Shown here piece by piece: positions 1 to 59,330 of a DNA stretch of 59,330 bases. Source of the stretch: a virus. Lineage: Duplodnaviria; Caudoviricetes. The stretch spans positions 1 to 59,330 of the IMG/VR virus record IMGVR_UViG_3300011336_000352. The stretch is one strand, 5' to 3'. Within the stretch, counting starts at the first letter, position 1, and every line of letters starts with the position of its first letter. Both the position numbers and the translations under genes were made by a program. Below the pieces are notes generated by a model that saw nothing but the letters and a program-made list of their open reading frames with translations, ran no database searches and was not told the DNA's origin.

Positions 1-510
1 ACAGCAAAGACCCGCAGACGGCCGCAGAGGCTGCTCACATCTTGGACAGCTACCCAAAGGTAAAAGCTCTAGTTACAGATACTATTCTTCCAAAACTACG
101 TAGCAACGAGCTTGGGATAGTAAAGTCTATTAGAGCAATGGATAATCCTACTAAGGCAGACTTGATGCTAGCGCACACTATCTTGGATAATCCGGGGTAC
201 ACAATGCGTGAGTACAATAGTGATTCCTTTAGTAAGAACCTGTTAACTACTGGCTTGGATGCTATAAAGAAGGGAGAGGGGGTCAAGCTAACTCCAGAAC
301 AAGAGAAAGCTAAGACAATAACCAATAATGCCCTAGACTACATTAATAAGAATGTTCTTCCTAATGAGAGTATGTCTAGAAAGAATCTTAATGGACTACG
401 CTCTCAAGCTAAGTACTTAGGCTTGGATACTGTAAAGACCCTCACCGGAATCAAGACTTCCGCTAGAAAGAAAGCTGCTTTAATCAAAGCTATCAATGAT
501 GCAGTACCAG
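1..510 (+). repeat. Terminal direct repeat, left copy (imperfect match to 58821-59330); marks circular closure
   Basis: Both copies begin ACAGCAAAGACCCGCAGACG and align without gaps over 510 nt; about 34 mismatches by manual count. Confidence 0.95.
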
Positions 511-2858
511 ATGCGGCTACTGCTGATCGTATGCGGATGCGTGTGCTGTACGAGATCGCTGGAGTGATTAATAAGACTACTAGCCCAGTAGCATCGTATT
601 TACGCGGAGCCAGATTGGGGGACATTACCAAGACTAGGGTAAATGTTCCGGAGCAATTGAAAGCTCTTTGGGGCGAATTGAAAGATGCCCCCAATGTCCT
701 AGCGCATACGCTGCTAAAGCAAGATAGAGCTATTGCTCAGTACAAACAGCAGTTTGATATCAGCAAGGGGCTTGATGGCAAGTACTTATTTGATACTAAA
801 GCTAAGGCTCCGGACTTCGCCACTGAACAACTTACTGGCAGGCAATATGGTGCACTAAGAGGCAAGTGGACTACTCCAGAAGTAGCCCGCATGATTCGTA
901 GCCAGCTCAATTTAAATGTGGGGGCTAAGAACTTTACAGAAGCTCTAATGAGTGGAGACCCAGTACAGAACGTCGGAATAGCTGCTGTAAATAAGCTGCC
1001 CCGCGCTGTGCGGGATATTATCTCTAGCTATAAGCTATTTAGGTATGCTACTGACCCCGGCTACTATATAATGTTTGCTGGCGGTAGCCCAAGCATCTTG
1101 CTACAGAATGGAGCTATGCGCCCCGGAGTGCTTGGCAGGGGAGTTGCTGCCCAGATTGGCGCGCTAAGTCCAAAGACCTTAGAGTACATAAAAGCCAAGA
1201 TGCCTGAGTTAGGGGCATCTATGGAGAAGGATATAAGCCTTCTTACCAAGAGTGGTATGGGAGATCCTGCTATGGCTGGTGAGGTATTTGACCAGATGCT
1301 AGCAGATAAGATCATGGAGGCTACTAGATCCGGATCATACAGATCGCAGGCTGAAGTAATCAAGCACTTCTTGGGTTCTGTCCTAAAGAATGCTCGTGCC
1401 TTCGCCGCTACTGGCCTGTCCATGACAGATCAAGGAGCCAAGAATGCTTCCTTCCTTCGTCGTATGGATGTTCTCAAGGATCACTATAAAGCTATTAATG
1501 TTCCCAAGACTGAGGAAGAGATTCGCCTACAGGCAATGGATGAGGTAAAGGATACTACAGCTACTAACTCCAGATCCCCCCTGATTACCCGCCTAGCAGA
1601 ACGGTATGGCGGAACTACTGGCTTGATGTACAATGTAGAAACAGTACGCAACGCCTTTAATTCATTCGCTCGCGGCTTCTCGGATATCTCAGAGGGATTA
1701 AAGACTGGGGACAAAGCATTTGCTTTGCACGGCCTAGAAACTATTGGTGGCTCTGCTACTAGCTTAGTGTACATGGGTAAGCTAATCTCTATGGCTGCTG
1801 CTGTTCCTCTTACTATTGCAGGGATGGCATCTAAAGTTATATCTCCGACAGATAAACGCCAAGAGTACTTACAGCAGGAAGGGTCTTACTACAGAGGCCA
1901 AAGGCCAGAAGAGATCACCGATCCTAACAGTGATTCTAAGACCAAGTATCTGTGGGCTCCGGGCGATTACATAGACTATAACTATGCGAGTGCTCAGGCT
2001 ATTCACGTTCTACAAGATGCGTGGGCTAAACACGAAGCGGGGCAAGAAGTAGAGCCGACTAAGTTGGCTAGGGATATGTTTGGTGGATTCTTGGAATCCT
2101 TCTTACGCAACTCGTTAGCTGGCAAGTTATCCAAAGTAGTTACTGGAAATGCCCCTGGGTGGGAGCGCAATGAAGCCCCCAAGAAATTACAAGGCGAGAT
2201 AGCCTTCTGGATGAACAATCTAGGGCTATCGGAGAATGCCGCAAAGCGTATGGTAGCCTTGAGTGATGTGGGAACTACTGGTTTCCAGAAGAATTTGGCT
2301 ATAGCTAATGAGGCTGAAGGTGCATCCCCTGCAATGAAGCTACTGCTATCTCTAGGAGTAGGAGTTAAAACTATCCCAGAAGACACTGGTCTTAAGCGCC
2401 CAGTTGGGCAATCCTCAACATCGACTAGAACCGCCAGCGAATTAAACACAGCTAAACAAAAAATAACAAATGCCCTAACGAGCCCAGCAGATATCAATGA
2501 TAGTACTCTAGATAAGCTCTATAAAAAAGCCTTTAAGGAATCGTACGATACTATGACTAAGCTAAATAATGCTTACGACTTTGCTAGGGCTAATGGGGTT
2601 AGCGAGGGTTCTTTATTGTCTAATTCTATTTACGGCGGTACCCCCGAAAAGGCAATAATAGCTACCATGTATCAAAAGCAAAATCCGGCCTATTACTTGT
2701 ATCAGTCCCTTTCTGGATCAATGAAGAGCGAACTAAAGAAATCAGACCCAAGCGAGTACAGTTCTATTATTCAGCGGTACACTAGTAGACAGCGGCACCT
2801 ATTGGATCTTACCTTGCAGTACAGCAAGTTAACTCCAGAACAGATTAAGGAGTTATAA
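3..2858 (+). CDS. C-terminal half of a ~2,000-aa internal virion / DNA-ejection protein (continues from the ORF starting at 55679 across the junction)
   Basis: TTG at 42 corresponds to 58862, in frame with ATG 55679; helical Ala/Lys-rich composition; last of the ejection-protein-like genes before the tail fibre. Confidence 0.75.
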   Translation, partial: SKDPQTAAEAAHILDSYPKVKALVTDTILPKLRSNELGIVKSIRAMDNPTKADLMLAHTILDNPGYTMREYNSDSFSKNLLTTGLDAIKKGEGVKLTPEQEKAKTITNNALDYINKNVLPNESMSRKNLNGLRSQAKYLGLDTVKTLTGIKTSARKKAALIKAINDAVPDAATADRMRMRVLYEIAGVINKTTSPVASYLRGARLGDITKTRVNVPEQLKALWGELKDAPNVLAHTLLKQDRAIAQYKQQFDISKGLDGKYLFDTKAKAPDFATEQLTGRQYGALRGKWTTPEVARMIRSQLNLNVGAKNFTEALMSGDPVQNVGIAAVNKLPRAVRDIISSYKLFRYATDPGYYIMFAGGSPSILLQNGAMRPGVLGRGVAAQIGALSPKTLEYIKAKMPELGASMEKDISLLTKSGMGDPAMAGEVFDQMLADKIMEATRSGSYRSQAEVIKHFLGSVLKNARAFAATGLSMTDQGAKNASFLRRMDVLKDHYKAINVPKTEEEIRLQAMDEVKDTTATNSRSPLITRLAERYGGTTGLMYNVETVRNAFNSFARGFSDISEGLKTGDKAFALHGLETIGGSATSLVYMGKLISMAAAVPLTIAGMASKVISPTDKRQEYLQQEGSYYRGQRPEEITDPNSDSKTKYLWAPGDYIDYNYASAQAIHVLQDAWAKHEAGQEVEPTKLARDMFGGFLESFLRNSLAGKLSKVVTGNAPGWERNEAPKKLQGEIAFWMNNLGLSENAAKRMVALSDVGTTGFQKNLAIANEAEGASPAMKLLLSLGVGVKTIPEDTGLKRPVGQSSTSTRTASELNTAKQKITNALTSPADINDSTLDKLYKKAFKESYDTMTKLNNAYDFARANGVSEGSLLSNSIYGGTPEKAIIATMYQKQNPAYYLYQSLSGSMKSELKKSDPSEYSSIIQRYTSRQRHLLDLTLQYSKLTPEQIKEL

Positions 2859-2861
2859 TGT

Positions 2862-3653
2862 ATGGCAGGTAATGGAACTCCTCAAAGCTACCTTAATGGT
2901 ATTATTCAAAGAAACAACAATGGACAAATAAGAGATAGAGCTATGGAACAAGATAACAGTAATTCTGGAAATCCCTACGGATATCTTCCGCAGCTACCGG
3001 GTCAGCAAGTTCCTAGTAGCTATCCCAGTAATAGATACATTCCCCCGATGTGGGACCCTAATGGGGGCGGGCCTTATGGCTCGTGGAGCACTCAGGGTTT
3101 AACGTATTCCCTTCCTACTGCGTACACTCCGTACGGACAAGGAGGTCTTCCCTTTGGACCTATGTCGTATGGACAGCAAGATTTAGCTGACGCTCTTTCT
3201 CGGATGGGAAATGGCCCTGTGGCAAGTGGGATTAGTAGTATCTTTGGCAATCCCGGGAATGGAACTAGTGGCGGAGTGATGACTAGTTCAGGAGCAGGGA
3301 ATACTCGGCCAATCCCAGGAAGTCCTGTTAATAATCCGTTAGGAAATGCCCCTGGAATGCCCGGAGGTGGGGTGCACAGCCAAAGAGCCGAGCGGGTTAG
3401 ACCCGAGGTTCCTCAAGATTTCTGGCGGGGAATACTCCCTCACTTTATTACACAGCGGGGCGTCTACAACCAGATGCAGCCGTCTGTAGCCGCTCCCCCG
3501 GCTCCTGGGGGCGGAGGAAAACCGATGCCGGTAACTCTTCCATATCAGGGCGGGGGAATTCAGCCAGTAGGAGCTATACAAGCAGCAGCTCCAGCAAAGC
3601 AGATTAATCCGGGCATAGTTCCTTATATGCCAGCATTTCTTCCGTACTCATAA
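2862..3653 (+). CDS. Pro/Gly/Gln-rich low-complexity protein, probably virion-associated
   Basis: 263-aa ORF with AGGAG RBS, tightly packed in the late operon. Confidence 0.6.
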   Translation: MAGNGTPQSYLNGIIQRNNNGQIRDRAMEQDNSNSGNPYGYLPQLPGQQVPSSYPSNRYIPPMWDPNGGGPYGSWSTQGLTYSLPTAYTPYGQGGLPFGPMSYGQQDLADALSRMGNGPVASGISSIFGNPGNGTSGGVMTSSGAGNTRPIPGSPVNNPLGNAPGMPGGGVHSQRAERVRPEVPQDFWRGILPHFITQRGVYNQMQPSVAAPPAPGGGGKPMPVTLPYQGGGIQPVGAIQAAAPAKQINPGIVPYMPAFLPYS

Positions 3654-3665
3654 GGTAATAGCCTC

Positions 3666-3911
3666 ATGGAACACGTAGAGATTATTCTTCCGTCAGGGGA
3701 GAGGCTAGCATCATTAGAAATGAAAGTTCAACACATAGATAGGGAGATACAAAAAATAAACTCTATAGAAGCCAAACTAGATGCAGTACTTCACGAGCAT
3801 TCTAGATATAAGGGATTTATAGGTGGAGTAGTGTTTATTGGGGCGTGCTTATTTACGTTCATAAAGTTTGTACCTATCCTAGGAACTTTGCTATCTAAGA
3901 TAGGAAAATAA
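3666..3911 (+). CDS. Small coiled-coil plus C-terminal TM protein (holin-like / lysis-associated)
   Basis: 81 aa; heptad-like RLASLEMKVQHID then hydrophobic FIGGVVFIGACLFTFI; TAATG overlap with the tail fibre gene. Confidence 0.5.
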   Translation: MEHVEIILPSGERLASLEMKVQHIDREIQKINSIEAKLDAVLHEHSRYKGFIGGVVFIGACLFTFIKFVPILGTLLSKIGK

Positions 3912-6607
3912 TGGCAACTCTTTTTTCTAAATACTCTCTTCCAAGGTTTGGAAATGAGGATGAACAACAACGCGTTTACTTAAGCAAGGTTTTAGGTAAT
4001 GCCCACGATGTTCTTTCCCAAGTTACGGCCTCTTCTGTAACTAGCGTAACTGCATCAGCTCCTTTAGTATCTTCTGGAGGAGCAGCCCCGAACATATCCA
4101 TTCCGAAGTCTACGGGTTTCGTGGACGGATATTTATCTAGTGCAGACTGGAATACCTTTAATTCCAAACTCTCCAGCAATCAACCTATAACCTTATCTGG
4201 GGATGCTACGGGCTCTGGGGCCACAAGTATAGCAGTAACATTAGCTAATAGTGGGGTTGGGGTCGGTACTTATGGCGATAGCACGCACATAGGTTCTTTT
4301 ACTGTAGACGCAAAGGGAAGAATTACTTCTGCTAGTAGCACAGCGATATCTTTTCCATCTAATTCGGCAACTGCAACGGCCTTACAAACTGGAAGAACTT
4401 TTTCATTAACTGGAGATGCTACTGGTACTTCCGCCACATTCAATGGTACTGCTAACGCCAGCATTCCAGTTACCCTAGTAAATTTTGGGGCCTCTGGAGC
4501 TAGCCACAAACATGGAGCAGTCCCTGATCCCGGAGCTGTTGCTGGGACCACAAAATTTCTACGAGAGGACGCTACTTGGGCAGTGCCGCCTAGTAGCGGA
4601 GGCACTGTTACCGCTGTCACTGGTACTGCTCCTGTAGTATCTAGTGGCGGGACTACGCCTGCAATCAGCATGCCCGCGGCCACAACGGCCGTCGATGGGT
4701 ACTTGTCCCATACTGACTGGAATACCTTTAATGGAAAATTGTCTGGTAATCAAACAATCACTCTTAGCGGAGATGTGACAGGGAGCGGCACGACTGCAAT
4801 CACGACGATCATTGCGAACAACGCGGTTACGAACGCCAAAGCCGCGCAGATGGCGGCGAACACGATCAAGGGGAATAACACTGGATCGACGGCAAACGCG
4901 GTCGATTTGACGGTTGCGCAGACAAAGACGCTGCTCAATCTCGCTGGTACGAACACTGGCGATCAAACGATCACGCTTACGGGTGACGTTACTGGTAGCG
5001 GCACCGGTTCGTTCGCCGCGACCCTGGCCGCATCCGGCGTATCGGCTGGCAGCTACGGCGACGCGACGCACGTTGCAACGTTTACCGTTGGCGCGGATGG
5101 ACGGCTGACGCTTGCGGGCAGCGCGGCGATCACGTTTCCAAGCGCGCCGGTTACGTCGGTTTTCGGGCGCACTGGAGCGGTGGTCGCGGTGAGCGGCGAC
5201 TACACGTTTGCGCAGATTGGCGGCAAGCCGACTACGCTATCCGGCTACGGCATCACGGATGCGGTAACGCTCGGTACGACGCAGACGATCAGTGGGGCGA
5301 AGACGTTCAGCGCACAACCTTCGTCAAGTTTTGCGAACGCAAGCTATCGCCTTCAAGGTGCGTCGCAGACGTGGGATTTACAGACGATTGATGCCGATGG
5401 TAGTCTGTGGTTCTACGATGTAACAAACAACATCTATCTAGGCTCGTTGTCAAACGGCACGCACGGCGGGACATTGACGTTTTCCGGATACAATTCGCAA
5501 ACGTCAAACCCAAGCTACTCGTATACATCAACGTCGCACAGTTGGCTTCAACAATTGGTCGATGCCGATGGCCGTATTCGGTTGTACTGCAACGATGCCG
5601 GGTATGTCGGCGAAAGATTCTCGTTTTACCGGACGGGAAATTTCAGTGCCGTTGGCACCGTCACCGGTTCAAACCTATCCGGCACAAACACCGGCGACCA
5701 AACTAATGTAACCGGAAACGCCGGGACTGCGACGACATTGCAAACCGGGCGCACGTTCTCACTCACAGGCGACGCAACCGGAACATCGGCGGCATTCAAC
5801 GGCGGCGCCAACGCGAGCATCCCCGTAACGCTTGCAACGTCCGGCGTCACAGCAGGAAGCTACACAAACGCGAACATCACCGTCGATGCGAAAGGTCGCG
5901 TTACGGCGGCAGCGAGCGGCAGCGGAGGATCTGTTTCCGGCGCATTTATCAAGCGCACGTTGCTCACGGCATCCAGCGGCACGTTCACCACGCAATCCAC
6001 GACGAACAAAATTCGCATTCGCGGCATCGGCGGCGGCGGCGGAAGTGGCGGAAACGGTAGCAGCGCATTTAGCAACGCGCATGGCGCGACCGGCGGCGGC
6101 GGCGGCGGATCAATTGCCGACCGCGTTATCACCGTGTCGCCATCGACCGGCTACTCGTATACATGCGGCGCAGCCGGATCGGCTGGCGCAAGCACGCCGA
6201 CAAACGGTGGCAATGGCGGCGACAGCACATTTACCGTTGGCGCGACAACGATCACGGCGCGCGGCGGTTCTGGAAGCTCCGCACAAAACAATTCTACCGC
6301 TACGTTCTTGATTGTTGCGGGTGGCGCCGGAGGCGCGGCGGCAACAAACGACGATTTCGGCGCGACGGGCGATCCGGGATCACCCGGAACTGTGGCCACG
6401 ATCTTCGACGGCAATGCGTCTCCCGCCAGCGCGCAGCTCGGCGGCAGCGGCGGCGCATCCATTTTCGGAGTGCGCGCTGGCACCGCTAGCGCGGCTGGCT
6501 CGACTCAATACGGCGGCGGTGCTGGCGGCGCTACCGCCGCGGCCAAAACCGGCACGACTGGCTTTGCTGGTTGTGCAGGATGCTGGATTGTAGAAGAATA
6601 TAGCTAA
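3911..6607 (+). CDS. Tail fibre / receptor-binding protein with internal repeats and a C-terminal glycine-rich domain
   Basis: 898 aa Ser/Thr/Gly-rich; repeated DGYLSxxDWNTFN, TGRTFSLTGDATGTS and TVDAKGR modules; VTSVFGRTGAVV; ends GCWIVEEYS. Confidence 0.9.
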   Translation: MATLFSKYSLPRFGNEDEQQRVYLSKVLGNAHDVLSQVTASSVTSVTASAPLVSSGGAAPNISIPKSTGFVDGYLSSADWNTFNSKLSSNQPITLSGDATGSGATSIAVTLANSGVGVGTYGDSTHIGSFTVDAKGRITSASSTAISFPSNSATATALQTGRTFSLTGDATGTSATFNGTANASIPVTLVNFGASGASHKHGAVPDPGAVAGTTKFLREDATWAVPPSSGGTVTAVTGTAPVVSSGGTTPAISMPAATTAVDGYLSHTDWNTFNGKLSGNQTITLSGDVTGSGTTAITTIIANNAVTNAKAAQMAANTIKGNNTGSTANAVDLTVAQTKTLLNLAGTNTGDQTITLTGDVTGSGTGSFAATLAASGVSAGSYGDATHVATFTVGADGRLTLAGSAAITFPSAPVTSVFGRTGAVVAVSGDYTFAQIGGKPTTLSGYGITDAVTLGTTQTISGAKTFSAQPSSSFANASYRLQGASQTWDLQTIDADGSLWFYDVTNNIYLGSLSNGTHGGTLTFSGYNSQTSNPSYSYTSTSHSWLQQLVDADGRIRLYCNDAGYVGERFSFYRTGNFSAVGTVTGSNLSGTNTGDQTNVTGNAGTATTLQTGRTFSLTGDATGTSAAFNGGANASIPVTLATSGVTAGSYTNANITVDAKGRVTAAASGSGGSVSGAFIKRTLLTASSGTFTTQSTTNKIRIRGIGGGGGSGGNGSSAFSNAHGATGGGGGGSIADRVITVSPSTGYSYTCGAAGSAGASTPTNGGNGGDSTFTVGATTITARGGSGSSAQNNSTATFLIVAGGAGGAAATNDDFGATGDPGSPGTVATIFDGNASPASAQLGGSGGASIFGVRAGTASAAGSTQYGGGAGGATAAAKTGTTGFAGCAGCWIVEEYS

Positions 6608-6628
6608 TTTACTTAAGGACTTTATTAC

Positions 6629-7087
6629 GTGGGAATATTAACCAAAATAGGTACTAGTATCTATTCTCTCTTTTCAGGCTTGAGTGCTAAGGCTATCTTT
6701 ATTTTAGTCCTTATCCTTCTTTGGGCCCTTAGTTGTCTTTACTTCTACAGGCACGGCATAACCGTTGGAGCTAGAGATGTAACTAATTCCTACAATGAGA
6801 GGGCTCAGAAGGAGATTAAAAAGCAAGAAGATAAGAACGATAGGAACGCACAAGATGCCATTAAACAAGAGAAAGACCTTAGTAGCAAGCTCACTGCTTT
6901 GGAGCTTAGCAAGAAAGCTCTTGAAGACCAGCTCCACGATATCCAATCCCATAATAAAAATGTTTCCTCAAGTAAGAGTGATAAGCCTAATGAAAAGACT
7001 GTGGCCGTTCCTAGCGCTAGTTGCGACAAGCCTGACCCTGCACGGGTGCACGATCTCAAAGCCGCAATTAGTAAAGCCAACAGCTAA
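6629..7087 (+). CDS. Rz: Inner-membrane spanin (Rz-like)
   Basis: N-terminal TM helix then coiled coil; overlapped by a lipoprotein ORF in another frame. Confidence 0.75.
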   Translation: MGILTKIGTSIYSLFSGLSAKAIFILVLILLWALSCLYFYRHGITVGARDVTNSYNERAQKEIKKQEDKNDRNAQDAIKQEKDLSSKLTALELSKKALEDQLHDIQSHNKNVSSSKSDKPNEKTVAVPSASCDKPDPARVHDLKAAISKANS

Positions 7088-7274
7088 GATCTATTGCGCT
7101 GATTCTGCTAAGTCTGGGGATGTAAAAAAGCTCCCCGATATTTCGGATGATCCGTCTTACGACGAACTCCTAGTATGGGGGAGCATAGTAGTGAACGATT
7201 ACACTCAGTTAAAACTGATGTACAATTCTGCTGTTGATTGTTTGAACAAATATTCTAAGCAAGCAAATAATTAG
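6990..7274 (+). CDS. Rz1: Outer-membrane lipoprotein spanin (Rz1-like)
   Basis: ATG 6990 gives MKRLWPFLALVATSLTLHGC (signal peptide plus lipobox LHGC), overlapping the 3' end of the i-spanin. Confidence 0.8.
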   Translation: MKRLWPFLALVATSLTLHGCTISKPQLVKPTAKIYCADSAKSGDVKKLPDISDDPSYDELLVWGSIVVNDYTQLKLMYNSAVDCLNKYSKQANN

Positions 7275-7591
7275 TCATCAAGGATTGGCGGGATAGCTCC
7301 CTCTACTGTAGACATTACTTTCACCGGATTGCCCTCCGGATCGTAGACAACGTGATACTGCTTAGGTATAAACCACTCATTTAGGCAAGCACCCTCGCTA
7401 TCTACGGCTATATAGACCTTACTACGAGAACTTAAGAATGCGGTAACTACCAAGTTAATATCCCACAATCCGTTCCCAGTTTCGGGATCTATAGGATTCC
7501 CCCCAACCAAGAGCATCGTATCAAAAGGCGGCTCTTGGTTTTTTATTTCCGTCCATTCTGTGGGGGATTGAATCTTCAAGTCTAAGGACAT
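7271..7591 (-). CDS. Hypothetical protein, last gene of the minus-strand arm
   Basis: 106-aa ORF; TAATG coupling with upstream gene; converges on the o-spanin stop. Confidence 0.65.
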   Translation of the reverse strand: MSLDLKIQSPTEWTEIKNQEPPFDTMLLVGGNPIDPETGNGLWDINLVVTAFLSSRSKVYIAVDSEGACLNEWFIPKQYHVVYDPEGNPVKVMSTVEGAIPPILDD

Positions 7592-7791
7592 TAGAAGTCT
7601 AGCTCGTTGTTAATATCATTTTCTGGCAACTGGTCATCATCCTCTGTTCCAAAGCTACGCTCGATGATAGTCATTGACCGGGAGATCTTGTTCCACGTAC
7701 TTTGCACTACTGCTTCTGGGGGCAGCTCTGCCAGCACCGTCGTTATGTCATCCAAGGTATCTAGGATGTACTGTTTGTCACTCGCCTTCAC
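7591..7791 (-). CDS. Hypothetical acidic protein
   Basis: 66 aa; GTGA start/stop overlap with upstream gene. Confidence 0.6.
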   Translation of the reverse strand: MKASDKQYILDTLDDITTVLAELPPEAVVQSTWNKISRSMTIIERSFGTEDDDQLPENDINNELDF

Positions 7792-7976
7792 TTTTTAACC
7801 TTTCCTCCATTGTGGATAATAGGAACTAGCAGCTTAATCAAGTCATCTGGAAAGGTTCTATTAATCCAATCCTTGGCTTTATCGCCGCCCTCCTTTTTGT
7901 ACTTGTCTATAAAAACTCTAGCCCATCTCTCTAAGAACTTAGTGTGGTACGTTACTTCCTTAGCTTCATTGGGCAC
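7788..7976 (-). CDS. Hypothetical protein
   Basis: 62 aa, coupled between neighbours. Confidence 0.6.
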   Translation of the reverse strand: MPNEAKEVTYHTKFLERWARVFIDKYKKEGGDKAKDWINRTFPDDLIKLLVPIIHNGGKVKK

Positions 7977-8730
7977 TCACTAGTACCTTCTTTCTAGTAG
8001 CGGCACTAATCTCCGTGTAACGAGTACGCGAGTAGTGACCACAATCCTTACACTGGAACTTCAAATACTTACCAGTCTTGGTGGTAGCATAACCATCGGA
8101 TATAAGATGTTTAGAACCACATGTAGGACATACTGTGTCTTCGGCAAATAGGCTGCGATTAGGGTGATTAGAGATCCACGGAAGGAACTTGTTGTACGCT
8201 TTCTCCAAGAGCCGCACATCGGCAATGTTGTACTTCTTCATCACCTTCCAAGCTTCTGGATCTTCCTGTAAGCACTTGATCCACAAAGGGAATCCTTCGT
8301 GCTCTACCTTAGATCCAAGGCCCAGCTCAGTTAGAATGTGCTGTAGCTTGTTAGATGGGAACTTGAACTGTTTCTTAACCGTCTCAAATAGATCTATGTG
8401 CTTGTACGGACTTGGTGGGGTTATATCCGCTTTTAGCAGTTCCCTATTAATGAATGGCAGATCGTGGCGGCGACCATTGTACGTGAGTACGGCATCGGCT
8501 TCATCGAGAAGTGCCTTTAGCCATTCTAAGAACTCGGGACTAGAGTGCTTGCACCACATGATCTCCTTTTCGTTTAACCACTTGGCGCTCCAGCACAACA
8601 TCTTACCGCTGTCCAACAACTGGTCGAGAGAAACGGCATTAGGATATAGATTCCAAATGCCCCCGACTAAGTACGAATTTTCAATGTCGAGCACAAGCAC
8701 CCTCATTGTGTTATTATTTTTAGCTGTCAA
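7966..8730 (-). CDS. RNase H-fold (DEDD / RNase_H_2-like) 3'-5' exonuclease with C-terminal Zn ribbon
   Basis: VLVLDIEN, TYNGRRHDLP, HIDL and KYNIADV motifs; CPTC...CKDC. Confidence 0.85.
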   Translation of the reverse strand: MTAKNNNTMRVLVLDIENSYLVGGIWNLYPNAVSLDQLLDSGKMLCWSAKWLNEKEIMWCKHSSPEFLEWLKALLDEADAVLTYNGRRHDLPFINRELLKADITPPSPYKHIDLFETVKKQFKFPSNKLQHILTELGLGSKVEHEGFPLWIKCLQEDPEAWKVMKKYNIADVRLLEKAYNKFLPWISNHPNRSLFAEDTVCPTCGSKHLISDGYATTKTGKYLKFQCKDCGHYSRTRYTEISAATRKKVLVSAQ

Positions 8731-8731
8731 T

Positions 8732-8911
8732 TTATTTCCTTAAGTATTCACTTACTGCTTGAATTCCCTCATCTAAATCTATCAGTACAGACTCATCTAC
8801 ATCGCCATCTGCTACTGCTGCTTCTAGCTCGGCAAAGGCTGTGTCCAATACTCGCTGTAGAAAGATCAAGTCGCTACGAGTAACAGACACTTCTAGCTCG
8901 CGTTCATCCAT
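8732..8911 (-). CDS. Hypothetical acidic protein (59 aa, not in ORF track)
   Basis: Manual translation MDERELEVSVTRSDL...SEYLRK; GAGGA RBS; fills the gap between neighbours. Confidence 0.6.
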   Translation of the reverse strand: MDERELEVSVTRSDLIFLQRVLDTAFAELEAAVADGDVDESVLIDLDEGIQAVSEYLRK

Positions 8912-9125
8912 TAGTAGTATCCTCTAGAGGTAGTTCTAATTGCTTTGGCTTGTTAAGCTTGCTCGAAATAAACTTCTGTACTTCTTGCCACTCTTTGAAT
9001 GATTCAACAATCCAACGCTCTTCCTCTTCAGTTACTGATATCTCCTCATAGCTACAAAAATTAAAGAAGGATTCGTACGGAAAATAGCAATACCACTCGT
9101 CGCGGAGTATCTTCATGTCAACCAT
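8904..9125 (-). CDS. Hypothetical protein
   Basis: 73-aa ORF in operon context. Confidence 0.55.
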   Translation of the reverse strand: MVDMKILRDEWYCYFPYESFFNFCSYEEISVTEEEERWIVESFKEWQEVQKFISSKLNKPKQLELPLEDTTNG

Positions 9126-9502
9126 TCGGCGGGTACCTCCTTGAATGCGTATTTAAACCCGTGCTTCTCACACCAATCGGAATACATAGTTTCACTTCCT
9201 CTTCGTATAGGCTGATCCCTCATAAACAGGATACGTATATCTAAGGTTGGATTCTGCTCCTTCACTAAGAGCATCTTGGCCCTACTCTCGTAATCGAAGA
9301 GCCCCTTGGCCTCTACTATCAAAGTTCCTATAGTGAAGTCTGGAGTGTACGTCCTGTCCACACTAGGGACAGTGTACTTGATCTTAGTAGCTTCGTACTC
9401 GAATGGTACGGCGCGAGCTTCTAGATTGTCGGCTACGCGCTGCTCGAACTTAGACCGGAACTTTATCTTCTTCTTTTTATTACCGGCCTTACGTTTCGAC
9501 AT
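9113..9502 (-). CDS. Endonuclease I / Holliday junction resolvase (T7 gp3-like)
   Basis: FRSKFE, FEYE, YTPDF, IVEAKG, YSDWCEKHGF motifs. Confidence 0.92.
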   Translation of the reverse strand: MSKRKAGNKKKKIKFRSKFEQRVADNLEARAVPFEYEATKIKYTVPSVDRTYTPDFTIGTLIVEAKGLFDYESRAKMLLVKEQNPTLDIRILFMRDQPIRRGSETMYSDWCEKHGFKYAFKEVPAEWLT

Positions 9503-9875
9503 AAGGCGCTGGGGTTATGTAAGCTGTAGTGGGTGGGACTTTTGGCTGTGGCTTAGCAGGCACTAGTTGAGGAGCTTCTTTTCCCGGAACTATTACGCAG
9601 CTCTCTTCGTCTGACTTAACGTACGTTGTGTATTTACCACTTACATCGTGCTTTAGAGTCCAGCTACCGTCCCCATTATAGTGAACATCTGAAGAGTACA
9701 GTTGCACGGTTGGAGTATTGGCCACCATGCAAATTAAGGTTCCCTCAGATTGCTCTGGTTTTTTGTCTTCTCTGAGAGTCGCCTTTGCACCATAGTACAC
9801 TATAGGGAATATACAACCTGCTACGACCAGTAGAACAAAGATACCAAAAAGGTCTATATTTCCTTTAGATCTCAC
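9489..9875 (-). CDS. Membrane-anchored hypothetical protein
   Basis: N-terminal hydrophobic helix; 128 aa. Confidence 0.6.
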   Translation of the reverse strand: MRSKGNIDLFGIFVLLVVAGCIFPIVYYGAKATLREDKKPEQSEGTLICMVANTPTVQLYSSDVHYNGDGSWTLKHDVSGKYTTYVKSDEESCVIVPGKEAPQLVPAKPQPKVPPTTAYITPAPYVET

Positions 9876-10638
9876 TTTGGTTCCTCAAATCGCTCTCGTC
9901 CTCTTTGGGCGATCCAAAGTAACTTAGCGACTTCCAAACATACAGCGAGGGCTGATTTTCCTTCGTAACCGTCAGGGTAGTGCTTATACCACTCGTTTCG
10001 GCAAGCTTGCCACATAGCCCGTTCATTTGAATATTGGCCAATAATGCGCTCAGCATTTCTAGGTCCGAGGCCGTATATTCCTGGGATGTTGTCCACACTG
10101 TCTCCAGTGAGAACTTGTTTGTAGAAGTTTCTTGTTGCTTCTGTTCCATTTAGTGTGTACCTTTTATCCTTTACCCAATTGTAGTGTTCTCCGGGAATCA
10201 TGTCTAGGTCTTTATCAATAGACACTATGCACACTGGTTCCCCCGGATTAGTAGTGGCTCGTATTCCAATTGCATCGTCAGCTTCCATTCCATCTACTAG
10301 TACTGCTCCGTACTTCCTCACTATGTACTCTCTTATCTCCTTGTAATACACGGGCTTATTGAAGGGACTTCTGTTTCCCTTGTACGGCTTTACTGTTGCC
10401 TCTTCTAAGCGCCAGTTGCCAGTACCGCTTAGGTAGAACTCTAGGGAATCGAACTTCCCTGCAATGCTATCAACAACAGTATCTATGTTGTGTAGGGCAT
10501 TAGCTAGAGGCTCTACTTCCTTTATGTGCTCTATGTCCCCATCTTCTCTTTGTATCTTGTGTTTCTTCTCAGCAGCAAAGCCGCATCTGTATACAAGAAT
10601 ATCGGCTAGGAGTCTACGATACCAACAGTTTGGCTCAT
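9872..10638 (-). CDS. 5'-3' exonuclease (T7 gp6 / FEN-like); reading frame interrupted after codon 10 by a 5-nt insert containing TAG (10604-10608)
   Basis: YKGNR, MEADDAIG, SIDKDL, LTGDSVDNIPG motifs; ATG 10638 gives MSQTVGIVDS-stop and DILVYRCGF resumes 5 nt later. Confidence 0.88.
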
Positions 10639-11192
10639 AGACTAGTATCATCCTTTAAAGCCCTGTCTAGCTCTTTGTGCTTAGTTATATAGGTTGCTGC
10701 TTTAATTAAAAGTTGGGGGCTATCCATGAAGTGCCCTAGTCCTCTATTACAATTGGTACATAAAAATTCTCGGATCTTTCCAGTACTGTGATCATGATCT
10801 AGATGCGCAAAATGCTTGTGCTTTTTTAGATATATGCCACAAATACCACATACAAATTTTTGATTTTCTAGAAGTTCATTATATTTTTCCAAAGAAATAT
10901 TGAATCTACTTTTTATATAGTTAGCCTTTTTAGCTAGTCTATACTCTTCTGAAGATGCATGTTTTCGTTTGTGATGTTCTCTAGACTTTCTATTTGCACA
11001 GTCTTTACAATAATATGCTAAGCCTTTAGCACGTATATTCTTTGGGTCTTTATGAAATTCTGAGTGTGGTTTTATTTTCTCACAAAGACTGCATCTTTTT
11101 TCTGTATCAGTTACATAAGTATATGCAGTATATTTATTTGCACCTACTCTCTTGCGTCTAGATTTTATGTCCGAATCTACGATACCAATCAT
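10635..11192 (-). CDS. Endonuclease VII-family putative free-standing homing endonuclease, fused to the first nine codons of the exonuclease
   Basis: CSLC..CKDC Zn motif, CGIC, HLDHDHSTGKIREFLCTNCNRGLG; AT-rich relative to flanks; starts MIGIVDSDI. Confidence 0.88.
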   Translation of the reverse strand: MIGIVDSDIKSRRKRVGANKYTAYTYVTDTEKRCSLCEKIKPHSEFHKDPKNIRAKGLAYYCKDCANRKSREHHKRKHASSEEYRLAKKANYIKSRFNISLEKYNELLENQKFVCGICGIYLKKHKHFAHLDHDHSTGKIREFLCTNCNRGLGHFMDSPQLLIKAATYITKHKELDRALKDDTSL

Positions 11193-11731
11193 TCATCTTC
11201 TTCTTTTATTCCCATCCTCTCTAAACAAGCATCGTCCTCTTCACACTCGTACGGCTCTAAGTCCAGATCCTTGGGGACATTATCGTACGACTTCCGCTTG
11301 TAGATCTTGGCTACTATTGCTAGGCTCTTTCTGTTGTAGTCGTTCCAGCTAGCTCCGTATGATTCAACTAGGGCCCTCTCGCTTCGTAGAGCTATCTGGT
11401 GCGCTAGTTGATAGGGCATATTGTACGGTTCATCCTCTAGAGACTTCTCTACCATCTCGTGGAAGGCAAAGGTCTTGTGTAAAGGAATACTAACCTGAGC
11501 AGTACTTAGACCATCAGTAGCTACCATTAGTTCCTCAGGAACTTCCTTGTCGATGTAAATAGTTAGGCCGTCTTCAGAGTATCCCGCTGCGTACGGAATA
11601 TCGTGAGAGGAGTCTATCTTTACCTCTTCCTCTAGGAACTCATCGGCCATGTCTAGCTCTTCATCTGAGAATAGCCAATCTCCTTTCTTCGGGGTTAGTA
11701 CAACCTTAGGTCTGTTTATTCCACTGCTCAT
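11189..11731 (-). CDS. Acidic hypothetical protein with a possible metal-binding HExxE...H motif
   Basis: HDIPYAAGYS, FHEMVEKSL, YQLAHQIA; 180 aa. Confidence 0.6.
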   Translation of the reverse strand: MSSGINRPKVVLTPKKGDWLFSDEELDMADEFLEEEVKIDSSHDIPYAAGYSEDGLTIYIDKEVPEELMVATDGLSTAQVSIPLHKTFAFHEMVEKSLEDEPYNMPYQLAHQIALRSERALVESYGASWNDYNRKSLAIVAKIYKRKSYDNVPKDLDLEPYECEEDDACLERMGIKEEDE

Positions 11732-11893
11732 TTAGATATCCAGCATAGTAAGTGCGTACTTGTACCTATCTGCCAGCACGTCAGCAGCAATACGCAACTC
11801 GTTAAACTCTAGGTCGCTTGGAGGATTCCTGCACAGGTCAATTAGTTCAGAGTCCGTAAGAGATAGGATGTAAGCTTCATCGTAGTGAGTCAT
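11732..11893 (-). CDS. Hypothetical protein (53 aa, not in ORF track)
   Basis: Manual translation MTHYDEAYILSLTDSEL...LTMLDI; fills the operon gap. Confidence 0.55.
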   Translation of the reverse strand: MTHYDEAYILSLTDSELIDLCRNPPSDLEFNELRIAADVLADRYKYALTMLDI

Positions 11894-11901
11894 TACTTTG
11901 T

Positions 11902-12246
11902 TCATTGTTTTGTATAGAACCTGTGATTAGCTATTGTCATGTTATACGTACCATAGTGGTAGCACGAATCTTTCGATGAAGAGAAATACCAGTTCTTTCT
12001 AAGCACCGCCGGGAGATACTGATACAACGTGTACGAGATAAGCGCCGCTGAGAAGCTTCTATAATCAGTCCTCGTTTTTAGTGGGGCAAACTGTGCAGTA
12101 GCTTTTGCTTCCTTGCAAATAGCTGTTTGATTCTCCGTTGCTCTGTTTACTACTACCGCACCTACTGCTATCTGTCCGTAGAAGGGTTCTCCTCTAGCCT
12201 CACCATGTATTACCATAGTGAGGCACAAGAGCGCTTGAGCTATCAC
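11902..12246 (-). CDS. SleB-like cell wall hydrolase (Hydrolase_2)
   Basis: CLTMVIHGEARGEPFYGQIAVGAVVVNR, QF and IANHRFY motifs. Confidence 0.85.
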   Translation of the reverse strand: MIAQALLCLTMVIHGEARGEPFYGQIAVGAVVVNRATENQTAICKEAKATAQFAPLKTRTDYRSFSAALISYTLYQYLPAVLRKNWYFSSSKDSCYHYGTYNMTIANHRFYTKQ

Positions 12247-12428
12247 TTAGGGGCTAGTAATCCCTTCTTTGGGCTAACTCGCTCTTTCTTCTTGTACGAT
12301 GTATCCTTCTTGTCGGCTGCTGCAAAATCCTTTCCTACACTCTGGGGAACTCCAACCTCTTCTGCAAACTTAGGGGAATGCGCTACAGCCTCAAAAAAGT
12401 TGTGCTGAGCTTTCGATTTACTTGGCAT
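12243..12428 (-). CDS. Small phage protein of unknown function
   Basis: MPSKSKAQHNFFEAVAHSPKFA..VGVPQSVGKDF, a recurrent small phage protein pattern. Confidence 0.7.
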   Translation of the reverse strand: MPSKSKAQHNFFEAVAHSPKFAEEVGVPQSVGKDFAAADKKDTSYKKKERVSPKKGLLAPK

Positions 12429-12903
12429 GTTTTATTTCCTCCCATGCTATGGGGGCTAGATTATATCTTTCTACAGAAACACATACATATCTAGGGTCTT
12501 CTATTTTTCCACTATGCAGGTGGCCATGCACATTACCTATGAATCTGTAAAATTGTCCTGGATGCACCGGTATGTGTGTCCATAAATAACCATCATATTT
12601 CTTTGCGGCTTCTATTTTTCTGAAATACCTTAGGTAATTATGTATACCATGCCGGTCGTGGTTTCCTAGAATAAGATTCTTAGTTCCATTTAGTCTAGAA
12701 AGAATCTCTAGATTCTCTACTTTACCAAAGCAGACATCCCCTAGATGCCAAACTGTATCTCGCTTAGTGACAACGGAGTTCCAATTATCAATAAGAACCT
12801 CATTCATTTCTTCAACAGAGGAGAAAGGTCTGGCTGCTCTTTCAAACTCTAAGATCTTCTTGTGAAAGAAGTGTGTATCAGCCGTCAAGAACACTTGAGA
12901 CAT
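12418..12903 (-). CDS. Calcineurin-like metallophosphoesterase
   Basis: DTH, HLGD, GNHD, TH and HGHLH motifs. Confidence 0.92.
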   Translation of the reverse strand: MSQVFLTADTHFFHKKILEFERAARPFSSVEEMNEVLIDNWNSVVTKRDTVWHLGDVCFGKVENLEILSRLNGTKNLILGNHDRHGIHNYLRYFRKIEAAKKYDGYLWTHIPVHPGQFYRFIGNVHGHLHSGKIEDPRYVCVSVERYNLAPIAWEEIKHAK

Positions 12904-13117
12904 TTTTCTTCCTCCGCTGTATCTCTCTTTGTAAGTACCACACTGCTTTCTCTAAATCCTGCAAGGCCTTGCCTTTTAAGTCAGCCCTCCATATGTACTT
13001 GATAGCATTTCCCAAGTTAAATCCCATGTGCTCTACTACCTGAATGCACTCTATTCCAGACGGGGAAGAGCAATAGTGCTTGGGATTATTTACTGGATCA
13101 TTTACTTTACCGGGCAT
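12878..13117 (-). CDS. DUF3310 (SaV / T7 gp1.7-like) protein
   Basis: DPVNNPKHY, IECI, GNAIKYIWRA, DLEKAVWYL; start MPGK preferred over 13132. Confidence 0.85.
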   Translation of the reverse strand: MPGKVNDPVNNPKHYCSSPSGIECIQVVEHMGFNLGNAIKYIWRADLKGKALQDLEKAVWYLQREIQRRKKNVSSVLDG

Positions 13118-15033
13118 ATACCAGAAATACATTCGTCGTCGGAATCAAACTCAGCGCTAGATACACTGGTAATAAGCTTGGTCTTCTTCATCAGTTTGTT
13201 GTACTCCTCTTCGGTTATCTCTTCCAAGGGAGCCTGTTCAAATCCGTGCTCACTGTGCAGAAGGAAGCTTAAGCTCTTGAAGCTATTGTTATAGTGCTTC
13301 TTCAAGTACTCTTTGATTTCGTCTAGCTCTTCTTTTCGGTAGTAAACAGTACAGGAAACGGCGTTGTCTGACCATTCTGCTTGCAGGCGTCTAACCACGT
13401 CAAGTTGATCGACCGCAGACATATCTTTAGCCAACTTAGTTCCTTTCGGGTAGCTGAATGGAAATTCAGCGACAACAGTTGCCTTGTCGTCTGTTCCATC
13501 GAAGCCCCGTGCATACTCCACACGAATTCCGGAATCTCGTATCGTACTAACGAGGGGACTACTACTCGCCAATCTGATCCTACGTATGAGATGTTGGCTA
13601 TAAGCAGGGTGACAGCCCGGTGTAACTCCCGGCAGTAGGGACAGAGTTCCGGAGGGTTTGACTGTTGTGAGCTTGATACTCTTTGGCCATCCCCTAGCGG
13701 AACTATAGCTCTCATCAAATGCCCGCAATTGTGCATAGCATCCCGATAGCCAAGAGCGCTGCTCGTCGGTGGCTTGTAGATATCCAGTGATGCCGATTCC
13801 CATTCGTTGGTTCTTGTGAACAATTGCTTCTGTCTCTTTGTTGTGGCATGGAAGGTTTAGACTGTGCTTACATATCCTGTAGAGAAGCGTTGCTACATCC
13901 AGTAGCTCACTCTTACTTGAGATGTTGGGAAGGAAGATTTCAGCGAGGCAGCAAGTTTCGTAGTTAGCGAGAGATTGCTCCGCGCATGGGTTGAAGCCGA
14001 TAACTTCTTTATCAGGGTAATTACGGTCTCCTGTTCGTCCTTCTTTTCTTGCAAGTCGCAGGTTGATAAGACCGAAAGGTTCACCGTTACCCATGTAGCC
14101 TTTCCAGATTTCGTCAGGCAAGAGGGAGAAATCGTTGCACACAACAGAATTGTTAGAGTTGGCTCTCCAATTAGGAATATTACCAAGGTCCCATCTTTTC
14201 GAGCGGATATACTGAAAGTCATCCATATCACCTATAGCAATCTGCGCAGACCTACGAACATTGCCAGCCACGACAATAGAGCCGACGATGTTCATAATGT
14301 CCAAGCAATCTATTGGGCGGAGCTGCTTACCAACTCGTTGCGCAATGACTTTATTGATGTTTCCAATTCCTTCGCAGAGTATCTCAGGGCCACTAGCGGT
14401 TCCACCAAATCCTCTAATGGGAGCGCCTGCTCCGCGAACCAGTTGAGTACTGTACGTGAATTTTGCTTTTGCTCCTCTGTCAAAGGCAGCTCGTAGCGTG
14501 TACTCCAAGAGTTTAATCCAGCCCTCTCTTGTATCTGGAACAATGAAATCAGCACTGGCTGAATCTTGTCTAATAGCTCCGACAAACTCTTCTCTAACCT
14601 TTGGCAGTTTGTAGACATATTCCCTCTGAATATTAAACCCAACTCCACATCCCAGCATTAGCATATCCATCGCCCAAGTGAAGGGGCGGATAGGCTCGTC
14701 TACGCACACGCACGCGCAATTCTGTAGGGACGCTAGGCCGAGTCTTCCGACAGTCGAAGTACCAAGCTGCCATAAGAACCTTCCAGCAACTGAGCCTTTA
14801 AGTGATAGAAGGTATCCGGCAAGTCTAGCCTCTTCAACATCAGAGAATCCGCAATTAAGCTGTTCTCTAGCTCCTCTGACAACTCTATCAATAACGTCTT
14901 CCCACTCTTCAGTTGGGCTGTTAGGGTCGTTTTCATTTAGCCTCCGCGCGTACGTTCTCTTTGCTACTAGGTATCCTACTGTAGACCAAGGCGTACTTGT
15001 CTTATTCTTGTCATCTTCCGATTGTTGCATCAA
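13102..15033 (-). CDS. nrdJ: Class II (adenosylcobalamin-dependent) ribonucleoside-triphosphate reductase
   Basis: LQNC, VVAGNVRRSA, NPCAEQ, CCLAE, TTVKPSGTLS motifs; C-terminal CISGICP. Confidence 0.93.
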   Translation of the reverse strand: MMQQSEDDKNKTSTPWSTVGYLVAKRTYARRLNENDPNSPTEEWEDVIDRVVRGAREQLNCGFSDVEEARLAGYLLSLKGSVAGRFLWQLGTSTVGRLGLASLQNCACVCVDEPIRPFTWAMDMLMLGCGVGFNIQREYVYKLPKVREEFVGAIRQDSASADFIVPDTREGWIKLLEYTLRAAFDRGAKAKFTYSTQLVRGAGAPIRGFGGTASGPEILCEGIGNINKVIAQRVGKQLRPIDCLDIMNIVGSIVVAGNVRRSAQIAIGDMDDFQYIRSKRWDLGNIPNWRANSNNSVVCNDFSLLPDEIWKGYMGNGEPFGLINLRLARKEGRTGDRNYPDKEVIGFNPCAEQSLANYETCCLAEIFLPNISSKSELLDVATLLYRICKHSLNLPCHNKETEAIVHKNQRMGIGITGYLQATDEQRSWLSGCYAQLRAFDESYSSARGWPKSIKLTTVKPSGTLSLLPGVTPGCHPAYSQHLIRRIRLASSSPLVSTIRDSGIRVEYARGFDGTDDKATVVAEFPFSYPKGTKLAKDMSAVDQLDVVRRLQAEWSDNAVSCTVYYRKEELDEIKEYLKKHYNNSFKSLSFLLHSEHGFEQAPLEEITEEEYNKLMKKTKLITSVSSAEFDSDDECISGICPVK

Positions 15034-15061
15034 GCTCCCTTTGTTCTTATAGTTCTTATTG

Positions 15062-15137
15062 TGGAGAGACCTGAGAGGCTCGAACTCTCGACCCCCAACT
15101 TGGAAGGATGGTGCTCTACCAACTGAGCTAAGGTCTC
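15062..15137 (-). tRNA. tRNA-Gly (TCC)
   Basis: Cloverleaf GAGACCT/AGGTCTC, D-arm GCTC/GAGC, loop CT-TCC-AA, TTCGA T-loop, U73 discriminator, encoded CCA. Confidence 0.9.
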
Positions 15138-15208
15138 GTTATTAGTCCCGCTTACGCCGTGCGGGGCTCTCTTCTAGGGCCATCAGGCGGAGCCGCTATC
15201 TCTACTAC

Positions 15209-15733
15209 TTAGAAGTTAATCTTGTCTTCCGGGAAAGCTTCATCGCTTGGAGGAGTCTCTTCATCTGCTGACAGGCAGTGCGTCTTGTTAGACTTTACCT
15301 CATCAATGAAATGCTCGGTGTACTTATCGACAAACATTTCTACAATGTCGATCTTAGCCGCTCCCTTGGCCTTACCGAAGTCAATCAAGTTTGCGGCCAT
15401 CAGCATCTGCACCAAGACTAGGGCGTCCTTGCGGCTACTCTGGTAGATGATGCTATCCTGTCGCGTATCTACATACGGAGCAGCTTGCTTTGGTGCCGAG
15501 GCTACTGGAGCTGTCTGTGCTGTCGGAGGCGGCACTGGTACTAAGGTATTCTTCTCAATGTCCCAATAACCCTTAGGGTTCTGTTCTGCCGAGAACTTAA
15601 CCCAATCTCCTGCGCTAACTCCGCCTGCTGTCTTACCGCAGCCGTAGCGTGTATCGTTTACAACAATTGAAAACAGCGATCCAAACTTGGTCGGCGTTTC
15701 TAGTACTCGTTCTACTCGTCCTGTTACTTGCAT
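15209..15733 (-). CDS. Putative single-stranded DNA-binding protein
   Basis: Beta-rich aromatic N-terminal domain, Pro/Ala linker, acidic tail ending in Phe (DEAFPEDKINF); in the replication block. Confidence 0.6.
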   Translation of the reverse strand: MQVTGRVERVLETPTKFGSLFSIVVNDTRYGCGKTAGGVSAGDWVKFSAEQNPKGYWDIEKNTLVPVPPPTAQTAPVASAPKQAAPYVDTRQDSIIYQSSRKDALVLVQMLMAANLIDFGKAKGAAKIDIVEMFVDKYTEHFIDEVKSNKTHCLSADEETPPSDEAFPEDKINF

Positions 15734-15743
15734 GCTATTTTTA

Positions 15744-15974
15744 TTATACCTCTATAATTGGGATGTTTTCTTTGTTTGCTGCGCGCTTTGCTTTTACTTC
15801 GTAAAGTACTTTAGCTACTATCCATCGACTACCATCGCCGGGATTTTTTAATGCTCCGTCCTTAGCGGACTTTTTTGCTGCCCCATCACTAGTGAAGAAT
15901 CCGTACTTACTCCACTCTAAATCAGGATCAACTATTACAAAGTAGTCACTACTCGCGGATTTCTTACTGCCCAT
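15744..15974 (-). CDS. Hypothetical protein
   Basis: 76-aa ORF. Confidence 0.6.
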   Translation of the reverse strand: MGSKKSASSDYFVIVDPDLEWSKYGFFTSDGAAKKSAKDGALKNPGDGSRWIVAKVLYEVKAKRAANKENIPIIEV

Positions 15975-15976
15975 TC

Positions 15977-16246
15977 TTATAGTTTTCCTATTAGCTTAGA
16001 ATAAAAATCGTTTACTGCCTTACCTAGTTCTTCCAAGGAGGGGAACACTTGCAGTTCTGTGTCTGCTACTCCGGGATACGCGCCATAGTTCTTACTGTAC
16101 GCGTTGAAGTACACGCGGTAGTATCCGTTGTTTGTCTTTCCTACATCAATTGAAAAGTTAACTAAAGGCTTTGAACTTTTCGCCTTGGCCTTCGCCCCAG
16201 TGCGTGCCTGTCTTGATTTCTGCGCCGAGGCGCGTGGTGAACTCAT
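15977..16246 (-). CDS. Hypothetical protein overlapping the polymerase 3' end
   Basis: 89 aa; AAGGAG RBS upstream of ATG 16246. Confidence 0.55.
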   Translation of the reverse strand: MSSPRASAQKSRQARTGAKAKAKSSKPLVNFSIDVGKTNNGYYRVYFNAYSKNYGAYPGVADTELQVFPSLEELGKAVNDFYSKLIGKL

Positions 16247-18014
16247 AGCTATAAATCTCCTTAAGTTGTGTGTATATTTCTTTCGTGAAACAAGATACTA
16301 AGATCTCTCGTACTTTGTCCCGCTCTTCTTTAGGATGTTCTACCACGATAGAGTCGTGGATAGTTAGAATGATGCGGGCCTTTAAGCCGTCTAGCTGCTG
16401 CCAGACATTCCACAGGATGAGTGGAATAATTTCCCCGGTCGCAAATCCTTGCACGGGATAATCGTAGATATTTGTTAGGTTGGCAATGTTGCCGCGCTGA
16501 TCTAGCCTTCCTTTTGGCCAGTAGAAGCGCATACCGTAAGGTGTGATTAGCTCTCCCGAGCGGTACACCTGATGAGTCCATTCCGTCTGAGTATCGTATA
16601 TTCCCTTGTACTTGTTTTGGAAGTACTTGCAGTACGCTTGCTCTGCTTTGGTTATTCCTCGGCCGCCAAAGAGCGGTTTGAATGAATGCCCCTTGGATAC
16701 TTGCCGAGCTTCTTTGATTGTACTTAGACCGCGAAACTCCGGCTGAGTTCCGTCCTCTAGGAAGAATTTAGCTGTGTTGGCATGTATGTCTACTCCATCG
16801 CTAATCTCTTGTTTTGCAACGGAATCTTTCCCAAGATCGGCTGCAACGCTAAACTCTAGGGTAGAAGCGTCACACTCGGTTAGCTCCCATTCAGGATAAG
16901 AAGCTACTACTAGGTGCTTGTACTCCCTAGGCATGTTTTGGAGCTGGATGCCTTTTTCTGTTTCCTTACCTTGAGAGGATTCTTTGTCAGATAGAATGGA
17001 TTTAGGTAGCTTGATTTTGCGGCCCGAGCTGGATAGTCGGTGTGTTGCTGTAGTTCCTTGATTGAAAATCCCGTAAAACCTTGATTCATATAGATCGCAA
17101 ACTCCTTTGAAGAACTCTAGAGATTTAGTTAGCTTTGCATTTAAAGAGGCAAGCGCTTTAAAATGCTGTACAAATTCACGTTGTTTTTGGTTAGTCGGTA
17201 CAAGAGCGGATATAGTTGCCTTATCTGTCGCTCTATCTCCCTTGTCAGTGCGTACGGGATTTCCGCGTCTATCTGTGACTTCCCGGAATTGTAGGGAATC
17301 ATAGAGAAGCTCTGCGACTTGCTTGCGAGAACGCCAGTTGATTTGGCCGTACTCTTTCTCAAGCGCTTCTTGCGTTTCAACGTATTCCGAAAGAACCTTG
17401 TTGTACTCATCTTCTACCCTAGCTTTGTCAAGAGATATACCAATATACTCAACATCAGATAGGCAAGCACAAACGAGACCCCGCTGATAAACAAGGTGGA
17501 GCCTATTAGTTCTTTCCAGTTCTTCCCTTTGGGAAAGGAAGAGTTGCTTAGTGATATCAACGTCGATTCCACAATAGTCTTTGAGCCATCTCTTGGGTAT
17601 GTTTTCTGGATTGACTCCTTGCTTGATGAGCTTGGATACGAGATCTTCTTTAGTGGGTAGTCCTCTGCGCTTACAAGATTCTTGCAGAGACAGTCCAGTG
17701 CTTCTCTCGTTTCCGAGCAACACCCACTCGGCGAGCATCGTATCGAAAACCCGCACAGCTCGCAAGTCAGTACCGCACCGCTTGAGCCATTGGAGTTCAA
17801 ACTTTCCGTTGTGTACAACGAGGTAATCCGCTTTCTCGATATCATCTAACAGTTCCTGCTGCTCGTTCTCTCCACCAAACTTAGACTTGCTCTTTCCGTT
17901 GAACTGCCAGCAAGCTAAAAGCAATCTGTTTAGCGGATTGAGGGCTGTTCCAAACTCTAAGTTTGTTGTCTCGAAGTCTAGTACTAAGTAGTTACCTTTA
18001 AAGAATTCAATTAT
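16158..18014 (-). CDS. Family A DNA polymerase with 3'-5' exonuclease domain; probable ATA start at 18014
   Basis: ExoI LVLDFETT lies upstream of the TTG at 17924; HNGKFE, THRLSS, motif A DASTLE, motif B RQVSKGHSFKPLFG, motif C TIHDSIV. Confidence 0.93.
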   Translation of the reverse strand: MIEFFKGNYLVLDFETTNLEFGTALNPLNRLLLACWQFNGKSKSKFGGENEQQELLDDIEKADYLVVHNGKFELQWLKRCGTDLRAVRVFDTMLAEWVLLGNERSTGLSLQESCKRRGLPTKEDLVSKLIKQGVNPENIPKRWLKDYCGIDVDITKQLFLSQREELERTNRLHLVYQRGLVCACLSDVEYIGISLDKARVEDEYNKVLSEYVETQEALEKEYGQINWRSRKQVAELLYDSLQFREVTDRRGNPVRTDKGDRATDKATISALVPTNQKQREFVQHFKALASLNAKLTKSLEFFKGVCDLYESRFYGIFNQGTTATHRLSSSGRKIKLPKSILSDKESSQGKETEKGIQLQNMPREYKHLVVASYPEWELTECDASTLEFSVAADLGKDSVAKQEISDGVDIHANTAKFFLEDGTQPEFRGLSTIKEARQVSKGHSFKPLFGGRGITKAEQAYCKYFQNKYKGIYDTQTEWTHQVYRSGELITPYGMRFYWPKGRLDQRGNIANLTNIYDYPVQGFATGEIIPLILWNVWQQLDGLKARIILTIHDSIVVEHPKEERDKVREILVSCFTKEIYTQLKEIYSYEFTTRLGAEIKTGTHWGEGQGEKFKAFS

Positions 18015-18160
18015 AGTGTCACCTTATTCTGTTGTTTCTTTTTCTTCTTCGGCTTAACTAGCCGATTAGTTCCTTTTAGCTTTAGTAGATCTTGTTTTAA
18101 GTACTGCCAGCGATCCTTCTCTTCTTGAGCCTTCTCGCGCTTAATCTTGTGCTCGGACAT
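18011..18160 (-). CDS. Small basic protein (49 aa, not in ORF track), stop overlaps the proposed polymerase start
   Basis: Manual translation MSEHKIKREKAQEE...KKKKKQQNKVTL; TAA at 18013-18011. Confidence 0.55.
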   Translation of the reverse strand: MSEHKIKREKAQEEKDRWQYLKQDLLKLKGTNRLVKPKKKKKQQNKVTL

Positions 18161-18335
18161 ACTTTACTACTCTAGTTTTTGTTGCGCCCATGCGCTGCTT
18201 AAGGTTGGTAGCATCATCCCTAGCATGCCTTCGAGTAGAAAATAATATCCCGTGCAACTGTCCGTATCCGGGATTCCATTCCTCCCCGCTGAAGCTCTCT
18301 GCTACCCAGTAGAAACCCTTACTCTTCTTAGTCAT
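18141..18335 (-). CDS. Hypothetical protein
   Basis: 64 aa; ATGA coupling. Confidence 0.6.
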   Translation of the reverse strand: MTKKSKGFYWVAESFSGEEWNPGYGQLHGILFSTRRHARDDATNLKQRMGATKTRVVKYVRAQD

Positions 18336-18514
18336 TTGCTTGCCTCAATTCGTACTAAGGTTTTCATGGACTCTCGAACACTCTTGTGTAGCATGCTCTC
18401 TCCGTCATTGAGATTGATTAGGTACGCTCTATTGAGCGCAGCATTAGATACTCCCAGCTCTTCTATCTCCTTCTTGGAGAATACCTTGTACGGAATAAAT
18501 GCTTTAGTACGCAT
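18332..18514 (-). CDS. Hypothetical protein
   Basis: 60 aa; TAATG coupling. Confidence 0.6.
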   Translation of the reverse strand: MRTKAFIPYKVFSKKEIEELGVSNAALNRAYLINLNDGESMLHKSVRESMKTLVRIEASK

Positions 18515-18855
18515 TACTTGTTACCATCATCCTTCAGTAGATTGCCATTAATCTCGATGCGCTGGCGCTTAACCTGTTGAATCTGATCAATCACATCGCT
18601 ACCATAGAATACCTCGGCCTGCGTATAGTGTGTTTTGTACTCCTTGTTGATTAGCTCGGCCTTGTATCCAGCAGACACATAGCATATGCACAGCATTGAG
18701 AATATCATTAGGCCAATTAAAGACAGCGCTACAGATGTCACTCCTATTCCAATAATAGACTCGCTCTGATTGTAATAGTCCTTGTTAGACTGTACGCGAA
18801 TAAGAGTGATCCCGGATGCTAATACTGCTAGTAAAGCTAGAAATGTGTACAGCAT
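18514..18855 (-). CDS. Two-TM membrane protein
   Basis: Two hydrophobic helices; AAGGA RBS. Confidence 0.7.
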   Translation of the reverse strand: MLYTFLALLAVLASGITLIRVQSNKDYYNQSESIIGIGVTSVALSLIGLMIFSMLCICYVSAGYKAELINKEYKTHYTQAEVFYGSDVIDQIQQVKRQRIEINGNLLKDDGNK

Positions 18856-19044
18856 TGTTTGTGTATCCTTTAATTGTGTATTGGTTGTACCGCTGCGCAG
18901 ATCGTTAAATCTATTACAGTACTATCAAGCAGCGGAGCGAATAGGCTTAAAGCTAAAGAAAGAGAAAAAAGAATCCCGTTAAAAGAACATTGCTACTAGC
19001 TTCTTTTTCTTTTCTCTTTTATTGCTTGTGCTTTAAATGCAATG

Positions 19045-19071
19045 TTGGACAACAAATTGCTCGGGAAGTTC
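19045..19071 (-). promoter_or_regulatory. Sigma-E (RpoE/AlgU)-type promoter facing the polymerase-RNR unit
   Basis: GAACTT-cccgagcaatttgttg(16)-TCCAA in an intergenic region. Confidence 0.7.
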
Positions 19072-19091
19072 AGTATCAATTCCCTCAGCAA

Positions 19092-19104
19092 AATCAACAT
19101 CTTG
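19092..19104 (+). promoter_or_regulatory. IHF consensus site
   Basis: AATCAA-CATC-TTG matches WATCAANNNNTTR; 21 nt upstream of the sigma-E-type -35. Confidence 0.45.
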
Positions 19105-19207
19105 CAAGTCATCCGAGCTATCTTGTTGATACATAAGGAAATTAATAATCTCGTTGTATTTCAAGGGGTTAGGCTCCTGATTAATGTACATTTATACTCC
19201 GTTCAGG

Positions 19208-19567
19208 TTAGTCGATGCTGCGCTGTGCCAGAGGCCTGCCATTAGCGTACTCATCGCTTAGACATTTTAACCAGCCGCCTGCTCTTATTTTTCCAGGCTT
19301 GCCACTAATCTCGCATGTTAGTGTTGATTCCTTCTCAGCTTCTGCTACTCTAGCATGTATAGCATCTGTTCCCTCTCCTATATAAAAACACAGTCCTCCA
19401 AATTTCTCCTTGATCTGGTATACGCGGCCGTCCCAACCTAACTTATATAGGTCCCTAACTAGATTTCGTATTAGTTTATGCCACCCCTTACCAACACAAC
19501 CATTTAGTATTGGCTGTAAAGGTTCTGGTTCTTGTACCTTAAATCCATAACGAACTTTAATGCTCAT
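19208..19567 (-). CDS. Phage protein of the QxKEKFGGLxFY type, possible Zn ribbon
   Basis: GW...QIKEKFGGLCFY...TCEISG...GWLKCL. Confidence 0.75.
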   Translation of the reverse strand: MSIKVRYGFKVQEPEPLQPILNGCVGKGWHKLIRNLVRDLYKLGWDGRVYQIKEKFGGLCFYIGEGTDAIHARVAEAEKESTLTCEISGKPGKIRAGGWLKCLSDEYANGRPLAQRSID

Positions 19568-19568
19568 A

Positions 19569-20789
19569 TTACAAATCCTCCACTCGCGATAGTTCGGGGA
19601 TCATTTTCATCTGAAAATGAACGTGCTTACCGCTTAGTTTGTTCTTTGGAAGACTAATCATTACACATCTGCTAGCTTGGAACTCTGGATTAGATCCGAT
19701 GCCAATCATTACATCTGCCTGCGCGGGGATGCCCGTGTTAGACCCGTCCACATCTCCAATATCTAGAACTAGCTTGTTAGTTGCGCTATCTCCTGCTTGG
19801 GTTACTCCTATCAAGAGGATATCGTTTTGCTTCGCCACTGCTCGTAAGTCAGTAGCTATGTTTTCGTACATGTTGGTACGAGTCTCTGCTCGTGATCTTA
19901 GATTGCGTATTTGATTAACTACTATCCATTTGGGTTTGTACTTCTCGCAATAGGATTGTATTTCTGGAACGCTTCCGGGGGCCAAGTTTACAAAGCGAAT
20001 GTTCTTGTATCCAGAAGCATCCAATCTACTCTGCGCATTCTCTGGATCTCGTAGGCGATCTACCGCAGCTAAGCGAGTAGCACACGCCTGAGCACGAGAG
20101 ATAGTAGACTTGATAGGATCTTCGTTGTCAAAGAATATTCCGGGCAACCCTTGTGCAGCTAACACCGTAGCCATTGTAATAGCTAAGGCACTCTTGCCGA
20201 TCTCTGGCCTGCCGTATATCCATATAACATTACCTCCCATTGCTCCGCCGTCCAGCTCCTCCGTAGTTCGCTTGCTAAGGATCTTTATTCGGCCTTCTGG
20301 ATTGAGTACGGTAGAGTTGATTTCGTCGATAGAGATGTTGTTAAATACTTCTCGATCTTCGATATCTTCGCCATCGCCGGTAACTCGGAGTAGAGCCGAG
20401 TGTTTAGCAATCTTATCAAGTATCTCCTCGTGAGAGGATCTATCGCCGACAAGAGATTGCGCAAGAGCTTGCGCGCTTTCTTTTCTCTTCGCCTCAAGGA
20501 CAAGCTCCGCGACGTTAATTGCGCTAACATCTGCACTAAAGCACTCAAGAGCGTGCTCCTTATATATCTCTTGTTTCTTTACACTAGGGAAATCTAATTC
20601 AATCTTCTTCAGGATGAAATCTTTATCTACGCTCTTAGCATCGCCGTCCCGAGCATAGAAATTCTTAATCAAATCAATGAGATACCACGAGTAAGGAGTT
20701 ACCCTGTCCTCGCTTACCTCGGGATATATTCGCTCGAATGCCCTTCGAGACTTGGCCATTGCGGCCACTAGCTGTACAGTACTAGACAT
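19569..20789 (-). CDS. DnaB-like (SF4) replicative helicase
   Basis: Walker A GRPEIGKS; FDNED; IGVTQA; QADVMIG; PKNKLSG. Confidence 0.9.
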   Translation of the reverse strand: MSSTVQLVAAMAKSRRAFERIYPEVSEDRVTPYSWYLIDLIKNFYARDGDAKSVDKDFILKKIELDFPSVKKQEIYKEHALECFSADVSAINVAELVLEAKRKESAQALAQSLVGDRSSHEEILDKIAKHSALLRVTGDGEDIEDREVFNNISIDEINSTVLNPEGRIKILSKRTTEELDGGAMGGNVIWIYGRPEIGKSALAITMATVLAAQGLPGIFFDNEDPIKSTISRAQACATRLAAVDRLRDPENAQSRLDASGYKNIRFVNLAPGSVPEIQSYCEKYKPKWIVVNQIRNLRSRAETRTNMYENIATDLRAVAKQNDILLIGVTQAGDSATNKLVLDIGDVDGSNTGIPAQADVMIGIGSNPEFQASRCVMISLPKNKLSGKHVHFQMKMIPELSRVEDL

Positions 20790-20792
20790 TAC

Positions 20793-20954
20793 TTATCCTA
20801 AGTAATCAAGAGCATCCTTTAGAAACCAACCAGTCCCAAAACAGCACACCAAGTATATAAAATATAGGATTGGGGACATGTCCCACATAAAAATTCCAAA
20901 ACAGGGAAGAACTGTAAATACTAATAGTAGAAGAATTATCTGTTTGTAGTTCAT
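20793..20954 (-). CDS. Small two-TM membrane protein (53 aa, not in ORF track)
   Basis: Manual translation MNYKQIILLLLVFTVLPCFGIFMWDMSPILYFIYLVCCFGTGWFLKDALDYLG. Confidence 0.6.
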   Translation of the reverse strand: MNYKQIILLLLVFTVLPCFGIFMWDMSPILYFIYLVCCFGTGWFLKDALDYLG

Positions 20955-20955
20955 T

Positions 20956-21480
20956 TTATTTATCCCTTACCTGTCTGTCGGTAATAAGTATACCATTATT
21001 GTGATCTATTTCGTGCTGGATAGTTGAAGCTATTCTTCCAGCAAAGGTCTTAAGTACATATCTATTCCTAAGTGGGCAGTAGTACTTTACAGTTATAGCC
21101 TCATATCTAAGGATAGGAATCTTTTCCTTAAGTCTTAAGCTTCCACAATTAGATAGCACTGTTTTTTGCCCGCTGCTTCTAGTAATTGAGGGGTTTATCA
21201 TCACCTCTATTTCATCTTTCTCTCCAATAAAAGATATAATGTTCCAAGGAATTCCACAATTAGCGGCAGACATTCCTAGAGGATTACTATAGTCTTCATA
21301 TTCCGAGTTAAGCCTGTAGACTATAAGCCCTATGGAGCTCTCTACTAATTCCCTATAATCTTGCTCTGCTTCGTAGAGCCTTATATTTACATCCAGAAGC
21401 TTGCTCTTTAAGTAGTCTATATCTCCTGGATTGGTAATTGATGTTAGAACCTGGGATGCTTTATATTTCTTACGGATCAT
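20956..21480 (-). CDS. def: Peptide deformylase-like protein with atypical motifs
   Basis: LGMSAANCG (motif 1), MINP, SNCGSL (for EGCLS), IQHEIDHNNGIL (motif 3). Confidence 0.8.
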   Translation of the reverse strand: MIRKKYKASQVLTSITNPGDIDYLKSKLLDVNIRLYEAEQDYRELVESSIGLIVYRLNSEYEDYSNPLGMSAANCGIPWNIISFIGEKDEIEVMINPSITRSSGQKTVLSNCGSLRLKEKIPILRYEAITVKYYCPLRNRYVLKTFAGRIASTIQHEIDHNNGILITDRQVRDK

Positions 21481-21484
21481 ATAT

Positions 21485-22318
21485 CTACACTCCAGTTAAA
21501 AACTTTCGCAGTTCTTGCGGGGTCATATTCTTTAGATCCTTTTTAGGAGATCGCACTCGTACTTCCTTAAACAAACTGTCGATTCTACTAGCTAGCTTTA
21601 TAGCCGTAGCCATAGCATCCGCATCCAAGCAGATTACCAAATGTGTAAATCCTCCTTTCTTTATATCAGCCAGCAGACTGTCAGTTAGATGGGTTCCCAT
21701 AAGTGCCAACGCGTTCTCGTACTTGGATAAGCGTATGGCGCTTAGCTGATCCTCCACTAACCACAAGCACTTACATTCCCTGTCCTTTATGTAGTACGCT
21801 CCGAATGGAAGTTCTGGATTTACTATGTAACTTAAAGCCTTGGGCCGCACCTTAGGATTCTCTGATCGGGCTACAAATCCGGCAGACAGGCCATTTCTAG
21901 TCCTGATAGGAATGATTATCCTCTGTATTGTGTTTGACCATCTAATTCCAGATGCAGATATCTCCTCGCTTGTAAGATGATACTTAGTGCTAAGTAAGTT
22001 CTTTTCATTCTCTAGCAGAGGAGAGAATGATAGGTACTTACTCTTGTCTTCTGACGGCTTATTTCCGCTAGAGGCATAGTAAGAATTGCTTACGTCATTC
22101 AATACTCCTCTAAAACCGCACGAGTCGCGGTGGCAAAGAAAAGCTACTCCAAAAGTCTTGCGGCTAACAGACAGGCTTCTCTCCTTGCTATCTCCTCCAC
22201 CACACCTAGGGCACACATTACCTGCTGAGGAATCCCCGATGTTAAGGGAGCTTTCTGATACTGTGCGGAGTATTAATTCCCTTTCGCTTTGGGATACGGA
22301 CAGTTGCCCTCTTGACAT
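21485..22318 (-). CDS. DNA primase (Zn finger plus TOPRIM)
   Basis: CPRC...CHRDSC; WLVEDQLSA; ALMGT; CLDADA. Confidence 0.9.
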   Translation of the reverse strand: MSRGQLSVSQSERELILRTVSESSLNIGDSSAGNVCPRCGGGDSKERSLSVSRKTFGVAFLCHRDSCGFRGVLNDVSNSYYASSGNKPSEDKSKYLSFSPLLENEKNLLSTKYHLTSEEISASGIRWSNTIQRIIIPIRTRNGLSAGFVARSENPKVRPKALSYIVNPELPFGAYYIKDRECKCLWLVEDQLSAIRLSKYENALALMGTHLTDSLLADIKKGGFTHLVICLDADAMATAIKLASRIDSLFKEVRVRSPKKDLKNMTPQELRKFLTGV

Positions 22319-22997
22319 TTAGCACCTTAGTTTTTGTTAGCCCGAACTTCATCTCTCTCTCGTTGTGGTCCTTGGCTAGCTTCTTTAGCTCTGTCCAAGA
22401 ATTCTTGGGTTCTGGCATTTCTCCGTCAGGGTAATGAGGCTGTTCCATGCTTAGAATCATATCATTGCCGGGAGCCCACGTCCACGAGGTTAATACCGAA
22501 CTACCAGAGTGCCTCTTGTTCACGGTAGTAATGCCACGCCCCACAGCCCCGATCTTGTTCTTTATCAGCCAAGTGACAAAGCCAGAGGTTGAAAATGAGG
22601 ATGCTTTAGTTGTCTCTAGCAGAGCATCTTCTACTAGAAAGTTCGCGTATTCGTGATTTTGATTTAAATAGGAATTAATGTTGTCTGTGAATATAGCAAA
22701 TCCCTTGCAATGAGTTTCTATCCAACCCCTGAACCCGCTCTTATTCCACACATCCAACAGCCCGTCCGATATTTCCTTCAATGAAAGCATATTATTGCAA
22801 GGAAAGATTAGATGCTTTTGTGTTGGGGATTTATCTAAGCTCCAAGGGGACTTCTCTGCGTTAGGTTTTGGTAAGTCAAAGATGCGTAGGCCTACTCCGT
22901 AGAGCAAGCAAGCTCCACAATTATTAGTAACGCTTTGAAGTTCAATGTTAAGATCGAACTGTCTTCCGGAGTTGGTAGTAGCTGTAAAGATAGCCAT
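22242..22997 (-). CDS. Hypothetical protein
   Basis: 251 aa directly downstream of the amidotransferase. Confidence 0.65.
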   Translation of the reverse strand: MAIFTATTNSGRQFDLNIELQSVTNNCGACLLYGVGLRIFDLPKPNAEKSPWSLDKSPTQKHLIFPCNNMLSLKEISDGLLDVWNKSGFRGWIETHCKGFAIFTDNINSYLNQNHEYANFLVEDALLETTKASSFSTSGFVTWLIKNKIGAVGRGITTVNKRHSGSSVLTSWTWAPGNDMILSMEQPHYPDGEMPEPKNSWTELKKLAKDHNEREMKFGLTKTKVLNVKRATVRIPKRKGINTPHSIRKLP

Positions 22998-23004
22998 GTG
23001 TGTG

Positions 23005-24474
23005 TTAATTCAGTGAGGCAGCAGTAGGGCCGTGGTTGTCAAATAGCTCAGGTAGAGTTAAGTTTGGCTCTTGCTCCTCTAATTTTCCTGAGCAGAATTC
23101 GCAGTACGGATGCTGGCCGTACCACTTGATCTTTCCTTTATGAGCATTGTCTTCTGTGAGTACTCCCCCACACAATCCGCATCCGCCATTTACAAGCTCT
23201 TTGAATCGTGCCTTGGTAACGAAGGTAGTGTCCCACACCGGAACTACTAACTCTATATCATGTTCACTCTTTGGTTCCTGGTTTCCGGAGATGACCCCCA
23301 AGGGCTTGTTGAGAATGATACACGGCTTTGGCCCATCTTTAGTATTGAGCTTACTAGCTCCGATAACGCGAGCCTTGGTCTCCGAAGTTAGGATGTTACT
23401 TCCTGCTGCCGTTACAGCATCGTAAATCTCAGGAGTGACATTCACCATCAGAGCCTTCACAAACTCTACGCTAGTCTTCCCGGCATTATCTACCTCAAGC
23501 ATAACGTCGCCTTGTATGCAGACCTTTGTGGAAGACTCTGGTTCTGGCTCGCACCAAAACTCTACGATATCGCCCAGCTTGTACCCCAAGCGGGCTACAT
23601 CTTTTGGGTCGTAGGAAATTGGCTCCCCTTGAAACGTCTTGTTGTACGCAATTCCTGGTGCGGGCGGAGTATCTTTCTTACCAGCCAATCTCTCGTTGTA
23701 CTTATCCCAATTGAAAGGGGCATAGTTTTTATGCTCTTTCTTTGGAGGATCTTCCAGGATCTCCTCAGAATACTTGCGCACATTATTTGGATCAAATGCA
23801 TATATACGATCCTCATGGCCTGTCCACATAGTCTTCTCGATATCCAAGCCATTGCGAGAGCACAGCCAATAGAGCATCTCGTGCTCGCTGGCAAAGATCA
23901 TAATATCTTCTTTAGGAACGTAGTTCCAGTAGAGAGTACGTTTCCCGTTAGTAAACAGGCGGAGCTTCTTGTCCTTTGTGTCGTACCAAGCGGCAGCAAT
24001 GTGCCCCTCAATTTCTCCTAGGGCCTTTGCTCCTCCATCACGAGCTATGCGGTGGAATAGCCAGTCGGAGTCTACGTTAAACTTCTTGCCATTTTCGGAC
24101 ATATAGTATCCTGTAACATATCCGTTATGGACTCCAATAATGGAATTGCCATCAGTAGTTTCGTGTTGAAAAGGATGGGCATTGGCCGCACACACAGTTC
24201 CGCGCGTTGCTGCTCTATGGTGCCCAACAGTTACGTTGGCTACGTCTACATTATTAAGCAGCTCTTTGGCATTAGCGTCGCCAGTAAAGTACACGCCGTT
24301 GTACGGAACCTTGTAACTCTTTATCTCTCCGTTGTACCTAACTTGGTACATTCCAGTGCTATCTTCTCCGCGAACGATGCCCACCTCCATAGCGTCTTTC
24401 GTGATGTTGTTTAGCAACTGTCGAAGCTTATGCGTTGCGTTATTACTGTGAATGATTCCAAAGATTCCACACAT
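23005..24474 (-). CDS. Class II (Ntn) glutamine amidotransferase with C-terminal Cys cluster
   Basis: N-terminal MCGIFG; RGEDSTG; GHHRAATRG; NAHPF; GVHNG; VDSD; CGLC...CEFC. Confidence 0.92.
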   Translation of the reverse strand: MCGIFGIIHSNNATHKLRQLLNNITKDAMEVGIVRGEDSTGMYQVRYNGEIKSYKVPYNGVYFTGDANAKELLNNVDVANVTVGHHRAATRGTVCAANAHPFQHETTDGNSIIGVHNGYVTGYYMSENGKKFNVDSDWLFHRIARDGGAKALGEIEGHIAAAWYDTKDKKLRLFTNGKRTLYWNYVPKEDIMIFASEHEMLYWLCSRNGLDIEKTMWTGHEDRIYAFDPNNVRKYSEEILEDPPKKEHKNYAPFNWDKYNERLAGKKDTPPAPGIAYNKTFQGEPISYDPKDVARLGYKLGDIVEFWCEPEPESSTKVCIQGDVMLEVDNAGKTSVEFVKALMVNVTPEIYDAVTAAGSNILTSETKARVIGASKLNTKDGPKPCIILNKPLGVISGNQEPKSEHDIELVVPVWDTTFVTKARFKELVNGGCGLCGGVLTEDNAHKGKIKWYGQHPYCEFCSGKLEEQEPNLTLPELFDNHGPTAASLN

Positions 24475-25466
24475 TATGCTACTTTCCTTTTACGAGATTG
24501 AGAACTTGCTAGAGCCGCACGCTTCTTTTCTAGGATCGGATTTACGTTATCCAAACTGAGAGCTTCCCAAGCTACTGAGGGATTAGGAACCTCAATCTTT
24601 AGTTGCCCGGCAACGCCCATAAGGGCTTGGCTCATATCGCAAGCTTGCCACATAGCCTGCGGAGATACGGCCTCAAATATAAACTCCTTTGATAATACAC
24701 CAGAAAAGATCTTCTCAGCTAAGGCATGTGGACCCAGAGTAGATAGAGCGCCAAGAGGATCTTTAAGTTCCGGCATTTCCAAAGCAGCACGCTTTACTGC
24801 CATTACCATATTGATCCACTTTACAATTCGCTCCTTGTCAAAGGTGGTTGGTAAATGGCGGAACTCAAGCGTACCAAACTTGGAGATGGCATTTAGATTA
24901 ACCGCTTGATAGCGAGAGCAGTGATTGCTCAAGTAAAGCAGATCATCGCGCTCCGATGACTTTGTTCCAGTTACTAGCTCTGCTACAACGCCATCATCGT
25001 TAATGCCGTCTTCATAGGCAACACAGAAGCCGCAATGCCTACGCCACTCTCCCGCAAAGTGAAAGAATACGTGCTCTACTAGGAAGTAGATTCCCATCAA
25101 GCGCCGTAAATCTCCGCTATTCAAGTCAAGATCACTAACATCCATGTGTACGTGAATCGCAGCTCGCGGGTATCCTTCGTCCCAATTGTTCTCACGAGCG
25201 CTTTCACAGAAGCCATCCAAGGCATCTATTACTCTCTGTCCTTGTAGCCCCTTACCTACAGTTACAAACTCTGTTCCGTTGTTGCGGACAGAGTGCTCCT
25301 CTGGATGGTGAACCCACATACCGGCAGGTTTTGGTGGAACTCTATTCCACCGCTCAAACTCTATCTCTACTCCTATCCTAGTACGTGGAAGAATTAACGC
25401 CTTTGTATTGATAGGCTCAATATTGGTTGGGATACCAACCAAATCTCCTAGATACCTTTTTTCCAT
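24474..25466 (-). CDS. Putative amidoligase (COOH-NH2 ligase, Amidoligase_2-like)
   Basis: IGVEIEFE; SVRNNGTEFV; IHVHMD; RYQAVNL; GTLEFRH. Confidence 0.88.
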   Translation of the reverse strand: MEKRYLGDLVGIPTNIEPINTKALILPRTRIGVEIEFERWNRVPPKPAGMWVHHPEEHSVRNNGTEFVTVGKGLQGQRVIDALDGFCESARENNWDEGYPRAAIHVHMDVSDLDLNSGDLRRLMGIYFLVEHVFFHFAGEWRRHCGFCVAYEDGINDDGVVAELVTGTKSSERDDLLYLSNHCSRYQAVNLNAISKFGTLEFRHLPTTFDKERIVKWINMVMAVKRAALEMPELKDPLGALSTLGPHALAEKIFSGVLSKEFIFEAVSPQAMWQACDMSQALMGVAGQLKIEVPNPSVAWEALSLDNVNPILEKKRAALASSQSRKRKVA

Positions 25467-25828
25467 CTCACCCAGTCTCCACTTTTGATTTCCTCTGCCT
25501 TATCCAAGTAATGGCTGTCACCTTCCATTACATATATGTACCCATGCATTTCCCGAAACACGTCGAAGGTTAGCATACGAGTATAGAATGTAGGATGGCC
25601 TTCTAGCCTATCTAACTCTGCTAGAGTTTTATCCGTAACTCTGTACGCTTCAACGTACACGCTTTCGTTTGGATCTGCTCTCAGGGTTATTGCTGGATAC
25701 GCTCCGAGAGAGAACATACGCCCACGTACTCTAGTATCTCCAAGATGTGGAGAGGACTCTAGAAGTAGGTGATTAGACTGTCCTCGTCGCAGTGTTCCGT
25801 ACACGAATACTGTGTGTGTATTAGGCAT
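25448..25828 (-). CDS. Gamma-glutamylcyclotransferase (AIG2/GGACT-like)
   Basis: VFVYGTLRRGQSNH; LGAYPA; LDRLEGHP.FY.R; SGDW. Confidence 0.93.
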   Translation of the reverse strand: MPNTHTVFVYGTLRRGQSNHLLLESSPHLGDTRVRGRMFSLGAYPAITLRADPNESVYVEAYRVTDKTLAELDRLEGHPTFYTRMLTFDVFREMHGYIYVMEGDSHYLDKAEEIKSGDWVRWKKGI

Positions 25829-26478
25829 TAAGTTATTCCTAACTCACGTTTAGCTGCGCTCTTGTACTCGTCGCAGTAGAAGTTCCACTTAACCCCGTCT
25901 TCCGATGAAGCTACACGCAGTCGTTTCCACAAAAGTAGCAAAGGGGCTTTCTTAGTGGTGCCGAGAACCATAGCGTAATTAGGAGACAGGGCTATTCCTA
26001 CGGCTGTTGCTTTATTTAGTAAGCGATTAGCTGCCTCCTTGTGGGATAGATATTCAGGGTAGAAAGCATTAGTTGCAATCTTAACACTAGTTGGAGTTAT
26101 GCGCTCTTCGTGCAGTACGGCAGCCTTACCTGAAAGCCTAGAAGCGGCATCTTCGTACTCCGGAACTGGGCGTACTGTTACGGTGTCATTGCCGTAGCCT
26201 TTAGATGCTATACGCCGAATGCGGCGCTCCAAATAGTATAAACCCGTACCTGCTACTAGATTAGTGTTTATGTACCCCAGGCGCGGAATGGCTACGTGCT
26301 CCCACTCAATACTGTCTAGTGGAACAGTGTAAGCTGGTGCTACTTTACTAAGGGGGTGAACTACTACGGCCCCATTAGCGCACTGGTGTACAGTTACTAG
26401 CGACCCTTTCTGTTGCGGAGAGCGTATAATTGCCCCCCTAAAGTAGGCGGCAAAATCTTCGTTGGAATATGCTTTCAT
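25828..26478 (-). CDS. Hypothetical protein of the ligase cluster
   Basis: 216 aa with PRLGYIN; between the ligase and GGCT genes. Confidence 0.7.
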   Translation of the reverse strand: MKAYSNEDFAAYFRGAIIRSPQQKGSLVTVHQCANGAVVVHPLSKVAPAYTVPLDSIEWEHVAIPRLGYINTNLVAGTGLYYLERRIRRIASKGYGNDTVTVRPVPEYEDAASRLSGKAAVLHEERITPTSVKIATNAFYPEYLSHKEAANRLLNKATAVGIALSPNYAMVLGTTKKAPLLLLWKRLRVASSEDGVKWNFYCDEYKSAAKRELGIT

Positions 26479-26481
26479 AGA

Positions 26482-27630
26482 TTACCGCTGCTGCTGCATG
26501 AGACCAGCGCGAACATCTTCTGCACCAATCACTAGTCTATTAAGACCTTCTTGCACACGGACGACAGCGTCAAATTGATCGCGTCGCCGTGGATTCCCTA
26601 CTCCTAGATTTACAACAGGTGCTTCTTCATTTAGGGCAAGAACGTTCGGCCCGCCTATCGGTTCAAATAGGTTGTCTAGTCTGCGCTCCATCTTTACCTT
26701 TTTAGGATACGGCATGCCGTAGGCTTTTCGTAAATCAATGTTAGTGTGCTTTTGCATCCACGGCTCTACTATCTCTGCGTACGCGGTGTGTACGCGTCCT
26801 GTATCCGCGCACATATTTTTAAAGCATTCTTCTACCATGTTAGGGGGATCTAAATAGTCCCACAGCTTTTGGGCTTCCTTCTCGTTGTTGATAGCCCACA
26901 GAACAGTAGAAGCAATTACTTCTGGAACAGACGCCGGAAGGCCAATACCATTAGCAGCTATAGTTCTAGCCCACCAATTAGAGGGAGTCCTGTACTCGAA
27001 TCCGTAGGGCTTCTTGCGAAAAGCTCCAGGAGTTCCGTAATAGTATCTGCGAATTACTCCCACGCCCCTTTCGTTATAGAAGAGGGGCGAAGCCATGCAC
27101 TCTCCAAGAATTACTAGAGCGTACTCGGGAATGCTGGCCGCAGCCTTATCGTATCCTATGTGAATGTGACCACCGCAAAAGCGATTATTTCCCACTCTCG
27201 CCGGGTCTACTGGAGGATTTGGTTCTCCGCCTTTATACGCATTCAAATCAGGATCACAGCCAAAAACTCTATTCTGCTCCGGTTTAAGACTGGATTCCCT
27301 AAACTGTGCCTCAGCAGTGTTGTAATACAGACTTACCTCGTTATTGTATTTCTGCGCAAGATGAGCACTTACTACATCCATCTTGCTTTTGAAGTACGGA
27401 ATGTAATCCCCCATCTTGTTCTTGAGAGAGTATTCCATCGGAGGCATGCCTACCTCCAACGTAACATTGTCAGGATGGATGAAAACTCCGCCATCAATAG
27501 AAAAGGGCTCTTTCTTAGAGCCCGGAATTCCAACATCGAAGGCTGTAGTTAGCGTATTTTTCTTGAGCAAAAAGAATTCAGGATCACAGCCGATAAACAC
27601 TGACTTGATTTTGGGGGTATTGTCTTTCAT
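26482..27630 (-). CDS. phiEco32-like COOH-NH2 ligase type 2
   Basis: IGCDPEFF; DNVTLE; FGCDPDLNAY; GGHIHIG; RRYYYG; KPYGFEYRTPSN. Confidence 0.92.
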   Translation of the reverse strand: MKDNTPKIKSVFIGCDPEFFLLKKNTLTTAFDVGIPGSKKEPFSIDGGVFIHPDNVTLEVGMPPMEYSLKNKMGDYIPYFKSKMDVVSAHLAQKYNNEVSLYYNTAEAQFRESSLKPEQNRVFGCDPDLNAYKGGEPNPPVDPARVGNNRFCGGHIHIGYDKAAASIPEYALVILGECMASPLFYNERGVGVIRRYYYGTPGAFRKKPYGFEYRTPSNWWARTIAANGIGLPASVPEVIASTVLWAINNEKEAQKLWDYLDPPNMVEECFKNMCADTGRVHTAYAEIVEPWMQKHTNIDLRKAYGMPYPKKVKMERRLDNLFEPIGGPNVLALNEEAPVVNLGVGNPRRRDQFDAVVRVQEGLNRLVIGAEDVRAGLMQQQR

Positions 27631-27631
27631 A

Positions 27632-28027
27632 CTAGATAGCTACCTTTACAGTGTAAGGGGGTTTGTACGTTGCTACTTCTTTTACTAGTGTAAGCTTTTG
27701 TTTCTTTTTCTTTTCCTTCTGCGGCGAGGAAACTGGATTAACTACTTGTAGGGATTTATTCTTGGGAATATCCCCGCGTTTCTTTTCTGGCATTCCTTGC
27801 CTAATCTCTTCTATCATGCTGAGGACGATCTTGCGCCCGAGCATTCCATCCCCTCTCAATGAGAATGGAACACATGTTTTGTCTTTCCACTGGCAAGCCC
27901 AAACATCCGTGACTTGCGAGTTACCACTAATCTTTGATTCGGCTAGCTTTACTGCATCGCTAGCTGCGCGCGCAAAGGTCTTGGCCCACTTACCCCCGGC
28001 GCGATAAATTACTACGTACTTTTGCAC
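27632..28027 (-). CDS. Basic hypothetical protein
   Basis: GTG 28027 with GAGGA RBS inside the 27632-28102 ORF. Confidence 0.6.
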   Translation of the reverse strand: MQKYVVIYRAGGKWAKTFARAASDAVKLAESKISGNSQVTDVWACQWKDKTCVPFSLRGDGMLGRKIVLSMIEEIRQGMPEKKRGDIPKNKSLQVVNPVSSPQKEKKKKQKLTLVKEVATYKPPYTVKVAI

Positions 28028-28058
28028 GTCATCCTCGTTTTGTTCGGAAACATTAACC

Positions 28059-28904
28059 TCAATAGACCTCTTCATCAAAATATTCTTCAAAAGCTTTAAC
28101 ATATGCTTCCAGTGTGGATGGATTGTTCAAGGCTGGCGCTGTGTTAATCTCACACACGACCATTGTTGCACCTTTCTTGGAATGCTTTACCAAGATATCA
28201 ACTGCTCCGTGCCCGATATCAACAGCCCTAGCGGCACTAAGAGCCAAGTCCTTTAGCTTCTCAGCGTATTCTAGCCTATCGCAGTCTAGGTCGTTGATAG
28301 CAAATACCCAGCCATTTCCGTTGGTGCGGATTAGCTTTTGGTCGTTGGTAAGATTTAGATTCTCGTATCCGTTCTTGCGCTTCTTCTGTTGCACAAGAAT
28401 TACTTTCCCAAAAGCTACGTGTACTCGGTACTCGGCATCCTTCTTGAAGTACTGTGTGTATAGAGGAGCATCTGGTATATTTTCCGGATCACGCACGACT
28501 AGGATGCCTTGCCCGGAGTGACCTGTAAGAGTAGTGCGAGCAATAGCTTTTCCATCTTGAGCAATCCAATCCTTAACCCACTCTTTAGCTGGCTTGTAGG
28601 GATAGGGAGGCAAATCAGAAACCCAACCTAGGCGAGAAACATCCGCATTTCTCAAAGCGCACTGAGTAAATAATTTATTGGAGGCAATACCTACCGAGTC
28701 GTGGCAATTTGTTGTCATAACAGCGTGGCCACGAGGGCACCAGCCAGGATTTTGCGAAACTCCCCAATTGATTACAAATAGGGGTCTTGGTAATCGCTTA
28801 GGACGAGAGTCCTTGTGGTAGTGCCTAATGCCCAAGGCTTGGGCCAGCTTAGCTCCCGAGCCATTCTTGTGTCCTTTCTGGCGAAGTAGAACTACATTAT
28901 TCAT
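28059..28904 (-). CDS. ATP-grasp peptide ligase (phiEco32-type, RimK-like)
   Basis: VINWG; ASNK; GHSGQGI; EYRVHV; GAVDI; CEINTAP. Confidence 0.9.
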   Translation of the reverse strand: MNNVVLLRQKGHKNGSGAKLAQALGIRHYHKDSRPKRLPRPLFVINWGVSQNPGWCPRGHAVMTTNCHDSVGIASNKLFTQCALRNADVSRLGWVSDLPPYPYKPAKEWVKDWIAQDGKAIARTTLTGHSGQGILVVRDPENIPDAPLYTQYFKKDAEYRVHVAFGKVILVQQKKRKNGYENLNLTNDQKLIRTNGNGWVFAINDLDCDRLEYAEKLKDLALSAARAVDIGHGAVDILVKHSKKGATMVVCEINTAPALNNPSTLEAYVKAFEEYFDEEVY

Positions 28905-29092
28905 TTTTTGTAGATCCTAATAGTATCACCAATTATCCAGCACATAAGTATAGTATATCCTATAATTCCTAGTATTAGGACTGTAATAATGAAGCCGCGG
29001 GCCCCCAAAATAAATATGCTACCTATAAGAATCGCTACTAATGGGCCAAAAATACAAAGCCCGAGACCAAAGCTCTTTAAGAACTCTAACAT
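28901..29092 (-). CDS. Small two-TM membrane protein
   Basis: 63 aa, strongly hydrophobic; GGAG RBS; ATGA-coupled to the ATP-grasp gene. Confidence 0.7.
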   Translation of the reverse strand: MLEFLKSFGLGLCIFGPLVAILIGSIFILGARGFIITVLILGIIGYTILMCWIIGDTIRIYKK

Positions 29093-29093
29093 C

Positions 29094-29426
29094 TTATGCT
29101 CCCTTCTTGCGAATCTCGAAGCACACTTCTTCGTCCCAGCAGCGGATAAATGACTCTCCCCGCCAACAGCCTGATGCAGGTTTTAACTCGTTATTGTATA
29201 GACAAATAACTACTGAATTTCCTCCAGTACTTTTCAATACTACAAACTTTGTTTCATATCCTGGGCTAGAATAAATGCCCTCGCTATCCTTCATTCCCTC
29301 AAAAGATAGAGGCGGGGAATCTTTCTTAGTACTCTTTTTAGCACTGCAAGACTTAATCTTCACGATTGTGTGTACTCCACGTTGGTTATGCCATAGTCCT
29401 TTATTGCTAGTTCGCAAATAGGACAC
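29094..29426 (-). CDS. Hypothetical protein (start uncertain)
   Basis: 110-aa ORF; likely true start is GTG near 29363. Confidence 0.55.
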   Translation of the reverse strand: MSYLRTSNKGLWHNQRGVHTIVKIKSCSAKKSTKKDSPPLSFEGMKDSEGIYSSPGYETKFVVLKSTGGNSVVICLYNNELKPASGCWRGESFIRCWDEEVCFEIRKKGA

Positions 29427-29674
29427 GGCTTGGATGGTAACAAAAGACCATTACTATTCCTACGCACTATCACCATCCTTTTTGGGATGGCTCCATATGG
29501 AAGCTTAGTAAGGGCATCTATTTCTGCGTGTAAGTAAATCTTCTGCGGGATGTTGGCTCTGTCTGCGTATCTCTTTTGCACTGGATGCGTTTTGGTGTAG
29601 TTGTTTCGTCCTACACTCAACATCCTGCCCGAACGATCAAAGCAGATTGCTACTATGTTCTGCCTAGTCTTCAC
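29360..29674 (-). CDS. Zn-dependent cytidine/dCMP deaminase-fold protein
   Basis: LHAEIDAL and KPCPIC motifs. Confidence 0.85.
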   Translation of the reverse strand: MKTRQNIVAICFDRSGRMLSVGRNNYTKTHPVQKRYADRANIPQKIYLHAEIDALTKLPYGAIPKRMVIVRRNSNGLLLPSKPCPICELAIKDYGITNVEYTQS

Positions 29675-29676
29675 AC

Positions 29677-30117
29677 CTAGAAGCCGGGATAATCTTCAGG
29701 GCTCCACTGAGCAGTAGCACTAAACTCTACAATTTTGCGGCGAGTAGAAGGAAGAACTAGATCAGCGGGATGCCCCGAACTACTAGAAATGGTTCCTTTG
29801 CTCGTGTAGGTGTACGGAATTTCTATATCTCCATCATCTGACAGACCAATAATGGGAAATACGCCTTTCTTGTCTGCTACAATGATGCGACAAGATTTTC
29901 CATCTCTAGTTTTGTACACGTCGCCGGCCCTAATTGGTGCCGGAGCTTCTTCTATCTCCTTTACCACTAGCCGGCCTATAGGAGCGTACACTACTTGCGG
30001 TTCGTTTGCTGACGTTCCGAGATTGTTGTCTGCACGGCGTTGTTTTTTGGCAATCAAGTCCTGAATAGTTTCCGCACGATCTACAACGGAAGAAGTTTTT
30101 ACTGTGTGGAATTTCAC
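29677..30117 (-). CDS. Hypothetical protein
   Basis: GTG 30117 with AAGGA RBS; the longer ORF call runs into the tRNA and terminator. Confidence 0.65.
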   Translation of the reverse strand: MKFHTVKTSSVVDRAETIQDLIAKKQRRADNNLGTSANEPQVVYAPIGRLVVKEIEEAPAPIRAGDVYKTRDGKSCRIIVADKKGVFPIIGLSDDGDIEIPYTYTSKGTISSSSGHPADLVLPSTRRKIVEFSATAQWSPEDYPGF

Positions 30118-30139
30118 TTGTGTATCCTTTTGTCGAGAC

Positions 30140-30165
30140 AAAAAAAGACCGCCACGAGGGCGGTC
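30140..30165 (-). terminator. Rho-independent terminator downstream of tRNA-Ile2
   Basis: GACCGCC-CTCGT-GGCGGTC followed by T7. Confidence 0.85.
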
Positions 30166-30197
30166 GAGATTAAAGCTAGTTTTTGAGATAGAAATAG

Positions 30198-30274
30198 TGG
30201 TGCCCCCGGTTGGATTTGAACCAACGATCAAGCGATTATGAGTCGCCTGCATTAGACCGCTATGCTACAGGGGC
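30198..30274 (-). tRNA. tRNA with CAT anticodon, Ile2-type (lysidine-modified, reads ATA)
   Basis: GCCCCTG/CGGGGGC acceptor, encoded CCA; anticodon arm GGCGA-CTCATAA-TCGCT as in enterobacterial tRNA-Ile2; lacks initiator features (three G-C pairs, unpaired 1:72). Confidence 0.88.
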
Positions 30275-30316
30275 TTATTACATGCCCTAATCGGGAATGT
30301 AATTGATAAAAGAGTA

Positions 30317-30628
30317 TTACTCGAAAATTAGGGAGTGAACAGTCTCGTAGCTGGGGTTGCCCGTAAAGCCTCCGAGAATATCTCCATTGAAGAAGTGGCG
30401 ACGAGCGACGGTCCGCCCTGTTGCTTTACACCAGTTATCGCGTGCCGAGCAAAAGGCGGCAGACACTAGCCATCCATCTCCGTCTTTGCGGCAGAAAGCA
30501 GTAGCTCCCTTTACCTTCTTTCCGTTCACGACGCTGCTCTCTCGAAAGTGGTAGAAGCGTTCTTCGTGCGTTGTACTCTTATGCGGCCTACCGGCCTTTT
30601 GGCCTTCGCCTGCTGGATGATTAGCCAT
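30317..30628 (-). CDS. Hypothetical phage protein
   Basis: 103 aa; AFCSARDNWCKATGR motif; GAGG RBS. Confidence 0.7.
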   Translation of the reverse strand: MANHPAGEGQKAGRPHKSTTHEERFYHFRESSVVNGKKVKGATAFCRKDGDGWLVSAAFCSARDNWCKATGRTVARRHFFNGDILGGFTGNPSYETVHSLIFE

Positions 30629-30750
30629 TGCTCGTTAACCTCGAATTGGATTTGAAGGTAGTTACTGGAGATTGTTTTACCATTTTGCGTTTCTTGTAGA
30701 AGCATCGCTTGTTTGGCATTCGGCCAAAGAGCCACGCTCTCCACGCAGGA

Positions 30751-31137
30751 TTAGTTGCGGGGCGCTTTCTTTGCTCCATTTATTGGAATCCTTTTCTTAG
30801 TCCACTGGATGATGCAGTGCTTGACAGTGTTGCCGCTATTATAGTTACGGTACGGAGGGCTCAGAAATACCTTGCAGCCATACTCCGTACCGTATCTAGA
30901 GAATGAAAATTCTTCTGGCAATTGTTCAGCAATGTCGTAGATCATCCCTGCCTTGTAGTTTTTAGCTGCCCTATCACCAAAAAATAGGCAGCTTCCAGTG
31001 CTTTCTGCAATGTTATCTTTGATAAAGTCTAGGGCTTCTGTTTTAGTAGGCCTAGTATAGGAACTCCTCTCATAATACTGAAGTGCCTTAAAGGCACAAA
31101 AATTAGCCATTGGGTACACTTCCGCATAATGCATCAT
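30751..31137 (-). CDS. Hypothetical early protein
   Basis: 128 aa; GGAG RBS. Confidence 0.65.
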   Translation of the reverse strand: MMHYAEVYPMANFCAFKALQYYERSSYTRPTKTEALDFIKDNIAESTGSCLFFGDRAAKNYKAGMIYDIAEQLPEEFSFSRYGTEYGCKVFLSPPYRNYNSGNTVKHCIIQWTKKRIPINGAKKAPRN

Positions 31138-31141
31138 TGTT

Positions 31142-31429
31142 CTACTCCGTAGGCTTAGATAGGATACTGGTATCGAAATAGTTTTTCGAGTTAACTATTC
31201 GACACTTTTGCTTGGGGGAGAAGATGCAATCTTTGCGCGTAGCTATGTTGATAGAAGCTAGCGCTTCCGTCTTGCAATAGATTCCGTGGTTCTTCACGAG
31301 AGTTGAAGCCTTCTGGCCTTTTGCGAGCACCTTTAAAGAGTGGTGCTCGTCGTGCAAGACTTTGAACAGGGCTCCTTTTGGAACTTCCTGGAAAGTAACT
31401 ACCTTCACTGGCGTGCTATTCTTGTTCAT
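31142..31429 (-). CDS. Hypothetical early protein
   Basis: 95 aa, operon spacing. Confidence 0.65.
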   Translation of the reverse strand: MNKNSTPVKVVTFQEVPKGALFKVLHDEHHSLKVLAKGQKASTLVKNHGIYCKTEALASINIATRKDCIFSPKQKCRIVNSKNYFDTSILSKPTE

Positions 31430-31432
31430 GGA

Positions 31433-31588
31433 TTACAGCCCCTTTCGCGGCCATTCGCCGCAGATATACGCGATTAACGGAAGAAAGGCGATGGTAACGC
31501 ATAGCCCCATGAACCCAAAAAGGCTCGTGAAGATGATAGCTACTATCGCGGACACAACGATAAATTCAAAGAACATCTTAAGCATCAC
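31433..31588 (-). CDS. Small two-TM membrane protein
   Basis: Hydrophobic C-terminal 51 aa of the 31433-31924 ORF; GAGGAG RBS and GTGA overlap. Confidence 0.6.
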   Translation of the reverse strand: MMLKMFFEFIVVSAIVAIIFTSLFGFMGLCVTIAFLPLIAYICGEWPRKGL

Positions 31589-31791
31589 GCACTCCTCAGT
31601 TCGTGGACTGTTTTGATCGAGCCGTCGCTCAAGTGCGCCGCCACGGCTATATTGTGGTCGTCGATTATGTACGCGCACGCTATTCCGGCGGCCAAGCGCA
31701 AGGCGGCTTCTTTTGAGCGAAAAGCCCTTCCCGTGCGTATGTAATTGATTACCCGCCCAAAAGCCCGCACTGGCTTCATTACTCGGTACAT
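31585..31791 (-). CDS. Hypothetical early protein
   Basis: 68 aa; GGAGAAGGA RBS. Confidence 0.6.
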   Translation of the reverse strand: MYRVMKPVRAFGRVINYIRTGRAFRSKEAALRLAAGIACAYIIDDHNIAVAAHLSDGSIKTVHELRSA

Positions 31792-32166
31792 TGTCCTTCT
31801 CCAACAATCGGGCTAATTGCCCGCCACGAGGCTCTACTCCTTTAAAGCCCCGTAACCGGAAATTATTCCTCGATGTGAATGCAAAGAGTGGCGTTATCGA
31901 CCACGGCACCAGCGCACTTGGCAAAGTTCAAGATCATCGCGCTCATACCGCCTCCCAAATCGCGTTAGCGAGCAGAGCGATGGCGAGTCCGAAACTTGCG
32001 CCTGCGCAAAGCCACAGGGCTATGTCGAAATAGCGTTCGTGGATGGTCATGGTTGCTCTCCTGTGGTGCGGGCGATGGCTGCGCGCAGGGCCACAACTTC
32101 GGAATAGAACCTTAATTCGAGCTTGTTCATGTTTCTTGTACTCCTATTGTCTGATTTGACCTTAGG

Positions 32167-32397
32167 TCAAATTGTCTGGTAGATAACTGGCTTCCCGCGA
32201 GCATTCAAGTCCTGGGCTTCGTGTTGATTGGCTATTGCGTACAAGATTTTTCCTGTTTTCTTGTCAACAGTAGAAGCGAAAACACAAAAAGATTGCTTCG
32301 GCCTCAAGCTAGCCTCTAAGTTAGCGCGGCCTATTACAGCCGCCTTGTCCGAGAAGTCCAAGGGCTTTCTAAACTCCAGGATATTTTGGATTGGCAT
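32167..32397 (-). CDS. Hypothetical early protein
   Basis: 76 aa; AGGA RBS. Confidence 0.6.
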   Translation of the reverse strand: MPIQNILEFRKPLDFSDKAAVIGRANLEASLRPKQSFCVFASTVDKKTGKILYAIANQHEAQDLNARGKPVIYQTI

Positions 32398-32398
32398 T

Positions 32399-32605
32399 TT
32401 ATTTCCTAACTCTGTTATCGCGCTTAGCTCGTTCCTCGTAAAATTCTTGGCTTTCCTTAGTTATTAATCGCCAAGGTGTGTGCCCGGTTTCCATCAGAAT
32501 TATATCGTTCTGTGTTGCGAACATGCGTCGGTTCCACGGGATGACTTCCACAAACTTCGGAAATTCTATGTCGTATAGCTGCTCACCTAGAGATTTGCTT
32601 TGCAC
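32399..32605 (-). CDS. Hypothetical early protein
   Basis: 68 aa; GAGGAG RBS before GTG. Confidence 0.6.
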   Translation of the reverse strand: MQSKSLGEQLYDIEFPKFVEVIPWNRRMFATQNDIILMETGHTPWRLITKESQEFYEERAKRDNRVRK

Positions 32606-32743
32606 GTTTATTACTCCTCAAAGCAAAGAGAAATCGGCTATTCATGGCCCAGACCAAGGCACCGAATACTGAGCTACAAACCGCTTTGGCTAATAGTTCT
32701 CTATCATTCATCACTCAAACCTCACCTAATTATCGTTCTCTCG

Positions 32744-33034
32744 TTACTCGAATCGAACTCTGTCACCCTCCCGGATGATCTTATACGGCATGGGTTCGCC
32801 GCCGGCCTGCGCCGATGCTTCGCGGAGTGAGATGTATCTCACTGCCTCGATTACTTCATCCTGATACCACGGCTTTCTAGCCTCTAGTTTGAATCCTGTA
32901 GATCCGGTATTCACGCACAAGGATTCAATTTCTGAACGCATGTATCTATCACACAACTCTATCGCCAGCCTGTACAGTTCGGCATTCACCGTCTTGCTGT
33001 CCTCTTCGTTTGCCTGCGCAGGAAGCGCGAACAT
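32744..33034 (-). CDS. Hypothetical early protein
   Basis: ATG 33034 with GAGGA RBS within the 32744-33076 ORF. Confidence 0.6.
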   Translation of the reverse strand: MFALPAQANEEDSKTVNAELYRLAIELCDRYMRSEIESLCVNTGSTGFKLEARKPWYQDEVIEAVRYISLREASAQAGGEPMPYKIIREGDRVRFE

Positions 33035-33313
33035 GTCACAATTCCTCAAAAAATCCACGGCGCCAGCACTGGTCAAACAGCCAGCGCGAGCAGTTCAAAA
33101 ATACATTGCCTTCGTCATCCTTCACGATCACGCGCATTCCGTCATCGAAGCAAACCATCAACCGCTCCCTTGGGAACATCCAACTCCGTCGAAAAAATGC
33201 GCTCACTTCACAGTTTCCTTGCTGGCCGTAAATGGGAATTGCGCGAACCTGTCCGCGTATATTGATATACGGATTGTTAAGAAAAGGTTAAATCTGAATC
33301 CCTTAAACGCACG

Positions 33314-33340
33314 AAAGCTCCGCGCCTTTCGACGCGGAGC
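33314..33340 (-). terminator. GC-rich GAAA-tetraloop hairpin, possible weak terminator or processing site
   Basis: GCTCCGCGTC-GAAA-GGCGCGGAGC-TTT. Confidence 0.45.
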
Positions 33341-33383
33341 ATCTACTGTCGCAAAAAAGCAACAGGTAACTAGATTTTAACGC

Positions 33384-33746
33384 TTATACCGTGCGCGTTA
33401 ACGCTTCGGCAGCGCGCGACCGATAACCTTCCTTGTTGCTGCGCGAAAAAGCATTCGCTATTACATGCGCATTTACTGGTATCAATGCGCGGCTCGCTGG
33501 AAGTACATATTCGGTGGCCGCGTATTTATTGCCGAGGTGCGCGATATCCCTATATCCACACCAAGCGGATGCGCTAACCTTGTCCTTGCTGTCCTTGCGC
33601 AACAAGCGAAAACGGAAAGATTCCGCGGATGGAGTAAATATCCACGTGTACTCCACGGTGCCCTCAACCTCTACTATATAGGCATCTTTTGCCATGGCTC
33701 TAGGCTCATCAGGCGCGGGAAATACCGCGCGACCATCGCGGCGCAT
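33384..33746 (-). CDS. Hypothetical early protein
   Basis: 120 aa following the first early gene. Confidence 0.55.
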   Translation of the reverse strand: MRRDGRAVFPAPDEPRAMAKDAYIVEVEGTVEYTWIFTPSAESFRFRLLRKDSKDKVSASAWCGYRDIAHLGNKYAATEYVLPASRALIPVNAHVIANAFSRSNKEGYRSRAAEALTRTV

Positions 33747-33776
33747 CCGTGCGCCGCTAGGTTTCGCCTTCTCGTG

Positions 33777-34544
33777 TTACTCGTTGACGGCTGCCGCAAC
33801 TTCAACCCCTTCGTCCGCGTCCACAGCATCCGCCGCCGCGTCTACCGCTTCGTCCGCGGCACTCGGAGCTTCTCCCTTCACTTCGCGACTCGGGATCAAC
33901 CCGAGGATTTTTTCCGCAACGTCGATTGCCTTGTGGATATCCAGGCCAACAAGCGCCGGAGTGCCGTCTTTCTTGCTAGCGTTCTTGTCCTTGACAAGAT
34001 CGGCCAACAGGATCTTGATCTGCCCGACAAGCATAACGTAACGGCGCTGCTCGTCCGAAGTAATCGCCGCCTTGACGATGGCTTTGGCGCTCGTGAATCC
34101 CAAGCCTGCCACGCCCGTTTCCTTCGGAATAGAGACTTTGGCATCTTCGGCAGCTTGCTTCAGGGTTTCCGGATCACCCGCCACCGTGAGCAAACGGCAC
34201 GCTGTACTGCGGTATTGCTTGATCGTTTGGTCTGCGGCTTGCGCGACGTTTGGGTCAAGCTTTACACCTTCATCCGTCAGCGCACAGTGCAATTCAACCG
34301 GCGTAATTTGCTTTGCTTGTGCGGTTGCGACCGCGACCGCGTAGGCGGCCCACAAAGCGCCGGATGCGCTCTTATTGGTGTCCTTACCCTTTGCAGCGGC
34401 ATTGGCGGCGTTTTGCGCCCGCAATTCCGCATCGTGTACTTTCTGCAATTCCTCGCCCATAGTGGCGCGAGCTTTGTCCGCTGCGAGCTTGCGACCCAGT
34501 GCCGCAAACTGTTCAGTACTGTCGATTTTTTCGATTTTCAACAT
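33777..34544 (-). CDS. First early gene: Ala-rich helical protein with acidic tail
   Basis: 255 aa; GGAG RBS; directly after a consensus sigma-70 promoter; GC-rich codon usage. Confidence 0.75.
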   Translation of the reverse strand: MLKIEKIDSTEQFAALGRKLAADKARATMGEELQKVHDAELRAQNAANAAAKGKDTNKSASGALWAAYAVAVATAQAKQITPVELHCALTDEGVKLDPNVAQAADQTIKQYRSTACRLLTVAGDPETLKQAAEDAKVSIPKETGVAGLGFTSAKAIVKAAITSDEQRRYVMLVGQIKILLADLVKDKNASKKDGTPALVGLDIHKAIDVAEKILGLIPSREVKGEAPSAADEAVDAAADAVDADEGVEVAAAVNE

Positions 34545-34592
34545 GGGTTAACTCCGTTAGTGGATTGTCCCGGCGCTATTGCCGGTAGTCTT

Positions 34593-34621
34593 AGTGTAAG
34601 TCGTGCACGGTGAATTGTCAA
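34593..34621 (-). promoter_or_regulatory. Strong sigma-70 early promoter
   Basis: TTGACA-17 nt-TACACT with an upstream T-tract. Confidence 0.85.
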
Positions 34622-35077
34622 GGGCCGAATTGTAAAAAAGTGTAACAAGACGATAGGCTGAATTGTTAAGCCGTCCGGGTATATACCAGTATACGGTTGC
34701 GATTGTAAAGGAACCTTTACATACTTCACCATGCTCCCATAGTCTACTCTAGCCAACCTGAATCCAAGCTTAATGAAGATGTTAAAGTTTCATTAAGGTG
34801 TCTTAACACTTTTTTAACATTCATGCTGGCGCTCCCGGTATCCCAGTATATGCGATGCTCGTCGCAGCCTGCGCAAACGAGAATGATTCCCGTCTAAGCA
34901 TGCCCACATAGGGAACCCATATGGTGGGGGGGGGAGGGTAGCAGCTTTGACCGTGCGCCCCGTAGCGGGGTAACTACCCCCGAACTTACGAAAAATCCTA
35001 TCCCAGAATAAGCTTAATGAACGCTGAACAAAGATATAGTACAGGAGAAGAAATACGAGTTTAGGAGTATTTCGAGT

Positions 35078-35104
35078 GAACTTTCTTGAGGATTTATTGT
35101 CAAA
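35078..35104 (+). promoter_or_regulatory. Sigma-E (RpoE/AlgU)-type promoter at the head of the late arm
   Basis: GAACTT-tcttgaggatttattg(16)-TCAAA, ending 38 nt before ATG 35142. Confidence 0.72.
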
Positions 35105-35141
35105 CAAGAGTAATTCTTTGTAATTAATTCTACGAGGATAG

Positions 35142-35714
35142 ATGAATAAAGTTGATATTGATTACATTCTCAAAGAAGCAGTTAAGCTTCCGAAGAGCTT
35201 AAAGAGTGTACTAGACGAACAATCTATGTTCGACATGACGGCCCCAAGCCGGCTAGATGACACAGAGAAGCTCTACACGGAAGAATCTATAGCACCCCCT
35301 AGGGTACCCAAGCCCAAGAAGAGAAAGACGGATATACGCACGCTCAGGCGCAAGAAGCTAGAGTACACCAAGAAGCACCGAAGAGAAAAGGCAGATCACT
35401 ACAGGGAAGCGGAAGGCTCTTTACGAAATCAGTTCTTTAAGCTACGGAGGGAGATGCTGCGTAGAGCTAGGGGGGATGCTCGGGAAGGAAGCAACACTTG
35501 CTGGGATTGGGAACTAAGCTTGGAGGAGTGGATTAACCTGTGGCTTAGCTGCCCCTTGGTAGATTTGGGGAATGGATTGATGGTGACAGCTAACTCCTTG
35601 AGGGGCAGGAAGTACAAGGAGAATGTGCAGCTAAAGCGTATAGATCCTAGTAAACCCTTTAGAATCAATAACTTAGTTGTAATGCTAGGAAGAAGGGTAC
35701 TGTACGTACCTTAA
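35142..35714 (+). CDS. Basic protein with a degenerate HNH-like endonuclease C-terminal domain
   Basis: WELSLEEWINLW...RGR...LKRIDPSKPFRINNL resembles the phage HNH-like pattern; catalytic His not evident. Confidence 0.55.
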   Translation: MNKVDIDYILKEAVKLPKSLKSVLDEQSMFDMTAPSRLDDTEKLYTEESIAPPRVPKPKKRKTDIRTLRRKKLEYTKKHRREKADHYREAEGSLRNQFFKLRREMLRRARGDAREGSNTCWDWELSLEEWINLWLSCPLVDLGNGLMVTANSLRGRKYKENVQLKRIDPSKPFRINNLVVMLGRRVLYVP

Positions 35715-35763
35715 TGAAGGATAAACAGGAAACAAGAAGATTCACGAAAGTGCATCTTCGAGC

Positions 35764-35791
35764 GGAACTTTTTCCTTAGATTGTTGTCTAA
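35764..35791 (+). promoter_or_regulatory. Sigma-E (RpoE/AlgU)-type promoter preceding the lysis/structural operon
   Basis: GGAACTT-tttccttagattgttg(16)-TCTAA. Confidence 0.75.
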
Positions 35792-35796
35792 GTACT

Positions 35797-36256
35797 CCGC
35801 AGACCCCCGCAAAGCGGATCGTGGGACAAGTTCTTTGGATTGACGGTCTGTGCCCTAGTGCTAGCTCTAACTGTGCCAATTGTTACCTAGCCCCTGTGAT
35901 ATATCTATACTGTAGATGTAATCGGGTACTCTAGTACTACAACTAGAGTTACCAAGTTCGAGGAGCAAGCACTATTAGCTTGTGACGAAGAACCAGAGAA
36001 GAAGTAGGTTATCTAGGTATTACCCAAGTAATAGTGGATAGCTGATTGTAGTGAGTACTTGTTGTTATTACTCTTAAGTTGCTTAGTTGTTATTTCCTTA
36101 AGTTGTTAGCTATCCTCGCTGATGCTCTACAAACCAAGGCGAGGGGTTACTCGGGATAAGAGCACTGTTAAGGGCTATATCACAGGGAAGAAGGGCAACT
36201 GCGCCTCAAAGAAAGAAAAGATAATTAACCCTTAAAAGAGAAGAGATACTTAACTA
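35797..36256 (+). ncRNA. Candidate structured non-coding RNA or long 5' leader
   Basis: No ORF of 60 aa or more; nested inverted repeats including a 12-bp pair at 35892-35903 / 36176-36187. Confidence 0.4.
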
Positions 36257-36853
36257 ATGTTAAAGAAGATACTAAAGAACATCCTAGCTTTTCTAAAGAA
36301 CCTATTTACCAGCAAATCAACAACCCCTAACTCACCCCCATCATCCACTGGTGGATCACCTTCTCCTCCATCGGAGACAGATGATAGTACAGCTCTTCCA
36401 GAAGGTTTTGACAGCGCCCCTAATGAATTGGGGTACGTAAAGCTAACTCAGGTAGAGCAGGATCGAGTGAAGTACCTGAATGGTCCAGATCCGGCATATC
36501 GCTATTGGGCAAAGACAGTTCCGCACTGGTACGCAATCGACGATACGCTCAAAGCGTTCACGCTTTCGGATGCGCAGCGCAAAAAGCTAGCGCTTGACCT
36601 GAATCAGGCAACTGTGCTGCTGGCTATGCAAGGCGCTGGGGAGTGGGCCCTTAGTGTAGCCGCCAACATTCCGGACAGCGCCGCATTCAGCACTGGCGAT
36701 CTTCGCCCGGATATCGCTGGCGTCCACCTGCGCAATCTTGCCGAGGCACTCGCACACCAGCGCGCGCACATGAAGGCGATCAATCCGGATGGCTTGGATG
36801 TGGTAGTTTTGGGTACGCTTCCAGATGCGTCTGGTGGTAAGTTTAAAAATTAA
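36257..36853 (+). CDS. Hypothetical protein with amphipathic N-terminus and Pro/Ser linker
   Basis: 198 aa; first gene after the long leader. Confidence 0.7.
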   Translation: MLKKILKNILAFLKNLFTSKSTTPNSPPSSTGGSPSPPSETDDSTALPEGFDSAPNELGYVKLTQVEQDRVKYLNGPDPAYRYWAKTVPHWYAIDDTLKAFTLSDAQRKKLALDLNQATVLLAMQGAGEWALSVAANIPDSAAFSTGDLRPDIAGVHLRNLAEALAHQRAHMKAINPDGLDVVVLGTLPDASGGKFKN

Positions 36854-36890
36854 CAATTACATCTAATCTGAACACACGAGGATAACCATC

Positions 36891-37457
36891 ATGGCAAGTA
36901 TTTCCAGCGTCTTAAATCAAAATCAAACACTAGAGCTGCTAGAGAAGCAGAGTCTGGTAAAGTCTTTCCGGCAAGCTACTGGGCAGTTTAAAGCTCTAGC
37001 TCCAACTAGCGTAGTTTCGTCAACGGCATTTGTTGCCGAACCAGAATTCTCTTTTCCACTCAAAGCTAAACGTAAGTACGTCTTGGAGGCTTGCTTTTTA
37101 ATCTCTTCTGCCGCCTCAGGCGGAGCCAAGATTCAGTTAAATGCTCCCGCCAATACTTCTGGTAATTCAGTTCTCAGTGGTAAGGTAGCTAGTTCAGGTA
37201 CTACTGCTTCTGGAGCTACTGTAGGTACTACTACTGGGGCTTCTACCTCTACTCTGAATGCTACCTCGTTGTACTCTAATGCAGGTGCTACAGATCAAGT
37301 GTACGTGCAAGCATTTATTGTTCCAGCAGTGGATGATGTTTTGACTTTCTCCTTTGCTCAGAATACCTCTAATGCTACGGCATCAGTTTTGCTACTAGGC
37401 TCAAGTGTTAATGTGATTGAACTCGGCCAGTCACGTAGATCTCCTAACGTAGTGTAA
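36891..37457 (+). CDS. Putative virion structural protein (beta-rich)
   Basis: 188 aa Ser/Thr/Ala-rich; GAGGA RBS. Confidence 0.6.
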   Translation: MASISSVLNQNQTLELLEKQSLVKSFRQATGQFKALAPTSVVSSTAFVAEPEFSFPLKAKRKYVLEACFLISSAASGGAKIQLNAPANTSGNSVLSGKVASSGTTASGATVGTTTGASTSTLNATSLYSNAGATDQVYVQAFIVPAVDDVLTFSFAQNTSNATASVLLLGSSVNVIELGQSRRSPNVV

Positions 37458-37463
37458 TTAGTA

Positions 37464-37661
37464 GTGTTTAGTGAAGAGACTTGTAGAGCTTTAAGATTGC
37501 TCCTAGCGTACGCGAGTATGCTAGGAGTATTTCTTATTGAGTGGTTTCATCAAGGATCTGCAAAGAACCTAGAGATCATTCTACCTGCTACTATAGGCGC
37601 TTACCACTTAGGCGAATACTACACAAACAAAGAGGAACACAGAGATGAGCAACAGAATTAA
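37464..37661 (+). CDS. Putative holin
   Basis: 65 aa, two hydrophobic segments and a charged tail, near the endolysin. Confidence 0.5.
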   Translation: MFSEETCRALRLLLAYASMLGVFLIEWFHQGSAKNLEIILPATIGAYHLGEYYTNKEEHRDEQQN

Positions 37662-38007
37662 CCCAGCGCAAGTAAATGGAACTATTACAGCGACTGGCAC
37701 AGGTAACGCTATAGGCCCGTACAAGTTTAGGATAGGAGCATCCCTGGATGGAGTAAACATCTACGGGTATTCCACTAATGCCACGGATGTTTTTTCAGTT
37801 ATAGTAGTTCCACCAGGTACTGATTTTACTAATGCGAATAACCAGATTATAGCCAAGACTGCTCTAACCTGCCCGAATCTGGCATCCTTTAGTAATAAGA
37901 CTGCTGTTAATATGCTCCCTAGCTGCGATATTTATGTGTACGCAACTACGTGCACGGGAACTATGACTGTCGCGATGGAAAGGATTTCTTCAACTTCTAG
38001 AGTATAA
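37645..38007 (+). CDS. Putative virion protein
   Basis: 120 aa Thr-rich; GAGGA RBS. Confidence 0.6.
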   Translation: MSNRINPAQVNGTITATGTGNAIGPYKFRIGASLDGVNIYGYSTNATDVFSVIVVPPGTDFTNANNQIIAKTALTCPNLASFSNKTAVNMLPSCDIYVYATTCTGTMTVAMERISSTSRV

Positions 38008-38009
38008 CA

Positions 38010-38459
38010 ATGGCTTGGGATGACCGAGAAAAGCAAGAAATAGAATTAGATGAGGGCAAGGTCTTAACCTCGTACAAGGATTCTTTAGGGAATTGGACTA
38101 TAGGTATCGGGCATTTACTTGGCACTGATCCAAAGTTTCAAGGTATAACAATCACAGAACAAGAATGTGAAGAATACTTTGAAGAGGATTTCAATGAGGC
38201 AGTAAAAGAAGCTCAATCAGCTTTCGATGGGTTTGAGGGGTTAGATGGTCCACGTAAGGGAGCTATAGTAAATATGGCTTTCCAGATGGGGGAAAAGACC
38301 TTGAGTACTTTCCACACGTTCTTAGATTACTTAGACAGGGGAATGTACCAAGAAGCAGCCCTAGATTTAATGAATACGCGATACGCTAGACAGGTACCAC
38401 AAAGAGCTAAACGAATAGCCTACCGAATACGAACAGGACAATATGCAGCCCGACAATAA
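38010..38459 (+). CDS. Endolysin, T4-type lysozyme (GH24)
   Basis: DEG....YKDSLGNWTIGIGH; NMAFQMG; YARQVPQRAKR. Confidence 0.93.
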   Translation: MAWDDREKQEIELDEGKVLTSYKDSLGNWTIGIGHLLGTDPKFQGITITEQECEEYFEEDFNEAVKEAQSAFDGFEGLDGPRKGAIVNMAFQMGEKTLSTFHTFLDYLDRGMYQEAALDLMNTRYARQVPQRAKRIAYRIRTGQYAARQ

Positions 38460-38883
38460 AGATAACGAGAGTACCTTAGAGGAAGATGTTATTCCTCTTA
38501 TGTTGATGACTAACGAACCAAATGAAGATAAGCTACGCTTTATGGAGTTACTCTATCAAGCAATGGCAGTAGGCCAAGTAGCTTACATGGATGGTAAAGA
38601 CCCAGATACGGGGGAGATTGTTCCTCTTATTGTCGGCATTCAGCCAGAAGCTAATGGCTTAGTATCTATATACCCACTAGCTAGAATTATCAAACCCACC
38701 GATGAATCAATTAACTACCACGTCCCAGACGGAGCCGGAGCTTACTCACCCCTTAATGTTGGAGAGCCCATCGACCTCGGAATCTCCCCAGCCACCGCAG
38801 ATAGCGGAACCACAACTGATAGTGGAAAAGAGAAAGCCGGGAAGACCGAAGGGAACGACAAAGAAGGACACACTATCCACTAA
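38443..38883 (+). CDS. Acidic hypothetical protein
   Basis: 146 aa; AGGA RBS; overlaps the small terminase 5' end. Confidence 0.65.
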   Translation: MQPDNKDNESTLEEDVIPLMLMTNEPNEDKLRFMELLYQAMAVGQVAYMDGKDPDTGEIVPLIVGIQPEANGLVSIYPLARIIKPTDESINYHVPDGAGAYSPLNVGEPIDLGISPATADSGTTTDSGKEKAGKTEGNDKEGHTIH

Positions 38884-39331
38884 TGATGGAGAAGAGCACT
38901 GGGCTATAAAGATGGTAAATCTTTACAAGTCTGGTGCTTCTGATGTTGAGGTCTGTAAGGATTTAGGCATTTCTTATAATGACTTTAACGACAGGAAGAA
39001 GCAAGATTCTATCTTCTCTAGTATTGTGGATTATGGTCGCTTAGCTGCTAAAGCTTGGTGGATGGAACTAGGGCGCAAAGGAGCCACTGGCGAAAAGAAC
39101 TTCAATTACAATGCGTGGTACGCAGTAATGAAGAATCGCTTTGGTTGGTCTGATCGTAGCGAGATTGTAGAAGGCAGCGAAAAGAATATAGATCAGCAGT
39201 CTAAAGACGAGTTGATTTCTCAACTAGCTGCTCGCAAAGATTCTCTAGCCAAGCTGCTTAATACTAGCAATGTAATACTAGCTACGACTAACCTACTAGA
39301 AACAGATGACAGCGAACTTGAGCCTACATGA
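38702..39331 (+). CDS. terS: Terminase small subunit (start uncertain)
   Basis: KPGRPKG, helix-turn-helix-like GASDVEVCKDLGIS, AWWMELGR...MKNRFGWSDR; precedes terL. Confidence 0.8.
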   Translation: MNQLTTTSQTEPELTHPLMLESPSTSESPQPPQIAEPQLIVEKRKPGRPKGTTKKDTLSTNDGEEHWAIKMVNLYKSGASDVEVCKDLGISYNDFNDRKKQDSIFSSIVDYGRLAAKAWWMELGRKGATGEKNFNYNAWYAVMKNRFGWSDRSEIVEGSEKNIDQQSKDELISQLAARKDSLAKLLNTSNVILATTNLLETDDSELEPT

Positions 39332-40220
39332 AGCAATTGAGAAACTAAATCTCAAGGAACTAAAGTCTAGTATTCCTCAAGAAGGTTACACTGTAAGGCA
39401 AAGAGCTGCGCTAGAAGCAAAGCTAAAAGAGTTAGTCGGGGCTAAGACTACAAGAGTAAAAGAGCCGAGTGTAGATGATTTAAGAAAGCTCATTGAAATA
39501 CACGATGAGCTTTTAAAGCGAGAGGATACCTCTGGGTTCCACAAGTGGTTTAAGCCGGGAACTCCGTACGGGATAGATCGCTTATCTAAGCACAAGGCAA
39601 TGTTTGACGCAACTAAGGACTATAGAGAAGTCCTTATGTTGGGCGGAAACCGTACAGGCAAGACCAGAGGGGGAGCTACTTTCATAGCAGCTCTAGCTAC
39701 TGGACAATATCCTGAGTGGTGGGAAGGAGTTAGATTCGATCATCCCACTTCTAACTGGGCAGCAGGTAAGACTGGGCAAACTACCCGAGACACAGTTCAA
39801 GAAGCTCTCATGGGGCCAATTGGAGCTTGGGGAACTGGAGCCTTACCTTTAGATTGTATAGGAAGAACTACAGCTAGACAGGGCATTCCTAATGCCTTGG
39901 ATACTGTAGAAGTAAAGCACATAAGCGGAGGAACATCCACTATAGGATTTAAATCCTTCGACCAGAAAGCTTCGAGCTTTTATGGTACAGCAAAGCACGG
40001 GGTATGGCTGGATGAGCCATGCCCTGATCTAGTTTATAATGAGTGCTTGATTCGTACCATGACTACCAATGGAAGATTGCTTCACACAGTTACCCCCAAA
40101 GAGGGCCTTACTAGATTACTAGCAGAGTTCTTAAGCACCTGCGATCTGTTAGCAGGAGCAGAGAGAATCAAGGGCCTAGAGGCTATGATGAAGCTAGTAG
40201 AGATGAATGAGAATGATTGA
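39306..40220 (+). CDS. terL: Terminase large subunit, N-terminal ATPase part (P22-like)
   Basis: Walker A GGNRTGKT; YPEWWEG; Walker B VWLDEP; coupling motif TVTP. Confidence 0.9.
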   Translation: MTANLSLHEAIEKLNLKELKSSIPQEGYTVRQRAALEAKLKELVGAKTTRVKEPSVDDLRKLIEIHDELLKREDTSGFHKWFKPGTPYGIDRLSKHKAMFDATKDYREVLMLGGNRTGKTRGGATFIAALATGQYPEWWEGVRFDHPTSNWAAGKTGQTTRDTVQEALMGPIGAWGTGALPLDCIGRTTARQGIPNALDTVEVKHISGGTSTIGFKSFDQKASSFYGTAKHGVWLDEPCPDLVYNECLIRTMTTNGRLLHTVTPKEGLTRLLAEFLSTCDLLAGAERIKGLEAMMKLVEMNEND

Positions 40221-40983
40221 GCAGAAGGAAAAATCTAAAGCTAGTCGGGCTACAGTTACCATTGGTATGGAAGATGTGCCCTGGTTAGACAAGAAGGATA
40301 TACAAGAAATCCTAGCTGCTACTCCTCCGCATCTAAGGGATGCAGTAAAGAATGGAACTCCATCTCTAGGTTCAGGTGCAGTATATCCAATTCCCTTGGA
40401 TGAGATAGTTTTAACCCAGAAGGATGTAGAAAAGCTAAGGCCCTTCCCGGCTCATTGGAAGTACTTGTACGGAATGGACGTTGGCTGGAATCGTACAGCA
40501 GTAATGTTTGTAGTGCAAGATACGGACAACGATATCATGTACGTGTACGATGAGTACTCACAAGGTAAGATGGAGCCCGAGATACACGCTGCTCGTATCT
40601 TACAAAAAGGCTCTTGGATGATAGGAGCTATTGACCCAGCTTCTAGAGGTAGATCTCAAGTAGATGGAATGCAGCTAATCAAGATTTACCGTCAGCTAGG
40701 GCTGCGTGTTAGGGAAGCTAACAATGAAGTTGAGGCTGGAATCTTTAAAATCTGGTCTAGGCTATCAGCAGGAAAGCTCAAGTTTTTTCCAAACACTCTT
40801 CAACTACAGAATGAATATCTACTCTATCGTAGAGATGATACTGGAAAGATTGTCAAAGAGCACGATCACTGTCTTGATGCTTTGCGCTATGCTATCAATA
40901 CTTTTCATCTAGCTACCCCGAAGCCTGAAAGTATAGATAGACCCTTAATAAATAAGCAAGCTATACCACACTATAACGTATAA
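40207..40983 (+). CDS. terL: Terminase large subunit, C-terminal part (lid plus RNase H-like nuclease)
   Basis: EDVPWL; GTPSLGSGAVY; GMDVGW; IDPAS; DHCLDALRYA. Confidence 0.9.
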   Translation: MRMIEQKEKSKASRATVTIGMEDVPWLDKKDIQEILAATPPHLRDAVKNGTPSLGSGAVYPIPLDEIVLTQKDVEKLRPFPAHWKYLYGMDVGWNRTAVMFVVQDTDNDIMYVYDEYSQGKMEPEIHAARILQKGSWMIGAIDPASRGRSQVDGMQLIKIYRQLGLRVREANNEVEAGIFKIWSRLSAGKLKFFPNTLQLQNEYLLYRRDDTGKIVKEHDHCLDALRYAINTFHLATPKPESIDRPLINKQAIPHYNV

Positions 40984-40985
40984 CT

Positions 40986-43475
40986 ATGATTAATGAATCT
41001 TCTTTAGGTGTAACTCCAGGACCGTATCAGCAAGTGATGCCAGTTACAGAGGCGGGGGGTAGCCATCTTATTAATCCAACAGATAATACTCCTGACAGTG
41101 CTACGCAGGTACAGATTCAAAGTGACGTGCCGCTGTCTCAAGAAGATCAAGATAAGCTAGTTAATCTAGCACTTGAGTTAGTACAGCGCAAGAAGGATGC
41201 TGAATTTACTCTGGCTAGAAGCGTAGAGGGAAAGCTAAGCAAGCGGATGGGAACCCGCAAGAATAAAGAGAACCAGTGGTTAGAGTCCATGAGGCTTTAT
41301 CTAGGTTCTCTTTCTAGTTATAACATAGTAACTGGAGAATACCCTTTTGGGACTAAGGATGATTATAGTACTGCCGGACAGAATATTCACCGCCCAGAGT
41401 TTAATATCATTCGCCAGAAGTGCAACATTGCTATAGCACAGTGCGTATCCCATCAGTTTGCTGCTGGTGATAAGAACTGGAATCTCCGTATTCCACAAGT
41501 GATTGATATAGATCAGGATGATGTACAGGCTATAATTCAACAGTCTGGTAATCCTAATCTAACTCCTCAAGACGTTGCCCAGATCAAATGCGATCTGATG
41601 GAGCGTGAGATTGACTACCATCTAGAATTAACTCGTTATCCAAAAGAGTGTCGCTTAGCCATAGCAGACCGAGTTATTTTAGGTACTGGTATAATGAAGG
41701 GGCCAATCAATTGTGGCCAACTAAAAAAGATCTACACAAAACAAAGAACATCAGATGGCAAGGTTATTCGCATACCTAGCTATACTGTAGAGACTACTCC
41801 GCTAATCTATAGAATCAATCCTTGGTATTTTTTCCCTGATGATAGTGTAACTGATATAGCTAAAGCTGAGGATGCTATTGAAGTTCACCCAATGTCTAAG
41901 GCAGAATTAGCAGAGCTAGTAAATCATCCGGGCTATAATCCAGAAGAGATTGCAGCCTGTTTGGGAGAAGAGCCTCGCCAATACACGAACTCCCCCTTCA
42001 ACGATCCTGCCTATTTAACGCAGGGAATTAATCTACTAAAGAACAAGTACCTAGTCCTAGAATACCACGGTCCTATTAAGAAGGAAGATTTGGATATACT
42101 GGGAATAGAATCCAATTCTCCACTAGATGAAGTCTACGGAGAAATCTGGGTTTGTAACAGCCGCGTCATTCGCCTACAATTAGAAACTCTAGAGGGGTGC
42201 AATAAGCTCCCCTATGTAGCTAGTGTGTGGGAGCCAGATCCAGCTATGATCTTTGGATTTGGTATTCCAATGCTTGCGCGCGATCAGCAGCGTGTAGTAA
42301 ACGAATCGTATAAGATGATCTTGGATAATGCTGGAGTATCAGCAGGACCTCAGGTTATCGTGGATACAACTATAATTAAGCCAGCCACTGGAGGAATGGA
42401 ATGTACTCCGTGGAAGGTATGGTTAGCAAATGAGTACGGGGCTGACGTAACCAAAGCGATTCAGTTCTTTACTCCTCCTAATTCATTCGAGGAATTATCT
42501 GCGCTACTAACTCTAGCTAGAGGATTTGCAGATGAAGAATCTAGCATAAATCTATTTATGGCAAATGCTGGAACTCCAGCGGGAGCCATGGATAGTGCTA
42601 CTGGAATGGCATTGCAGAATGAGAATGCAATGACTCCAATCTTCTATAAGTCAGAGCAGTGGGATGATGAAGTTACTCATCCTCTAATAGACTTTATGTA
42701 CGATTGGGAAATGCAGTACAATCCTAAGGATGAGATTAAGGGAACATTTGATATTGATGTTCGCAGCACCACAGCTCTTCTCAAGGGATTGATGGATCAG
42801 CAGAAGCTTGATCGTCTATTCCAAGAGATTGCTCAGGGCAGCCCCGTTGGTGAGTGGGTCAATCTAGATGAGCTAGTTGAGGCCCGCTTGGCTATTATGA
42901 AACTTCCATTTGCTAATATAGTAAAGAATCCACAGGAGGTACAGCAGGCTCGTGCTCAGAAGCCGCCTCCGCCCCCAGATCCAAATATGCTCAAAGCGCA
43001 GGCAATGCTACAACAGAACCAGCTTGATGGCCAGCGCATTGCTCTGGATGCTAATAAGCTACAGTGGGAGCAGCAGAAACATTCAGCAGATCTTCAAATG
43101 CAAGCCAGCATTCAGGCAGATACTAACTCTGCGAAGATTCATCAGCACGAGCTTGATGTTCAGAAGGCAGCTATCCAAGCTAAGAGCGCAATGATGAATG
43201 CTAATAATCAAGCAAGCGCTTCTCAGGGCCAGATTAATAGTAACTTACAGTCTACTATAATGGCTAACCAGACTAAGAAGCAAATAGCTGGGCTTAAGCA
43301 CGTAGAGAGTCAGAATAAACTTATAGTTGAGCAGCAAAAGATTGCAGCTCAGCAACGAACAGCACAAGCTAAACAAGACCAGGAACTTCGGCAGATAAGA
43401 TCCAATGCACTTCCTCGTCAAGAGAAATACGTAAATAGAAATCTAACCGAACATAATCCCAAACCAGTTAAATAA
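40986..43475 (+). CDS. Portal protein (podovirus type, long C-terminal coiled coil)
   Basis: 829 aa after terL; LGTGIMKGP; FGFGIP; LDNAGVS; Gln-rich tail. Confidence 0.88.
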   Translation: MINESSLGVTPGPYQQVMPVTEAGGSHLINPTDNTPDSATQVQIQSDVPLSQEDQDKLVNLALELVQRKKDAEFTLARSVEGKLSKRMGTRKNKENQWLESMRLYLGSLSSYNIVTGEYPFGTKDDYSTAGQNIHRPEFNIIRQKCNIAIAQCVSHQFAAGDKNWNLRIPQVIDIDQDDVQAIIQQSGNPNLTPQDVAQIKCDLMEREIDYHLELTRYPKECRLAIADRVILGTGIMKGPINCGQLKKIYTKQRTSDGKVIRIPSYTVETTPLIYRINPWYFFPDDSVTDIAKAEDAIEVHPMSKAELAELVNHPGYNPEEIAACLGEEPRQYTNSPFNDPAYLTQGINLLKNKYLVLEYHGPIKKEDLDILGIESNSPLDEVYGEIWVCNSRVIRLQLETLEGCNKLPYVASVWEPDPAMIFGFGIPMLARDQQRVVNESYKMILDNAGVSAGPQVIVDTTIIKPATGGMECTPWKVWLANEYGADVTKAIQFFTPPNSFEELSALLTLARGFADEESSINLFMANAGTPAGAMDSATGMALQNENAMTPIFYKSEQWDDEVTHPLIDFMYDWEMQYNPKDEIKGTFDIDVRSTTALLKGLMDQQKLDRLFQEIAQGSPVGEWVNLDELVEARLAIMKLPFANIVKNPQEVQQARAQKPPPPPDPNMLKAQAMLQQNQLDGQRIALDANKLQWEQQKHSADLQMQASIQADTNSAKIHQHELDVQKAAIQAKSAMMNANNQASASQGQINSNLQSTIMANQTKKQIAGLKHVESQNKLIVEQQKIAAQQRTAQAKQDQELRQIRSNALPRQEKYVNRNLTEHNPKPVK

Positions 43476-43477
43476 TA

Positions 43478-43678
43478 ATGGATAACTCGTTAGTAACATT
43501 TAGATCCGGAGATTGGAATTACGTAGTACAGATTTGTGAGGAGGCTTTAAAAATGCAAAGGTCTTTGCTAGAGAACCCAAATACCTCCTACAAAGAAAAG
43601 CTAATAGCTATAGGACATATAGCTAATGCTAAGAAGATATTAAACCTGCCGTCTATCGCACCGCAAAATAAAGGATAA
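43478..43678 (+). CDS. Small head-assembly-region protein
   Basis: 66 aa between portal and scaffold. Confidence 0.65.
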   Translation: MDNSLVTFRSGDWNYVVQICEEALKMQRSLLENPNTSYKEKLIAIGHIANAKKILNLPSIAPQNKG

Positions 43679-43681
43679 TTC

Positions 43682-44869
43682 GTGGACCCCGAAACTCAAG
43701 TAGCAACGCCGGACTCAATTCCCGCTAATCATATTGACATTGATTCACAAGAAACACAGAAGCTATTAGACGATGCTTTTAACTCTGCCAGAGGTAAGGA
43801 TACTCCTTCAGTAGGAGTAGTATCAGAACCAAAGGAACCAGTAAAAGAAGCTCCTCAAGCAGCTACTAATGCAAGTACAGATGAGGATAGTGGAGCTAAG
43901 CAGGCCACCACTACACAAGCTAAAGCAGAAGATAAATCCCCAGATACTGGAACTACAGAAAGCAAGCAAGAACTTGTAGGTATTCCTGATTGGGCAAAAG
44001 ATCTTCCACGAGAGGTCCAAGAGAAAGTTTTAAGTATTGCGCAGGAAGCACAATACCATCAGCAGCGCTGGCGTTCCGATATTGGTCGCCAAAGTGCTCT
44101 GCAAAACAAACTAACCGAAGCTAGGCGAGAGCTAGCTAGGTTAAGCTCTCAAGTAAGACAGCCGCAAGAAGATAGTGATCTTGCCGCAGCAACAAAAGGA
44201 GACCACTCCAAATCTTTGGAGGAATGGAATCAAATAATTGAAGCCGATCCAAATTTAGCAAAGGCCATAGATCTCCGTATTAAGGCAGAAGTAAGTCAAG
44301 CCAAGACCGAGATTGCACGGCAAGTAGATGCAAATATTGATCCGCTATATCGGCACCATGAACAGGCTTTTGTAGAAGAGCAAAATCGTATTCTACATGA
44401 GGTAGTACCTAACGTAGACCAAGTATTGCAAAGTCCAGTGTACAATTTCTGGATTAACAATAGGGCAGCTCCGGGTATTCGCCAACTAGCAACTACTTCA
44501 ACAGATGCTTCTGATGCTATCAATGTGCTACGTATGTACGCACAGGAAGCTCCAAGTATCTTCAATGAAATGGTATCTAATGGTATGCTCCCAGCTCCAC
44601 AGGTTTTACAGCAGAATCCATCTCAGACAGCCCAGCCTGCTCATCAGCAGACAGTATCTAATGATACGTCTGTAGCTGACAAAGTGGCTAAGAATCGTGA
44701 ACAGAAAGTTCACGCGGCACCTGTAGTTCCAACTGCTCCCGTAACAGCACCAACTACATCAATGGCTACCACGCTTGCTAATAGTAAGCCGGGCCAGTCA
44801 ATAGATTTAGATGATGAATACGTACAGAGGGCACTAGAGACTGCCTATAATCAGTATAAGCGAAAATAG
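43682..44869 (+). CDS. Scaffolding protein
   Basis: Acidic, disordered and coiled-coil, directly before the capsid gene. Confidence 0.75.
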   Translation: MDPETQVATPDSIPANHIDIDSQETQKLLDDAFNSARGKDTPSVGVVSEPKEPVKEAPQAATNASTDEDSGAKQATTTQAKAEDKSPDTGTTESKQELVGIPDWAKDLPREVQEKVLSIAQEAQYHQQRWRSDIGRQSALQNKLTEARRELARLSSQVRQPQEDSDLAAATKGDHSKSLEEWNQIIEADPNLAKAIDLRIKAEVSQAKTEIARQVDANIDPLYRHHEQAFVEEQNRILHEVVPNVDQVLQSPVYNFWINNRAAPGIRQLATTSTDASDAINVLRMYAQEAPSIFNEMVSNGMLPAPQVLQQNPSQTAQPAHQQTVSNDTSVADKVAKNREQKVHAAPVVPTAPVTAPTTSMATTLANSKPGQSIDLDDEYVQRALETAYNQYKRK

Positions 44870-44905
44870 CTTTAATTTTTTAACTAACTAAAGGAAAACT
44901 CACCA

Positions 44906-45910
44906 ATGAGTACATTTGTCACTTATGGAGATGTTTCGCCTCGCGTTGGCATTGTTGCTGTTGCTAAGATGTTGGCTCGTGTTGAGCCAATCTTGATTCT
45001 TGAAAAGTTTGGCATGGTAACTCCCCTACCGCGTAATAAGGGTGAAACAATCAAATGGCGTCGTATCCGTCCGCTCGCTGTCTCCACAACTAACCTGACG
45101 GAAGGTGTAACCCCGGCTGCAAGCCAGCTAGCGTATGATGATATCACTACAGCTATTGGCCAGTTTGGCGGCTACATTCAGATTACGGATAAGATCCAAG
45201 ATCTACATGAAGATCGTGTCCTTGATGATGCAATGACTGCTCTAGCAGATCAGGCTGCATCTACTAAGGAAATGATTATCTGGGGCGTTCTACGCGGAGG
45301 TACGCAGGTTCTCTATTCAAATGGAGCATCTCGTAGTTCTGTAAACACACCGCTTGATCTCGACTTGATCCGCACGGCAGTTCAGACCCTAAAGCGCAAT
45401 CACGCGAAGAAGATTACTGAGCGCCTGAAGGCTAGCACTAACATCGCAACTGAACCTGTTAATAGCTCGTTCGTAGTTGTAGGTCACATTGATTTGGAAC
45501 GTGACTTCCGTGAGTGCACATCCTTCGTACCAGTTGAGAAGTATGGCACGCTAAAGCCTCTGGATGAGGAATGGGAGATCGGTAAGGTCGAGGAAGCTCG
45601 CATTATCCTTAGCCCACAGCTATCTCCATTTATTGGCGCTGGTTCCAGCACCACGAATGGTATGATTGCATCCAATGGCTCTAACGTAGACGTTTATCCA
45701 TTCGTAGTTCTAGCCAAGGAATGCTATGGCGTTGTCCCGCTTAAGGGCGCTTCTTCTGTCGAAATGGCAGTTAAGAATCCTAAGATGGGCGAGCCGGGCG
45801 ATCCTCTTGGCCAGCGCGGTTTCGTTGCCTGGAAGATGTGGTATCAGGCAGTGCGCTTGAACGAACAGTGGATGGTTCGTTGTGAAGTGGCAGCTACTCA
45901 GCTCAGCTAA
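44906..45910 (+). CDS. Major capsid protein, N4-gp56 family
   Basis: LPRNKGETIKWRR; LTEGVTP; EIGKVEE; DVYP; DPLGQRGFVAWKMW. Confidence 0.93.
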   Translation: MSTFVTYGDVSPRVGIVAVAKMLARVEPILILEKFGMVTPLPRNKGETIKWRRIRPLAVSTTNLTEGVTPAASQLAYDDITTAIGQFGGYIQITDKIQDLHEDRVLDDAMTALADQAASTKEMIIWGVLRGGTQVLYSNGASRSSVNTPLDLDLIRTAVQTLKRNHAKKITERLKASTNIATEPVNSSFVVVGHIDLERDFRECTSFVPVEKYGTLKPLDEEWEIGKVEEARIILSPQLSPFIGAGSSTTNGMIASNGSNVDVYPFVVLAKECYGVVPLKGASSVEMAVKNPKMGEPGDPLGQRGFVAWKMWYQAVRLNEQWMVRCEVAATQLS

Positions 45911-45921
45911 TATAGGAGAAC

Positions 45922-46512
45922 ATGACAATGGCTAACACTTACAAATCTAACGTCTATCTAGAAAATGCAAACTATCGCCCTAGTGGTCAGAATGAACCTC
46001 AGGAACTAACTGCAACTATCCTAATCCCGGATGGCACTGCTCTTGCTAATGGAGACATTATCAAGCTTGCCAAAATCGGCGATGGTGTTGAGATCGTTAG
46101 TTACGAGCTAAATCTTGACCAGTTTGATTCCAATGCTACTGCTGCACTAAAGGCCAAGCTCGGTATTACCGCCAGCGATGCCTGCTTGCTAGCATCTACC
46201 ATTGTTCAGACAAACACCTCTGGAGCTTTCTCTATCGCCGCTCTCGGCGGGGATAAGGCTACTAGTGGTGGGTTTGCAGTTAATCCCTTCCCCGTGCAGA
46301 CTACTGCTCAGGATGTTATTCTGACTATCACTCAGAATGCAGGCACCAACTATGTTACTGGCGACCGCAAGGTAACGCTTCGCTTCAAGTATCAGTATGC
46401 CTATCCAGACCAGTACGTAACTGGGGTTACTGGGGTTTCTTCAAGCAATCTGCTAGGCACCAAGGTTACTTCACGCGCTGTAGCCTACACGTACAACAAT
46501 CAAGCGCCGTAA
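45922..46512 (+). CDS. Putative capsid decoration / minor capsid protein
   Basis: 196 aa beta-rich, follows MCP with AGGAG RBS. Confidence 0.6.
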   Translation: MTMANTYKSNVYLENANYRPSGQNEPQELTATILIPDGTALANGDIIKLAKIGDGVEIVSYELNLDQFDSNATAALKAKLGITASDACLLASTIVQTNTSGAFSIAALGGDKATSGGFAVNPFPVQTTAQDVILTITQNAGTNYVTGDRKVTLRFKYQYAYPDQYVTGVTGVSSSNLLGTKVTSRAVAYTYNNQAP

Positions 46513-46552
46513 TCAATTGCTTCTTTGAAAAGAAGTGAAACCACAATCCGGA

Positions 46553-46576
46553 GTAGGGGTACGCAAGTGCCCCTAC
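46553..46576 (+). other. Stable GCAA-tetraloop hairpin after the capsid genes (stabiliser, pause or processing site)
   Basis: GTAGGGGTAC-GCAA-GTGCCCCTAC without a U-tract. Confidence 0.6.
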
Positions 46577-46595
46577 GATGGTGAAGGACACATAA

Positions 46596-47201
46596 ATGGA
46601 AAAGACAGACTACATTAAAGATTTTGAGATTTCCCTTAACAAGTTAGAGATTGGGGAACTTCGTAAGAAAGCTTCCCAGCAGTTTGGTATTAAACTTACT
46701 AGGGAACATAAGAAAGAAGATATCATTCGAGATATCATTGCAGTTGTATCGAAGGCTAACTTTGCAGAGGCATCAGATGGCGACCTAAAGCCTGGCTATG
46801 CTCGCATTAAGCTAACTACAATTGCAGGAAAGGTAACATTCCCGGTATATCAGAATACCAATGGCTATTATTGCTTCATTCCCCCAGGCATTGAGGTGGA
46901 TGTTCCTATCAAGGTGGTAGAGACTCTACGCCATGCTGAGGAGATGAAGAAGGTTCAAAATGAGTTTGGTGAATATGAAGACGTTATGCAGCCAAGCTAC
47001 CCATTTGAACTAATTGCAACTAACAAGGGCCCTGATCCCAAGCCTGGCTATGAAGCCCAGCGGGATATGAAGTGGAAACCCTATCGAGAATTTTATGAGC
47101 AGAATGGATTTTGGCCGAGCGCTAAAGTGCTTGAACAGACCCGAGCTGCTGGCCTAAGCTTGGCTATGTTCAAGAATGTAATGACGCCCACGGAAGAGTA
47201 A
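46596..47201 (+). CDS. Hypothetical head-region protein
   Basis: 201 aa; NGY...IPPGIEVDVP.KVVETL...SYPF. Confidence 0.7.
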   Translation: MEKTDYIKDFEISLNKLEIGELRKKASQQFGIKLTREHKKEDIIRDIIAVVSKANFAEASDGDLKPGYARIKLTTIAGKVTFPVYQNTNGYYCFIPPGIEVDVPIKVVETLRHAEEMKKVQNEFGEYEDVMQPSYPFELIATNKGPDPKPGYEAQRDMKWKPYREFYEQNGFWPSAKVLEQTRAAGLSLAMFKNVMTPTEE

Positions 47202-47204
47202 TCT

Positions 47205-48485
47205 ATGGCAGCCACTACCACCTATCTACAGATTGTCAACAATGCCATCAACGAGAGCGGGGCCGATAGTGCTACGTTTGCAGAAGATGGTAGTGACTTT
47301 ACTACTCGTACAGACAAGTACATGAATCTCTTCAAGACTTGGGCATCCAGGGCTTGGAGAGATATTCAGATTGAATGCTACGATTGGGAATTCATGCAAG
47401 AGCAGGGATTGTGCAATTTAGATCCTGGCATCATGTTTTACACTGACGGGGCGCCAGTAAGCGGCTTCGCCTCAGCATTAGCTAATACTACATTCGATAT
47501 CTACGATCAGAACGGTACAGTAGCTATCCCTAGAGTAAGTGCTGGAAATTTCACTGACTTGACAGGGCAGTACACTTTAACCAGTCCGTTCGGATATTTC
47601 GACTTAACTGGATTCACCGCTACTAGTCCTCTCAATATAGCCCTTAAGCCGGGGGCAGAGTACTTTCAGCTAGTAACAGCTAGTTTTCCAGTCATTACTG
47701 GCTCTGTTACTGGCACTCTTCCTACCACTCCATTTAATGCTACTATATCTCCTAGTAATGCATTTTCTCCTGCTAATGTAGGTCCAGTAGTAGTTACTTC
47801 TTATAGTTCTGGCATTAGTACGGCAAGACTCACCTTACAGTTTCTAGTTCCAGTAGATGGAGTTACTATAGAAGCTGCTAATTCATTTACTATTACTGAC
47901 TCTGCTACAGGAACTTGGGTAGCTAATTGTGGAGCACAGGAGATTCATGCTTCATCTAGTAGTATTAGTAAAGCCTTCATTCATAGCTGGAAATCCTTTG
48001 ATTTTAATGAAGAGACACAAGTCGGAGATTTCCAAGAGGATATAGAAGAGATTAATCAGAAATCCTTTAGATCTATAGATTACTTACAGCCTCCTCCGGC
48101 AGGAGAAATCCCACTACCATTTATGCCATGGGAGACCTTCCGTAGTAGCTACGACATTTCTTCTGCCTATCCAGGAACTCCTAGATTAATCACAGAAGAT
48201 GATACTGGTAGATATAGATTCTTCCCGGCCCTATACTATCCCTATAGTATCAAATTCGATTATAGTAGACGCCCCCAAATCCTAAGTGCCTTTGGTGATA
48301 TCCCAAGAGGCATCAATGACGAGTTTACTGATTTAATTATGTGGCGTGCTATAAATGCGTATGGAGAGTATATGGAACAACCTTCATTAATTGCACGCTC
48401 TGAGCGGCATTACAAAGATATGCTCTCTAGGCTAGAGCAAAAGAATCGCGAAAAATTTCACTTCAAGCCAGCGAAGCTTTGGTAA
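47205..48485 (+). CDS. Head-tail adaptor (tail tubular protein A-like) with inserted beta-rich domain
   Basis: TYLQIVNNAINE start and helical C-terminus flanking a Ser/Thr-rich insert. Confidence 0.65.
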   Translation: MAATTTYLQIVNNAINESGADSATFAEDGSDFTTRTDKYMNLFKTWASRAWRDIQIECYDWEFMQEQGLCNLDPGIMFYTDGAPVSGFASALANTTFDIYDQNGTVAIPRVSAGNFTDLTGQYTLTSPFGYFDLTGFTATSPLNIALKPGAEYFQLVTASFPVITGSVTGTLPTTPFNATISPSNAFSPANVGPVVVTSYSSGISTARLTLQFLVPVDGVTIEAANSFTITDSATGTWVANCGAQEIHASSSSISKAFIHSWKSFDFNEETQVGDFQEDIEEINQKSFRSIDYLQPPPAGEIPLPFMPWETFRSSYDISSAYPGTPRLITEDDTGRYRFFPALYYPYSIKFDYSRRPQILSAFGDIPRGINDEFTDLIMWRAINAYGEYMEQPSLIARSERHYKDMLSRLEQKNREKFHFKPAKLW

Positions 48486-48496
48486 TATATTGATAT

Positions 48497-51400
48497 ATGG
48501 CCACTCAAAATCTATTAACTCCCGAAAGTGTTCAGCTTACTGGCGGTCTAGACTATATTAGCCCGAGGCCCTCGGTAGCACCTGGTAGTTTAATAGACTG
48601 TGTTAATTTTGAGGTATCCGATAGAATAGGATACAAGAGAATAGACGGTATAGAAATATTCGACGGCTCATGTTCATCGTCTTTGACTTATTCTTCTTTG
48701 TACTCGTTTAAAATAGATAATTCATCTACTGCTCTATCAGTGGTTCAAGCTGGAAATTTGGTTTACAAGCAGTATGATAGTCCTGAAAATTACTTCGCTG
48801 TAGTAACATCAGTAGAACCAATAGACTCTACTTATTGTACTGTTAATGTGGTTGTTACTGATCTAGTAACTTTTAGAAACATACTAAACAATGGTACTAA
48901 CTTTCCTATATACATAGATGTGTTTTTGTACAATGTTCAGCAAGTAGAAGAGTATTCATTTGCTCATAGTTCTTTAGGACTAGCTTTAACTCCTACTGTA
49001 ACTACTTTAGCTGATTCAGTGTCAAAGGCAGTTGCTGAGAATGCTAATATAGAAGCATCTAAGCAGAAATGCGTTACTAGAAATTACGTGAATTTAGGTG
49101 CAACTAATACCAATAAAGCTATTGGAATGCATTGGTATAATGAGCGCCTGTATACAGTAATAGATCTTGATTCCTTTGCTTTTTCTGATGGCAATTTTAA
49201 GATATTACCTAATGATTTGATAACCTTTTCTGGGGCTAGTGTCACTGTTAGGGATGTTAAACTATTTTCTGGCTCGTGGGATAATGGAGATGCTGCTGGG
49301 ATTATTCTGTTTACCTTCGGGCCAGATGCCCCATACAATAGTAAGAATCGAGCATTAACACTAACCGCTGGCACTTCTATAGATTTAACTCGTGGTACAG
49401 TTTTAGTAAGTTCTGTTGCTTTAATAGCATCTAGATCTAATGCAGCAGAAGATTATAAGCCTTGGATGGCTAATCTTTCTTATGCTCTAAATCAACAAGA
49501 TCTTGGAGCTAGTACTACCACTCCTATAAATTATATTCAAGGATATACAGATGTAGAAATGGGGTATGTTATTTCTTATAAAGATGGAACTTCTAATGGG
49601 CCACCATCTCCGGCAATAAGAAATGTTGCTCCGGCAGTTGGATCTAAGAGCTACACCGGAGCCTTATATCCTGGAAATGTTTCAACCACCAGTCCTTACG
49701 TTATAACTGATGATAGCATCTCATCTTTTCCCGGGCAAACCGCATTGCTATATCACGGCAATGGAGCAGTACAGTGTATTTCTGCTAGCGGGGATGGGAA
49801 GTACATATATCCAATCTCCCCGGGAAAAAGCACTCCAACACAACTGCCTTGCATTGTACAGGTATCTACCATACCCATGACTTTTAGCGGGTTTGATTTT
49901 AGCTCGCTTACCGAGGGCACACTAGTATCTGATATACAGGTTTCTTTAAGTTTCTTTGGCAATGCTAAAGCAGTGTCTGAAGCTAAGTACGCTTTCAAAG
50001 TTGACATAACAGTTGACGGAGTAAACTATTCCGCCATCAAGAAGACTGCCAATGTAACGTCTTCTTCCTCTGCGGCTCCTAATTCTGCTACGCTGGGAGG
50101 AGCTTCCGACGTGTGGACTGTTCCAGGATTAAATCTGAGAAATATAAGTGGTCTACAGGTACGGGTTTCTTCTAATTATCTTAGCAGTTCAAGCCCCCCA
50201 AATGCTTCCCTATTGTATTTGGATTCCTTATCCGTTTCTGTTGGGTATCAAAAGAACTATGGTACTTACTACTTCAACAATGGAACAGATGATGTTACTG
50301 GAGTAATTTCTAACGTATATCTAGATACGTCTAATGGAGGAGACTGGAGTACCAACAATGCGTCTGGTACTATACAGGTTACAAATGTTACTCCATATTA
50401 CTTACCTGCCCCAACGGGGATAACTGCATCTACTTCTACTACTGGTGGTACGGGGCTATCTGCTGCTACTACTTACTATTATGTAATAAGCGCTATAGGA
50501 GCTACTGGAGAAACATTACCTTCCACTGAAGTGTCTATACTAACTGGAGCCGGAACTACTAATTCTAATGCTCTATCTTGGTCTGGCGTTACTGGTGCTG
50601 CATCTTATCGAGTTTATCGAGGAACTAGCGCTGGTAATGAGAACGTATATTATTCAACTACTTCAACTTCTTACACAGATACTGGAGCGGCTCCCACAGG
50701 ATCTTCAATACCATCAAATTTTTCTACGGCTACTAATTCTGCGCGTACCCAGATAAATGCTGGAGATAAGATCTATTCTCTGCCTAATGCTGGTGGGATA
50801 TTAATAGCAACTGTCTCTAGTGATATGACGTATGCTGGACTTCCTTCTAAAGCTTCTATAGATGCTGTATCTTCTCGGTATGAAATAATAGATGCTAATT
50901 TTTATGGGGCTGTTGAGTGGAGTGCTATGTATGGATGTAGTGGAGCAGGTAGGGCTTGGGCTTTTGACGGTACCTATTTTAGATACATATATACAGGGAT
51001 AGCATCTTCTGTAGATACTCCTCGCCATGTAGCTTTCCATAATTTTCACTTACTTCTAGGATATTCTACTGGGGCAGTACTGAGTTCTGCCGCCGGAAGC
51101 CCTGAAAACTTTAGTGGCGTAGACGGAGCTGGGGAATTTGATACTGGGGATCCGGTGATTGGGATTTTGCGACTTAGCGGTACATCCCTAGGATTATTTT
51201 GTAAGAAATCTATCCACGCTTTAAATGGAACTGACAATTCTAACTTCTCTCTATCAATGCTAAGTCCCTATGATGGGGCTATAGAATACACAGTATTAGA
51301 TTGTGGTAGGCCCGTGTGGACTAGCTGTAAAGGAATCTGTACATTAAACCAATCAGGAACAGTAAGTAACTTTTCTGACAGCAGACTAAGCTACGCTGTG

Positions 51401-52222
51401 ATGCCTTGGTTATTGCCAAGAGTAACTAATACCCCAACGTACGTTCCGCAGAGTGGATCTGTAACTACTGCTGATAATGCCCCTCCTGGGGGAGTTTTAT
51501 TTGCAATACCATCTAGGTACAAAAATCAGTATCGCCTAGCTTTTAGTGATGGATACTGGCTTACACTAACCTTTAATACTCTTACCAATAATCCTGAGTT
51601 TACTATTCAAAGATATTATACTAAGCGTGGGATTGTGTTTCAGAAAAACTGGACTCCACTAGCAGCTACTAGTTTTATAGACGCTACAGGAAAAGATAGG
51701 GCAGTAATGTCTATAGATTATTATAGAAATATAGTTCCGGGAGAGACTAGTTCTACCAATCAAGATTATATGTACGTGTGGGAATTGGACAGGGGGTGGG
51801 GGTTCAATTCTAATACTCCAGTACAGGCGTGGATAACTACTACGCACAATTTCTTTGATAACCCCTTCCAGATAATGACTGTGAGAAATGTTAGATTGCA
51901 TGGACAGTCTCTAGGACTTGCGTCAGTTAATATGGCTATTAGTTCAGACTACTCTTCTGATGATTTCTCTTATGGAGATATACATGGAGAGTCAAGAACT
52001 AATTCCCCTCTTCAGGATATATCTCTTCCACGAGATGGTGGTAAAAACCCATTTGGGGAAAGGGCTGGAAGTTATGTAGCCGAGACTAATATAGCCTCTG
52101 CTGGAAAAACAGGTAGAAGCTTTTCTATGCAATTATCTACTGACCCAAGTTCAATAGAACCTCCCTGCGTGTTACAACAATTAATGTTCCAGTTAAGTTC
52201 TGGAAAAGCGGATATAAAATAA
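48497..52222 (+). CDS. Tail nozzle / tubular protein B-like protein with inserted FN3-like domain
   Basis: 1241 aa; LTGGL start, NFEV...GYKRIDG; internal YYYVISAI...LSWSGVTGAASYRVYRG. Confidence 0.7.
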   Translation: MATQNLLTPESVQLTGGLDYISPRPSVAPGSLIDCVNFEVSDRIGYKRIDGIEIFDGSCSSSLTYSSLYSFKIDNSSTALSVVQAGNLVYKQYDSPENYFAVVTSVEPIDSTYCTVNVVVTDLVTFRNILNNGTNFPIYIDVFLYNVQQVEEYSFAHSSLGLALTPTVTTLADSVSKAVAENANIEASKQKCVTRNYVNLGATNTNKAIGMHWYNERLYTVIDLDSFAFSDGNFKILPNDLITFSGASVTVRDVKLFSGSWDNGDAAGIILFTFGPDAPYNSKNRALTLTAGTSIDLTRGTVLVSSVALIASRSNAAEDYKPWMANLSYALNQQDLGASTTTPINYIQGYTDVEMGYVISYKDGTSNGPPSPAIRNVAPAVGSKSYTGALYPGNVSTTSPYVITDDSISSFPGQTALLYHGNGAVQCISASGDGKYIYPISPGKSTPTQLPCIVQVSTIPMTFSGFDFSSLTEGTLVSDIQVSLSFFGNAKAVSEAKYAFKVDITVDGVNYSAIKKTANVTSSSSAAPNSATLGGASDVWTVPGLNLRNISGLQVRVSSNYLSSSSPPNASLLYLDSLSVSVGYQKNYGTYYFNNGTDDVTGVISNVYLDTSNGGDWSTNNASGTIQVTNVTPYYLPAPTGITASTSTTGGTGLSAATTYYYVISAIGATGETLPSTEVSILTGAGTTNSNALSWSGVTGAASYRVYRGTSAGNENVYYSTTSTSYTDTGAAPTGSSIPSNFSTATNSARTQINAGDKIYSLPNAGGILIATVSSDMTYAGLPSKASIDAVSSRYEIIDANFYGAVEWSAMYGCSGAGRAWAFDGTYFRYIYTGIASSVDTPRHVAFHNFHLLLGYSTGAVLSSAAGSPENFSGVDGAGEFDTGDPVIGILRLSGTSLGLFCKKSIHALNGTDNSNFSLSMLSPYDGAIEYTVLDCGRPVWTSCKGICTLNQSGTVSNFSDSRLSYAVMPWLLPRVTNTPTYVPQSGSVTTADNAPPGGVLFAIPSRYKNQYRLAFSDGYWLTLTFNTLTNNPEFTIQRYYTKRGIVFQKNWTPLAATSFIDATGKDRAVMSIDYYRNIVPGETSSTNQDYMYVWELDRGWGFNSNTPVQAWITTTHNFFDNPFQIMTVRNVRLHGQSLGLASVNMAISSDYSSDDFSYGDIHGESRTNSPLQDISLPRDGGKNPFGERAGSYVAETNIASAGKTGRSFSMQLSTDPSSIEPPCVLQQLMFQLSSGKADIK

Positions 52223-52223
52223 T

Positions 52224-53192
52224 ATGGCTACTACCACTAACAACTATGGTAATCCTGGAGCTAGCGGATACGCTAATACTTCAGCCTATCAAGGCGGCTA
52301 CACAGACCCCCCCGCTGGTGGGGGCGGATATAGTTCTTCCGGGTCGTACTCCGCTGGCACACAGCCGGGTGGAAACAATTATCCGGATGGAATCTATGGC
52401 CCCGGAAAAGATGGATCTGGTACTGCACTTGGCACCCTAACCCCTAATGAACTTACTAGTTACAATCTTCAGGGGTTACTAGCTGGTAATAGCCCGTACA
52501 TAACCCAAGCCAGAACACAAGCTACCCAGATGGCTAATTCTAGGGGCTTGCTAAACAGCAGTATAGCAGCAGGTAATGCCCAAGCTGCTGCTATTCAGGC
52601 AGCTCTTCCAATAGCATCTCAGGATGCGCAGGCATCTTATGGGTTGCAGCAGACTAATCTAGACAATCTAGCAAAAGCTAAATTGGCTGGTATTGCTGCT
52701 AGTGGAGAGCGGGTCGCAGCTATGGCCTCTCAGAATGCTATGGTTAAGACTGCCGAGATTAATAACCAGGGAGAATTACAACGATTGATGGATCAGTTGG
52801 GATACTCTGGTGAGCAGGCGCAGCTTAATTATCAGCGCCAGTTAGGACTATCTCAGCAAGGATTCTATAATGAATCTTCTCTTAGTCAACAGAATTTCTT
52901 ACAGAACTACGCCGCAAGTTCTGGGCTGAGTGCTCAGAACTATCAACAAAACTTAGGATTAGATAGGTTTAATCTAGGCAGCACCTTGCTAAGTGGTATG
53001 CAAAACTTTGCGTACAGCGCGGGATTAAATGCCATGAATAATCCAGCTATCATGGGAGACCCACAATCCTTTGGCGGATATATGCAATTCATATCAAATG
53101 TATTTGGTGGCAATGGCATGATAGACAATATATTCAACAGTCTATTTGGCCAGTACAATCCTACTTCACAACCACAGCGAGTAGGAGGCTAA
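52224..53192 (+). CDS. Internal virion / ejection protein
   Basis: SPYITQAR...NSRGLLNSSIAAG...ALPIASQDA; Gly/Gln/Asn-rich. Confidence 0.7.
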   Translation: MATTTNNYGNPGASGYANTSAYQGGYTDPPAGGGGYSSSGSYSAGTQPGGNNYPDGIYGPGKDGSGTALGTLTPNELTSYNLQGLLAGNSPYITQARTQATQMANSRGLLNSSIAAGNAQAAAIQAALPIASQDAQASYGLQQTNLDNLAKAKLAGIAASGERVAAMASQNAMVKTAEINNQGELQRLMDQLGYSGEQAQLNYQRQLGLSQQGFYNESSLSQQNFLQNYAASSGLSAQNYQQNLGLDRFNLGSTLLSGMQNFAYSAGLNAMNNPAIMGDPQSFGGYMQFISNVFGGNGMIDNIFNSLFGQYNPTSQPQRVGG

Positions 53193-53195
53193 TCA

Positions 53196-54269
53196 ATGGC
53201 TACTAATGACTCTATGATTAACTCTTCGTGGAATGCTGGAGATGGGTATTCTTATCCATCGTACCTAAGCGGATACGATTATTCTAATCAAGACTATACT
53301 GTCCCACTATTTGGGTCTGATCCCTCAATTAATAGTACCCTAATAGAAACTCCCACTATACAAAGCCCGTCTATAGATTCTAGCTCATTTTCCCAACAAG
53401 GCTTAATAGTTCCAACTACCCAGCAGATGGTTAATTCGGGGGATATATCCTTAATAGGTGACTACACTGGCGGGAGTAATGTAGCTGGCGCTATAGGCAG
53501 TGGAGTATCTGCTATCTCTAATGCCTACAATGGCGCTAGTACAGATACTACTGGCAGTGTTTTGAGTGGCGCTGCTTCTGGCGCAGCAGCCGGGGCCTAT
53601 TTTGGCCCGATAGGAATGGCTGCTGGGGCTATCATTGGGGGTATTGTTGGCTTCTTTGGTTCTAAGTCCAAGAAGAAAGCAGAGAAGAAAGCTTACCAGC
53701 AGCAGCTAGAAGTGGCGGTAGCTCCTCAGCGCCAAGCACAGGCCAACTGGCTACAACAGCAAGGGCTATTACAGCAAGGCATCAGTAACTATAAATCAGC
53801 ATTTACCCCGGGGGGATACCAGTATAGTAATGCTCTCTTAGGGGGCCCTACTAATAAGTCTTATGGAATACCAACTAAAGGGCCATCCCTTCCAAACTTT
53901 AATCAGGCTCCCCCCGATATTGTTGGCGGCAGCCCCGACAAGTCTCTGGGTATTACTGGAAATAATGTTCCAAATAATGGAGTAAACCTAAACCCGGGCC
54001 CAATACAGATGCCTCAGCAGCAAGGCGCGTACACTGGTAATGCTTCTAATCCCTACTACGGATTTAGTCAGCCTGCTCCGGTCCAAGCACCAATAGCCCC
54101 GGGATTTGTTAGTGATAAGGGACAGCAACAGAGCAACATAAGTAATTACCAGCAGCAGTATCAGAAGTACGTACAGCAACAGCAGCAGCAAATGGCAGCA
54201 GCGTCTATGCAAGCATATCAACCATATTTTGCCTCGCAGCCTGGATACACTAATGGAGTATATGCGTAA
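53196..54269 (+). CDS. Internal virion / ejection (pilot) protein
   Basis: GAASGAAAGAYFGPIGMAAGAIIGGIVG glycine-zipper segment; Gln-rich tail. Confidence 0.7.
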   Translation: MATNDSMINSSWNAGDGYSYPSYLSGYDYSNQDYTVPLFGSDPSINSTLIETPTIQSPSIDSSSFSQQGLIVPTTQQMVNSGDISLIGDYTGGSNVAGAIGSGVSAISNAYNGASTDTTGSVLSGAASGAAAGAYFGPIGMAAGAIIGGIVGFFGSKSKKKAEKKAYQQQLEVAVAPQRQAQANWLQQQGLLQQGISNYKSAFTPGGYQYSNALLGGPTNKSYGIPTKGPSLPNFNQAPPDIVGGSPDKSLGITGNNVPNNGVNLNPGPIQMPQQQGAYTGNASNPYYGFSQPAPVQAPIAPGFVSDKGQQQSNISNYQQQYQKYVQQQQQQMAAASMQAYQPYFASQPGYTNGVYA

Positions 54270-54856
54270 TGGCCACCAAGAATAAATCAGCAGCCAAGCG
54301 TAAATTAAAGCCTGCTGGAGATAAATCTATTACTACTGATATTCAGATAGCAGCAGGAATGGCTTGTGTAGTCCTTCTATCTCAGCAGGGCATACAGTCT
54401 ATGGCTCAGATACTACAGGGAGCTAACGACCCAGCAGCCGCCGTTGCTCACGCAATATTCATGGCGCTATCCAAGGTAAGGGAAGCTCTTACTAAACGCA
54501 AGATGCAAGTAGACCCTCGTATTTGGATTATGGGGGGAGGAGTACTAGATCGAGTTATCTTTGAGGTAATGCTAGTTCTAGCTATGGTAATTAAATTTAA
54601 ACCGGCAGCAGATTCTCAGTTTGTACATCAGGTTAAGAGCAATGTTCTAGATCTTATGCAAGATGATGAAGATAACTCTGAGTCTATAAAAGTGTTGCAC
54701 GATAAGGGACTTCCTGTTCCAAAGGGTCCGCCACAGGATCAAGATCAGGATCAAGACCAAGATACCCCGCAAGTTCAGCAAGGGCTGGCAGCTCCTCAAG
54801 GACAGCCACAGCAACAAGCTCCACAAGGAGCACCACAAATGATGGGAGCACAGTAA
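54269..54856 (+). CDS. Hypothetical protein in the ejection-protein block
   Basis: 195 aa; TAATG coupling; (QD)5 repeat. Confidence 0.7.
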   Translation: MATKNKSAAKRKLKPAGDKSITTDIQIAAGMACVVLLSQQGIQSMAQILQGANDPAAAVAHAIFMALSKVREALTKRKMQVDPRIWIMGGGVLDRVIFEVMLVLAMVIKFKPAADSQFVHQVKSNVLDLMQDDEDNSESIKVLHDKGLPVPKGPPQDQDQDQDQDTPQVQQGLAAPQGQPQQQAPQGAPQMMGAQ

Positions 54857-54857
54857 C

Positions 54858-55679
54858 ATGGCCGAGCCCTGGGATGCACTACTAAATACAACTCCGCAGT
54901 CAGCGTCATACAATCCTATTCCCAATCCAGAAATGGATCAGCTTATGGGTTTTAATGCTCAAGAAGGAGATGATGCTACTACTAGATTCTTTAAGGGATT
55001 TCAATCTGCACAGTTCCGCAATAGCCCTCAAGGGCAGCAGCTTACTATGGAGATGGCTAAAAACAAACTAGCCATGCAGTTGCAAGCTCAACTGTACCAG
55101 CAGAAGTTGGAGCTGGAGAAACAGTTTCCAGACTATAAAGCTGTTCCAACCCCTTATGGGGCTATAATGATTAATCCGCATAATCCCTCTGATACCAGTA
55201 CTATTGAAAGTACCCCAGGAGCTTTGCCCGCCTATCAGTCCAAGATGGCAGCAGAAAAGGCTCAGAGCGATTATCAGGCGTCTCCGGAAGGAGTGCAGTC
55301 CATGAAGGATGCTGCACAGGCTAAGATCAACTTGGAGAAAGCACAGGCCGGTTACATGAACTCGCGCCCAGAACTTATGCGGACTCAGATGGAGCTTAAC
55401 GAGGCTAAAGCTCAACTAGCAGCTCAGGGCAAACCTGAAAACTATACAGAGGCTAGGAATAGGGCTATCTCTGACGTGTTAGGAATCTATGTAAATGATC
55501 CAACTATGCAGTCTGGTTTAATTTTGGACGCCTTTAGAAAAGATCCAAAATTACAACAGAAGGTGCGAGATCGCATAGACTATTATATGCAAGCTAAAAA
55601 TCCCCAGTCTAGCGATGTGCAGCCACAAGTAGCTCCAGACCTTTCTGGTCTATTGGATACTAGCAATCTAGGTCAATAA
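54858..55679 (+). CDS. Internal virion / ejection protein
   Basis: 273 aa helical Gln/Ala-rich; GGAG RBS. Confidence 0.65.
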   Translation: MAEPWDALLNTTPQSASYNPIPNPEMDQLMGFNAQEGDDATTRFFKGFQSAQFRNSPQGQQLTMEMAKNKLAMQLQAQLYQQKLELEKQFPDYKAVPTPYGAIMINPHNPSDTSTIESTPGALPAYQSKMAAEKAQSDYQASPEGVQSMKDAAQAKINLEKAQAGYMNSRPELMRTQMELNEAKAQLAAQGKPENYTEARNRAISDVLGIYVNDPTMQSGLILDAFRKDPKLQQKVRDRIDYYMQAKNPQSSDVQPQVAPDLSGLLDTSNLGQ

Positions 55680-58600
55680 TGGCAACAGATTACTCTCAAT
55701 ACAATTGGGATAGTGGTGGTATGGGCCCAGACGAATTGGATGGGTTCAGGGATAACATCATCAATACTTTCTTACAGAAGGCTAGCTCTGTTATAAATGC
55801 AGAGCAAGATCCGGCTAAGAAGGCGAAAATGGAGGCTGCCCTAGAGAATAGGGTAAATGCTATTAGTGGTGCTTTTGACAAGTATGGTCCTACTGCCTTT
55901 GACCCAAACCTATCTAGCAAGAACCAGCATCCAGAAGATTCCTCTCTAGATGTTCCTAACTATATACCCAGTAATTTTACTGGGGATCTTCCATTTTCTC
56001 CATATGACCCTAATAAGCTACAGGCTAAGGCAGATCAGGGGCTACAAGACACACTAAATCAAGATGGTAACAAGGGGTTACTAGCAATCTTGAATGCTGG
56101 TGTAGCTCCGGTACTTGGAGACAATGCTTTTGGAGTTACTCCCTCTAGATGGGATTCTTTGAGCCCGCAAGAAAAGTACTTCATGTACGAGAGTGGCGCT
56201 GCACCAGATATTGCAGCACCGCCAAATAAAGGATTACTAGCCAATGCGGCTAGTGCTTTCTTATCCAGCGCGGATACTGCCGGATCGGTCGGGCTTCGTA
56301 CTACGGCTGCTTTAGCAGCAGCTATAGCTAAGTCCCAGAATCCAGGTAATCCTTATTACGCTCAGGAAGTGGATCAGAGTAGTGATACACTCCAGCAGCA
56401 GGCCGACTATCTTCAAGAGCAAGCCAAAGTCCAAGGAAAGCAGATCGCTGGGTCAGATATAGGATCGCAGGCTGGTGAATTTCTAGGAGGCGCTGCTGGT
56501 GGCTTAGCTACTGGTGGTGTTGGTATGTTTGCACCGTCCTTTGAGAATGTGGCCAATGGAGCCAATCCTTACACCGAAGCTGCTAAAACCGCAGTAACTA
56601 CTGCTCCTGAGTACGCTGCTACCCTAGGTCTAAATGCCTTTAAGGGGGGCTTGCTGACTAGAATGGCTAAAGCAGTTCCCTCTGCTGTGGGAATTAATGT
56701 GGCAGGAGCAGCAGCAGAGAATGCTCTAGGTGTGAGCAATAGAGATCCGTTCAGCCTGAGCGATAACGCCGCCGCAGCAGGTCTTGGTGCCTTTGCTGCT
56801 TTGACCGGAGGGGGTACGGCTAGGCATATAGAAGATACTGTAGTACCTCCAAAGGGTAATGTAGATCCAGACATTAATGCTGGAATTCAGGCAGGTAAGC
56901 AGGCCACCGAACAGTCTAATCCTGGCCTGTACTCTAACAACGAAGCAGTATCTCTATATTCTGGTAAGCCTGAAAATGTTCCTACACCAGAAACTACAAT
57001 TCCTTATCCTACTTGGAAAGATTTGAATACTCCAAAAGCTTCTGAAATTAATGTAGATACTACATCTGATATTCTAAAGAATAGGGACATAGATCAGGCT
57101 TGGCAACAGAAAGCAGCAGATGAAGCGGCTGTTAAAAATCTCATTCCGGACATTCTAGATGAACTGAGCCCAAAGGCTCCAGTAGAGGAAACCCTTCCTA
57201 CTGTTTCAGATCTAGCCTCTAAGGAGCCAGTACCAACCAACAATGCTTTTGCCAGCAATCCAGAGCTAAAGAGCTTGTATGATGATCTTACTTTGCAGCG
57301 CGCCAAAGAGCAGGCAGCTATGCCAGAAGATCCTAATGTAGAACTTACTACTAATAAAGATCCAATAGATAGTAAGCCTCGTACGATGTTCAAGTACAAG
57401 GGAAAACCACAGCCCTCAGAAGAGCTAAACTTTACTGGAGAGCCTGGTACTTCTTCTCAAGAAGCTCAGGTAGCGCCAAAGGCAGCTCTTCCACTAGAAG
57501 AGCAATCAAGGAATGATCTTCTCTCTAGCTTAGATGAAAAGCTAAAAAGCGTTGAACCAGCAGAATCTCCAGCTCCCTATACTCCTACTGATTATCAAGG
57601 GATAAAGAATCTTCCCTCTTCTGTTACTTCTAAATTAGCAGATGGTACCCTATCGGCGGATCATATAATTGATGCGTTTGCCAACAACGATGGCAATAGA
57701 CTATCCTCGTATCCCGCATTTCAGGAGTTGGCTAAGGGAGCACAGAAGGTTCGAGATACTCTAGGAGGAGGAGATGCTAAGGTAGAGATCATTCCACAAG
57801 ATCCAGCTTCTAGAACACCAGCGCAGCAGGCTTGGGTAGATTCCTACAATCAAAGAGCGCAAGCAAAGGGCAACGATACCTTTGATAAAGTTGGCGGTAT
57901 CTACTCTGAAGCAGACCATACCATTAAGATCAATGGCATAAACAATGCCACTCCTGATACTCTGCTACATGAGGCCGTTCATCCCCTTACTAATGCTGCT
58001 CTTGAGGCGGGCAGAATGGGTAAGCTTACTGGGGATCGTTTACAAGGCTATAAGAATCTACAGAATATCTTTGAAGCCTTGAAGCCAGAGATATCCGAGC
58101 AAGTAGCGGATGTGGCAAGATCCGTTGGAAAGAGCGGGGGCGATTCTCTTAAGGTATTAAATGTTACCAACAAGTTAGGGTATGGCCTAAAGAATCTGCA
58201 CGAACTAGCATCCGAGATGCACAGCAATACGGCTTTTGTTAACAATCTAAAGAGAATAGACCCCGAGACTTTGCTAGCTAAAGCAAAAGGAACTGCTCGC
58301 TGGCTGCCATTGAGAATGGCTTTAGCTAAGGCTCGCAATGGGTACGAGGCAGTTAGCAGTGCCATAAAGAAGCTTCTAGGCCTAGGTCCAAAAGCAGCCA
58401 ATGCGTATGATATGCTGCAAGGGCACTTCCACGGCTTTGTAGAATCATTCAAGAATGCTCCAGCTAATGAAACTCCAGAAGCGATTAGATCGGCTAGACG
58501 CGCTGCTGTAGAGAAGCATTTAGCTCAGGCTAAAGAAAGTGCTGCTCAAAGTAGCGAGCCCTTCTCTGGAAAGAATAACCCATTAAAGTACGATAAGAAT

Positions 58601-59330
58601 TCCCCATCTAAGTTTGATATGCTTCGCAATCTATTCTTGGGGGAGAGATCTTCTGAGTATGGAAAAGTAGTATCTACTGCTAAAGAAAGATACTCTGGGG
58701 CTGTACAGGAAAGTCTGCGCACTTCTCATCAGCTAAGCAGCAAACTAAAGGATGCCATGAAGGCCGATGGCATGAATGCATCCGACTCCTCTACTGTACT
58801 CGATTACATCCACAATATTCACAGCAAAGACCCGCAGACGGCCGCAGAGGCCGCTCACATCTTGGACAGCTACCCAAAGGTAAAAGCTCTAGTTACAGAT
58901 ACTATTCTTCCAAAGCTACGTAGCAACGAGCTTGGGATAGTAAAGTCTATTAGAGCAATGGATAATCCTACTAAGGCAGACTTGCTACTTGCGCACACCA
59001 TCTTGGATAATCCAGGATATACTATGCGCGAGTACAACAGTGATTCCTTTAGCAAGAATCTACTAGCCACTGGTCTAGACGCAATAAAGAAAGGCGAAGG
59101 GGCTAAGCTAACTCCTGAACAAGAGAAAGCTAAGACAATAACCAATAATGCCCTAGACTACATTAATAAGAATGTTCTTCCTAATGAGAGTATGTCTAGA
59201 AAGAATCTTAATGGACTACGCTCTCAAGCTAAGTACTTAGGATTGGATACTGTAAAGACCCTCACCGGAATAAAGACTTCAGCTAGAAAGAAAGCTGCTT
59301 TAATAAAAGCTATCAATGATGCAGTACAAG
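55679..59330 (+). CDS. N-terminal part of the ~2,000-aa internal virion protein with a HExxH zincin-like motif (runs off the end, continues at the window start)
   Basis: TAATG-coupled ATG 55679; absent from the ORF track, consistent with no in-window stop; LLHEAVH at 57962-57982; in frame with ORF 42-2858. Confidence 0.8.
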   Translation, partial: MATDYSQYNWDSGGMGPDELDGFRDNIINTFLQKASSVINAEQDPAKKAKMEAALENRVNAISGAFDKYGPTAFDPNLSSKNQHPEDSSLDVPNYIPSNFTGDLPFSPYDPNKLQAKADQGLQDTLNQDGNKGLLAILNAGVAPVLGDNAFGVTPSRWDSLSPQEKYFMYESGAAPDIAAPPNKGLLANAASAFLSSADTAGSVGLRTTAALAAAIAKSQNPGNPYYAQEVDQSSDTLQQQADYLQEQAKVQGKQIAGSDIGSQAGEFLGGAAGGLATGGVGMFAPSFENVANGANPYTEAAKTAVTTAPEYAATLGLNAFKGGLLTRMAKAVPSAVGINVAGAAAENALGVSNRDPFSLSDNAAAAGLGAFAALTGGGTARHIEDTVVPPKGNVDPDINAGIQAGKQATEQSNPGLYSNNEAVSLYSGKPENVPTPETTIPYPTWKDLNTPKASEINVDTTSDILKNRDIDQAWQQKAADEAAVKNLIPDILDELSPKAPVEETLPTVSDLASKEPVPTNNAFASNPELKSLYDDLTLQRAKEQAAMPEDPNVELTTNKDPIDSKPRTMFKYKGKPQPSEELNFTGEPGTSSQEAQVAPKAALPLEEQSRNDLLSSLDEKLKSVEPAESPAPYTPTDYQGIKNLPSSVTSKLADGTLSADHIIDAFANNDGNRLSSYPAFQELAKGAQKVRDTLGGGDAKVEIIPQDPASRTPAQQAWVDSYNQRAQAKGNDTFDKVGGIYSEADHTIKINGINNATPDTLLHEAVHPLTNAALEAGRMGKLTGDRLQGYKNLQNIFEALKPEISEQVADVARSVGKSGGDSLKVLNVTNKLGYGLKNLHELASEMHSNTAFVNNLKRIDPETLLAKAKGTARWLPLRMALAKARNGYEAVSSAIKKLLGLGPKAANAYDMLQGHFHGFVESFKNAPANETPEAIRSARRAAVEKHLAQAKESAAQSSEPFSGKNNPLKYDKNSPSKFDMLRNLFLGERSSEYGKVVSTAKERYSGAVQESLRTSHQLSSKLKDAMKADGMNASDSSTVLDYIHNIHSKDPQTAAEAAHILDSYPKVKALVTDTILPKLRSNELGIVKSIRAMDNPTKADLLLAHTILDNPGYTMREYNSDSFSKNLLATGLDAIKKGEGAKLTPEQEKAKTITNNALDYINKNVLPNESMSRKNLNGLRSQAKYLGLDTVKTLTGIKTSARKKAALIKAINDAVQ
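58821..59330 (+). repeat. Terminal direct repeat, right copy (imperfect match to 1-510)
   Basis: Ungapped alignment with bases 1-510. Confidence 0.95.

What the first reader, a model, noticed from the sequence alone, without database searches (positions are those of the whole stretch)
10601..11192. Homing endonuclease plus a 5-nt stop-containing gap in the exonuclease gene: candidate miniature ribosomal-bypass cassette
Seen (minus strand): the AT-rich EndoVII ORF begins ATG ATT GGT ATC GTA GAT TCG GAC ATA (MIGIVDSDI), which reads as the N-terminal catalytic strand of a 5'-3' exonuclease. Its TGA overlaps a new ATG (ATGA, 10638) reading ATG AGC CAA ACT GTT GGT ATC GTA GAC TCC TAG CC GAT ATT CTT GTA TAC. 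TTGGTATCGTAGA is duplicated at 11176-11188 and 10613-10625. Removing exactly 5 nt (TAGCC, 10604-10608) gives MSQTVGIVDSDILVYRCGF, matching the upstream copy. The ORF-track start at 10651 gives RRLLADILVY and loses the first conserved Asp. Known: T4 gene 60 is decoded by bypassing a 50-nt gap that begins with UAG, and that gap with the adjacent mobA endonuclease was described as a mobile cassette. Inference: the 5-nt insert destroys the endonuclease target and is skipped in translation (TCC take-off, near-cognate GCC landing), or by a -1 shift giving VDSLADI. This would be a much smaller cassette with a different nuclease family and host gene.
Basis: partly seen in the sequence, partly recalled or inferred. 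Interest (0 to 1): 0.9.

Follow-up and report, generated by a model that had tools for sequence, protein, structure and literature searches.

The report
Five-base ribosome hop in phage nuclease
A selfish DNA-cutting gene has inserted itself into this phage's flap-nuclease gene and left a stop codon plus two bases inside the catalytic motif; 17 other wild versions suggest that ribosomes hop over these five bases, a reading trick published only for engineered genes and, over 50 bases, for phage T4.

Summary
The EndoVII-type endonuclease ORF (11192..10635, minus strand) starts with the exonuclease's own first nine codons. A second exonuclease start (ATG 10638) runs ten codons into TAG, then CC, then the gene body.

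Contigs from two further studies carry the same 5 nt. The same runs also hold an empty-site allele that lacks exactly 568 nt, endonuclease and TAGCC together, and reads MIGIVDSDILVY. The insert is therefore one mobile cassette, neither an assembly error nor an intron.

I collected 18 distinct viral loci with this break at the D-x-D motif:
- The G of TAG plus the two inserted bases forms a codon identical (10) or synonymous (4) to the codon before the stop. The other 4, this window included, match 2 of 3 bases.
- All 18 have a hairpin ending at the take-off codon.
- All 18 exonuclease frames are intact despite 27-64% identity.
- 8 have no start codon in the exonuclease frame.

Best reading is a programmed +5 stop-hop, confidence about 0.7. 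No protein or RNA evidence exists. Eight related endonuclease loci have no insert, so it is not obligatory. I found no natural stop-hop in the papers searched. This scan has noted similar inserts on other DNA before.

The parts
11189..11731 (-). Upstream 180-aa ORF with no family match. Its TGA overlaps the original exonuclease ATG at 11192.
   Evidence: no Pfam or PHROG hit.
11166..11192 (-). Original 5' end of the exonuclease gene (MIGIVDSDI), now the first nine codons of the endonuclease ORF.
   Evidence: Most homologues start MIG[ILV].D.D. The empty-site allele continues from here straight into ..ILVY. The L006 endonuclease starts directly at M-ANKYTAYTY, so these codons are foreign to the endonuclease.
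10635..11192 (-). Endonuclease VII-motif homing endonuclease ORF, 185 aa, AT-rich.
   Evidence: PF02945 E 1.8e-21. It is the only such gene in the record. GC 0.30-0.33. 415 relatives at E <= 1e-10.
10602..11169 (-). The mobile cassette, 568 nt, with boundaries ambiguous by 2 nt (up to 10604..11171). It holds the endonuclease, the SD and new start, the duplicated N-terminal codons and TAGCC.
   Evidence: Joint 10601->11170 'skips 568', both=2, in contigs of X11, X13 and X15. The filled allele is in the same runs.
10609..10638 (-). Cassette-borne new exonuclease start: a short ORF MSQTVGIVDS. Its ATG overlaps the endonuclease TGA. The take-off codon TCC is at 10611-10609.
   Evidence: In L003 the two changes in this ORF are synonymous in this frame and non-synonymous (W>R, Y>H) in the ORF-caller's frame.
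10604..10608 (-). The 5-nt gap TAG+CC. The proposed landing codon GCC is 10606-10604.
   Evidence: comparative table.
9872..10603 (-). Exonuclease body from the resume codon GAT (10603-10601) to the stop: 243 aa of FEN / 5'-3' exonuclease.
   Evidence: Profile match to positions 7-248 of 249, E 7.9e-124, the only one in the record. PF02739/PF01367 hits are below cut-off. A model of the intact homologue has the FEN fold.
10611..10643 (-). RNA hairpin of 14 bp with one bulge. The 5' arm AGTCTATGA (10643-10635) holds the endonuclease stop and the exonuclease start. The 3' arm TCGTAGACT (10619-10611) ends on the first base of the take-off codon.
   Evidence: -15.6 kcal/mol, z -3.8. An equivalent hairpin is present in 18 of 18 hop loci.

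Best explanation
A 568-nt homing-endonuclease cassette sits inside the first catalytic motif (h-D-x-D) of the phage's only flap-endonuclease (5'-3' exonuclease) gene.

Layout (shown). The endonuclease has taken over the gene's original start codon and first nine codons. At its 3' end the cassette brings a Shine-Dalgarno sequence and a new ATG overlapping the endonuclease stop. It also brings ten replacement codons (MSQTVGIVDS) and then TAG CC.

Decoding (inferred).
- Ribosomes finishing the endonuclease restart at the overlapping ATG and read ten codons.
- They stall with peptidyl-tRNA-Ser on UCC and UAG in the A site.
- The tRNA unpairs, the mRNA slips 5 nt, and the tRNA re-pairs with GCC (2 of 3 bases).
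- Decoding resumes at GAU, giving ..VDS-DILVY.. with the invariant D-x-D spacing restored.
- A hairpin whose 3' arm ends at the take-off codon probably helps by refolding behind the ribosome.

Why the insert exists (inferred, by analogy to T4 mobA/gene 60). Without the 5 nt, the right-hand junction would rebuild the endonuclease's target, differing from the empty site at only two synonymous positions. The insert breaks that site without costing the protein an insertion.
For: 1. One cassette, polymorphic in nature. Contigs joining 10601 to 11170 (the empty site, reading MIGIVDSDILVY) and contigs with the endonuclease plus TAGCC occur in the same runs X11 and X13.

2. The endonuclease is tied to this gene.
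- Of 80 endonuclease loci fetched, an exonuclease gene lies directly downstream in 25 of the 26 closest (L099-L124; L105 ends at its contig end) and in L156/L157. None of the other 52 has one.
- Of those 25, 17 carry a stop-containing insert at the motif. I read 15 of these directly; L099 and L121 are inferred from identical or near-identical hits.
- None of 80 endonuclease-free relatives carries an insert.
- A pattern scan added 4 more real sites.

3. The landing codon follows the take-off codon in the 18 distinct loci.
- Identical in 10: GGT/GGT 8, GCT/GCT 2.
- Synonymous in 4: GCC/GCT, GAT/GAC, GGT/GGC, GGT/GGA.
- Two of three bases in 4: TCC/GCC (this window), TCC/GCT, TCT/GCT, GCT/GTT.
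- The middle base matches in 17 of 18 and takes three states (G, C, A).
- In L108 the break lies one codon later and the rule still holds (GAT TAG AC).
- All 17 five-nt cases use TAG, the only stop whose last base can start a G-initial codon.

4. The gene stays functional-looking.
- All 18 exonuclease frames are complete (223-298 aa) at 27-64% pairwise identity, with 29 near-invariant columns.
- The hop persists where the endonuclease is fragmented (L191) or reduced to its tail (L192).

5. No other way in. 8 of 18 loci have no ATG, GTG or TTG in the exonuclease frame between the previous stop and the resume codon.

6. The short ORF always ends h-h-D-x just before the stop.

7. The D-x-D spacing is invariant in 20 of 20 homologues and 80 of 80 other viral loci. 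Residues 2-6 form strand 1 of a confident FEN-fold model (pLDDT 94.9).

8. The hairpin.
- In 18 of 18 hop loci at least 7 of the 8 nt before the take-off codon form a 3' arm. With a looser cut of 6 of 8, only 3 of 7 insert-free endonuclease loci and 33 of 78 endonuclease-free loci qualify.
- Mean energy over the 14 hop loci is -14.2, against -7.0 and -8.7 kcal/mol.
- The arm sequences differ in L103 and L108 but the position is kept.
- The endonuclease's last residues vary (C, G or S before L) while the nucleotides GTCTATGA stay.

9. Literature. The NAR 2016 review calls stop-hops a result of synthetic constructs, says of natural in-frame stop hopping that 'no occurrences are known', and notes two-of-three pairing in mitochondrial bypassing.
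Against: - There is no protein, ribosome or RNA evidence. The RNA-library contigs laid did not cover the gap in the filled allele.
- In this window the landing codon matches only 2 of 3 bases (UCC to GCC), so efficiency may be low.
- The 10-residue nascent chain is far shorter than the 46-residue signal-bearing chain of gene 60.
- The cassette is mobile and its 3' module is conserved at the DNA level. The 18 loci are therefore not 18 independent events. The codon covariation rests on perhaps 2-3 double changes, and recent invasions would leave intact exonuclease frames whether or not the hop works.
- 8 of 25 related endonuclease loci have no insert, and they are interleaved with hop loci on the endonuclease tree (L115 beside L109, 96/92; L118 and L122 beside L120 and L123, 96/96). 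The insert is therefore not needed to carry such an endonuclease.
- One locus breaks the middle-base rule (L196, GCT/GTT).
- The hairpin also buries the start codon, so it may serve translational coupling rather than hopping.
- The hairpin controls have shorter N-termini, so they are not a perfect match.
Confidence: 0.7

Rival explanations
1. The frame is restored at the same site by a -1 (or +2) ribosomal frameshift rather than a hop. The product would be ..VDS-LA-DILVY.. for -1, or ..VDS-A-DILVY.. for +2.
For: Both shifts reach the exonuclease frame in the 17 five-nt loci. A stop in the A site is a known stimulator of shifts (review passages).
Against: - There is no slippery heptamer. Re-pairing at -1 or +2 fits 0-1 of 3 bases in the GGT, GCT and GAT loci, whereas +5 fits 3 of 3 (sequences).
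- The products would put 3 or 2 residues between the two Asp. 100 of 100 relatives have exactly one.
- A -1 shift would break the frame in the 6-nt in-frame locus L112. This is a single locus: a second scan found no other.
- A shift gives no reason for the inserted bases to follow the preceding codon.
Confidence: 0.08
2. The exonuclease is simply broken. The cassette is a parasite that knocked out a dispensable gene, and the filled allele makes no active enzyme.
For: - The empty allele is the deeper one in both DNA runs (8.5 against 3.8; 18.2 against 5.5). These are contig depths and a weak measure.
- The cassette is mobile, so intact downstream frames could reflect recent invasion.
- No expression data exist.
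Against: - It is the only FEN gene in a 94%-complete record.
- All 18 interrupted genes are intact, including two whose endonuclease has decayed, which implies long residence.
- A dead gene gives no reason for a short ORF that always ends h-h-D-x, for a landing codon that follows the take-off codon, or for the hairpin kept at the take-off site.
Confidence: 0.1
3. The exonuclease is made in its own frame without recoding. It would start at ATG 10651 (MILVYEPNCWYRRLLADILVY..), as gene callers assume, or by re-initiation at a codon just after the gap, and it works without the first Asp.
For: ATG 10651 exists, and the collection holds this 259-aa call as cluster P0001. 10 of 18 loci have some ATG, GTG or TTG upstream in that frame.
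Against: - 8 of 18 loci have no such start.
- At 10651 the AAAGG lies directly against the ATG with no spacing.
- In L003 that frame takes W>R and Y>H, while the short ORF's frame stays synonymous.
- The product lacks strand 1 and the near-invariant first Asp. Pfam then matches only from profile position 61, against position 4 in intact homologues.
Confidence: 0.07
4. The gap or the whole cassette is removed at the RNA level (a group I intron or other splicing), or the 5 nt are an assembly error.
For: A formal 5' U / 3' G splice (..GAU U | .. CCUAG | CCGAU..) would also give MIGIVDSDILVY. A joined form occurs in one RNA library (X15).
Against: - The joined form stands in DNA runs too, and its sequence (TCG GAT) is that of the empty allele, not the formal splice product.
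- There is no Rfam intron hit at gathering score over the window, nor at E <= 10 over 10300-11500.
- The ORF fills nearly all of the 568 nt.
- The 5 nt stand in five independent assemblies.
Confidence: 0.02

Closest known systems
Phage T4 gene 39 / mobA / gene 60 element with its 50-nt translational bypass. Sources: Manning and Atkins preprint 10.1101/2022.08.31.505936 (abstract, passages and sections 12 and 19 read); Huang 1988 and Bonocora 2011 only as cited there and in PMC5009743.
   Same: - A homing endonuclease and a stop-initiated coding gap travel as one cassette inserted in an essential-looking replication gene at a metal-binding motif.
- The cassette carries replacement codons for the host gene, and the insert ends at or near the landing codon.
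- The gap persists after endonuclease decay (here L191 and L192).
- The nuclease module can be swapped, here EndoVII-type against HNH_3-type with the same 3' module (L193, L196).
- Filled and empty alleles coexist.
   Different: - The gap is 5 nt instead of 50 (20 in one Aeromonas clade), so the landing codon overlaps the stop.
- There is no take-off stem-loop inside the gap; the hairpin lies 5' of the take-off codon.
- The nascent chain is 7-22 residues, so a tunnel signal like that of gene 60 is unlikely.
- The host gene is a flap endonuclease, not topoisomerase, and it is not split into two working subunits.
- The nuclease belongs to a different family.
- The endonuclease takes over the host gene's start codon.
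'Stop-hops' in synthetic E. coli constructs (Weiss et al. 1987, known to me only as described in PMC5009743; passages read).
   Same: Peptidyl-tRNA leaves a codon that is followed by a stop and re-pairs with a matching codon just beyond it. The title cited there lists +5 and +6 events.
   Different: Those were engineered and inefficient. Here the arrangement is natural and recurs in 18 loci, with an associated hairpin and a mobile element. The review says that no natural in-frame stop-hop is known.
Free-standing homing endonucleases with the Endo VII catalytic motif, such as F-CphI of cyanophage S-PM2 (PMC6083498; search listing and start of the abstract only).
   Same: A PF02945 catalytic domain sits in a free-standing phage endonuclease next to a conserved target gene.
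   Different: Cultured-phage relatives are below 41% identical and sit at other genes such as polymerase and terminase. None is reported with a coding gap.
Genes split by endonuclease insertion, such as Aeh1 nrdA / mobE (known to me only from section 12 of the preprint).
   Same: The endonuclease is inserted inside a coding sequence and function is retained without an intron or intein.
   Different: There, two polypeptides assemble. Here the upstream piece is only about 9 codons and is replaced by a cassette-borne copy that must be joined by the ribosome.

Membership tests
Programmed translational bypassing (gene 60 type) | Take-off codon directly followed by a stop or slow codon | tested here: met
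   TCC TAG in the window. A stop follows the take-off codon in 18 of 18 loci.
Programmed translational bypassing (gene 60 type) | Landing codon matching the take-off codon, with decoding resuming at the next codon | tested here: inconclusive
   The window has UCC/GCC, 2 of 3 bases. Relatives: 10 identical, 4 synonymous, 4 matching 2 of 3. The resume codon restores D-x-D in all. That landing occurs is inferred, not observed.
Programmed translational bypassing (gene 60 type) | Long non-coding gap holding a take-off stem-loop, and a nascent-peptide signal | tested here: not met
   The gap is 5 nt. The hairpin lies 5' of the take-off codon. The nascent chain is 10 residues.
Programmed translational bypassing (gene 60 type) | One polypeptide made from two frames | not testable with these tools
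   This needs mass spectrometry or a reporter. No RNA or protein data cover the site.
Stop-hop (synthetic, Weiss 1987 as described in PMC5009743) | Matched codons flanking a stop, so that the codon, the stop and the repeat give one residue | tested here: inconclusive
   The exact 9-nt geometry is seen only in L112 (GGT TGA GGC). The other 17 loci use an overlapping +5 geometry.
Homing endonuclease cassette | Presence/absence polymorphism with precise boundaries at a conserved target | tested here: met
   The 568-nt skip and the filled allele occur in the same runs. Remnants of the resident N-terminus lie upstream of most related endonucleases.
Homing endonuclease cassette | Site-specific cleavage of the empty allele and immunity of the filled allele | not testable with these tools
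   Inferred only. 8 of 25 related loci lack the insert.
Endonuclease_7 (PF02945) | Profile match above Pfam's cut-off | tested here: met
   76.2 bits against 23.6; 78.6 bits.
FEN / 5'-3' exonuclease (PF02739 + PF01367) | Profile match and fold, including N-terminal strand 1 with the first acidic residue | tested here: inconclusive
   Pfam hits are below cut-off (26.7 of 34.3; 30.9 of 40). The model of the intact 72%-identical homologue has the FEN fold (ExoIX TM 0.67, T5 FEN, T4 RNase H). In the window, strand 1 is encoded only in the short ORF.
Group I intron | Covariance-model match to a catalytic core | tested here: not met
   No hit. The joined form exists as DNA.

The most novel reading that the evidence does not exclude
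These are natural programmed stop-hops, the smallest known translational bypass: 5 nt, with the landing codon overlapping the stop. They are built into a family of homing-endonuclease cassettes that spread among aquatic and wastewater phages by targeting the catalytic D-x-D motif of flap endonucleases. A hairpin ending at the take-off codon is the stimulator. The gap is the cassette's self-immunity device, and nuclease modules of different families share it.
Probability: 0.6. Interest if true: 0.9.

Novelty: new variant of a known kind. Interest (0 to 1): 0.85.

Why it matters
Translational bypassing has rested on one well-studied case (T4 gene 60 and its homologues) plus yeast mitochondria. 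The 2016 review I read says shorter natural counterparts were long presumed, and that no natural in-frame stop-hop is known.

- A 5-nt natural hop with 18 sequence variants would give a minimal system for asking what makes a ribosome let go and re-pair. The variants include matched and 2-of-3 landings, a shifted site, a +6 form and hairpin variants.
- It would show that selfish endonucleases have solved the self-cleavage problem by recoding more than once.
- It matters for annotation. Gene callers currently give this enzyme a false N-terminus (cluster P0001) or a truncated one.

Tried and rejected
- Group I intron or splicing: rejected. No Rfam hit, and the joined form is in DNA runs with the empty-allele sequence.
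- Assembly error: rejected.
- Stop-codon reassignment or a suppressor tRNA: the record has only tRNA-Gly(UCC) and tRNA-Met. Reading TAG as sense would not mend a 5-nt insert.
- Restoration by recombination between the two 13-nt repeats: rejected on the sequence, because the product would still hold TAGCC.
- Cultured examples: none found.
  - INPHARED has no DNA relative of the locus, only two 77-nt matches in Erwinia jumbo phages.
  - Endonuclease relatives there are below 41% identical and sit at other genes.
  - The hop module has no match.
  - The exonuclease is at most 40% identical.
- Metagenome scan with the two-endonuclease profile: only distant hits, L013-L018, not followed up.
- RNAalifold on 18 unanchored 45-nt stretches: MAFFT misaligned the loci with other loop lengths. 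It gave 6 consensus pairs, 2 with double changes, and a weak covariation term of -0.31. The hairpin claim therefore rests on single-sequence folds and controls.
- Second +6 example: a pattern for D-G-stop-G-D found 4 stretches. One is L112's own contig and three are TGG (Trp) chance matches.
- RNA evidence: X15 and X17 did not cover the gap in the filled allele. This says nothing about expression.
- PDB sequence search: FEN family members only, and the alignments did not reach the N-terminal motif.
- Literature: three searches and term look-ups in PMC5009743 and the preprint found no natural short stop-hop and no exonuclease-targeting bypass cassette. Supplements are closed, and the preprint's Tables S1/S2 and Files S1-S5 could list variants that I could not see.
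- Not used: complex prediction, the search of protein representatives, the protein-atlas search, the genome-contig scan.
Full report
**What is in the sequence.** All coordinates below are read on the minus strand.

- A 180-aa ORF ends with a TGA that overlaps ATG 11192.
- From that ATG runs a 185-aa AT-rich ORF (GC 0.30-0.33 against about 0.45 in the flanks) with an Endonuclease_7 domain (PF02945, E 1.8e-21).
- Its first nine codons, MIGIVDSDI, do not belong to the endonuclease. The 50%-identical relative in L006 starts directly at M-ANKYTAYTY.
- The nine codons match the N-terminus of the exonuclease family. Most of the 20 full-length homologues start MIG[ILV].D.D..YRCGFAAEKK.
- The endonuclease TGA overlaps ATG 10638, which opens MSQTVGIVDS and then TAG.
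- Two bases later (CC) the exonuclease body begins at GAT ATT CTT GTA TAC. It runs 243 codons to 9872.
The 13-nt repeat occurs exactly twice in the window, and no shuffle gave a match.

**The five bases are real and belong to a mobile cassette.**

- Two other IMG/VR contigs from other samples carry the same junction (L002, L003).
- In L003 the two substitutions in the short ORF are synonymous in its own frame. In the frame that gene callers use they are W>R and Y>H.
- I laid Logan contigs of four runs from three studies on 10300-11300.
  - X11 and X13 (recorded as 'DNA?') each hold a contig through the endonuclease and TAGCC without indels.
  - Each also holds a contig that joins 10601 to 11170, skipping 568 nt.
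  - X15, an RNA library that may contain DNA, has the joined form too.
- The joined form reads ATG ATT GGT ATC GTA GAT TCG GAT ATT CTT. This is an uninterrupted exonuclease, MIGIVDSDILVY, with neither the endonuclease nor the 5 nt.
- This is the empty site. The endonuclease and TAGCC are present or absent together, and both alleles coexist.
- Because the joined form is in DNA runs and carries the upstream copy's TCG, it is not a splice product. Rfam finds no intron.

**The endonuclease clade is tied to this gene.**

- A profile of 22 endonucleases fetched 80 viral loci.
- An exonuclease gene lies directly downstream in 25 of the 26 closest loci (L105 ends at its contig end) and in L156/L157. 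None of the other 52 has one.
- Upstream of most of these endonucleases lies a remnant of the resident exonuclease start (M..L[IV]D.D). It is either fused in frame to the endonuclease, as in the window, or left as a stub.
- Several database relatives also begin with such a stub, for example P0126 MIGIVDADI.., P0128 MIALIDGD.. and P0196 MKALIDSD...
- These elements therefore insert right after the D-x-D codons and bring a fresh 5' end for the gene.

**The recurring break.**

- I read the junction in 22 of these loci.
  - Fifteen have a short ORF that ends h-h-D-x, then a stop, then a few bases, then the second Asp codon in another frame.
  - Seven are uninterrupted.
- L099, L117, L119 and L121 were not read separately. 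L117, L119 and L121 had the same hits as L116, L118 and L120. L099 is the L003 contig already read.
- A pattern written from these junctions found 22 stretches in IMG/VR.
  - 14 lie on contigs already known.
  - Of the 8 new ones, 4 have an exonuclease downstream and 4 are chance matches.
- Pooled, there are 18 distinct hop loci.
- By contrast, 80 of 80 endonuclease-free relatives have an uninterrupted, in-frame h-D-x-D.

**Why I read it as a hop.**

- In the 17 five-nt loci the stop is always TAG. Its G plus the two inserted bases forms a codon five bases downstream of the take-off codon.
- The relation of that landing codon to the take-off codon across the 18 loci is:

| Relation | Loci | Codon pairs (take-off / landing) |
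|---|---|---|
| Identical | 10 | GGT/GGT 8, GCT/GCT 2 |
| Synonymous | 4 | GCC/GCT, GAT/GAC, GGT/GGC, GGT/GGA |
| Two of three bases | 4 | TCC/GCC (this window), TCC/GCT, TCT/GCT, GCT/GTT |

- The middle base agrees in 17 of 18 and takes three states. A Ser codon cannot do better than two of three in this geometry.
- In L108 the break lies one codon later (GAT TAG AC ATC) and still obeys the rule.
- In L112 the insert is six bases and in frame (GGT TGA GGC), the classical stop-hop layout. It is a lone case, and readthrough could also serve it.
- The hop restores D-x-D exactly. A -1 shift would give D-x-L-x-D and a +2 shift would give D-x-x-D. All 100 relatives examined have one residue between the Asp.
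- Eight of 18 loci have no ATG, GTG or TTG in the exonuclease frame upstream of the resume codon. Independent initiation cannot be the general answer.
- The model of the intact 72%-identical homologue (pLDDT 94.9) puts residues 2-6 in strand 1 of a FEN fold. It matches E. coli ExoIX, T5 FEN and T4 RNase H.
- That the first Asp binds metal in this family is recalled knowledge, not tested here.

**A hairpin at the take-off site.**

- In the window, AGTCTATGA (holding the endonuclease stop and the exonuclease start) pairs with TCGTAGACT, which ends on the first base of TCC. The energy is -15.6 kcal/mol, z -3.8.
- In 18 of 18 hop loci at least 7 of the 8 nt before the take-off codon form the 3' arm of a hairpin.
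- At a looser cut of 6 of 8, only 3 of 7 insert-free endonuclease loci and 33 of 78 endonuclease-free loci qualify.
- Mean energies are -14.2 kcal/mol over the 14 hop loci, against -7.0 and -8.7 for the two control groups.
- L103 (CATCGATG with itself) and L108 (CCGTCAACC with GGTTGACGG) use other sequences. In L108 the hairpin follows the shifted take-off site rather than the start codon.
- The endonuclease tail varies in residues (C, G or S before L) while keeping GTCTATGA.
- I infer that the hairpin helps the mRNA slip forward as it refolds behind the ribosome. The gene 60 literature discusses a comparable 5' structure, though the preprint finds that structure poorly conserved.
- It could equally serve translational coupling. 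An automatic consensus fold was weak because of misalignment.

**Signs of function and of history.**

- The 18 exonuclease frames are all complete (223-298 aa). They are only 27-64% identical to each other (median 38%), with 29 near-invariant columns.
- The cassette's 3' module is much better conserved than the genes it sits in, so it has spread horizontally. Intact frames alone are therefore weaker evidence than they look.
- Two loci keep the hop and an intact exonuclease although the endonuclease is fragmented (L191) or reduced to its tail (L192).
- Two others carry an HNH_3-type nuclease (PF13392) in front of the same tail, start, hairpin and gap (L193, L196).
- The preprint describes the same three behaviours for the T4 mobA/gene 60 element: loss of the nuclease with retention of the gap, exchange of the nuclease, and protection of the filled allele from self-cleavage.

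**What speaks against, or limits, the reading.**

- Nothing here shows a protein.
- The window's own landing is only two of three bases.
- The loci are related by descent, so the covariation amounts to a few events.
- Eight of 25 related endonuclease loci have no insert. On the endonuclease tree they sit beside hop loci. The insert can therefore be lost or is not always needed, and its immunity role is an inference.
- One locus (L196) breaks the middle-base rule.

**Context.**

- The record is a 59-kb, 94%-complete phage genome. It encodes a DNA polymerase, ribonucleotide reductase, T7-type endonuclease I and head genes.
- It has one FEN gene and one EndoVII gene.
- Holder runs are riverine, sludge and wastewater metagenomes.
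- No cultured relative carries the module.

**Novelty.**

- The NAR 2016 review (passages) describes stop-hops as a result of synthetic constructs. It says that shorter natural counterparts of gene 60 were long presumed, and that no natural in-frame stop hopping is known.
- My three searches and look-ups in the 2022 preprint found no such case and no exonuclease target. Supplements were closed.
- This scan has noted comparable stop-plus-repeat inserts in phage flap-endonuclease genes on other DNA before. Those are unchecked AI notes and I did not count them as evidence.
- I class the finding as a new variant of a known kind, with high interest.

Noticed in passing
window 10638-10729 joined to 11166-11253 (run X17, record 18): A 192-nt, depth-2 contig from an RNA library skips 436 nt inside the endonuclease (10729->11166) and has 8 loose letters before 10638. 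It may be a variant with a deleted endonuclease interior, or a chimera.
   Followed up: no
L193:25-552 and L196:1457-1984: A different nuclease (HNH_3, PF13392) is fused to the exonuclease stub. It ends in the same ..KEGRxL tail, overlapping ATGA, hairpin and TAG gap as the EndoVII cassettes, so the nuclease module has been swapped in front of a shared 3' module.
   Followed up: partly
L191:8791-9190 and L192:508-633: Decayed endonucleases next to an intact hop and exonuclease: HNH_3 pieces in two frames in L191, and only the last roughly 40 codons of the EndoVII type in L192.
   Followed up: partly
L108:1996-2046: The break lies one codon later than elsewhere (after the second Asp: GAT TAG AC ATC), the short ORF has 22 codons, and the hairpin follows the shifted site.
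   Followed up: partly
L101-L124, last ~30 nt of the endonuclease ORFs: The endonuclease C-terminal tails (..QKEG..L) encode the Shine-Dalgarno sequence (AAGGAGG) and the 5' arm of the hairpin for the exonuclease. The residues vary while the nucleotides GTCTATGA stay.
   Followed up: partly
L102, L111, L115, L116/117, L118/119, L122: These are related endonucleases at the same site with the exonuclease stub upstream but no gap. On the endonuclease tree they are interleaved with hop loci, which suggests repeated loss or gain of the insert.
   Followed up: partly
window 15062-15137 and 30198-30274: Two phage tRNA genes, Gly(UCC) and Met(CAU). There is no suppressor tRNA.
   Followed up: no
window 17925-18030, 39306-40983, 35715-36256: Other first-reader notes on this window concern a polymerase start at a non-canonical codon, a large terminase in two overlapping ORFs, and a 540-nt structured gap. 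PHROGs gives only a weak terminase hit for 39306-40220.
   Followed up: no
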